From positions 1 to 38,386 of the forward strand of contig CAZZBC010000001.1 of the NCBI GenBank assembly GCA_964652175.1: 38,386 nucleotides of DNA, read 5' to 3'. The position numbers and the translations under genes were made by a program. Below are positions 1-38,386 of the stretch, in pieces (within the stretch, counting starts at the first letter, position 1; every line of letters begins with the position of its first letter). The notes under the pieces are model-generated. The model saw nothing but the letters and a program-made list of their open reading frames with translations. It did not search any database and was not told where the DNA came from. The DNA is from an uncultured Gammaproteobacteria bacterium. Lineage in GTDB: Bacteria; Patescibacteriota; Patescibacteriia; Patescibacteriales; JAKAJF01.

Positions 1-884
1 CATCAACCATAACTACCCTTGGCACAATCGGCACCGGCACATGGAACGGCACGACAATTGCATTAGCCAATGGCGGAACCGGTGCCACGACCGCTTCCGG
101 AGCCCGAACAGCTTTGGGTTTGGGCACCATGGCTCTTGAAGCCAACACCGGCTCATCAACCATAACTACCCTTGGCACAATCGGCACCGGCACATGGAAC
201 GGCACGACGATTGGGGTGGCCTATGGAGGCACCGGATTGTCATCAATCGCCTCTGGCGTTATTATGTACACTTCCGGCGCCGATACAATCGCCACTTCAA
301 CCATCACCGCCGCCGGCAGAGCGATTCTTGACGACGCCGACGCCGCCGCGCAATTAACTACCCTGGGACTTACAGCCACGGCTGCTGAATTAAATTATAC
401 TGACGGTGTTACTTCCGCCATCCAAACTCAGCTTGACGCAAAGCAAGGAACCCTTACTAATTCTGCCGGACTTTTGGCTGCTCTTAGCGATGAAACAGGA
501 ACTGGCGTAGCGGTATTCAGCACGTCGCCTTCTTTCACCACGCCGGCTTTAGGCGCCGCTACTGCTACATCCATTGCGGTCGGCTCTGGCGGCACGGCAA
601 TTACAAAGCATCTCTCAGTCACTCAAGCTAATGTAGTTTCAGCTAGCATCGCAACTGTCACTTGCGGCAACTATGGCACAATTACTGTAACAGGAGCGGC
701 GGTTGGAGATACGGTTATCGCGAGTCCTACGGCTGTGGCTAGTGGAATTGAAACACTTAACCTTGGCTGGAGCGCTGCGGTTACCGGAGCAAATACGGTA
801 ACAATTCGCGCTTGCAATCCGACCGCAGGAGCAATTGACGCGCTTGATACCCAAACTTGGCGAGCTGATGTTTGGCAACACTAA
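1..884 (+). CDS. Gly/Thr/Ala-rich repeat protein, phage tail-fibre-like, 5'-truncated by the window edge
   Basis: The frame of track ORF 114..884 stays open back to nt 3, so Met114 is internal. A 51-codon unit repeats: nt 1-60 equals nt 154-213 with one mismatch (STITTLGTIGTGTWNGTTI). The ANGGTGATTASGARTALGLG-type motif is typical of tail-fibre/attachment proteins. TAA at 882-884. Confidence 0.6.
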   Translation, partial: STITTLGTIGTGTWNGTTIALANGGTGATTASGARTALGLGTMALEANTGSSTITTLGTIGTGTWNGTTIGVAYGGTGLSSIASGVIMYTSGADTIATSTITAAGRAILDDADAAAQLTTLGLTATAAELNYTDGVTSAIQTQLDAKQGTLTNSAGLLAALSDETGTGVAVFSTSPSFTTPALGAATATSIAVGSGGTAITKHLSVTQANVVSASIATVTCGNYGTITVTGAAVGDTVIASPTAVASGIETLNLGWSAAVTGANTVTIRACNPTAGAIDALDTQTWRADVWQH

Positions 885-914
885 TTAAAGCGATAAAACT
901 AATGGCGCGGGAAA

Positions 915-2084
915 ATGACAATTTCATTTCCCGTTCCTGAAATAACTATGACAAAAATCATTAGAACAACTGTTCTGGTTTTATCGCTCGCCGTCTCGCT
1001 TGCCATCGCTGATGCCGCTCTAGCCGCCAACGACCTAACGTTAAGCACTGACGCGATTATAGATTTATCCAGTCCGGACGTTAATTTAACGGTTCCTTCC
1101 GCTTCCACTGTGGACAGCTTGACCGTCAACACCGGTTCGCTGAACGTCACAATGTCCGACGGAGGAACGCTTACTCTGCGTTCAACCGACCGCAAAACCT
1201 TCACCCACAATTCCGGCGCTTTGGCCGTTGACATTACCTGCAACGATTCCTATTCACAAATCGCGGTAACGGCGGGCGCGAGCGTTTCCGGCAGTTCATT
1301 CACCATTACCGTATCAAGCGACACTTGCACGACAAGCGGAGGTTCAACCGGCGGAGGAGGCGGCGGAGGAGGCGGCGGCGCTGTAACGACCACTGTCCCG
1401 ACTCCGACCACGACAACCACGACAGAAACCACCCCGACTCCGACCACGACAACCACGACAGAAACCACTGTCGCCGCTGACGCGCGAGCCGCCCAATGGG
1501 AACAAGTGCTTACTGACGCCACGGCGGTTTACAGCGGAGACGTAAGTGCGGTTCTCTCCAATACGGGAGACGCGCGAAGCCTTACTTTGGAATCAAGCGC
1601 CGCTTCCGCCTACACCAAACCGCTTATTTCCGGAGTCAGCGGCGTCAGCGCCGCAACCACTAACGCCATTACGAACTTTGTGGCTTACGGCACCAAAGGC
1701 ACTGAAAGTCTGGGCGCCGGTGAAAGAGCTGGGGTGGTAAATTCCTATAAGTCGGCTTTCAGCAAGCTCCCTGCGGCCGAAAGCGAATGGAAAGACATTT
1801 TAGCCATCGCCAACGGACGTTGGCCCGGCGAAACAAGCGCCACCGCGGAAAGCAACGCTAAAACTGAATTTAAAAAGGTGTACTTAAAAGACGCTGACAT
1901 GAAAAACGCTTATGACAACGCCGCGGTTACCGTCATGGCTTACGGGCTTAGGCCGTCAAACCGAAATTTAAATTCGGAAAAAGCGGCCATTAAAACCTTT
2001 AAGGCAATCTACGGGCATAACCCTGTATCTGCGTTGGCATGGGACATAGTGAGAGCCATCGCTTATAGCGGAGCCAAAAGATAA
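915..2084 (+). CDS. Secreted protein with poly-Gly run and Thr/Pro-rich tandem linker; C-terminal domain of unknown function
   Basis: Track ORF 915..2084. The more plausible start is ATG 948 (MTKIIRTTVLVLSLAVSLAIADAALA, signal-peptide-like). A G10 run is followed by PTPTTTTTTETT x2 and a ~200-aa Ala/Ser-rich C-terminal part. No family recognised. Confidence 0.7.
   Translation: MTISFPVPEITMTKIIRTTVLVLSLAVSLAIADAALAANDLTLSTDAIIDLSSPDVNLTVPSASTVDSLTVNTGSLNVTMSDGGTLTLRSTDRKTFTHNSGALAVDITCNDSYSQIAVTAGASVSGSSFTITVSSDTCTTSGGSTGGGGGGGGGGAVTTTVPTPTTTTTTETTPTPTTTTTTETTVAADARAAQWEQVLTDATAVYSGDVSAVLSNTGDARSLTLESSAASAYTKPLISGVSGVSAATTNAITNFVAYGTKGTESLGAGERAGVVNSYKSAFSKLPAAESEWKDILAIANGRWPGETSATAESNAKTEFKKVYLKDADMKNAYDNAAVTVMAYGLRPSNRNLNSEKAAIKTFKAIYGHNPVSALAWDIVRAIAYSGAKR
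1397..1468 (+). repeat. Perfect 36-bp tandem duplication inside the CDS (encodes PTPTTTTTTETT twice)
   Basis: cccgactccgaccacgacaaccacgacagaaaccac at 1397-1432 is repeated exactly at 1433-1468. Confidence 0.9.
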
Positions 2085-2108
2085 ACAGCGATAAAACGCT
2101 TCTAAATA

Positions 2109-2141
2109 ACAAAAATCTCCCTGAACGGGAGATTTTTGTTA
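2109..2141 (+). terminator. Rho-independent terminator after the secreted-protein gene
   Basis: Stem aaaaatctccc (2111-2121) / gggagattttt (2127-2137), loop tgaac, T-run 2133-2140, 25 nt after the stop codon. Confidence 0.7.
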
Positions 2142-2160
2142 TTTGTATATTTATTTTTTA

Positions 2161-2244
2161 CCCCCTTTGTATAAAGGGGGTTAGGGGGATTTTTCTCTTT
2201 TCCACTTTAATAAAACCCCCTTCATCCCCCTTACTACAAGGGGG
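2161..2244. repeat. C5/G5 hairpin module, full inverted pair (copy A)
   Basis: Left arm 2161-2194 is ccccctttgtataaagggggttagggggatttt. Right arm 2212-2244, aaaacccccttcatcccccttactacaaggggg, is its approximate reverse complement. Same family as 10808-10891, 12724-12757 and 35271-35302. Confidence 0.85.
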
Positions 2245-2256
2245 AGACTTTAAATT

Positions 2257-2535
2257 CTATAAAACCGCTTCCTTGGCGGCCTTGGCGAGGCGGAATTTAA
2301 CCACCGTCTTGGCCGGAATTTGAATCTGTTCTCCGGTGGCCGGATTGCGGCCCATGCGGGCGGCTCTCTGCACCTTTACCATCTTGCCGAAGCCGGGAAC
2401 AACGAATACGCCGCTCTTTTTTACTTCCTTGTAAGCCATCTCCGTCATTTTGTCCATGACGGCGCCGACGTCCTTTTTGCTCAATCCCGCGCTTTCCGCG
2501 AGAGCGGCAATCATCTGAGATTTGGTCATTGCCAT
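2257..2535 (-). CDS. hup: HU-family DNA-binding protein
   Basis: 92 aa. MTKSQMIAALAESAGLSKKDVGAVMDKM...GFGKMVKVQRAARMGRNPATGEQIQIPAKTVVKFRLAKAAKEAV matches the HU/IHF fold signature. Confidence 0.9.
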   Translation of the reverse strand: MAMTKSQMIAALAESAGLSKKDVGAVMDKMTEMAYKEVKKSGVFVVPGFGKMVKVQRAARMGRNPATGEQIQIPAKTVVKFRLAKAAKEAVL

Positions 2536-2726
2536 AATTTTTATTTGAATATAAAATTATCTTATATTAGCAAAAATTTCTTTATTCTACCGCGGGATTC
2601 CGGCCGCGGATTTCATAAAAACAATTTTGCCAAAATGAATAATTTTATACTCAAACTCTTAAATAAAAGTTATCCACATTTCCATTATACATTAAATATA
2701 AAAAAACACCAATAAAATCAAGGGTA

Positions 2727-2800
2727 TGGCACGGGATGAGGGAATCGGACCCCCGACCGCGGTTTTGGAGACCGCTGTTATACCACTTAACTAATCCCGC
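2727..2800 (-). tRNA. trnW: tRNA-Trp (anticodon CCA), CCA end encoded
   Basis: Minus strand reads GCGGGAT-TA-GTTAAGTGGTATAAC-A-GCGGT-CTCCAAA-ACCGC-GGTC-GGGGG-TCCGATT-CCCTC-ATCCCGT-G-CCA, a 74-nt cloverleaf. The T-loop has C where U55 is expected. Confidence 0.9.
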
Positions 2801-2866
2801 AAATCATCTCGCCCTTCGCGAAGGGCGGGGTTGGAGACCATTGTGATACCGTTTCACCACGCCCGC
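2801..2866 (-). pseudogene. tRNA-Trp-like 5' half fused to a GC hairpin (truncated tRNA copy)
   Basis: GCGGGCGTGGTGAAACGGTATCACAATGGTCTCCAACCCCGC aligns with the first 42 nt of the adjacent tRNA-Trp (~30/42 by eye, same CTCCAA anticodon loop). The 3' half is replaced by the palindrome CGCCCTTCGCGAAGGGCG, and there is no acceptor 3' strand. Confidence 0.35.
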
Positions 2867-2929
2867 AAATTAGATGACAGAGAACAGACAACAAACGATA
2901 GGCAGAATTTCTGTTATCTGTTATCTAAA

Positions 2930-3085
2930 TTACTTCGTTTCCTTGTGCGGAATGTGCTTGCCGCAATGCTTGCAAAATTTCTTCAACTCAATCCTGTTTT
3001 TGAGAGTTTTTTTATTTTTGCGGGAAAAATAATTAACTCTCTTGCAGCTCGTGCATTCCAATTTAATCATGTTTTCTTGACTCAT
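2930..3085 (-). CDS. rpmG: 50S ribosomal protein L33 (zinc-ribbon type)
   Basis: Missed by the >=60-aa track. Minus-strand ATG at 3085 gives [51 protein letters not shown], then TAA (51 aa, CxxC...CxxC). Confidence 0.9.
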
Positions 3086-3132
3086 ATAGAATTTTAAGTT
3101 TTAAAATTTAAAATTTGTTATTTAAAATTATT

Positions 3133-3987
3133 TTATCTCTGGCATTTGTCGCAATAATAAGTTCCGCGCCCCCCTATCCTGATCTTTTTTATAACGCCGC
3201 CGCATCGGCCGCATTCCTCCCCTTTTCTGCCATAAACCCTTAAACGACTCCTGAAATTGCCCTGCCGGCCTGCGGCGTCCCGATAATCGTTAAAAGTTGT
3301 CCCTCTGTATTTTATCGCTTTTTTTAAAACCCTGGAAACGGCTTTAAAAATCATCTTAACTTCCAATTCTTTTAGGGTATTAATTTTTCTTTGCGGTCTT
3401 ACGCGGGCCTCAAAAAGTATTTCGTCGGCGTAAATATTGCCGATGCCGGCTATCAATTCTTGATTAAAGAGCAACTGTTTGATATTCCCCTTCTTTCCTT
3501 CGATAATTTTCTTGAATCTATTTAAAGTGAATTCCTTGGACAGCGGTTCAACCCCATAACCTTCCGCGACTTTTTCCAGTTCTTCTTTGCCAACAATTTT
3601 CATGTAACCAAATCGCCTGACATCGTTAAAAAACAACATTGATCCGTCGCTGAATTTAAAAGTGGCGCGGGTGAATTTATTCGGCAATTTTTCACCCAAT
3701 ACTGGTTCATCATGCCCGCCTGCCACAATTTTCTTCCTGCTCGCATAAATCAACTGTCCCGTCATTTTAAGATGAACCAATAAATAATTTTTTTCATCCA
3801 ACGCAAATATCAACAACTTGCCTGTTCTTTTAATATTTCTCACGCCATTCCCTTTTAAAATTTTCAAAAAACTATTGTAATCGCTTTTAACCAACTTTCT
3901 GTCAGCTTCAACGCCGGCAATTTTCTTATATAAAACTACCTTATTAAGATCATTCCTAATTGTTTCTACCTCCGGCAATTCCGGCAT
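3133..3987 (-). CDS. mutM: Formamidopyrimidine-DNA glycosylase
   Basis: An MPELPEVE N-terminus is required for catalytic Pro2, so the start is taken at 3987, not the track Met at 3993. H2TH region and C-terminal zinc finger CGRCGGVIKKIRIGGRGTYYCDKCQ. Confidence 0.9.
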   Translation of the reverse strand: MPELPEVETIRNDLNKVVLYKKIAGVEADRKLVKSDYNSFLKILKGNGVRNIKRTGKLLIFALDEKNYLLVHLKMTGQLIYASRKKIVAGGHDEPVLGEKLPNKFTRATFKFSDGSMLFFNDVRRFGYMKIVGKEELEKVAEGYGVEPLSKEFTLNRFKKIIEGKKGNIKQLLFNQELIAGIGNIYADEILFEARVRPQRKINTLKELEVKMIFKAVSRVLKKAIKYRGTTFNDYRDAAGRQGNFRSRLRVYGRKGEECGRCGGVIKKIRIGGRGTYYCDKCQR

Positions 3988-4033
3988 ATTCAAAATTTTT
4001 TATTTTTTATATTTTATATTTAATTTTTCAATG

Positions 4034-4116
4034 TGGGCCGGGAAGGATTTGCACCTTCGAAGGCATAAGCCAGCAGATTTACAGTCTGCCCCAGTTGGCT
4101 GCTTTGGTACCGACCC
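4034..4116 (-). tRNA. trnY: tRNA-Tyr (anticodon GTA), long variable arm, no encoded CCA
   Basis: GGGTCGG...GCAGA-CTGTAAA-TCTGC-TGGCTTATGCC..GAAGG-TGCAAAT-CCTTC-CCGGCCC-A, close to the E. coli tRNA-Tyr layout. The T-loop has G where U55 is expected. Confidence 0.9.
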
Positions 4117-4117
4117 A

Positions 4118-4193
4118 TGGAGCCGACGACCAGATTTGAACTGGTGACCTACTCCTTACCATGGAGTTGCTCTACCAACTGAGCTACGTCGGC
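4118..4193 (-). tRNA. trnT: tRNA-Thr (anticodon GGT), CCA encoded
   Basis: GCCGACG-TA-GCTCAGTTGGTAGAGC-A-ACTCC-ATGGTAA-GGAGT-AGGTC-ACCAG-TTCAAAT-CTGGT-CGTCGGC-T-CCA, a canonical 76-nt cloverleaf. Confidence 0.95.
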
Positions 4194-4202
4194 AAATAAA
4201 AA

Positions 4203-4226
4203 AATTTTCAATTTTCAATTTTCAAT
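4203..4226. repeat. Heptanucleotide tandem repeat (TTTTCAA)n, reverse complement of the AATTGAA repeat
   Basis: attttcaattttcaattttcaatt lies immediately 5' (minus-strand sense) of tRNA-Thr. The same heptamer occurs at 15388-15420 and 20823-20841. Confidence 0.8.
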
Positions 4227-4269
4227 TATTTATTCAGAAGTTTGAAAACTAAAAAATGACCATTGAAAA

Positions 4270-5052
4270 TTAATCAAGCGATTTTATTTGCTCTTCAAAC
4301 TCCTCCAATTTTTGGTTTTCCGGATTAACTTCTTTCAGTTTTTCATACGCCTCGCGAGCGCCTGTTTTATCCTTCTTTATTATACTAATTTCAAGTTTTG
4401 TGTCAAGATAACGGGGGTTATTTGGCTCAAGGTCCAGGGCTTTATTAATATTATTTATCGCCCCGCCAAAATCGCCTTGAGCTTCGCAAATGGAAGCTGT
4501 GCTAAAATAAATCTCGCTATCGTCTCCGGCTAACTTTAAAACATGTTTAAGGGTTTGTTTGGCATTGTTATAATTTTTATCCTTAAAATAAAGACGGCCC
4601 AACATTTTAAAAGCTTCTACATTCTTATGATCCAGGCTGATAATTTCAATAAGCTTTTTTTCCGCCGCTTTTGATTCGTCTCGCGCGCTTAGCTCCTCCG
4701 CTTCCTTGAATAACTGCTCTATTTTCTGCTTGGCTGAAACTGAACCGCCATCGCTTAAAATAATTTCCTTTTTGTATCTCTCTTTTAATTCGTGGAGCTT
4801 ATTATGTATTAACTTAAACAAACTGTTAATCGCCTCTCCCGCCGGCCTTATCGCCCTCGTTATTTTGGAGCGCCACTTTATAAATCCTCTTTTTAACCGC
4901 TCGCCGATAATCCGCTCCTTGAATCTGCCTTCTTTTTCGGCGGGCATATTCCTAATGTCTATATTGGCTAAAACCGGAAACTTTCTCACAATAACAATAA
5001 TAATAACGCTTAAGCTTATTAAAATTAAAATTATCGGGATTATGTCGTACAT
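4270..5052 (-). CDS. Membrane-anchored TPR-repeat protein
   Basis: N-terminal TM helix MYDIIPIILILISLSVIIIVIV. C-terminal TPR-like repeats (AFKMLGRLYFKDKNYNNAKQTLKHVLKL; FSTASICEAQGDFGGAINNINKALDLEPNN). Confidence 0.75.
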   Translation of the reverse strand: MYDIIPIILILISLSVIIIVIVRKFPVLANIDIRNMPAEKEGRFKERIIGERLKRGFIKWRSKITRAIRPAGEAINSLFKLIHNKLHELKERYKKEIILSDGGSVSAKQKIEQLFKEAEELSARDESKAAEKKLIEIISLDHKNVEAFKMLGRLYFKDKNYNNAKQTLKHVLKLAGDDSEIYFSTASICEAQGDFGGAINNINKALDLEPNNPRYLDTKLEISIIKKDKTGAREAYEKLKEVNPENQKLEEFEEQIKSLD

Positions 5053-5060
5053 ATTGGATG

Positions 5061-5936
5061 CTATATTTCCGCCTCGCTTATATTAATGCGGTTGGCGCTG
5101 CCGAACAGCCTCATTTTATCATAAACAACTTCTTCAACCGCCGCGATAGTCGGTTTTAACAAATTCCGCGGATCCGTTTCTTTTTTATTTTTCGCGCAAA
5201 CCCTTATAAGGGTTTGGCAAAAGGCGATTTTTATGTCGCTGCCGATATTTATTATATTGACTCCCGCCCTAATCGCTTTTTTTATCTTAAAATCGCTAAC
5301 GCCGGAACCGCCGTGCAAAACAAAAGGCAATTTTGTTTTTGCTTTTATTTTCTTAAGCAAATCAAATCGTATGTCTTCGTTTTTATAAACGCCGTGCGCC
5401 GTTCCGACAGCCGCCGCGATGATATTAACCCCCGTTGCTTGAACAAATTTAACCACGTCATCCAGGTTGGCCAAAGGGATATTTTTTATTTTTCCGCTTA
5501 ACCGGCCATGGCCGCCCGTTATAATCCCCACTTCTCCCTGCACCCAAACCTTTCTTGGGCGGGCTACCTCAATCACTTGCTTGGTTAAAATTATATTTTC
5601 ATCCAAAGGCAAGTCTGAGGCGTCAATGTGCACGGAAGTAAAACCGGCATTTATACATTCAAAAACCGACTTTAAGCTTTTGCCGTGGTCCAAATGCAGG
5701 GCGACCGGAACTTTGGCGGCGATATTTTTCGCCGCCGTGGAAACCAAATGGGTAATCGGCTTAAGCCCCATGTACTTGATGGTGCTTTCCGAAACCTGAA
5801 TAATAACCGGCGACTTGGCGCGGACCGCCGCCTGGGCTACTCCTAAAAGCGATTCAATGTTATGGATATTGAAAGCGCCGACGGCGTACTTTTTCTTTTC
5901 CGCGTCTTTGATTATGTCCTTTATGTGAACAAGCAT
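5061..5936 (-). CDS. fba: Class II fructose/tagatose-bisphosphate aldolase
   Basis: YAVGAFNIHNIE, VALHLDHG, FTSVHIDAS and LVLHGGSG-type motifs (VLHGGSGV here); 291 aa. Confidence 0.9.
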   Translation of the reverse strand: MLVHIKDIIKDAEKKKYAVGAFNIHNIESLLGVAQAAVRAKSPVIIQVSESTIKYMGLKPITHLVSTAAKNIAAKVPVALHLDHGKSLKSVFECINAGFTSVHIDASDLPLDENIILTKQVIEVARPRKVWVQGEVGIITGGHGRLSGKIKNIPLANLDDVVKFVQATGVNIIAAAVGTAHGVYKNEDIRFDLLKKIKAKTKLPFVLHGGSGVSDFKIKKAIRAGVNIINIGSDIKIAFCQTLIRVCAKNKKETDPRNLLKPTIAAVEEVVYDKMRLFGSANRINISEAEI

Positions 5937-6736
5937 ATTGTTTTTGCCACTTTATAAAACTCGTCCGCGTCCAAACTTGCCCCGCCGACCAACAAGCCGT
6001 CAAGATTTTCCAGGCCGGCGAAATCTTTAACGTTTTTGCCGGATATGCTTCCGCCGTAAACAACGCGAAAATTATTTTTCACCAGTTCCGCGTTGAACAT
6101 ATCCCGCAGCGTAAGCTTAATGATCTTATGGGCGTATTCGGCTTCGGATGGTTCAATGGACGAGCCCGTGCCAATAGCCCAAATCGGCTCATAAGCGATA
6201 ATAATTTGCTCCTTGCCCATTATCTCAAGTCCGCCTAAAGCTTTCTGTAATTGATCCACCAAAACAAAATCTCGCCGGTCAGTCATTCTTTCATTCCAGC
6301 TTTCACCAATACAGACAATGGGGGTTAATCCTTCGGTATTTAAAACTGACCTTGTTTTTTTATAGATAATCTCGTAATTTTCCAGTAAATATTTGCGGCG
6401 TTCCGAGTGTCCGATAATAACATACCTGCAACTCGCTTCCTTCAGCATGCTCGCGGAAACCTCGCCCGTGTAAGCGCCTTTTTCTTCCCAAAAAACATTT
6501 TGGGCGCCTAATTTTATCGGGCTCCCCTTTAAAATTTTCTCAACGTCCCTAAGGGACGCGAGATTGGGACATATTGCTATCTCTCCTTTTTTGAAGCCAG
6601 AAAATTTTTCCTTCATTTTCTTGGCCAAGCCCATCGTCTCGGCCAAAGACAGCTGCATTTTCCAGTTGGCTATAACGATTTTACTCTTCTTTGTTTTATT
6701 TTTTTTCATATTTATAGACTTTGTGGGAATTACCAC
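5921..6736 (-). CDS. tpiA: Triosephosphate isomerase
   Basis: IVIANWKM, VIIGHSERR, IAYEPIWAIGTG and VVYGGSI motifs. The start could instead be Met10 (6709). Overlaps the fba start by 16 nt. Confidence 0.9.
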   Translation of the reverse strand: MVIPTKSINMKKNKTKKSKIVIANWKMQLSLAETMGLAKKMKEKFSGFKKGEIAICPNLASLRDVEKILKGSPIKLGAQNVFWEEKGAYTGEVSASMLKEASCRYVIIGHSERRKYLLENYEIIYKKTRSVLNTEGLTPIVCIGESWNERMTDRRDFVLVDQLQKALGGLEIMGKEQIIIAYEPIWAIGTGSSIEPSEAEYAHKIIKLTLRDMFNAELVKNNFRVVYGGSISGKNVKDFAGLENLDGLLVGGASLDADEFYKVAKTICLFT

Positions 6737-7710
6737 TGATAACTCTTATACGCCCAATTAACCAAATCGTGCGTTTCCCTAAAGCGTTGGTCATTGCCGG
6801 AATTGCCTAAAACAACGGAAATTACTTCGCGGTTTTGATGGTCAATAAATTTTCCGGCGAAGCAATAACCGGCCGCTTCCGTGAATCCCGTTTTTCCTCC
6901 CAGTATCTTTATGCCGTTTTGCGGAAATAAATCCAATAAACTATCAGTATTATAAATAACCTTTTTTCTGCCCTCTAAAGTACTGAATTCGTACCTTTTA
7001 GTTAATGTCGCTTCGTTAATGTCTTTATTGGCGAGGGCGATTTCCGCGATCTTGGCCACTTCTCTGGCGGTAGAAACATTGCCATTGTCCAAACCTATGG
7101 AATCTTTAAAAATTGTATTGTTTAATCCCAACTCTTGCGCTTTATCAGCCATTTTTTGGACAAACTCTTCTTCCTTCATGCCCGTTGACCCCACCAAAGC
7201 GGCCGTGGCGACATTGTCCGAGGCAACCAAGCTGGAATAAAAAAGGTCTTTGATTTTAATTTTTTCGCCTGTAAACAAATAGGCCTTCCCTCCCTCTCGT
7301 TTGTCGCCGCTTTTAATTTGATAAATGCTTTCCCAACCCGGATTATATTAAAGAAAAACAAAAGCGGTCACAAATCTGGTGATGCAGGCGACAGGTCTTG
7401 CTTAGTCGGCATTTTTTTCAAAAAGCGGCTTTAAGCTTTCAACATCCATAATTACTCCGCTCGCGCTTCCCAATTCAAAATTTTCCGCGCCTTCCAGCTT
7501 AACCGGCCCGGCCGGCTTATTGTCGTTGGCAGGCAGTTGGTTGCGGGATCGCATTATATTTTTCACATCTTCCGCAATATTTAAAATCTGCCCCCTTGCC
7601 GCCTCGGGCGCGCGCAACGATATTTCGCCCAATCCCAAAAAATTATTAGTGAAACTAAAATTAAAAAGTGTAAAAAAAATTATTAAGCTGGCGACAGTTG
7701 AAAAAAACAT
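6730..7710 (-). pseudogene. D-alanyl-D-alanine carboxypeptidase (peptidase S11 family) with two in-frame TAA stops
   Basis: Track ORFs 7402..7710 and 6730..7278 are in the same frame. The joined translation reads ...LFEKNAD*ARPVACITRFVTAFVFL*YNPGW...LVASDNVA, with stops at 7402-7404 and 7348-7350. The expected SxxK box reads CITR; the SxN box (SDN) is intact. Confidence 0.7.
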
Positions 7711-7724
7711 TTAGATATTAGAAA

Positions 7725-8282
7725 TTAGATATTAGAAATTTGACTGCCGTCTCCCTCCAACACCCTCTCTATCGTATCATTTTTGCTTAATTTTTCATAA
7801 TCCGGCAGCTCGCGCGCGTCGTTTATTCCCAGAAAACGAATAAAGTCAAAGGTAATATTGTAATAAGTTTCATTTTTTTTCTTGTCCATTCTGCCTTCAA
7901 TCAATCCTCGCAACAGAAGATTGCGCAAAATCAAAGCGCAATTAACGCCTCTGATTCTGTCTAGATCAATCTTGGAAATCGGTCCGCGATAGGCGATAAC
8001 GGTAAGCGCTTCCAAACTCGGCCGCGTCAATTCTCCGCTTGTTTCATCTTTTATGAACTCCCGCACTAACTTCGCGTTCTCGGGAGAACTTACCATCTGG
8101 TAATCAGAGCCGTTTTTTATAATTTGTATTCCGCTTTTGTTATTTTTATAATATTCAACCAATTCATCTCCGACCGCCTCCGCTTCTTTGGATGGCTTGC
8201 CGACCAAACCGGCAAGCTGTTTTGCCGACATCGGCTTGGCGGAAATAAAAAGCAGCGATTCAATTTGCGATTTTGTGGACAT
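7725..8282 (-). CDS. scpB: Segregation and condensation protein B
   Basis: MSTKSQIESLLFISAKPMSAKQLAGLVG plus winged-helix repeats. Start taken at Met12 of the track ORF (8282); overlaps the scpA 3' end. Confidence 0.85.
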   Translation of the reverse strand: MSTKSQIESLLFISAKPMSAKQLAGLVGKPSKEAEAVGDELVEYYKNNKSGIQIIKNGSDYQMVSSPENAKLVREFIKDETSGELTRPSLEALTVIAYRGPISKIDLDRIRGVNCALILRNLLLRGLIEGRMDKKKNETYYNITFDFIRFLGINDARELPDYEKLSKNDTIERVLEGDGSQISNI

Positions 8283-8970
8283 AAATTTCCTCAAACAATT
8301 CATTCTGCGCGACAAAAATTTGACGCTGTTTTATAAGTTCTAATAAAGCCAAAAAGCTCACAATCGCTTCCGTTTTTGACTTGGCGCCGGCTAAAATTTT
8401 ATTGAAACCCACCTTAACGCGGTCAAAAAGCATCTGTTGAATGGCCAATATTTTCTCTTCAATGCTTATCTTTCTTTCCATCTTCTCCTCCTCCAGTTTT
8501 TCCGGCGGCTGTAAACGCGCAAGCATCTCGACAAAAACCGTATTTAATCGCGCGGCGGTTAAATTTTTTGGCGGAGAAAAAACGTTCAAGTTGGCTAAAA
8601 TCGCCTGCCGGTTCCATTCGCGCGCGAACATAAATTTTTTCTCGCCAATCAAGGCATCTATTTCTTTCGCGGCTTCCAGAAATTCCTTATACATTTTTAA
8701 CTGACGCTCCAATTCGTCTATTTCTTTTTCTTCTTCCGAGCATAAATAAGGCAGAAGCGCCTTGGATTTGATTAACAAGAGCCGCGCGGCCACCACTAAA
8801 AAGTCCGCCAAATCATCCGGGTCAATAGAAGAAGAATTTTTTATATAATCAATATACTGATCCGCTATCTTAGCCAAGCTGATTTCAGTTATATCCAACT
8901 CTTCTTTCTCAATTAATTGCAAAAGCAAGCCCAAGGGCCCCTCAAATCTGTCTTGTTTGATGTGAAGCAT
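8260..8970 (-). CDS. scpA: Segregation and condensation protein A
   Basis: FEGPLGLLLQLIEKEELDITEISLAKIADQY is the classic ScpA N-terminus; 236 aa. Confidence 0.9.
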   Translation of the reverse strand: MLHIKQDRFEGPLGLLLQLIEKEELDITEISLAKIADQYIDYIKNSSSIDPDDLADFLVVAARLLLIKSKALLPYLCSEEEKEIDELERQLKMYKEFLEAAKEIDALIGEKKFMFAREWNRQAILANLNVFSPPKNLTAARLNTVFVEMLARLQPPEKLEEEKMERKISIEEKILAIQQMLFDRVKVGFNKILAGAKSKTEAIVSFLALLELIKQRQIFVAQNELFEEIYVHKIAN

Positions 8971-8974
8971 TATA

Positions 8975-9520
8975 CTATAAATTACTAATTTTTTTGACTT
9001 TCTTCTTCACTCCGAAACTTCCCAAAACGGCATTTTCTATTTTCGCAAAATCTTTCACTGCCATTTCCACGGAATGGTTAAAACTGCCGGAAGCGAACAC
9101 CGCCTTTTTGGCTTTAACAAGGCTCTTATCCATAATCACCGGCAATTTATGCAAGCCGCCGAAAGCGCTTAAGGCGCCAGCTTTAATTTTAAGCAAGTTG
9201 ACCATTATTTTTTCTCCCGGAATTTTAACTGCTTTTACTTTTTTGCCACCGGCCTTTCCAATGACCGCCGTCAGTTTCTTAAAATCCAAGTTGTGGTCGG
9301 CCGGAAGTAACACCAAATAATAATCTTTATCGGCCTGCACCAAAAGCGATTTTACCACCTCATTTAGCTTGCGGGCCATGGTGGCGGCTGTGTCAAAGGC
9401 CGTATAAACGGTTTTATGTTCCAAAACATTGTGCGGAACACCGGCTTTTTCTAGATATTTTATCAATTTTTCGGGCAATTTGCCCATTTTTGTTTTTGTG
9501 GAAGTTTTTTTCTTGGCCAT
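8975..9520 (-). CDS. ybaK: YbaK/EbsC-type aminoacyl-tRNA editing (deacylase) domain protein
   Basis: LEKAGVPHNVLEHKTVYTAFDTAATM...VKSLLVQADKDYYLVLLPADHNLDFKKL. Start assumed at MAKKKTS (9520); the track ORF extends to 9547. Lys-rich N-terminal tail. Confidence 0.8.
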   Translation of the reverse strand: MAKKKTSTKTKMGKLPEKLIKYLEKAGVPHNVLEHKTVYTAFDTAATMARKLNEVVKSLLVQADKDYYLVLLPADHNLDFKKLTAVIGKAGGKKVKAVKIPGEKIMVNLLKIKAGALSAFGGLHKLPVIMDKSLVKAKKAVFASGSFNHSVEMAVKDFAKIENAVLGSFGVKKKVKKISNL

Positions 9521-9835
9521 ATTTTTACTGCGGGATCTTGTCGTCAAATACCAACAACAAGACCCCGTGGTTAATTGTTAATTGTCATTTGCTAATTGTC
9601 TATATTATACCCTAAATTAAATTTTAAAGCAAAAGGTCTCGCAATAAAAAAGCGACTTCGTTTTTTATGACGAAGCCACCAGTTGCCCGGCACATTATTA
9701 CAACTCTTTGGCCGACCGGGATATGTAGCCAATTCCCTCACCTCCTTTTTTTATGTTATTCCTTTCGAAAAACACCAATAGCGAACAAAGCGCATGCGGA
9801 TTCAAAAAGAGTGCGACCAAACCGCCGAGTGGCTG

Positions 9836-10196
9836 TCAACGAACTGGTTCCGCCGGCGCTATGCCTTTCGCGTCATTCCTTATTTTCTGCGGCAAGCATT
9901 GGTAGCCGGCGTCATGCGGCCAGCGTTCATAGAAATAATTATATCTTACATCCTTCTTGTCTTTGTTAGAGGTCTTAAAAGTCGCGCAAAGTTTATAAGC
10001 CCTCTCGCCAGTCACCTTATAATCAAACCTAACTTTTGTCAAAGAGTCGGCAATATCTTCATCCTTTAAATAATAAAGGGTTTGGTCTTTAAGCAGCTCA
10101 TCCAGAACAGTTGGTATTTTTTTCTGCTCGCCATAATAAGTGCTTATGGCGCTGTCAATGCTATCAAACCTCTCTAAAATGGCATTATCTTCTTTT
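9836..10196 (-). pseudogene. Pseudopilin-like C-terminal domain ORF without a usable start, probably the frameshifted 3' part of the DUF5671-like gene
   Basis: Open from just after 10199 to TGA at 9836. KEDNAILERFDSIDSAISTYYGEQKKIPTVLDELL...VRFDYKVTGERAYKLCATFKTSN has no ATG; the track starts it at an internal TTG (10042). It lies one frame off the upstream ORF that ends at 10202. Confidence 0.45.
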
Positions 10197-10201
10197 CACT
10201 C

Positions 10202-10789
10202 TCATTTATCAAAAGAATAAGCAATAAAAAAAAATAAAGAAATAAAAGCGGCGAGGACTAAAACGAGAGAGCCGTAAAAATAGGCCCGTAAAATCTTGCT
10301 CTTAGCGCCCGTTATGATTTCCCTTTTTGTGTCATAAAGATAATAGGAAAAAATCGCGGCCGCGATGAAAATGGCCGTTGCCGCCCTTAAAATGAATTTT
10401 AAAGTAAGTTCGCCCTCCAAAAAATTATAAACAATGGCGATAAACCAGCCGATCATTACCACCGAGGAAACGAATAAAATAAAATGGGTAAGCCATTTTC
10501 TCACTCCCGCTTCCTTGTCAAGCTTGCCGGAAAGCAAATTTTTATTAATCTGCCAGGTCATAATGTAATAAATCGGGGCGGCGATGATAATAGCCGAAAT
10601 GGCGAATTTCATGGCTCCCTCATCAAACATGCCAGGCAAAGTTCCGGCCGCATCAATAATTTTTTTGTTAATAATCTGAAAAATAATCATGCCCGTGGAC
10701 ATAGCCATGAATATAAGCGCCACTAAAGAAAGCATATAAAAAAACGCGTACTTGGCCGCATTGTTTTGCGGAATTGTTTGTTGTTCCAT
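10202..10789 (-). CDS. Multi-pass membrane protein, DUF5671-like
   Basis: 195 aa with 5-6 predicted TM helices. The N-terminus AKYAFFYMLSLVALIFMAMSTGMIIFQIINK resembles the CPR DUF5671 family as I recall it (not searched). Confidence 0.7.
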   Translation of the reverse strand: MEQQTIPQNNAAKYAFFYMLSLVALIFMAMSTGMIIFQIINKKIIDAAGTLPGMFDEGAMKFAISAIIIAAPIYYIMTWQINKNLLSGKLDKEAGVRKWLTHFILFVSSVVMIGWFIAIVYNFLEGELTLKFILRAATAIFIAAAIFSYYLYDTKREIITGAKSKILRAYFYGSLVLVLAAFISLFFFIAYSFDK

Positions 10790-10807
10790 ATGTTTTATAA
10801 ATTACCG

Positions 10808-10891
10808 CCCCCTTTGTATAAAGGGGGTTGGGGGATTTTTGTGTTTTTCACATTCTTAAACCCCCTTTATCCCCCTTATACAAGGGGGGGG
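10808..10891. repeat. C5/G5 hairpin module, full inverted pair (copy B)
   Basis: Left arm 10808-10840 ccccctttgtataaagggggttgggggattttt. Right arm 10858-10891 aaaccccctttatcccccttatacaagggggggg. Lies between the aspS stop and the membrane-protein start. Confidence 0.85.
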
Positions 10892-10905
10892 CTTTAAAAA
10901 TATAT

Positions 10906-12714
10906 TTAAGAAGATTTTATCGCCTTAATATTTAATTCCTTCAAATGCTTTTCTGGCACGTCGCCGGGAGAACCCATGAGCAAATCGCGACCATGCCCGT
11001 CTTTCGGAAAAGCGTAGATATCGCGGATGGAATCCCAGTCATTCAACACCATTAAAATCCGGTCAATGCCCGGCGCGTTGCCTCCGTGCGGCGGCGCGCC
11101 GTATTCAAAAGCACGAATCATGCCGCCAAATTTGGCGTCCACTTCTGCTTTTGTGTAACCCACGATTTCAAACGCCTTATACATAATTTCAGGGTCGTGA
11201 TTTCTGATGGCGCCGCTTGAAACTTCATAGCCGTTTAAAATCATGTCGTATTGGTAAGCCAGAATGTCCAGCGGCTCTTTTTCGGCAAGCGCTTTAAGCC
11301 CGCCCTGCGGCATGGAAAAAGGATTGTGCGCGAAATCAATTTTGCCGTCGTCAAGTTCGGACCAGTCATACATTGGAAAATCAACCACCCAGCACCAAGC
11401 GGCCTTTTTGTTGTCTTTAAGGCCGAGTTTTTTTCCGCATTCATTGCGCACTGCTCCAAGCGCGTGACACACGGTCCGCCACTCATCCGCGCCGAAAAAT
11501 ATAATGTCGCCCGTTTTCGCGCCGACTTTTTTTACAATATCATTGGCCAATTTATCACCCAAAAATTTTACGATCGGCGATTGTAATTCTCCTCTCTCTT
11601 TAATTATGATGTAAGCCAGCCCTTTTGCGCCTTTGGCTTTGGCGATTTCCGTCAGCTCGTCAATTTCCTTGCGGCTGAATTTGGCGCCGGCGTCAACTTT
11701 CAAAGCGTGAACAGCGCCGCCCTTGGCAACAGCATCGCTAAACACGCTAAATCCGCATCCTTTAACCACATCCGTGATCGGCGTTATTTCCATATTGAAT
11801 CTCAAATCCGGTTTGTCGGTTCCATATTTTTCCATAGCTTCTCTCCATGGTATTTTTTTAAAAGCGCCATTTTTATCCAAACCGACAATTTTCTTGTCGG
11901 AAAACTTCTTTGTCGCTTGAATCCAAAGCGGCTCCATTATATTAAAGATGTCTTGTTGTTCCACAAAACTCATTTCCATGTCCAGTTGGTAAAACTCGCC
12001 GTAATGCCGGTCCTCGCGCGGATCCTCATCGCGAAAACAAGGCGCGATTTGAAAATAACGGTCGCATCCTCCCACCATCAAAAGCTGCTTGAACTGCTGA
12101 GGCGCTTGGGGCAGAGCGTAAAATTTTCCCGGGAAATACCGCGACGGCACTAGGAAATCGCGCGCGCCCTCCGGAGATGAATTGGCTAAAATGGGCGTTT
12201 GCACTTCTACAAATTCCTGTTTATGAAAATACTCTCTTATGTAAGCGATGAATTCATCTTTGACTTTAAGCATTTTCTGCAGTTTGTCGCGGCGCAAATC
12301 AAGGAAACGATATTTCAGCCGTATCTCCTCGTGCGCTTCAGCCGCCTTTTCTTCGTTTATCTCAAACGGCGGCGTTTTTGATTTGTTTAATATTTCAAGA
12401 TCATCACATTCAACTTCAATCTCGCCGGTCGCGAGCTTGGGATTGACCATCTCCTTCGGCCGCGCGACCACCTTGCCTTTTATTTTTATCACCCATTCAT
12501 GCCTTAATGTGTCCGCCAATTTATATGCTGCTTCCATCTGTGCTGAGCTTGTCGAAGCAGGCCTGAAGGTAATCTGCGTCAAGCCGTAGCGGTCGCGCAG
12601 GTCAATAAAAATAATCCCGCCATGGTCGCGACGGCTATGTACCCAGCCGGCAAGTTCCACGGTATGGGCTACATGCCTTTTATTCAATTCTCCGCATGTG
12701 TGCGTGCGCAACAT
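10906..12714 (-). CDS. aspS: Aspartyl-tRNA synthetase
   Basis: 602 aa. MLRTHTCGELN N-terminus with OB fold, class II motifs (FRDEDPREDRH, GGNAPGIDRI), bacterial insertion domain. Confidence 0.95.
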   Translation of the reverse strand: MLRTHTCGELNKRHVAHTVELAGWVHSRRDHGGIIFIDLRDRYGLTQITFRPASTSSAQMEAAYKLADTLRHEWVIKIKGKVVARPKEMVNPKLATGEIEVECDDLEILNKSKTPPFEINEEKAAEAHEEIRLKYRFLDLRRDKLQKMLKVKDEFIAYIREYFHKQEFVEVQTPILANSSPEGARDFLVPSRYFPGKFYALPQAPQQFKQLLMVGGCDRYFQIAPCFRDEDPREDRHYGEFYQLDMEMSFVEQQDIFNIMEPLWIQATKKFSDKKIVGLDKNGAFKKIPWREAMEKYGTDKPDLRFNMEITPITDVVKGCGFSVFSDAVAKGGAVHALKVDAGAKFSRKEIDELTEIAKAKGAKGLAYIIIKERGELQSPIVKFLGDKLANDIVKKVGAKTGDIIFFGADEWRTVCHALGAVRNECGKKLGLKDNKKAAWCWVVDFPMYDWSELDDGKIDFAHNPFSMPQGGLKALAEKEPLDILAYQYDMILNGYEVSSGAIRNHDPEIMYKAFEIVGYTKAEVDAKFGGMIRAFEYGAPPHGGNAPGIDRILMVLNDWDSIRDIYAFPKDGHGRDLLMGSPGDVPEKHLKELNIKAIKSS

Positions 12715-12723
12715 ACAAATGTG

Positions 12724-12757
12724 CCCCCTTTACAAAAGGGGGGATAAAGGGGGATTT
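12724..12757 (-). repeat. C5/G5 hairpin module, single arm (copy C) in the aspS leader
   Basis: ccccctttacaaaaggggggataaagggggattt. On the minus strand, AAATCCCCC-TTTAT-CCCCCCTTTT-GT-AAAGGGGG ends 9 nt before the aspS ATG. Confidence 0.8.
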
Positions 12758-12766
12758 ATACTCTTT

Positions 12767-12795
12767 ATCCTACCCCATTTTTCCAATTTTAGCAA
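12767..12795 (-). promoter_or_regulatory. Candidate sigma70-type promoter for aspS
   Basis: Minus strand: TTGCTA (12795-12790), 17-nt spacer, TAGGAT (12772-12767). This places the C5/G5 arm in the 5' UTR. Pattern match only. Confidence 0.35.
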
Positions 12796-12877
12796 GAAAA
12801 AAGTCGAACATTTTTCAGTTCGGCGTTGTGTCGCTCAATCCGCAAATCAAGCGTTCTAAATTGAAACATACGGCTCT

Positions 12878-13078
12878 TCACTCTTCATTGGCGCGGGCCG
12901 ACCACTTCAGTACCTGTTCCGTCCCCAAGACGGTTTTTTTATAAAGTTCAATATTATTTTTTTCTCCGTGTTCCCTATACTCTTTTTTAGCTACTTCCAC
13001 GGCTTCGTCATGAGTCGTGTTAGTAAGAATACGAGGCACTAAGCCGCGATAAAGAAAATAATTATTCTTCTCTTCCAT
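12878..13078 (-). CDS. Small hypothetical protein (66 aa)
   Basis: ATG at 13078 is preceded by AAAGGAGGAGTT (one of the few clear SD sites in the window). MEEKNNYFLYRGLVPRILTNTTHDEAVEVAKKEYREHGEK...; no family recognised. Confidence 0.5.
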   Translation of the reverse strand: MEEKNNYFLYRGLVPRILTNTTHDEAVEVAKKEYREHGEKNNIELYKKTVLGTEQVLKWSARANEE

Positions 13079-13108
13079 AACTCCTCCTTTATTCAACCCT
13101 ATATTTTA

Positions 13109-13828
13109 CTACACACTAAAATTATATTTTAAAAAAGAACTTATTATGTTTGTCGCCTCCTTTTCTAATTTGTTATTAATTTTTAATTTTATTGAATTTG
13201 CCAAACCATTTTCCACAACCACTCTCAACACCTTAATGCAATCATCTGAAATTGTCAACCCCGCCGGCGAACACTTGCCGCACGCCACTCCCCCTTTTGC
13301 CAAATCAAATTTATTGCCATCACCCGGCGTAATCCTCTTATGGCAAACAACGCAATTATAAAGCTCTGGCTTATGTCCAAGGAAAACCAACAACTTCAAA
13401 ATAAAAAAATTATATAACAATTGTCCGCCTTTGGCGGAGACCATTTGTTCGCTATTTAAAATTTTCAATGTTTCTTGCAATAAAAAAAATATATATTCAT
13501 CCCTTTCATTTCCCTTAACTAACTCGTTAAAAATCTTTAACACGCCCCCCGCCAAAAATATTTTTTCCAAATCATTTTTTATGTTAAAGTAGCTATTCTC
13601 GCTCACCGTGCTTCCGGCGTAATCGTAGTTTTTCCCCCGCACCACCATCAGGCGCGAAAAAGTAATCGGCTCCAAATGCGCCGCCAGCTTTGAACCGGCT
13701 TTCCTCGCCCCTCGCGCCATTAAATCCAACTTGCCTCTTTCTTTGCTGTAAACCGTCACCCTTGCGCCATCTTCGCGCCACGGCGTCCTATTCAGCACTA
13801 TGGCTTTTGTAAAGTATGTTTCTTCCAT
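13109..13828 (-). CDS. recO: DNA repair protein RecO
   Basis: N-terminal OB fold (TKAIVLNRTPWREDGARVTVYSKERGKLDLMARGARK) and zinc motif CVVCHK...CGKC. Confidence 0.85.
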   Translation of the reverse strand: MEETYFTKAIVLNRTPWREDGARVTVYSKERGKLDLMARGARKAGSKLAAHLEPITFSRLMVVRGKNYDYAGSTVSENSYFNIKNDLEKIFLAGGVLKIFNELVKGNERDEYIFFLLQETLKILNSEQMVSAKGGQLLYNFFILKLLVFLGHKPELYNCVVCHKRITPGDGNKFDLAKGGVACGKCSPAGLTISDDCIKVLRVVVENGLANSIKLKINNKLEKEATNIISSFLKYNFSV

Positions 13829-13848
13829 AAAAATTTAAACCGTTAAAT

Positions 13849-13946
13849 AATTCCGCGTGATTTCGCGTTCAATTCCGCGTAGTTCAGCAATAAAATGGAC
13901 TTAACGCGGAAAAACGCAGAATATTACGCAGAACGACGCAGAAAAA
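13849..13946. repeat. Dyad-symmetric array of seven ACGC(G/A)GAA octamers
   Basis: aattccgcgt 13849-58, atttcgcgt 13860-68 and aattccgcgt 13871-80, then the inverted sense: acgcggaa 13904-11 and acgcagaa at 13914, 13927 and 13937. Confidence 0.7.
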
Positions 13947-13959
13947 TAATTACTCAACT

Positions 13960-15096
13960 TTAAACAACCAGTAAAAACGCAAACAACGCTATCATCCCGA
14001 GGGACAGTAAAATTATGCGCGGATGCTGTTTTCTGATTTCAATAAAAATATTTAAAAGAAAAGCGATGAGCAAAACAATTAAAATAAATTGATAATAAAT
14101 GGAACTTAAACCAAGAAGGGGTTTGGCGTATTTTGCTTGGTACGATTTTAAAAAGAAGTACTGGTCTAAAAATGATGGCTTTACGGGTTTGACGTTCTCC
14201 CAACTTATATCCACGGCGCGAGTAGTGCCGGCGCGGTCGGTTATTGATAAGTTCGCCGGCACAACAGGATTTAAAATCCTTGCGGCGTCCTCTTCGTAAA
14301 TAACCGTTCGGCCAGACCATTTATTACCGCCTTCTTCCTTGTTTAATGCCATTCTATAATCGCCAAAAATAACTTCGGCTTTAACAGCCTCCTCTCCTAA
14401 AAAAGCCGTAGCGCTAATCACTTTTTCTTTTTGACCCACAGGATCAATAATTGTCAGTTTGGCATTGTTGGCGTCAATAACGGACGATTCCGCGTTATTG
14501 GTTTCTGTGGCAGAAACGGCCGGAGGTGTTATAAGTGTTTTTGGCGCACCGAAAAATTGGGCCACAAAAATCGTATCAATTCCCTGATAGTCGCCGCCGA
14601 CCGCTCCCGCGCCTACCTCTTTAAAATCAGGATCAATCATGTTGGCGTAGTGCGTTTTGCTTCTCTTCCACCCTTCTATAACCTCGGGGGCGTCCGAAAA
14701 TCCCATAGCTAAATTTTCTCCGGCTGCTGAATAATCATATTTGATTTTATCCAGCCAATAGGCCAGCCCTTTTTGCGTAGGGCTTATATGGTCAAAGTAT
14801 TGATTTAAGAGCATATCTTGGACCTTGGCGGAAGCGGCTTCATTTAATTGCTCGCTTTCAGCCAAGAGTTCAAGTTTCAAATTGCTCCTCACTTCATTGG
14901 TTAAGGCGATTATTTTCTTCCCCTGTTCAACAATCAAGTCCGGAGCCAGCCACGCGCTCACCGGGTAAACGGCCATGAAGCCCACCACGATAATTTTTAT
15001 TATTACCGCGGCGCCCGCGTGAAAAACCAGCCTCTTCGGCTGAAGGGCCGTTGGCTTATAATTATTACCTTTATGTGGTATAAAAAAATTCTTCAT
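13960..15096 (-). CDS. CAP/SCP (YkwD-like) domain protein with N- and C-terminal membrane anchors
   Basis: CAP-domain motifs (LNEAASAKVQDMLLNQYFDHISP; GENLAMGF...EGWKRSKTHYANMIDPDFKEVG). TM helices near both ends. Confidence 0.8.
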   Translation of the reverse strand: MKNFFIPHKGNNYKPTALQPKRLVFHAGAAVIIKIIVVGFMAVYPVSAWLAPDLIVEQGKKIIALTNEVRSNLKLELLAESEQLNEAASAKVQDMLLNQYFDHISPTQKGLAYWLDKIKYDYSAAGENLAMGFSDAPEVIEGWKRSKTHYANMIDPDFKEVGAGAVGGDYQGIDTIFVAQFFGAPKTLITPPAVSATETNNAESSVIDANNAKLTIIDPVGQKEKVISATAFLGEEAVKAEVIFGDYRMALNKEEGGNKWSGRTVIYEEDAARILNPVVPANLSITDRAGTTRAVDISWENVKPVKPSFLDQYFFLKSYQAKYAKPLLGLSSIYYQFILIVLLIAFLLNIFIEIRKQHPRIILLSLGMIALFAFLLVV

Positions 15097-15216
15097 CCCG
15101 TTAGAGGCAGGTCGCGGTCCGCACCTGACGATAATTAGATAAATAATAAAAATTCTTATTTGTCATATGGGCTAAAAATATATTTATGACGAACTGCGAC
15201 CGCGGCCTCTAACGGG
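15097..15216. mobile_element. 120-bp element with GC-rich terminal inverted repeats and an AT-rich core (MITE-like)
   Basis: cccgttagaggc[aggt]cgcggtc at 15097-15119 against gcgaccgcggcctctaacggg at 15196-15216 (12 + 7 bp complementary). The left end abuts the CAP-gene ATG; the right arm encodes the last ~11 codons of ruvX. Confidence 0.55.
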
Positions 15217-15585
15217 ATCAAAATAACTCTGCAGTATAAGCATCGCCGCCACCGCGTCGCGCGGCGCTTTTGTTTTTTTGGTCCCGCCTAAAGCGTCCGC
15301 TGCCTTGCTGGTCAGCCGCTCATCCATAAACTCCACCGACACCCCCGCTTTCTTTCTTAATTCCTCAATAAATTTATTGAATTTTTTATTGAAAATTGAA
15401 AATTGAAAATTGAAAATTGATATTGGTTTTCCCACCACCATCACATCTATCTCCTCTTCCCTGATCACTTTCAACACCTCTTCTAAGCCGCCAACCACCT
15501 TAAAGGGCGTTGCTATTTTTGTTTCATCGTCGCCCAAAGCCAAGCCTATTCTTTTTTCCCCCCAATCAATGCCGAGATACTTCAT
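15184..15585 (-). CDS. ruvX: Putative pre-16S rRNA nuclease / Holliday junction resolvase-like protein YqgF
   Basis: MKYLGIDWGEKRIGLALGDD...VVGKP...DERLTSKAA...AAMLILQSYFD. It contains the heptamer repeat (ISIFNFQFSIFN) and a repeat-encoded C-terminal tail PVRGRGRSSS. Confidence 0.85.
   Translation of the reverse strand: MKYLGIDWGEKRIGLALGDDETKIATPFKVVGGLEEVLKVIREEEIDVMVVGKPISIFNFQFSIFNKKFNKFIEELRKKAGVSVEFMDERLTSKAADALGGTKKTKAPRDAVAAMLILQSYFDPVRGRGRSSS
15388..15420. repeat. Heptanucleotide tandem repeat (ATTGAAA) x4.7 inside the ruvX CDS
   Basis: attgaaaattgaaaattgaaaattgaaaattga. The unit length is not a multiple of three. Confidence 0.9.
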
Positions 15586-15720
15586 AAATAAATTACAAAT
15601 TAAAAATTACAAAATTTAAATAAATTTAAAATTCTAATAACCAAAATTTAAAACGACTTCATTATTTTGAATTTATAATTTATTTGGAATTTGGTGCTTT
15701 GGATTTTGAATTTTTATATT
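15586..15720. repeat. AT-only ~130-nt intergenic module, copy X (homologous to 36030-36161)
   Basis: 15588-15613 matches 36036-36061 at 25/26. 15664-15718 matches 36102-36157 at roughly 47/56 by eye, same orientation. Confidence 0.6.
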
Positions 15721-16494
15721 CTATTGCGTCAGTATTTCGCATCCTTTCTCCGTCACCACCACCGTATGTTCAAAGTGAGCGGACAAACTGCCATCTTTTG
15801 TCAAAATAGAAAAACCATCGAGCCCTGTTTTCACTTCGTAAAAGCCGGCATTAACCATTGGCTCAATTGCCAAGGTCATGCCCGGCTTTAAAATAACATT
15901 GTCATAGCCCTCTTTGGTAACCACGAAATTGGGAATTTGCGGGTCCTCATGAACTTCCGTCCCTACCCCATGTCCCACCAGATCACGGACCACCGAAAAA
16001 CCATGAGACTCAACATAATTTTGTACCACAGCCGCGATATCATTTAGGGTTGCGCCGGACTTAACTTTCTTTATGGCCAACTTTAAAGATTTTTCCGTAA
16101 CTTTAATTAATTTTTTTGCTTCTTTTTTTATACTGCCCACGGGCAATGTAGTTGCCATGTCAGTAAAATATTTTTTATATTCCATGCCGATATCAATGCC
16201 GATAATGTCTCCTTCTTTTAGTTTTCGCGAAGGCAGAACCGGAGTATGCACGACTTCATTGTTAATGGAAATACAGAGAGCGGTGGGAAACGGTTTGCTG
16301 TCAGCTTTTGATTTATAATTTTTAAAAGAAGGCCGGCCGCCGGCTTCACTAATTAAAGAACAGGCCATTTCTTCCAAATGCCCCGTAGTCGCGCCCGGCC
16401 GGACTTCTTTTGTTATTCTTTTTAAAATGCCGGCCAAAATTTTTCCCCCTTCCCGCATCGCATCAATTTGTTCCTTTGTTTTTATTATAATCAT
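15721..16494 (-). CDS. map: Methionine aminopeptidase, type I
   Basis: 257 aa with metal ligand motifs (DIIGIDIG, VGHGVG, EPM, EHTV). Confidence 0.95.
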   Translation of the reverse strand: MIIIKTKEQIDAMREGGKILAGILKRITKEVRPGATTGHLEEMACSLISEAGGRPSFKNYKSKADSKPFPTALCISINNEVVHTPVLPSRKLKEGDIIGIDIGMEYKKYFTDMATTLPVGSIKKEAKKLIKVTEKSLKLAIKKVKSGATLNDIAAVVQNYVESHGFSVVRDLVGHGVGTEVHEDPQIPNFVVTKEGYDNVILKPGMTLAIEPMVNAGFYEVKTGLDGFSILTKDGSLSAHFEHTVVVTEKGCEILTQ

Positions 16495-16553
16495 ACAAAC
16501 TATCTTTTTAGCTCGTTAGTAAAATAAAAACTATAAGCTAAACGGCGAAGCCG

Positions 16554-17225
16554 CTATCGAGCTATCGAGCTATTTATGTCTTTCCCCACCTTTTCTATTT
16601 CCTGCTCGCCATTTATCTCAATCAATCGCCGCGCCTTTTTCCAATAATCAAGTATCGGTTTTATTTCTTTATGATAAGTAGCAAGCCGCCTCGCTATCAC
16701 CGCCGGTTTGTCATCCGTCCGCGTCGTTAATTTTCCGCCACATAAATCGCACACATTTTTTCTTTTTGACGGCTTAAATATAATATGATAAGCCGCTCCG
16801 CAAACACAAACCCGCCTGCCGCCCAAGCGCCTTCTTACTTCCCGATCGCCCACCTTAATCAAAACGGCGAAAATATTGTTTTTAAACGCCAAATTTTCCA
16901 ATTTTTTCATTAAACAACCTAATTGTTTTCTATTTCTGGGATAGCCATCTAATATAAAGCCTTGCTTTGCGTCTTTTTTTTGAAGTCTCTTGTTAATTAT
17001 TTTTTCAACGATCGAATCCGGAACCAATTTCCCTTTGTTTAATGTAGTGGCGACTTTTTTTCCTAACGCGCTCTTTCCGGCAATCTCGGCTCGAAACAAC
17101 TCGCCCGGAGAAATAGCCGGAATCTTCAATGCTTTGGCCAACATTTCCGCCTGCGTCCCTTTGCCCGACCCCGGAGGGCCGAAAAATATTATTACCATCT
17201 TCGACATAATTTTTATTTTACTCAT
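16554..17225 (-). CDS. adk: Adenylate kinase (zinc LID type)
   Basis: P-loop FFGPPGSGKGTQ and LID CVCGAAYH...CDLCGG. The track ORF (to 17333) overruns the upstream gene. Candidate starts are 17225, 17207 and 17198; MVIIFFGPPG at 17198 best fits the family N-terminus. Confidence 0.9.
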   Translation of the reverse strand: MSKIKIMSKMVIIFFGPPGSGKGTQAEMLAKALKIPAISPGELFRAEIAGKSALGKKVATTLNKGKLVPDSIVEKIINKRLQKKDAKQGFILDGYPRNRKQLGCLMKKLENLAFKNNIFAVLIKVGDREVRRRLGGRRVCVCGAAYHIIFKPSKRKNVCDLCGGKLTTRTDDKPAVIARRLATYHKEIKPILDYWKKARRLIEINGEQEIEKVGKDINSSIAR

Positions 17226-17229
17226 AAAA

Positions 17230-17805
17230 CTACAGTCTGCTTCCCGGGCCAATCCCCAAAGGTTTGGAGCGGACAGAAGAAGGCGGAGTATTATGGCCAG
17301 ATGTATTGTTAGACTTGCTTGTTTGACCGGCAAAGCCAGTCTTGGCTTTATTTACTGTGTTAAGGTCCGCCGCCGAACCCTTAGTTGCTCCCGGACCCGT
17401 CCTGCTTAAAAATTGGCTGGTGGAACCAACTTCGCCCAAAGTGCTGAATTTTGCCCTCTGCGCCCCTGTTTTTCCCATCTCTTCCACGGCCGAAACATCC
17501 TTCTGTATCATGCTTTTTAAGTTTCTTTTGACTTGTTCGCGCGTTAAATCGGCCGGGCTAAAATGCCTTTCGGCAGCTTCTAAAAATTTCTTTTTTGTTT
17601 CATACCCACGCTCCCTTCCTATGGCCTTGGCGATTGACTCAACGGACTTTTTGGAGGTTCCTAAATTTGCAAGAAATGGCTTTAATTTTGCTTTAACTTC
17701 GGGCCGCATTTTATTTAAAATTTTGTTGCCCTCCATGCCGCCAATTCGCTTAAACCTGTCAAATCCTCCTCCCTTGTTTGTTGTTGAATTAAAAAATAAT
17801 CCCAT
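17230..17805 (-). CDS. Hypothetical protein (191 aa) inserted between secY and adk
   Basis: Lys-rich helical N-terminal two thirds and a Gly/Ser/Thr/Pro-rich, probably disordered tail. No family recognised. Preceded by a terminator. Confidence 0.55.
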   Translation of the reverse strand: MGLFFNSTTNKGGGFDRFKRIGGMEGNKILNKMRPEVKAKLKPFLANLGTSKKSVESIAKAIGRERGYETKKKFLEAAERHFSPADLTREQVKRNLKSMIQKDVSAVEEMGKTGAQRAKFSTLGEVGSTSQFLSRTGPGATKGSAADLNTVNKAKTGFAGQTSKSNNTSGHNTPPSSVRSKPLGIGPGSRL

Positions 17806-17845
17806 ATATTTAAAATGATTATTACACTTATTTTATCACATATTT

Positions 17846-17876
17846 ATAAAAAAATAAAGCCGTTCAAAACGGCTTT
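17846..17876 (-). terminator. Rho-independent terminator downstream of secY
   Basis: Minus strand AAAGCCGT-TTTGA-ACGGCTTT (17876-17856, 8 bp) followed by ATTTTTTTAT. Confidence 0.6.
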
Positions 17877-17904
17877 TCTAAATTCTATATTCTAACTTCT
17901 GTTT

Positions 17905-19176
17905 TTATCCGCCTTCATACTCCCTCATGGTCAACTGCGATTCAACTTGTTTTACGGTTTCAATAACCACGGCTACCACGATCAAAAGAGAAGTGCCGCC
18001 GATGGCCAAAGACTGGATGCCGGTAAAATAGCGCATTACCAAAGGCAGGATGGCGATAATGCCCAAGAATAAAGCGCCGACAAAAATTATTTTGTGCGTG
18101 GTATTGGCTAAATATTCGGCCGTATGGCGGCCGGGCCTGATGCCGGGAATGAACCCTCCTTGTTTTTGCAAATTTTCGGCAATTTGGACGGGATGAAAAA
18201 TAACTTCGGTGTAAAAATAAGTAAAGGCAAAAACAAGGATAAAATATAAAATACCGTAAGTTAATTGATTTTGAAAAGCCGCGATTATCCATTCCGCCGC
18301 CTTGGCGATCCAAGCGCTGCGCGCGTGAATAAAAAACTGGGCTATCATCGGCGGGAATAAAACAACGGAAATGGCAAAGATAATGGGTATGACGCCGGCC
18401 ATATTGACGCGTAAAGGCAAATGGGTGCTGGTGCCTCCGTACATGCGATTGCCTCTTATTTGTTTGGCGTATTGCACTGGTACGTTGCGCTGCCCTTCGG
18501 TAATTATAACCACCCCCACCACAGTGATCAAAGCTATAACAACGAAACCGATTAACATAAAAAATTTTGAGGAGTCAAAGGTCAAGATAATCTGCTGAAT
18601 TGCGCCGGGCAGGCTGGCGACAATGCCGGCAAAGATAAGCAAGGAAATGCCGTTGCCGACTTTCTTCTCGGTAATAAGCTCACCCAGCCACATTAAAAAA
18701 ATTGTTCCCGCGGTTATCACAACAATCATGGAAAATAAATTAAAGGCGCTCAAATCGCCTAAAATTTGACCGGAAGATCGTCTAAGAAGCGTGATCATGC
18801 CGTAAGCTTGCATGGCGGCCAGGGGCACGGTCAGCCAGCGCGTCCACATATTGATTTTTTGCCGGCCAGCTTCCTCTTTCTGCATTTCTTCCAATTGGGG
18901 AATAATCATGGCCAATAATTGAAAAATGATTGAAGAAGTAATATAGGGAGCCACGCCCATCATCACAATGGAAAAATTTTCCATGCCGCCGCCGGAAAAA
19001 ATATTTAAAAGGCCCAGAATCTGATTGGAGGCGAAAAAACTCTTCAGGGCAGCCGCGTCAACGCCGGGAATGGGTATGTGGGCGGCAAAACGAAAAATAA
19101 TCAACATGCCCAACACAAAAAGAATGTTGTTGCGCAAATCTTTAGCTTTCCAAATTTGAATTAATTTATCAAACAT
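17905..19176 (-). CDS. secY: Preprotein translocase subunit SecY
   Basis: 423 aa, 10 TM segments, typical SecY N-terminus (LRNNILFVLGMLIIFRFAAHIPIPGV). SD GGGAGG lies 6 nt before the ATG. Confidence 0.95.
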   Translation of the reverse strand: MFDKLIQIWKAKDLRNNILFVLGMLIIFRFAAHIPIPGVDAAALKSFFASNQILGLLNIFSGGGMENFSIVMMGVAPYITSSIIFQLLAMIIPQLEEMQKEEAGRQKINMWTRWLTVPLAAMQAYGMITLLRRSSGQILGDLSAFNLFSMIVVITAGTIFLMWLGELITEKKVGNGISLLIFAGIVASLPGAIQQIILTFDSSKFFMLIGFVVIALITVVGVVIITEGQRNVPVQYAKQIRGNRMYGGTSTHLPLRVNMAGVIPIIFAISVVLFPPMIAQFFIHARSAWIAKAAEWIIAAFQNQLTYGILYFILVFAFTYFYTEVIFHPVQIAENLQKQGGFIPGIRPGRHTAEYLANTTHKIIFVGALFLGIIAILPLVMRYFTGIQSLAIGGTSLLIVVAVVIETVKQVESQLTMREYEGG

Positions 19177-19606
19177 ATTTTCCTCCCGCTTTTTTAATTT
19201 GCTCTGCCGCGCTTTTGCTTGTTTTAATGCCTTGAAATTGTAAATTCTTGACCTTTAATTCTCCCTTGCCCAATACCTTGATCGGCAAACTTATATTATT
19301 TATCAAGGCTTTTTTAATTAAGGTTTGGGCATTAACAATTTCATTTTCTTTAAAATTCTTATTTATATCCAATAAATTAACAACCTGATTTTTTGCCTGG
19401 CGTGACTTAAAACCCCTTTTTTTGGGAATGGAAAGAAGTATTTTTTTCATGCCCAATCTTTTTAATCCGGTTACGCCCGATCTTGACCTTTGGCCCTTCA
19501 TGCCCCGTCCGCTATAAGTACCGTGGCCGGAAGCATTGCCACGGCCAATTCTCTTTTTTTTATGGATTGATCCTTTGACAAGTTTAATTGTATTTAAGGA
19601 TAACAT
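19169..19606 (-). CDS. rplO: 50S ribosomal protein L15
   Basis: GRGNASGHGTYSGRGMKGQRSRSG signature. Overlaps the secY start by 8 nt. Confidence 0.95.
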   Translation of the reverse strand: MLSLNTIKLVKGSIHKKKRIGRGNASGHGTYSGRGMKGQRSRSGVTGLKRLGMKKILLSIPKKRGFKSRQAKNQVVNLLDINKNFKENEIVNAQTLIKKALINNISLPIKVLGKGELKVKNLQFQGIKTSKSAAEQIKKAGGKYV

Positions 19607-19691
19607 ACTAAATTAATTTCGAAATTCGAATATCAAAATTCGAAATAATATCTAAATTCAAATTTGTTAAATTCAAAACAGTTTAGAATTT

Positions 19692-20348
19692 TTAATTTTG
19701 GACATTAGAATTTGTTTCGGATTTCGGATTTTGGATTTCGGATTTTTTATCTTCCACCCTCTTCAAACTCTTTAATGCTTCTATTACGCACTTGACATTA
19801 TTCACTTTATTGTTGGTTCCTAAAATCTTGCTGGTTACGTTCTTGATGCCGGCGAGTTCCAGAATAATGCGTACCGCCCCGCCGGCAATCACGCCCCGCC
19901 CACTGCGGGCCGGCTTAAGCAATACTTTGGCGGCGCCAAACTTATGATAAATTTCATGCGGAACGGTATCATTAACAATTGGCACTTCAATAAAATTCTT
20001 TTTAGCTTTGTTGACCGCTTTGGTGACGGCAAGAGTCACATCCGCCCCTTTCGCCATGCCGATTGCCACTCTGCCTTTTTTGTTGCCAATCGCCACGCAA
20101 GCCCTAAAACGCATCCTTTTCCCGCCGGCCATAACGCGAGTCACCCTGGCCAAATCAATAATTCGCTGTTCAAATTCCTCTTCTCTTTTTTCCCTTCTTC
20201 CGCCGCCTTTTCTGCCGCTTCTCCCGGCTCGGGCAGTCTTTTTCTTTTCTCCATAAACGGACTTGGCAACCGTAACAGCCGCTTTTTTGTCGGTGTCAAC
20301 AGGTTTTTCAGCAACTTCTTTTAAATTGTCCTTTTGTTCTTCGGCCAT
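19692..20348 (-). CDS. rpsE: 30S ribosomal protein S5 with terminal extensions
   Basis: RVTRVMAGGKRMRFRACVAIGNKKGRVAIGMAKG core. ~55-aa Lys/Glu-rich N-terminal extension. The C-terminal tail is encoded by a (TTCGGAT)n-like repeat at 19722-19750. Confidence 0.95.
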   Translation of the reverse strand: MAEEQKDNLKEVAEKPVDTDKKAAVTVAKSVYGEKKKTARAGRSGRKGGGRREKREEEFEQRIIDLARVTRVMAGGKRMRFRACVAIGNKKGRVAIGMAKGADVTLAVTKAVNKAKKNFIEVPIVNDTVPHEIYHKFGAAKVLLKPARSGRGVIAGGAVRIILELAGIKNVTSKILGTNNKVNNVKCVIEALKSLKRVEDKKSEIQNPKSETNSNVQN

Positions 20349-20468
20349 ATTTCCAAATTCAAAATTAAAAAATCAAATATAAAAATTATGGAGTGAAAAT
20401 TTTTAAAAAAATTTTCACGAAATAATTTTACCTAAATTTTGCATTTTGATTTTTGCATTTTGATTTTA

Positions 20469-20822
20469 TTAAAACTTAAGTCCTCCTTCTCGCACTCCCT
20501 CGGCCGCAGCCTTGACCCGTCCATGATATTTATAGCCGCCTCTGTCAAACACGACTTTTTTTATTTTTTTATCCAACGCTTTTTTGGCGATTAGCTTGCC
20601 CAACTCAAAACTTATAACAGCTTTTTTGTCTTTTTTCTTTATTTCGCCGCTTGAAACGCCGATTAGCGTTTTACCGCTCGCATCATTTATTATTTGCAAA
20701 AACATTCTTTTATTGGAGCGAAAAACACTAAGACGGGGTATCTCCCGCGTACCTTTAATTTTCGCCCGTATTCTGCCTCTGCGTCTGCTTCTTTTCGATT
20801 GTTTTATCTTCTGCTTATCCAT
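20469..20822 (-). CDS. rplR: 50S ribosomal protein L18
   Basis: RLSVFRSNKRMFLQIIND...FDRGGYKYHGRVKAAAEGVREGGLKF. Confidence 0.95.
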   Translation of the reverse strand: MDKQKIKQSKRSRRRGRIRAKIKGTREIPRLSVFRSNKRMFLQIINDASGKTLIGVSSGEIKKKDKKAVISFELGKLIAKKALDKKIKKVVFDRGGYKYHGRVKAAAEGVREGGLKF

Positions 20823-20844
20823 AAATTGAAAATTGAAAATTATA

Positions 20845-21390
20845 CTAGCTTCCCTTGGCCGCTGTCTTGCCGGCTTTTCTCCTGATTATTTCACTCGCAT
20901 ATTTAATTCCCTTGCCTTTATATGGTTCGGGTTTTCTAAACCGCCTTATTTGCGCTGCCACTTCTCCGACTTTCTGTTTATCAATACCACTGATGGTAAT
21001 AATATTGCCCTCCACCTTCGCCTTTACTTCCTTAAGCAAATTATATTCAACCGGATGGGAATACCCAATATTTAAAATTAGTTTGTCGCCGCTCACGGAC
21101 GCCTTATAGCCAACTCCGTTAATTTCTAATTTTTTTTCAAATCCTTGGTTGACGCCGATTACCATATTTTTTACTAAACTGCCATATAAACCCCATAAAG
21201 CCTTTTCTTTGCCGGATTCGGGATTGGCAACGCTTACTTTTATCTCCTTGTCGCTCGTTTCAACCTTAACTAAGTCGGATAATTTTTCCTTTACTTCCCC
21301 CTTGGGTCCCTTAACCACAATAAAACCATCCTCAAGTTTGGCTTGGGTATTGGCTGGCAGTATAATTGGCAATTTTCCCAGTCTAGACAT
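20845..21390 (-). CDS. rplF: 50S ribosomal protein L6
   Basis: MSRLGKLPIILPANTQAKLEDGFIVVKGPKGE; 181 aa. Confidence 0.95.
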   Translation of the reverse strand: MSRLGKLPIILPANTQAKLEDGFIVVKGPKGEVKEKLSDLVKVETSDKEIKVSVANPESGKEKALWGLYGSLVKNMVIGVNQGFEKKLEINGVGYKASVSGDKLILNIGYSHPVEYNLLKEVKAKVEGNIITISGIDKQKVGEVAAQIRRFRKPEPYKGKGIKYASEIIRRKAGKTAAKGS

Positions 21391-21409
21391 AAGTTTATCC
21401 TAAATTCTA

Positions 21410-21817
21410 TCAATATATTTCGCATATCACCTCTCCTCCGATCCCCTTTTTCCCGGCTTCCTTATTGGTCATCAACCCCTGCGGAGTAGAAATTATTGCT
21501 ATCCCTAAATTATTTAAAACTGTTGGCAACTCACTTTTACTGGCGTAAATTCTTAAACCCGGCTTACTTATGCGTTTGAGCGAAGTTATGGCCGGTTCTC
21601 CGCCCTTCTTATACTTTAATATTAACCTCAACTCGCTAAATGCATTGTCTATTCCTTCTCCCTCTTTAAGGATTTCGGTCTTTTTAATCCATCCTTCTCT
21701 TTCCAATATTTGGGCGATTCCGTGCTTTATCTTGCTCATAGGCAAAACAACCTCTTCTTTGCCGACGGCCGAAGCGTTTCTTATTCTAGTTAACATGTCT
21801 GAAATTGGATCTGTCAT
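21410..21817 (-). CDS. rpsH: 30S ribosomal protein S8
   Basis: [23 protein letters not shown]; 135 aa. Confidence 0.95.
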
Positions 21818-21823
21818 ATTATT

Positions 21824-22009
21824 TTACCAGCTTGACTTGGTAATGCCGGGCATTTCTCCGCTATCAGCCAACTCTCTAAAGCAGATGCGGCATAAATCAA
21901 AGTCTCGCATATAGCCGCGATTACGGCCGCAGCGCCAACAACGCCTAACTACGCGCGTTGGATATTTTGGTTTTTTCTTTGTTTTTACTATCAATGCTGT
22001 TCTCGCCAT
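21824..22009 (-). CDS. rpsN: 30S ribosomal protein S14, short zinc type
   Basis: 61 aa, [46 protein letters not shown]. Track ORF 21824..22129 is over-extended across the rplE stop. Confidence 0.9.
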
Positions 22010-22013
22010 ATTT

Positions 22014-22553
22014 TTATTCTTTCTTAAATGGAAAACCCAATAACCTAAAAAGTCCCAGTCCCTCTTCTTTGTTTTTGGCTGTGGTCGCGATGCAAACTTC
22101 CAAACCGTGCGCGTTTTCAATTTCATCAACTTCTATTTCGGGAAAAGCCAGATTTTCACGGAATCCTATGGTTAAATTGCCGTTTTTATCAACCTGTTTT
22201 TCGCTAATGCCTCTAAAATCCCTAACGCGAGGAAAAGTTATGCAAACCAGCTTCTCCAAAAAGTCATACATTCTTTTGCCGCGCAAAGTAACCGCAACGC
22301 CAATAATCATACCCTCTTTCGTTTTAAAGGCGGAAATTGCTTTTTTGGCCTTGGTTAATACTGGTTTTTGACCGGTAATGCGAGATAAATTGCTCGCCAC
22401 CTTGTCAATATATTCTTTTTCTTTGCTGTGCCGGCCGACTCCAACATTAACAACCGCCTTTTTTATTGCCGGCGCCGCCAAATCATTGTTATAGCCAAAT
22501 TTATTTTTCAGTTGCGGCATTATTTGTTTTTTGTATCTTTCCCGTAATCTCAT
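22014..22553 (-). CDS. rplE: 50S ribosomal protein L5
   Basis: [21 protein letters not shown]...VVNVGVG. Start at Met15 of the track ORF. Confidence 0.93.
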
Positions 22554-22573
22554 AAAATAACTGTTTATGTTTT

Positions 22574-22906
22574 TTAATCTACCACCTGATCGCATTTTTT
22601 ACAAATCCTAACTTTTCTTTTTATTTTTTTCGCCTCCGTGCCGCTTTCTATTGTTTTATATCCAACACGGGTAATCTTGTCGCACTTAGAACAAACCAAC
22701 ATCATGTTTGATAAATCTAAGGGGGCGGGAAATTCAATCCTTTGGCCTTTTTCGCCTTGCTTTCGCGGCCGAAGATGCTTAATTAGCAAATTTAAGCCCT
22801 CAACGCTTGCCTTGCCTCTGGACGGAAAAACTTGTAAAACCTTGCCGGCCTTACCGCTATCTTTTCCTTTTATTATTTTTACTTTGTCGCCCTTCTTGAT
22901 ATTCAT
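22574..22906 (-). CDS. rplX: 50S ribosomal protein L24 (with CxxC...CxxC)
   Basis: KOW motif IKKGDKVKIIKGKDSGKAGKV; CSKC...CKKC in the C-terminal half. Confidence 0.93.
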   Translation of the reverse strand: MNIKKGDKVKIIKGKDSGKAGKVLQVFPSRGKASVEGLNLLIKHLRPRKQGEKGQRIEFPAPLDLSNMMLVCSKCDKITRVGYKTIESGTEAKKIKRKVRICKKCDQVVD

Positions 22907-22950
22907 GTTTCAAATTTAAGATTTACGGAATTCATTAATTTTGCATTTTG

Positions 22951-23050
22951 CCTGCCCCGCTCGCCTTTAACTTGTTTATTAATGTAAGTTGTTTAGCGGG
23001 TATAAATAAGTAATTATTAACAGATTCTTTAACGCGAGGCGGGCCGGGGA
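22951..23050. mobile_element. 100-bp MITE-like insertion between rplN and rplX
   Basis: GC-rich imperfect inverted ends cctgccccgctcgcc (22951-65) and gcgaggcgggccgggga (23034-50) around an AT-rich core. Flanked by direct copies of attttgcatttt (22938-50 and 23050-63). Confidence 0.5.
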
Positions 23051-23069
23051 TTTTTGCATTTTTAATTTT

Positions 23070-23441
23070 TTATAGTACTTCCGGCGCCAGTGAAGCGATC
23101 TTTAAAAATCCCGCCTGCCTTACTTCTCTGGCAATCGGCCCCAATATGCGGGTTCCTTTCGGCTCTTTTTTCTCTTTGTCAATTATAACAACAGCGTTGT
23201 CGTCAAATTTCAAATAAGTTCCGTCCTTCCTTCTGATCTCTTTTTTTATCCTTACAATAACGGCATGCACCACGTCGCCCTTTTTCACCGCCGCATGTGG
23301 CGCGGCTTCTTTTACCACCGCGGTAATAATTTCACCGATGCGAGCATACCGCTTTCTGTATCCGCCTAAAACCCTAATGCACTGGGCCGTTTTCGCACCC
23401 GTATTGTCCGCTATTTTTAGCATTGATTGAACCTGTATCAT
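23070..23441 (-). CDS. rplN: 50S ribosomal protein L14
   Basis: [17 protein letters not shown]...; 123 aa. Confidence 0.95.
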
Positions 23442-23458
23442 AGATGCAAAATTAAATT

Positions 23459-23734
23459 CTATTTATATAATGCTCGCCATTTTTTATCTTTGCTTAATGG
23501 CCGACATTCAATAAATTTTACTTTATCGCCCTCTTTAAGTTGATTTTTCTCGTCATGAACTTTATATTTTTCGCTAACCGTATACCTTTTTTGGTATCTG
23601 GGATGAATTTTAACCCTGTCTACCCTTACCACAACAGTCTTGTTCATCTTACTCTTAATAACTACTCCGCTAAAAATTCTTTTAAAGCTCTTTTTTATTT
23701 TTTCAACTTTTTTATTAATAATATCCATATCCAT
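23459..23734 (-). CDS. rpsQ: 30S ribosomal protein S17
   Basis: [29 protein letters not shown]...[14 protein letters not shown]. The start overlaps the rpmC stop (TAATG). Confidence 0.93.
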
Positions 23735-23937
23735 TAAGGCTTATTTGTTATTTTCACTTTTTTATTTAATAAAGTTAAAATTCTGGCTATCAATATTTTA
23801 ACTTTTCTGACCTCCCGCACATCCTTGTGTTGCTTTGAAGCAACCTTAAAACGCAAGTCTCTTAATTTTTCTCTTGACTCGGCAAGCATTTTCTGCAACT
23901 CATTGTCTTTTTTATTTTTTAATTCTTTTAATTCCAT
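23734..23937 (-). CDS. rpmC: 50S ribosomal protein L29
   Basis: MELKELKNKKDNELQKMLAESREKLRDLRFK. Start at Met5 of the track ORF. Confidence 0.9.
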   Translation of the reverse strand: MELKELKNKKDNELQKMLAESREKLRDLRFKVASKQHKDVREVRKVKILIARILTLLNKKVKITNKP

Positions 23938-23954
23938 AAACGGACGCAAGGCGT

Positions 23955-24359
23955 TTATTTTAAAATAAATTTACATTTAACCGGCAATTTATGGCCCGCC
24001 AGCCGCATCGCTTCCTTCGCGGTTTTTTCGTCTACGCCGCCCATCTCAAATATAATCATGCCGGGCTTCACTACAGCTACGTAATGGTCAACGGAGCCCT
24101 TTCCTTTTCCCATGGGAATTTCTCCGCCTTTTAAGGTAACCGGCTTATCGGGAAAAATTCTAATCCAAATCTTGCCGCCGCGTTTAATGTGTCCGGACAT
24201 CGCTCTGCGGGCAGCTTCAATTTGTCTTGACGATACCCAACAAGCTTCCATACTCTTTAAACCAAAATTGCCAAAACTTAAATCAATCATTCGGCTTCCC
24301 TTTCCGCCTTTCTTTCCTTTGTGCGACTTTCTATGTTTCGTTTTTTTAGGCATTAACAT
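23955..24359 (-). CDS. rplP: 50S ribosomal protein L16
   Basis: [16 protein letters not shown] (cf. the family N-terminus MLQPKRTKFRK); 134 aa. Confidence 0.95.
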
Positions 24360-24406
24360 AAATATAATTCAAAAGTCAAAAATCAAAATGCAAAATTATT
24401 GTTAAT

Positions 24407-25111
24407 TTATTTTGTTTTCTTGCGACCGACTATTTCTCCCCGGACGACTTCTTTTTCTTTTTCAAACACTTCGCCTTTATAAATCCAAACTTTAATTCCA
24501 ATGGTTCCGTAGGTAGTATTGGCTGTTCCGCGGGCATAATCTATGTTGGCGCGCAAAGTATGCAACGGCACCTTCCCGGAGGTTAACATTTCTTCTCGCG
24601 CTATTTCCGCCCCGTTAAGCCTTCCGCTTACCACGACCTTAACGCCCAAGGCGCCGGCGCGTTCTACTCGACCAATGGCTTGCTTCATTACTCTGCGAAA
24701 TGGCATTCTTTTCTCTATTTCTAAAATCATCTGCTGCATCACGATTTGCGCGCTTAAATTCGGCCTGTCCGCTTCGGTAATATTCAAATTAATGCTATTC
24801 AATCTGATTCCGCTGGGACGAGATAAAAATTTACGGTGTATTTTCTTTCTTAATTCCTCGGCGCCCGTCCCGCCTCGACCAATAATTAAGCCGGGTTTGG
24901 CCGTAAAAATTTCAATGTTAATTTTATTGGCGCTCCTCTCAATTTCTATTCTGTCAACGCCTGCCTCACGCAATTCCCGGGTTAAAAATTTCTTAATTTC
25001 TACATCTTGTCTGGTTTTGTTTATATAATTTCTGCCGCGGTCAAACCACCTGGATGACCAAGTTTTTGATATCCCGATTCTTAATATTTTTGGATTAACT
25101 TTCTGCCCCAT
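24407..25111 (-). CDS. rpsC: 30S ribosomal protein S3
   Basis: [23 protein letters not shown]; KH domain and S3 C-terminal domain; 234 aa. Confidence 0.95.
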
Positions 25112-25154
25112 ATTTCAAATTAAAAAATAAAATATAAAAAATAAAAAATTATTG

Positions 25155-25736
25155 TTACCCGCTTTTTCTCCGAAACATTCTGGAAACAAAACCCTTATGC
25201 CCTCCTCCTTCTATTTTGGCGTGACCATGTCTGCCTTCCATTCGCGGATCAACTATTTTTTTGCCTTTTTCAACTTTTTCGCCGGCAACAATTTCTTTTT
25301 CCTCTTTTTCTTTAATTTTAACGCCCTCATCTTCCTTGTGTTTACCGGCTAATTTGACTGGCGCCTCAATTTTTATTTTTTTAGCCCCCTGGCGGCCGCT
25401 TTCTTTAATCTCGCCCAAAAGCACTTCTACGTGGCTGGCTCTCTTGCGAATTGGCGTAGCCCGACCATGCGCTTTAGGCATCCAACGTTTTAGGGCGGTG
25501 CCTTCGTTAACTGTAATTTTTTTGATATATAAATTATTCTTATCTAAATCAAAATTGTGCTCAGCATTAGCTATGGCCGAATTGACTAATTTAGCCACTG
25601 GCCTGGCCGCCAATTTTTTAATAAACCTCAGTTGGTTTAAAGATTCTTCAACCCTTAGGCCGCGAACAGCATCAACTACCAGGCGAATTTTTCTGGGCGA
25701 CATTCTTATGTTTTTTATTTTGGCTTTAACTTCCAT
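25155..25736 (-). CDS. rplV: 50S ribosomal protein L22 with ~80-aa C-terminal extension
   Basis: Core MEVKAKIKNIRMSPRKIRLVVDAVRG...HVEVLLGE (~110 aa) plus a Lys/Glu/Gly-rich tail to 193 aa. Confidence 0.93.
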   Translation of the reverse strand: MEVKAKIKNIRMSPRKIRLVVDAVRGLRVEESLNQLRFIKKLAARPVAKLVNSAIANAEHNFDLDKNNLYIKKITVNEGTALKRWMPKAHGRATPIRKRASHVEVLLGEIKESGRQGAKKIKIEAPVKLAGKHKEDEGVKIKEKEEKEIVAGEKVEKGKKIVDPRMEGRHGHAKIEGGGHKGFVSRMFRRKSG

Positions 25737-25739
25737 ATT

Positions 25740-26030
25740 TTATTTACTTTCACCCTTCGCTTGTTCTTTGGCCATCTTGCCGCCATGAATAACAAATTTT
25801 CTGGTGGGGGCAAACTCGCCGAACTTATGGCCAACCATATTTTCAACTATAAAAACCGGCACATGCTGCTTGCCATTATGGACGCCAACGGTAAATCCCA
25901 CCATTTCCGGAGTAATGGCGCAAGCCCTATCCCATGTTTTAACAACCGTTTTGTCACCGGGTTTTAAATTTTTTATCTTTTTTAACAGCCTTTCATTAAC
26001 GTACGGCCCTTTTTTCAAACTTCTGGACAT
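25740..26030 (-). CDS. rpsS: 30S ribosomal protein S19
   Basis: [19 protein letters not shown]...[14 protein letters not shown]. Confidence 0.95.
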
Positions 26031-26033
26031 AAG

Positions 26034-26092
26034 TTATTCGCTTCGCGAACCCGCACTATCCCGCCGACGGCGGGACGGGGACATGCGAATAA
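26034..26092. repeat. GC-rich palindromic element between rplB and rpsS
   Basis: Outer 8-bp stem ttattcgc (26034-41) / gcgaataa (26085-92). Inner palindrome ttcgcgaa and hairpin cccgcc-gac-ggcggg (26060-74). Shares attcgcatgt and cccgccg cores, inverted, with 29525-29550. Confidence 0.6.
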
Positions 26093-26103
26093 TAATATAA
26101 TTA

Positions 26104-26937
26104 TTATTTTTTCTTTCTTCTCTGTATTATTAATTTATTGGAATATTTTTTATTTTTTCTCGTTTTTGCCCCTAACGCCGGCTTGCCCCAGGGAGTTTTA
26201 GGATGCTTCAATCCAATTGATTGCTTGCCTTCGCCGCCGCCATGAGGATGATCAACGGGATTCATGGCCGTGCCTCGAACGGTTGGCCTCCAGCCTAAAT
26301 GCCTTTTTCTGCCCGCGCCGCCGATTTTTATCAATCTTCTGTCAGGATTGCTAACCTGGCCGACGGCGCAAAGACAGTCTTTCTTTATGCGCCTTATTTC
26401 TCCCGATGGCATTTTTAGTTGGGAATAATCTCCTTCCGTGCCCATAATAAAAACCAAATTGCCGGCGGCGCGAGCTATTTTCCCACCCCTACCGGGCTCC
26501 AATTCCACATTATAAACCGCCACTCCGGCCGGTATAAATTTAATGGGCATGGCATTGCCGGGCTTTATCTCCACCTGATCCTTTGAACTAACCACTGCGG
26601 AACCAATATTTAGATCAAGAGGCGCAATTATATATCTTTTTTCTCCGTCCTGGTAATGAAGCAAGGCTATTCTGGCGCCACGGTTAGGGTCATATTCAAT
26701 GGAAGCGACTTTGGCCGGAACATTAAATTTATCCCTCTTAAAATCAATAACGCGGATATACCTTTTGGCTCCCCCGCCGCGATGCCTAATTGTAATTTTA
26801 CCCCCGCTTCTGCCGGCTTTTTGTTTCTTGATTATTACCAAGCTCTTTGTCGGCGCCATTTTGGTAATATCAGAAAAGTCATCAAAAGTTGCTTGACGTC
26901 TTGCTCCTGTTATTGGTTTTACTGTTTTTATCCCCAT
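26104..26937 (-). CDS. rplB: 50S ribosomal protein L2
   Basis: 277 aa; [28 protein letters not shown]. Confidence 0.95.
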
Positions 26938-26981
26938 GTTTCAAATTAAAAATTTAAAAATAAAAAATTTTGATATTTTTA

Positions 26982-27422
26982 TTACACTCCTTCATAAACC
27001 TTGATGCTTTCTCCGGCCGGCAAGGTAATAATGGCTTTTTTCCAATCTTTTCGCCTGCCGCTCATTCTGCCGTGCTTTACTTCCTTGCCTTTTATTCTAA
27101 TTATATTCACGCTAACCGGCTGAATTCCATATACTTCATTTACCGCTTTGGCTATCTCAATCTTGTTCGCTCCCTTGGCAACCTCAAAAACATATTTATT
27201 CAAGGCTCCCAGCACGCTGGCTCTTTCTGTTATTAACGGTTTAATCAGCGCCCTATAGGCGCCTCCGTATTTTTTTTCTTTTTTTTCCATTTTATCTTTT
27301 GAAGTCTCGGCGTATAATTCTTTCGTGCTTTGCCGTTTTTCCTCTTTTTGGGCGACACTAATTTTAGCGGTTGACGTTCCGCCTTGCTTATCTTCGGTTT
27401 TTTTTCTGCCAAATAAACCCAT
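26982..27422 (-). CDS. rplW: 50S ribosomal protein L23 with ~50-aa N-terminal extension
   Basis: Core from YRALIKPLITERAS...KFVFEVAKGANKIEIAKAVNEVYG. Charged N-terminal extension (KKTEDKQGG...KDKMEKKEKK). Confidence 0.9.
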   Translation of the reverse strand: MGLFGRKKTEDKQGGTSTAKISVAQKEEKRQSTKELYAETSKDKMEKKEKKYGGAYRALIKPLITERASVLGALNKYVFEVAKGANKIEIAKAVNEVYGIQPVSVNIIRIKGKEVKHGRMSGRRKDWKKAIITLPAGESIKVYEGV

Positions 27423-27458
27423 GTTTCAAATTTAAAATTAAAAAATAAAATATAAAAA

Positions 27459-28133
27459 TTATTGTTTGTATCTTTCCTCCAACTTCTTCACGCCACTAAC
27501 TGTTAAAATTAAATTTTTGTATTTCAACAAATCAATTATATTTATATTATCTAAATTAATAATTTCCGCACCAGGCAAATTTCTTCCTGAATATTTTACC
27601 TTATCATCCTTCTTGTCGTTTATTACCAAAATGCTCCTTTTTGTCTTGTTTTTTTTATTTGTTTTACTTTTATCTTTTGCCAAAATTTTTTCCGTATTCT
27701 TTATCATACTTTCAAATATCTTTGTTTTAAATTCCGGCATTTCTATTTTGTCCAATATTATCAAACAATCGTTCTTTAATTTGTCGGAAAATACCATAAA
27801 AATGGCTTTCTGTTTCATTTTCTTGTTTATTTTTTGGGAAAAATTTCTTGTTGAAAGCGGGCCAAAGATAACGCCGCCGCCCCGCCATTGCGGAGACCTG
27901 ATTGAACCATGTCTGGCTCGCCCCGTTCCTTTTTGCTTCCATGGTTTGCGGCCTCCGCCACGCACCTCGCTTCTGCCTTTGGTATCCGCTAACACCTGTC
28001 GCTCATTCGCCATTTGCGCCACTACCGCCTGATGAATCAGCGCTTCGTTGGCTTTTACGCCGAAAATATCGCCGGCCAATTTGATCGCGCCGGCCTCTTC
28101 GCCTTTTTGGTTGTAAATTTTTTCTTCCGCCAT
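27459..28133 (-). CDS. rplD: 50S ribosomal protein L4
   Basis: GRSEVRGGGRKPWKQKGTGRARHGSIRSPQWRGGGVIFGP; 224 aa. Confidence 0.95.
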   Translation of the reverse strand: MAEEKIYNQKGEEAGAIKLAGDIFGVKANEALIHQAVVAQMANERQVLADTKGRSEVRGGGRKPWKQKGTGRARHGSIRSPQWRGGGVIFGPLSTRNFSQKINKKMKQKAIFMVFSDKLKNDCLIILDKIEMPEFKTKIFESMIKNTEKILAKDKSKTNKKNKTKRSILVINDKKDDKVKYSGRNLPGAEIINLDNINIIDLLKYKNLILTVSGVKKLEERYKQ

Positions 28134-28134
28134 A

Positions 28135-29301
28135 TTAAAATGCAGATAAAACTTTTTCTTTTAACTCGCCCGTCAGCTCTTCCGCCTTTTTGTCTTCCAA
28201 ATTAAATTCACTTTTAAAATATTCTCTTAAATCATTTACGTTCAATTCCTTAACCTCCACTTTCATAATCGCCGCCACTAAATCCACTCCGTATTTCCCC
28301 TCTAGATTGTTGATAATTTCCCTCATCGCCGATTTTGCCAGTTTGTCTCTTAATTCCTCGGGCAAAGCGTTAAATTTGTTTAAATAATCTTCCTTAAACA
28401 CTTTTTCTTCTGGTTCTTTCTGCGCGCCGTTGGCTGCGCCTTTTTCCTCGTCTTTTACGATTTCTACGGCCTTCTTCTCGGCAACTAGCGGCTTTTCTTC
28501 TTTTTTTTCTTCGCTGATTTTTTCGTCGGCTTTTTCAATTTTTTCAACATCCAACTTCTCGCTTTTCATCTCGCTTTTGCCTTCAGCGCCCTTTTTAATA
28601 CTTTCTGAATTTAAGCTGTCTTGCCGATCCTCCTCTTTCTTTGGCGATATTACTTTCAGTTCCCCCTGTCCCGCTATCATTACCAAGCCGTCTCTCGCTC
28701 CCGGCACTGCTCCCCCAATAAGAAGCATGTTATTTTCTTTGTCAATATCAATAATTTCTAAATTTTTAGTGGTCACCTTGCCTCCGCCCATGCGGCCGGC
28801 CATCCGGACTCCTTTAAAAACTCTCTGTGGAGCCTGCGCGCCTATTGAACCGGGCATTCTTAGCTGGTCTTTGTTGCCGTGGGTTTTGTCTTGGCCATGA
28901 AAACCGTGCCTTTTTACTACGCCCTGGAAACCCTTTCCCTTGGATACTCCTTCTACCTCGATTTTATCGCCCGGAGCAAAGGCCGTCACATCAATAACGT
29001 CGCCCGCTCCCAATTTTGACGCTTCTTCGGATGAAATCCTAAATTCCCTCAAATATTTCAAATTAATTTTTAATTTTTTATTTTTAATTTTTAATTTATT
29101 TAAGTGCTCTTTTTGCGGTTTTTTTATATTTTTCTCTTTTTTTTCTCCGTACCCAACCTGCGCGGCCGCATATCCGTCCTTGCTTTCATTTTTAATCTGC
29201 ACGATCGGACAAGGGCCGGCCTGAACACGGGTCACGGCGATTACCTTATCGCCCTGCCATACTTGGGTCATATCCAGTTTTTTTCCTAATATAAATTTCA
29301 T
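28135..29301 (-). CDS. rplC: 50S ribosomal protein L3 fused to a ~170-aa C-terminal extension
   Basis: Start at Met11 of the track ORF (MKFILGKKLDMTQVW). The L3 core ends near GLVMIAGQGELKV (~aa 218 of the mature ORF). It is followed by a Glu/Lys linker and a helical terminal domain (LPEELRDKLAKSAMREIINNLEGKYGVDL...). Confidence 0.9.
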   Translation of the reverse strand: MKFILGKKLDMTQVWQGDKVIAVTRVQAGPCPIVQIKNESKDGYAAAQVGYGEKKEKNIKKPQKEHLNKLKIKNKKLKINLKYLREFRISSEEASKLGAGDVIDVTAFAPGDKIEVEGVSKGKGFQGVVKRHGFHGQDKTHGNKDQLRMPGSIGAQAPQRVFKGVRMAGRMGGGKVTTKNLEIIDIDKENNMLLIGGAVPGARDGLVMIAGQGELKVISPKKEEDRQDSLNSESIKKGAEGKSEMKSEKLDVEKIEKADEKISEEKKEEKPLVAEKKAVEIVKDEEKGAANGAQKEPEEKVFKEDYLNKFNALPEELRDKLAKSAMREIINNLEGKYGVDLVAAIMKVEVKELNVNDLREYFKSEFNLEDKKAEELTGELKEKVLSAF

Positions 29302-29524
29302 AAAAAAACAAACAAAAAATCGGACATTCACAAGCCAGCGATTTTCTTCCCGGGCTTATGAATACCCGATTCTGGCTAGTTGAGTATCCCCTTCGACTTC
29401 GCTCAGGGCGGATCGCTAAGGACTTTAACTAGTATAAAAAATTGTCAAAATCTAATTCTTAAAAGTGTTAATTATGTTCGTGGACTTGAACATAGTTTCA
29501 TGTGGTTCCGTGGTTCGCTATATT

Positions 29525-29624
29525 TAATTCGCATGTGCGGTCCCGCCGATGACGAGATAACTACATTTAATATTCGCACGTGCGGCATTTGTAGCGCCGC
29601 TCGCCGAAGGCGATAACTACATTT
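29525..29624. repeat. Tandem direct repeat (44 + 56 nt) downstream of rpsJ; the second copy includes the rpsJ stop codon
   Basis: Both units start (t/a)a(-/t)attcgca(t/c)gtgcgg and end gataactacattt (29556-68 and 29612-24, 13/13). The middles are different GC hairpins (cccgccg...; cgccgctcgccgaaggcg). Confidence 0.7.
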
Positions 29625-29985
29625 TGATTTCCACGTCCACGCCGGCCGGCAAGCTCAAATTAGTTAAAGCTTCAATAGTCTTGGCTGTCGGCTCAATAAT
29701 ATCAACCAACCTTTTATGAATCCTCATCTCGTACTGGTCCCGGGCATCTTTATGCACAAACGTAGAACGGTTAACCGTATATTTTTTCTTCTCGGTAGGC
29801 AATGGAATGGGCCCAAAAGTCTGGGCGCCGCTCCGCAAAGCCGTATCAAGAATTGTCCTTGTTGATTGGTCAATTATTTTATGGTCAAAGGCTTTAATTT
29901 TAATGCGGATGCGCTGCTTGGACTCCTCTTTTTCGTTCACATTCTCTGTTACTTTTTTTCTTTTTTTGTCTTTACTGTCGGTCAT
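29617..29985 (-). CDS. rpsJ: 30S ribosomal protein S10 with ~25-aa N-terminal extension
   Basis: [18 protein letters not shown]...[24 protein letters not shown]. Start taken at Met9 of the track ORF. Confidence 0.93.
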
Positions 29986-30135
29986 TTTTAATTTCCCACA
30001 AATCAACAAATCTAACTACAAATACACAAATACTAACTTTCTACTCCCTTTTTTAAAAGAGGCAAGGAAGGATTATTCGTGATATTCGTTGTAAAATTCG
30101 TTAATTCGCTAGGAGCTTCTTAAATAAACACTATC

Positions 30136-30165
30136 TTCCGCCCGTTTTAAAGAACACGGGCGGAA
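30136..30165 (-). terminator. Strong hairpin between tuf and rpsJ (attenuator/partial terminator)
   Basis: ttccgcccg (30136-44) / cgggcggaa (30157-65), a 9-bp GC-rich stem starting 8 nt after the tuf stop. The downstream U-tract on the minus strand is weak (GATAGTGTTTATTT). Confidence 0.45.
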
Positions 30166-30172
30166 TAACTGC

Positions 30173-31360
30173 TTATTTAATGATTTTGGTTACGGCGCCG
30201 GCGCCAACGGTTCTGCCGCCTTCGCGAATGGCGAATCTCTGTTTTTCTTCCAAGGCGATCGGAGAAATCAATTTTATTTTCAAATTGACGGTGTCGCCAG
30301 GCATAACCATTTCGCTCCCGGCCGGAAGTTCAACTTCGCCGGTAACGTCGGTGGTGCGGATATAAAATTGCGGCTTGTAACCCTTGAAAAACGGCTTGTG
30401 TCTTCCGCCTTCCTCTTTAGTTAAGATGTAAACCGCGCCTTCAAATTCGGTATGAGGAGTAACGGTTCCAATTTTGGCGAGCACTTGTCCTCTTTCCACC
30501 TCGTCTTTCTTGGTGCCGCGAAGAAGCACCCCCGCGTTATCTCCGGCGCGTCCTTCATCCAAAGATTTATTAAACATTTCAATGCCGGTAACAACGGTTT
30601 TGGTGGTGTCGCGCAAGCCGATTATTTCAACTTCTTCGTTAACCTTAATAACGCCCCTCTCAATTCTGCCAGTTACCACCGTGCCTCGTCCTTCAATGGA
30701 AAAAATATCTTCAATCGGCATCAAAAACGGCTTATCAGTGTCGCGCACCGGCTCCGGAATAAAATCATCAATCGCTTTGATTAAGTCCAAAACAGGCTGA
30801 GCGTCCGGTCCGCTGGGATTTTCCAATGCTTTTAAGGCAGAGCCGCGGATAATCGGAGTGGTGTCGCCGGGAAATTCGTACTTTTTAAGCAAGTCTCTAA
30901 TCTCTTCTTCCACCAAGTCAATCAGCTCCTTATCCTCCACCATATCAACTTTGTTTAAAAAAACAACGATATAAGGAACGCCCACTTGGCGGGCAAGCAA
31001 AATATGTTCTCTGGTTTGAGGCATGGGGCCGTCAGTGGCGGCCACCACTAAAATAGCGCCGTCCATTTGGGCAGCGCCCGTAATCATGTTTTTCACATAA
31101 TCGGCGTGTCCCGGACAATCAACATGGGCGTAATGACGTTTCTCGGATTCATATTCCACGTGAGCGGTGGCAATAGTGATGCCGCGCGCTTTTTCTTCCG
31201 GAGCGGAGTCAATCTGGTCAACGCTTTTTTTAGTCGCTCTCAATCCTTTAGCCGCGACAACACTTAAAATAGCCGCGGTCAAAGTTGTTTTCCCATGGTC
31301 AACGTGGCCAATCGTGCCAATATTGACATGAGGTTTTGTGCGTTCAAATTTTTCTGCCAT
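30173..31360 (-). CDS. tuf: Elongation factor Tu
   Basis: 395 aa; [22 protein letters not shown]. Confidence 0.98.
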
Positions 31361-31477
31361 TGTTTTAGTTACGACCCCAGCCCCAGTTTAAAAAACTAGA
31401 GCTGGGTTTTTGCCCCAATGGGGCGTCCAGCCGTATAAAATTATTATAATTCAATATATTTGTAAATTTGCGAGAAC

Positions 31478-31960
31478 TTAAAATTTTATTTCTTCCAAAT
31501 ATTGTCGATCTTCTTCAATAATGTCTTCCGCCGCCTTCTTCCTGGCTGTTGGTATTGCCCAAACCTTCTTACCTTCTTTTCTTTCCCTTCTTTCCCTCTC
31601 GTTTTGCTCGTTTTGCTTTTTTCTTGCTCCGCTTAAATAAAAATTTTCTCTTTGCCTCTCTTCCACCATTCTTCTGTCTTCATTATCATTATTATCATTA
31701 TCATCATCTTTAGAAAAAAAATTGTCATTAAAAGCACTAAAATCATGCTCGCTTTTCCAAATGGCAACGTCGCGATTTATCTTATCAAGTAATTCATCTT
31801 CTGTCAAGTTGTGCAAATCGCTCTTGCCTACCGCCAACTTTTCATACTGATCCAAGTCCATAACCACATAAGCGTCGTCAGGTTTTGAAGCGCTAAAAAC
31901 AATCACCCGGTCGCCGGTCTTTTTTGCTAGATTTATTATTCTTTGCAGTTGATTCTGCAT
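31478..31960 (-). CDS. Hypothetical protein inserted between fusA and tuf; N-terminal Phd/YefM-antitoxin-like segment, highly charged tail
   Basis: RIINLAKKTGDRVIVFSASKPDDAYVVMDLDQYEKL resembles the YefM/Phd N-terminal fold pattern (judged by eye). The C-terminal part is Asp/Asn/Glu/Arg/Lys-rich low complexity. Confidence 0.55.
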   Translation of the reverse strand: MQNQLQRIINLAKKTGDRVIVFSASKPDDAYVVMDLDQYEKLAVGKSDLHNLTEDELLDKINRDVAIWKSEHDFSAFNDNFFSKDDDNDNNDNEDRRMVEERQRENFYLSGARKKQNEQNERERRERKEGKKVWAIPTARKKAAEDIIEEDRQYLEEIKF

Positions 31961-32024
31961 ATTTCTTTGTCATCGATATGTTTTTATATTAAGCCATCTC
32001 CTTGTCGCCGTCAACTCTCGCTTT

Positions 32025-34106
32025 TTATTTTCCGCTTTTCCCTTCCGTAATCTGCTCGGCTATGTTTTTCGGCACCTCGGCGTAATGCGAAAATTCCATT
32101 GAATAGCTGGCTCGGCCTTGAGTCATTGATCTTAATTGAGTGGCGTAACCAAACATCGAGACTAATGGCACCTTCGCTTTAATTGACTTCACTTGCCCCC
32201 GGTCGGCCATCTCTTCAATTTGCCCTCTTTTGGAATTTAAATCTCCAATCACCTCTCCCATAAAATTCTCCGGCGTTACCACGTCAACTTTCATAATCGG
32301 TTCCAATATTATCGGACCGGCCTTTTTGGCGGCTTCCTGAAAGCCCATGGAACCGGCGATCTTAAAAGCCCCTTCCGAAGAATCAACTTCGTGGTAAGTG
32401 CCGTCGTAAACCGCAACCTTAATATCAACCAAAGGATAGCCGGCGACAACCCCTCTATCCAAAGCTTCTTTAATTCCTTTATTAATGGCAGGTATATATT
32501 CTCTGGGAATAGCGCCGCCTTTTATCTCATCAATAAATTCGTAGCCCTTGCCAACTTCATTCGGTTCAACCCGCAGCCAGCAATGGCCATATTGGCCGCG
32601 GCCGCCCGATTGCCTTATATATTTTCCTTCGGCCTCGGCGGTTTTGGTGATTGTTTCGCGATAAGCCACTTGCGGAGCACCAACGTTCGCTTCCACGTTG
32701 AATTCGCGCTTCAGGCGGTCAATAATAATATCCAAATGCAATTCTCCCATGCCGGAAATCAATGTTTGGTTGGTTTCTTCATCGGTTTTCACTTTAAAAG
32801 TCGGATCTTCTTCGGCCAGTTTGGCGAGAGCCAAGCCCATTTTTTCCTGATCAGCCTTGGTTTTCGGTTCAACCGCGATGGAAATAACCGGTTCCGGAAA
32901 AGTGATGGACTCAAGCACGACAGAACGGCTTTCGTCGCACAAAGTATTGCCGGTGGTCGCGCCTTTCAAGCCGATAACAGCCGCGATTTCTCCGGCATAA
33001 ACTTCGGCCACTTCTTCGCGGTGGTTGGCGTGCATCCTGACAATGCGGCCGATGCGCTCCTTGTTTCCGGTGGAAGAATTAAGAACATAAGAACCGGCTT
33101 TTAACACTCCGGAATAAACCCGTATAAAACATAATTTTCCCACAAAAGGGTCAGTGGCGATCTTAAAAGCCAGGGCGGCAAATTTTTCGTCATCACTGAC
33201 TTTTATTTCTATTTTTTTACTCTCATCATCGGGATCAAAACCAACGGGAGGGGGTATGTCAAGCGGCGAAGGCAAATATTCAACCACCGAATCAAGCATA
33301 AATTGCACTCCCTTGTTTTTCAAGGCGGAACCGCAAAGCACCGGCACGATTTTTCCGGCGCAAACGGCTTTGCGCAATTCTTTTTTTAAATTATCCACGG
33401 CTATTTCCTCGCCGGCCAGATATTTGCTTAATAATTCTTCGTTATGTTCAACAATCGCTTCCACCAACTTGCCGCGATATTCTTCAACCCTGTCTTTCAT
33501 ATCGGCCGGCACGTCCGTATCTTCCCATTTAATGCCCAGATCATCAAGATAAATACGCGACCGCCTTTCAAATAAATCAATAATGCCTTTAAAATCGCTC
33601 TCCACTCCAATCGGCAATTGGACAGGATGAGCGTGTTTGGTAAGCCGCTCATGGATTGAAGTTAAATCTTTGTAAAAATCGGCCCCGGTTCGATCTAACT
33701 TATTAATAAAAGCCAAGCGGGGAACATTGTATTTGTCCGCCTGATGCCAGACGGTTTCGGATTGCGGCTCCACCCCGGCCACGCCGTCAAATACGACCAC
33801 GCCGCCGTCCAGCACCCTTAAAGAACGTTCTACTTCAGCGGTAAAGTCAACGTGCCCCGGGGTGTCAATAATGTTAATGCGCGCGTCTTTCCAAAAACAG
33901 GTGGTAGCGGCGGAAGTGATGGTGATGCCGCGTTCGCGCTCTTGCGCCATCCAATCCATGGTGGCTTCGCCTTCATGCACCTCTCCTAATTTGTGTTTCT
34001 TTCCCGTGTAAAACAAAATACGCTCGGTAACGGTTGTTTTTCCGGCGTCAATATGGGCGATAATTCCTATATTTCTAGTTTTCTCAAGGCTATATTCTCT
34101 GGGCAT
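32025..34106 (-). CDS. fusA: Elongation factor G
   Basis: 693 aa; [27 protein letters not shown]. Confidence 0.98.
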
Positions 34107-34245
34107 GTTTCAAATTAAAAATGTAAATATCAAAATGCAAAATGACATTGTAAAATGAAAAGTTATTTTTCTATACCAATTCTTAATTTTAAACTTTGAA
34201 TTGTAATTTTGATTTTTAAATTTTAAATTTTAAATTTCGCGAGCG

Positions 34246-38386: not shown

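Follow-up and report, generated by a model that had tools for sequence, protein, structure and literature searches.

Positions 2161 to 2244, between two convergent genes of a CPR genome, hold an inverted pair of short modules built from C5 and G5 blocks. We asked whether such modules are signals that serve the genes beside them, as the first-pass annotation had suggested in proposing a bidirectional terminator, or copies of a repeat with a history of its own. The window (the whole 38,386-nt stretch of DNA that was analyzed) is contig C1 of an assembly of 885,609 bp in 73 contigs, with a G+C content of 42.5%. In the explanation that we regard as probable, the modules are copies of a dispersed selfish repeat akin to BoxC/PIT/TMECO, whose pairs are gene-less derivatives of a cassette and whose solo units are read through within genes.

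Units in the window and across the genome

Six arms of one unit had been described in the window, as two inverted pairs (2161-2244 and 10808-10891) and two single arms (12724-12757 and 35271-35302), and pattern scans bore out all of these coordinates. The strict pattern CCCCCTTTNNNNAAAGGGGG, allowing at most two mismatches, gave 6 matches at four plus-strand sites (2161, 10808, 12723/4, and 35270/1), compared to 0.04 expected from dinucleotide shuffles, while a looser expression recovered the minus-strand arms at 2216-2244 and 10861-10891. The setting of the first pair was likewise as described, with the stop of a plus-strand gene at 2084, a terminator hairpin at 2103-2145, and the stop of the HU gene at 2257. 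The features of the window are collected in Table 1, together with those of other contigs that are discussed below.

Table 1. Positions and composition of the repeat units, pairs, cassettes, and associated features
Feature	Position	Strand	Sequence or composition	Context or basis
Canonical intrinsic terminator-like hairpin	2103..2145	+	A/T runs flanking	Separate from the repeat
L-type unit, pair A	2161..2192	+	Pyrimidine arm CCCCCTTT 2161-2168; loop GTAT 2169-2172; purine arm AAAGGGGG 2173-2180; spacer TTA 2181-2183; putative third strand GGGGGATTT 2184-2192	Sequence, pattern match, mirror/triplet analysis
Pair A interior between units	2193..2211	.		Aligns to a few bases at either end of the DUF559 cassette interior (comparison made with G017:C47 and eight other pairs of the genome)
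R-type unit, pair A	2212..2244	-	CCCCCTTGTAGTAAGGGGG-ATGAA-GGGGG-TTTT	
L-type unit, pair B	10808..10838	+	CCCCCTTTGTATAAAGGGGG-TT-GGGGGATTT	18 nt upstream of the start (10789) of a minus-strand membrane-protein gene
Pair B interior	10839..10856	.	Minus strand, including both unit tails: tttaagaATGtgaaaaacacaaaaat	Matches the DUF559 cassette leader and start codon (tttaaagaacATG) and last bases (…ataaat)
R-type unit, pair B	10857..10891	-	CCCCCCCCTTGTATAAGGGGG-ATAAA-GGGGG-TTTAA	14 nt after the aspS stop (10906)
Solo unit	12724..12757	+	CCCCCTTTACAAAAGGGGGG-ATAAA-GGGGGATTT	9 nt upstream of the aspS start (12714, minus strand)
Solo unit	35271..35302	+	CCCCCTTTAACAAAGGGGG-CACA-GGGGGATTT	42 nt upstream of the rpsL start (35228, minus strand)
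Cassette, G002:C58	units 1853-1877(+), 2249-2274(-); gene 1895-2215			G002 belongs to the family of this genome
Cassette, G017:C47	R unit 9007; L unit 9436		R unit, DUF559 pseudogene, L unit	
RAYT-like protein	C7:21024-21677		217 aa	

Written as an oligonucleotide, the 33-nt unit is CCCCCTTTGTATAAAGGGGGTTAGGGGGATTTT. The annotation had credited every arm with a perfect C5T3/A3G5 hairpin, but the right-hand arms of the pairs have a 7-bp stem (CCCCCTT/AAGGGGG) and form a distinct subtype, in which the second spacer is the 5-nt ATNAA and the tail is TTT(A). The left arms (L type) read CCCCCTTT-GTAT-AAAGGGGG-TT(A)-GGGGG-ATTT, and the right arms (R type, on the minus strand) read CCCCCTT-GTAT/GTAGT-AAGGGGG-ATNAA-GGGGG-TTT(A). 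Folded as single-stranded DNA, each unit has a predicted hairpin energy of -8 to -9 kcal/mol (z-scores -2.3 to -3.5), which marks the hairpins as stable. The ViennaRNA folds contain Watson-Crick pairs only, so that a third strand lies outside the model, and in them the third segment is unpaired in the solo units as well as in the L unit of pair A (-9.3 kcal/mol). A long-range helix between paired arms, which had also been proposed, was the predicted minimum-energy fold of copy B, whereas copy A preferred local hairpins. In an Rfam search at gathering thresholds, the only matches in the window were three tRNAs, and none fell on the units. Folding as a G-quadruplex or i-motif, either of which needs four runs on a strand, was rejected because the unit has only two G-runs (or two C-runs) per strand.

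Across the assembly, pattern scans found 113 oriented units and 122 core hairpins, which makes the family a dispersed one and not a local duplication. The reverse, non-complemented control pattern had 0 matches genome-wide, and only 4 copies of the alternative palindrome GGGGGAAA..TTTCCCCC are present in the genome. A third G- or C-run lies on one or both sides of 106 of the 122 core hairpins, and among the 16 without one, several show visible decay. Solo units outnumber pairs and are the most frequent form, and the 5' flank consensus of units is TT(G/A). When pattern matches were counted across genomes, this genome had 105, compared to 0 to 54 in 40 relatives, and the distribution was patchy: two congeners had 54 matches (G030, counting overlaps, most with one identical core) and 3 matches (G006). 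Literature searches on the motif strings, on in-frame palindromes in CPR genomes, and on DUF559 returned nothing on a C5T3 repeat family.

A third segment that mirrors the purine arm

Each unit runs from a pyrimidine arm (CCCCCTTT) through a purine arm (AAAGGGGG) to a third segment (GGGGGATT), and the general form is CCCCCTT[T], a 3- to 4-nt loop, [A]AAGGGGG, a 2- to 5-nt spacer, and GGGGG[A]TT. The third G5 had been taken for an alternative pairing partner of the C5 run. It is better explained as a putative reverse-Hoogsteen third strand, given its mirror symmetry, its conserved ATT(T), and the covariation across families described below. The third segment GGGGGATT mirrors the purine arm AAAGGGGG (each A of the arm faces T or A) and so could lie antiparallel on the hairpin in single-stranded DNA. 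After the third G-run, the successive bases are A in 91, T in 102, T in 106, and T in 84 of the 113 units; an alternative Watson-Crick partner is disfavored because it would not need such an ATT(T) tail. At least seven contiguous permitted triplets (G.G:C, A.A:T, or T.A:T) were present in 80 of the 113 units. Running from pyrimidine arm through purine arm to third strand, the unit has the order of class II motifs (Holder et al. 2015, PMC4666352), of which the genome contains 103 at full length, compared to 0 in a shuffled genome.

The lengths of the G-runs in the purine arm and the third strand agree with each other, most often as (5,5) (n=55) or (6,6) (n=22), with a Spearman coefficient of 0.48 (p = 6e-8), and the agreement between C-run and G-run lengths is looser (rho 0.22). 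Purine arms with two A's have TTT tails, and those with three A's have ATTT tails. These patterns within one genome could partly reflect the descent of subfamilies, not independent compensation. The comparison between families gives stronger evidence of covariation: DUF559 genes of relatives are flanked by eight different purine arms, 7 to 12 nt long, each followed by a third strand that mirrors it over its full length (among them AAGGGGAGGA/AGGAGGGGTT, AGGAGAGGGAGG/GGAGGGTGAGGT, and AAGGAGGGGG/GGGGGTGGTT). Covariation of this kind is comparative evidence of selection on a three-part fold or on its recognition. A purine-motif triplex needs single-stranded DNA, and we infer from the features above that the C5T3 sequence would fold into one. 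Since purine-motif triplexes do not form in RNA (PMC4666352), the constraint would act on DNA.

In-frame units in essential genes and their absence from relatives

Genes were called with a simple home-made ORF caller based on codon usage, which gave 826 genes and 86% coding DNA. Seventy-four of the 113 units (~65%) and 80 of the 122 core hairpins lie inside long, high-scoring ORFs; these units fall in 42 genes, 30 in sense and 44 in antisense orientation. The genes include tsaD, metG, leuS, polA, murD, and murG, and four genes carry four units each, with up to four in tsaD, metG, and murG. Essential genes of this CPR genome hold an unusual abundance of the solo form, inserted in frame. None of the 74 reading frames in use contains a stop, compared to 73 of the 148 off-frames, and the encoded peptides are (T/P/S)P(L/F)xKGGxG(G/D) for the sense orientation and (I/S/N)PPxP(L/F)xxKG(G/A) for the antisense orientation. 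Units are rarer in coding DNA than its density predicts (65% versus 86%, p = 2e-8), a depletion that fits weak purifying selection and not confinement to spacers.

TsaD (C44:5351-6655) illustrates the effect on the protein. It is 434 aa long, compared to 327 to 343 aa in solved homologues, and in its alignment with the Thermotoga enzyme the units coincide exactly with gaps (residues 21-31, about 88-101, and 317-327), further gaps falling on other repeats; none of 17 Patescibacteria TsaD proteins of 52 to 69% identity contained a unit. In MetRS, 28 residues encoded by two head-to-head units stand in place of 7 in the Thermus thermophilus enzyme. An AlphaFold2 model of TsaD (pTM 0.78) placed all three unit regions in coil between confident secondary-structure elements, with pLDDT below 50 inside the first unit (residues 24-30) and the last (322-329), and a mean pLDDT of 52 to 59 at residues 81-100, which hold the middle unit. 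As modeled, the units are low-confidence loops at apparently permissive surface positions. Judging only by the intact frames, the inserts are probably translated as extra protein loops.

Strain-level relatives were absent from the protein collection (the best TsaD match was 58% identical), and the congener pair G030/G006 was used for comparison of sites with and without units. At orthologous sites with 71 to 81% DNA identity, units of G030 face clean gaps of 36, 36, and 33 nt in G006; two more loci had diverged sequence without a clean gap, and another two, at which the G006 contigs end, were left out. At the level of aligned DNA, these comparisons demonstrate the presence and absence of units between congeners and identify the in-frame units as 33- to 36-nt insertions in ORFs. 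Neither a target-site duplication nor a target consensus was evident at the three clean empty sites, where no duplication was readable because the flanks, only 71 to 81% identical, were too diverged. In MurD, the same loop holds a unit in this genome (G000; sense; peptide VPLDKGGQGG) and in G030 (antisense; peptide IPPTPLIKGVG) and is empty in G006, and the opposite orientations mean that the loop was hit independently at least twice. A supposedly shared rarA site of G002 and this genome was dropped from the comparison, the units lying at opposite ends of the gene.

Inverted pairs and the DUF559 cassette

The annotation had pointed to similar G/C-rich palindromic repeats in other phyla, and this was amply confirmed. 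The exact 25-base motif was found in at least 120 stretches of GTDB species representatives, compared to about 0.004 expected. The hosts listed, with 30 to 70% G+C, include Desulfobacterota, Nitrospirota, Omnitrophota, Ignavibacteria, Gammaproteobacteria, Planctomycetota, Chloroflexota, Patescibacteria, and others, and the exact motif is present in 16 IMG/VR contigs as well. The C5T3 element is not specific to CPR. When all ORFs within 1.2 kb of units were clustered in the motif loci listed, only one family recurred in five of these loci (L018, L020, L053, L078, and L113), an approximately 120-aa DUF559 protein whose gene lies exactly between two units. DUF559 genes are present in 21 of 41 relatives, and a full-length triplex motif occurs at 13 of the 24 flanks examined. 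Many DUF559-bearing genomes lack the C5T3 motif, and two cassettes among the relatives have C5T3 ends (G002:C58 and G017:C47; Table 1). The cassette protein scored 109 bits against PF04480 and matched PDB 3HRL, an "endonuclease-like protein."

Nine pairs of this genome, including both pairs of the window, align end to end with the G017 cassette. The pairs retain 19 to 33 nt compared to the 401-nt interior of the cassette, and what is kept includes tttaa..ATG/GTG and ..ataaat. On the minus strand, pair B of the window reads tttaagaATGtg..caaaaat and the C21 pair reads tttaaaaacGTGaagaaaatataaat, where the G017 cassette has tttaaagaacATGaat..[369 nt]..gaagaaatataaat. By this alignment the pairs evidently derive from the nuclease cassette, and because they keep both ends and a few interior bases, they are deletion derivatives in the sense of MITEs. 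As with MITEs, the parent of the 75- to 90-nt pairs is a longer coding element, of which both inverted terminal units and little of the interior remain. They differ from MITEs in that the parent encodes a small Vsr-like nuclease without demonstrated transposase activity, no target-site duplication was seen, and solo ends outnumber pairs.

A tree of 16 DUF559 proteins places the nucleases with C5T3 ends together whatever the phylum of the host; the CPR protein from G002, for instance, groups with that of an unrelated MAG with support of 99/97. The C5T3 label requires 2 changes on this tree, a number as low as which was reached in 3 of 500 shuffles. This genome has no DUF559 gene or fragment (Pfam model; tblastn, E <= 10), nor was one found in the repeat-rich G030 genome (80% complete), so the nuclease is not needed to keep the units. 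Given its absence from both genomes and the many DUF559 genomes that lack the motif, the nuclease may be a passenger and not the mover.

The course of events that we consider probable would be as follows. The full-length element would be a cassette of about 460 bp, in which inverted R and L units, with their tails inward, surround an approximately 120-aa DUF559 gene for a Vsr-like nuclease of the PD-(D/E)XK type. Internal deletion would have produced the two 84-nt pairs of the window and seven more in the genome, leaving both ends with about 25 nt of interior sequence, in which a remnant of the start codon is included in the window pairs. Most surviving insertions would lie inside genes because the genome is 86% coding, and there only copies that add whole codons without a stop would persist, and their translation would give P-P/L/F-x-K-G-G loops where the protein surface is permissive. 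Copies between genes would be passengers, for which any use of the G-run as a ribosome-binding site would be secondary. As to the means of spread, our preferred route is only tentative: the DUF559 nuclease might act on the folded ends, and repair or template switching might then copy the unit. Speculative, too, is the idea that DUF559 genes with triplex-forming terminal repeats constitute a previously unrecognized, pan-bacterial class of mobile element, whose nuclease would recognize the end folded as hairpin plus third strand, whose gene-less pairs and solo ends would spread like MITEs, and which, in CPR genomes of extreme compactness, would be a major source of new surface loops for essential proteins.

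Among the alternatives to a mobile repeat, it could be argued that the units are old, immobile insertions that gene conversion or structure-driven repair has kept alike, with DUF559 as an occasional passenger. We find this unlikely. It would accommodate the richness in units of two genomes without the nuclease, this one and G030, with the single identical core of most G030 copies; the occupation of identical protein loops in different lineages; and those sites in G006 that hold a different sequence of similar length. However, the congener has clean gaps of 33 to 36 nt at its empty sites, the MurD units of the two genomes are oppositely oriented, nuclease lineages track the repeat type across phyla, and the series of deletions from cassette to pair indicates that the pairs arose from the cassette.

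Y1 transposases as candidate movers

Y1 enzymes act on single-stranded DNA hairpins, and REPINs are inverted doublets of hairpin repeats. Like REP/REPIN sequences, the C5T3 units are short hairpin repeats that occur in many copies as single units and inverted doublets. A REP/REPIN-type family could be moved in trans by an HUH Y1 transposase, and this genome encodes three PF01797 proteins, including a RAYT-like protein on C7 (Table 1); IS200-like TnpA genes lie on C10 and C38. Of the six relatives with 10 or more units, four carry the RAYT-like protein. Still, we hold it quite improbable that one of these enzymes (the C7 RAYT-like protein or the C10/C38 TnpA) moves the units. Relatives with 22 units (G011) and 10 units (G003) have no RAYT-like protein, 12 unit-poor or unit-free genomes do have one, and the protein scores 25.9 bits against the RAYT model, for which the cutoff is 80.

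The surroundings of the Y1 genes were no more favorable. C5 units flank none of the Y1 genes of this genome and five relatives, next to which other palindromes are present, and no unit-flanked Y1 gene was found in G000, G030, G034, or other relatives; RAYT and IS200 enzymes as movers are therefore not supported. The pairs, moreover, demonstrably derive from the DUF559 cassette and not from a Y1 element. The family further differs from REP/REPIN sequences in that it has no unit-flanked RAYT gene here and is not extragenic, and in that RAYT is an HUH enzyme, whereas the full-length C5T3 relative encodes a PD-(D/E)XK nuclease. In work by Di Nocera et al. from 2013, a conserved GTAG or CGTC tag is said to lie beside the REP hairpin. 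No such tag was conserved in the C5T3 units, in which GTAG is only one of many variants of the second spacer.

Units and gene ends

The modules could also be regulatory RNA or DNA: bidirectional terminators, attenuators, hairpins that stabilize mRNA, or switches that sequester a ribosome-binding site. Copy A lies between convergent genes, the hairpins are stable, several intergenic units end 8 to 22 nt before a start, where AAAGGGGG could be or mask a Shine-Dalgarno sequence, and the G5 run of the cassette R unit lies 12 nt before the ATG of the nuclease gene. The 8- to 22-nt spacing is, however, partly circular, in that the start-codon choice of the ORF caller rewarded upstream G-runs. For copy A, a consensus terminator scan of positions 1950 to 2400 flagged only the separate hairpin at 2103-2145, and the bidirectional terminator suggested for this pair finds no backing there. 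Within the units, the T-run begins 9 to 10 nt past the stem, and so they do not fit an intrinsic terminator.

Nor did the link to 5' UTRs or 3' ends that the first-pass annotation had entertained emerge genome-wide. The motif is not tied to gene ends: most units lie within ORFs, in both orientations and in essential genes, and the 39 intergenic units are about equally divided between gene starts and gene stops, with no bias. Tests of PIT/BoxC revealed neither promoter nor terminator activity (PMC4666352), and the third strand of the C5T3 units would follow the DNA-only rule of purine-motif triplexes. A functional reading as terminator or regulator is not supported, and we judge it very improbable.

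It is improbable in the extreme that the units benefit the host at the DNA level, as pause sites for replication or recombination, as binding sites for nucleoid proteins, or as a source of variation in protein loops: TMECO loci have been linked to genome rearrangement in E. coli (PMC4666352) and the units cluster in certain genes, as in the four genes with four each, but the distribution in close relatives is patchy and all-or-none, decayed copies exist, the depletion in coding DNA is as for mildly harmful insertions, and conservation of individual units at orthologous sites across genera was not seen.

Relation to other repeat families

A dispersed selfish repeat that enters genes in frame has a counterpart in the Rickettsia palindromic elements (RPEs; Ogata et al. 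2000, 2002). According to PMC10969869, RPEs are palindromic selfish repeats of a reduced genome, about 100 to 150 bp long, that lie in frame in housekeeping genes and are restricted to Rickettsia. Both kinds of repeat are in-frame palindromic inserts in unrelated ORFs that are compatible with the protein fold and tolerated as an extra peptide. The RPEs described there, of families 1-10, are about 100 to 150 bp and carry no triplex-type third strand, whereas the C5T3 units add 33 to 36 nt (11 to 12 codons); and as that account has it, RPEs belong to Rickettsia only, whereas C5T3 units occur in many phyla with a full-length form that encodes a nuclease. The C5T3 repeats would directly shape protein length and loops in a CPR genome, much as RPEs do in Rickettsia. 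For annotation, they would explain variation in the length of CPR orthologues, and they counsel caution in calling such units terminators or riboswitch-like RNAs.

The closest likeness is to BoxC/PIT/TMECO, the G/C-rich intrastrand triplex motifs known from E. coli and other bacteria (Hoyne et al. 2000; Holder et al. 2015), with the consensus CCCTCNCCC-N3-6-GGGNGAGGG-N3-GGGNGAGGG, second loops of TTA or CCG, and inverted pairs of a type A and a type B unit (PMC4666352). Both families have the class II order, a spacer of about 3 nt (with TTA as a common second spacer), and a mirror third strand; both comprise tens to hundreds of dispersed copies that differ strongly between close relatives; and both form inverted pairs of two subtypes, with no known function for either. 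Here, the nine L+R pairs join subtypes that are distinguished by the second spacer, 2 to 4 nt in L and ATNAA in R. The stem and third strand are CCCTCNCCC/GGGNGAGGG, 9 nt, in TMECO, and C5T2-3/A2-3G5 plus G5(A)TT, 7 to 8 nt, in the C5T3 family. TMECO is strictly intergenic in E. coli K-12, with large differences between strains (PMC4666352), whereas two thirds of the C5T3 copies lie in frame inside genes.

By these sequence criteria, the C5T3 repeat is best classed as a sister family within the BoxC/TMECO class and not as TMECO sensu stricto. It is a second, sequence-distinct family that obeys the mirror third-strand rule. To our knowledge, BoxC/PIT/TMECO have had neither a function nor a partner protein assigned since the 1990s, and the literature that we searched contained no link between them and a DUF559 cassette. 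The series from nuclease cassette to gene-less pair to solo unit offers a testable candidate for the origin of such repeats. The TMECO consensus is not matched by the C5T3 units, with their CCCCCTT(T)/(A)AAGGGGG stems. Four true TMECO-like copies also occur in this genome.

Placement of C5T3 units

About a dozen intergenic C5T3 units in the CPR assembly to which the window belongs (G000) end 8 to 22 nt ahead of a predicted opposite-strand start codon, although the choice of start codon favoured G-runs. A unit so placed would put AAAGGGGG at Shine-Dalgarno distance in the mRNA. Paired units differ in setting according to their orientation. In head-to-head doublets, the hairpins face each other over an 11- to 15-nt spacer (e.g., atatttcttcttg), and all five doublets in G000 are intragenic, whereas tail-to-tail pairs are nearly all intergenic. 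Between the secreted-protein gene and the tail-to-tail pair at window 2161-2244 lies a long, canonical terminator-like hairpin flanked by an A-run and a T-run, which is likely the real terminator for the convergent genes around that pair.

Spread of the units and Y1 transposase-like proteins

In G030, a repeat-rich relative, most of the ∼45 distinct copies, which are scattered over many contigs, have an identical core, CCCCCTTGATAAAGGGGGTTGGGGG, and one gene contains three tandem units of ∼39 nt each, GGAAAATCCCCCAACCCCCTTTATCAAG(G/A)GGGCATTAAT. Together, core identity and tandem units suggest a recent burst or homogenization. The exact motif was also found on 16 viral or proviral contigs (IMG/VR, loci L170 to L185).

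G000 encodes two IS200-like TnpA proteins (NF033573) and a RAYT-like Y1 protein of 217 amino acids with the motifs YHIYNRG..HYHLL..YPWSSY. The RAYT-like gene is followed by a palindrome, GAAGCTTCCCAGAAGCTTAGCTTCTGGGAAGCTTC, that is not of the C5T3 type; homologues occur in 15 of 40 relatives, each likewise with palindromes of its own after it. Ahead of the TnpA gene on contig C38, GGGGGGTTGCAGGGGGATATCCCCCTGC combines a G-run with a G5/C5 hairpin, a design different from that of the C5T3 unit.

Other repeats within genes

A genome motif scan recovered four TMECO-like copies in G000. A true TMECO-like unit, CCCCCTCTCCTTAATAAGGAGAGGGTAGGGGTGAG, encoding the peptide LPPLLNKERVGVRS, lies immediately 3′ of C5T3 units within genes. 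Several further families also appear to be translated in frame within housekeeping genes; examples of the encoded peptides are given in the table.

Locations of repeats and associated features (G000 contigs unless stated)
Feature	Location	Gene
Terminator-like hairpin	window 2103-2145	
Units near opposite-strand starts	window 10789-10808; 12714-12724; C2:820; C16:2902; C19:7182; C21:11603; C29:2835; C49:53; C50:1706; C64:3158	
Head-to-head doublets	C5:5788/5830; C9:1552/1593; C20:1037/1080; C36:6445/6484; C70:292/332	
Identical-core copies (example)	L197, G030:C44:1840-2570	
IS200-like TnpA	C38:9037-9486; C10:3365-3802	
GGGGGGTTGCAGGGGGATATCCCCCTGC	C38:8974-9000	
RAYT-like	C7:21024-21677 (L003:1309-1962)	
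TMECO-like beside C5T3	C5:~5750-5790; C21:~4760-4797; C21:~5270-5307	
Other putative in-frame families	C21:3169-5760; C28:4004-7054; C70:131-1357; C44:5351-6655; C7 (L003:1-813)	
HRHSEAE(G/D)RRIP		
IHPGKYS(A/G)KAVFT		PolA (twice)
HPA(A/V)GG(T/I)K(F/I)KNN		PolA, MurG
SPLPAPSNDLG(H/R)KGD(K/E)GGLN		
A/T-rich ISNFKFLISKQIPISKSQ		TsaD, KsgA
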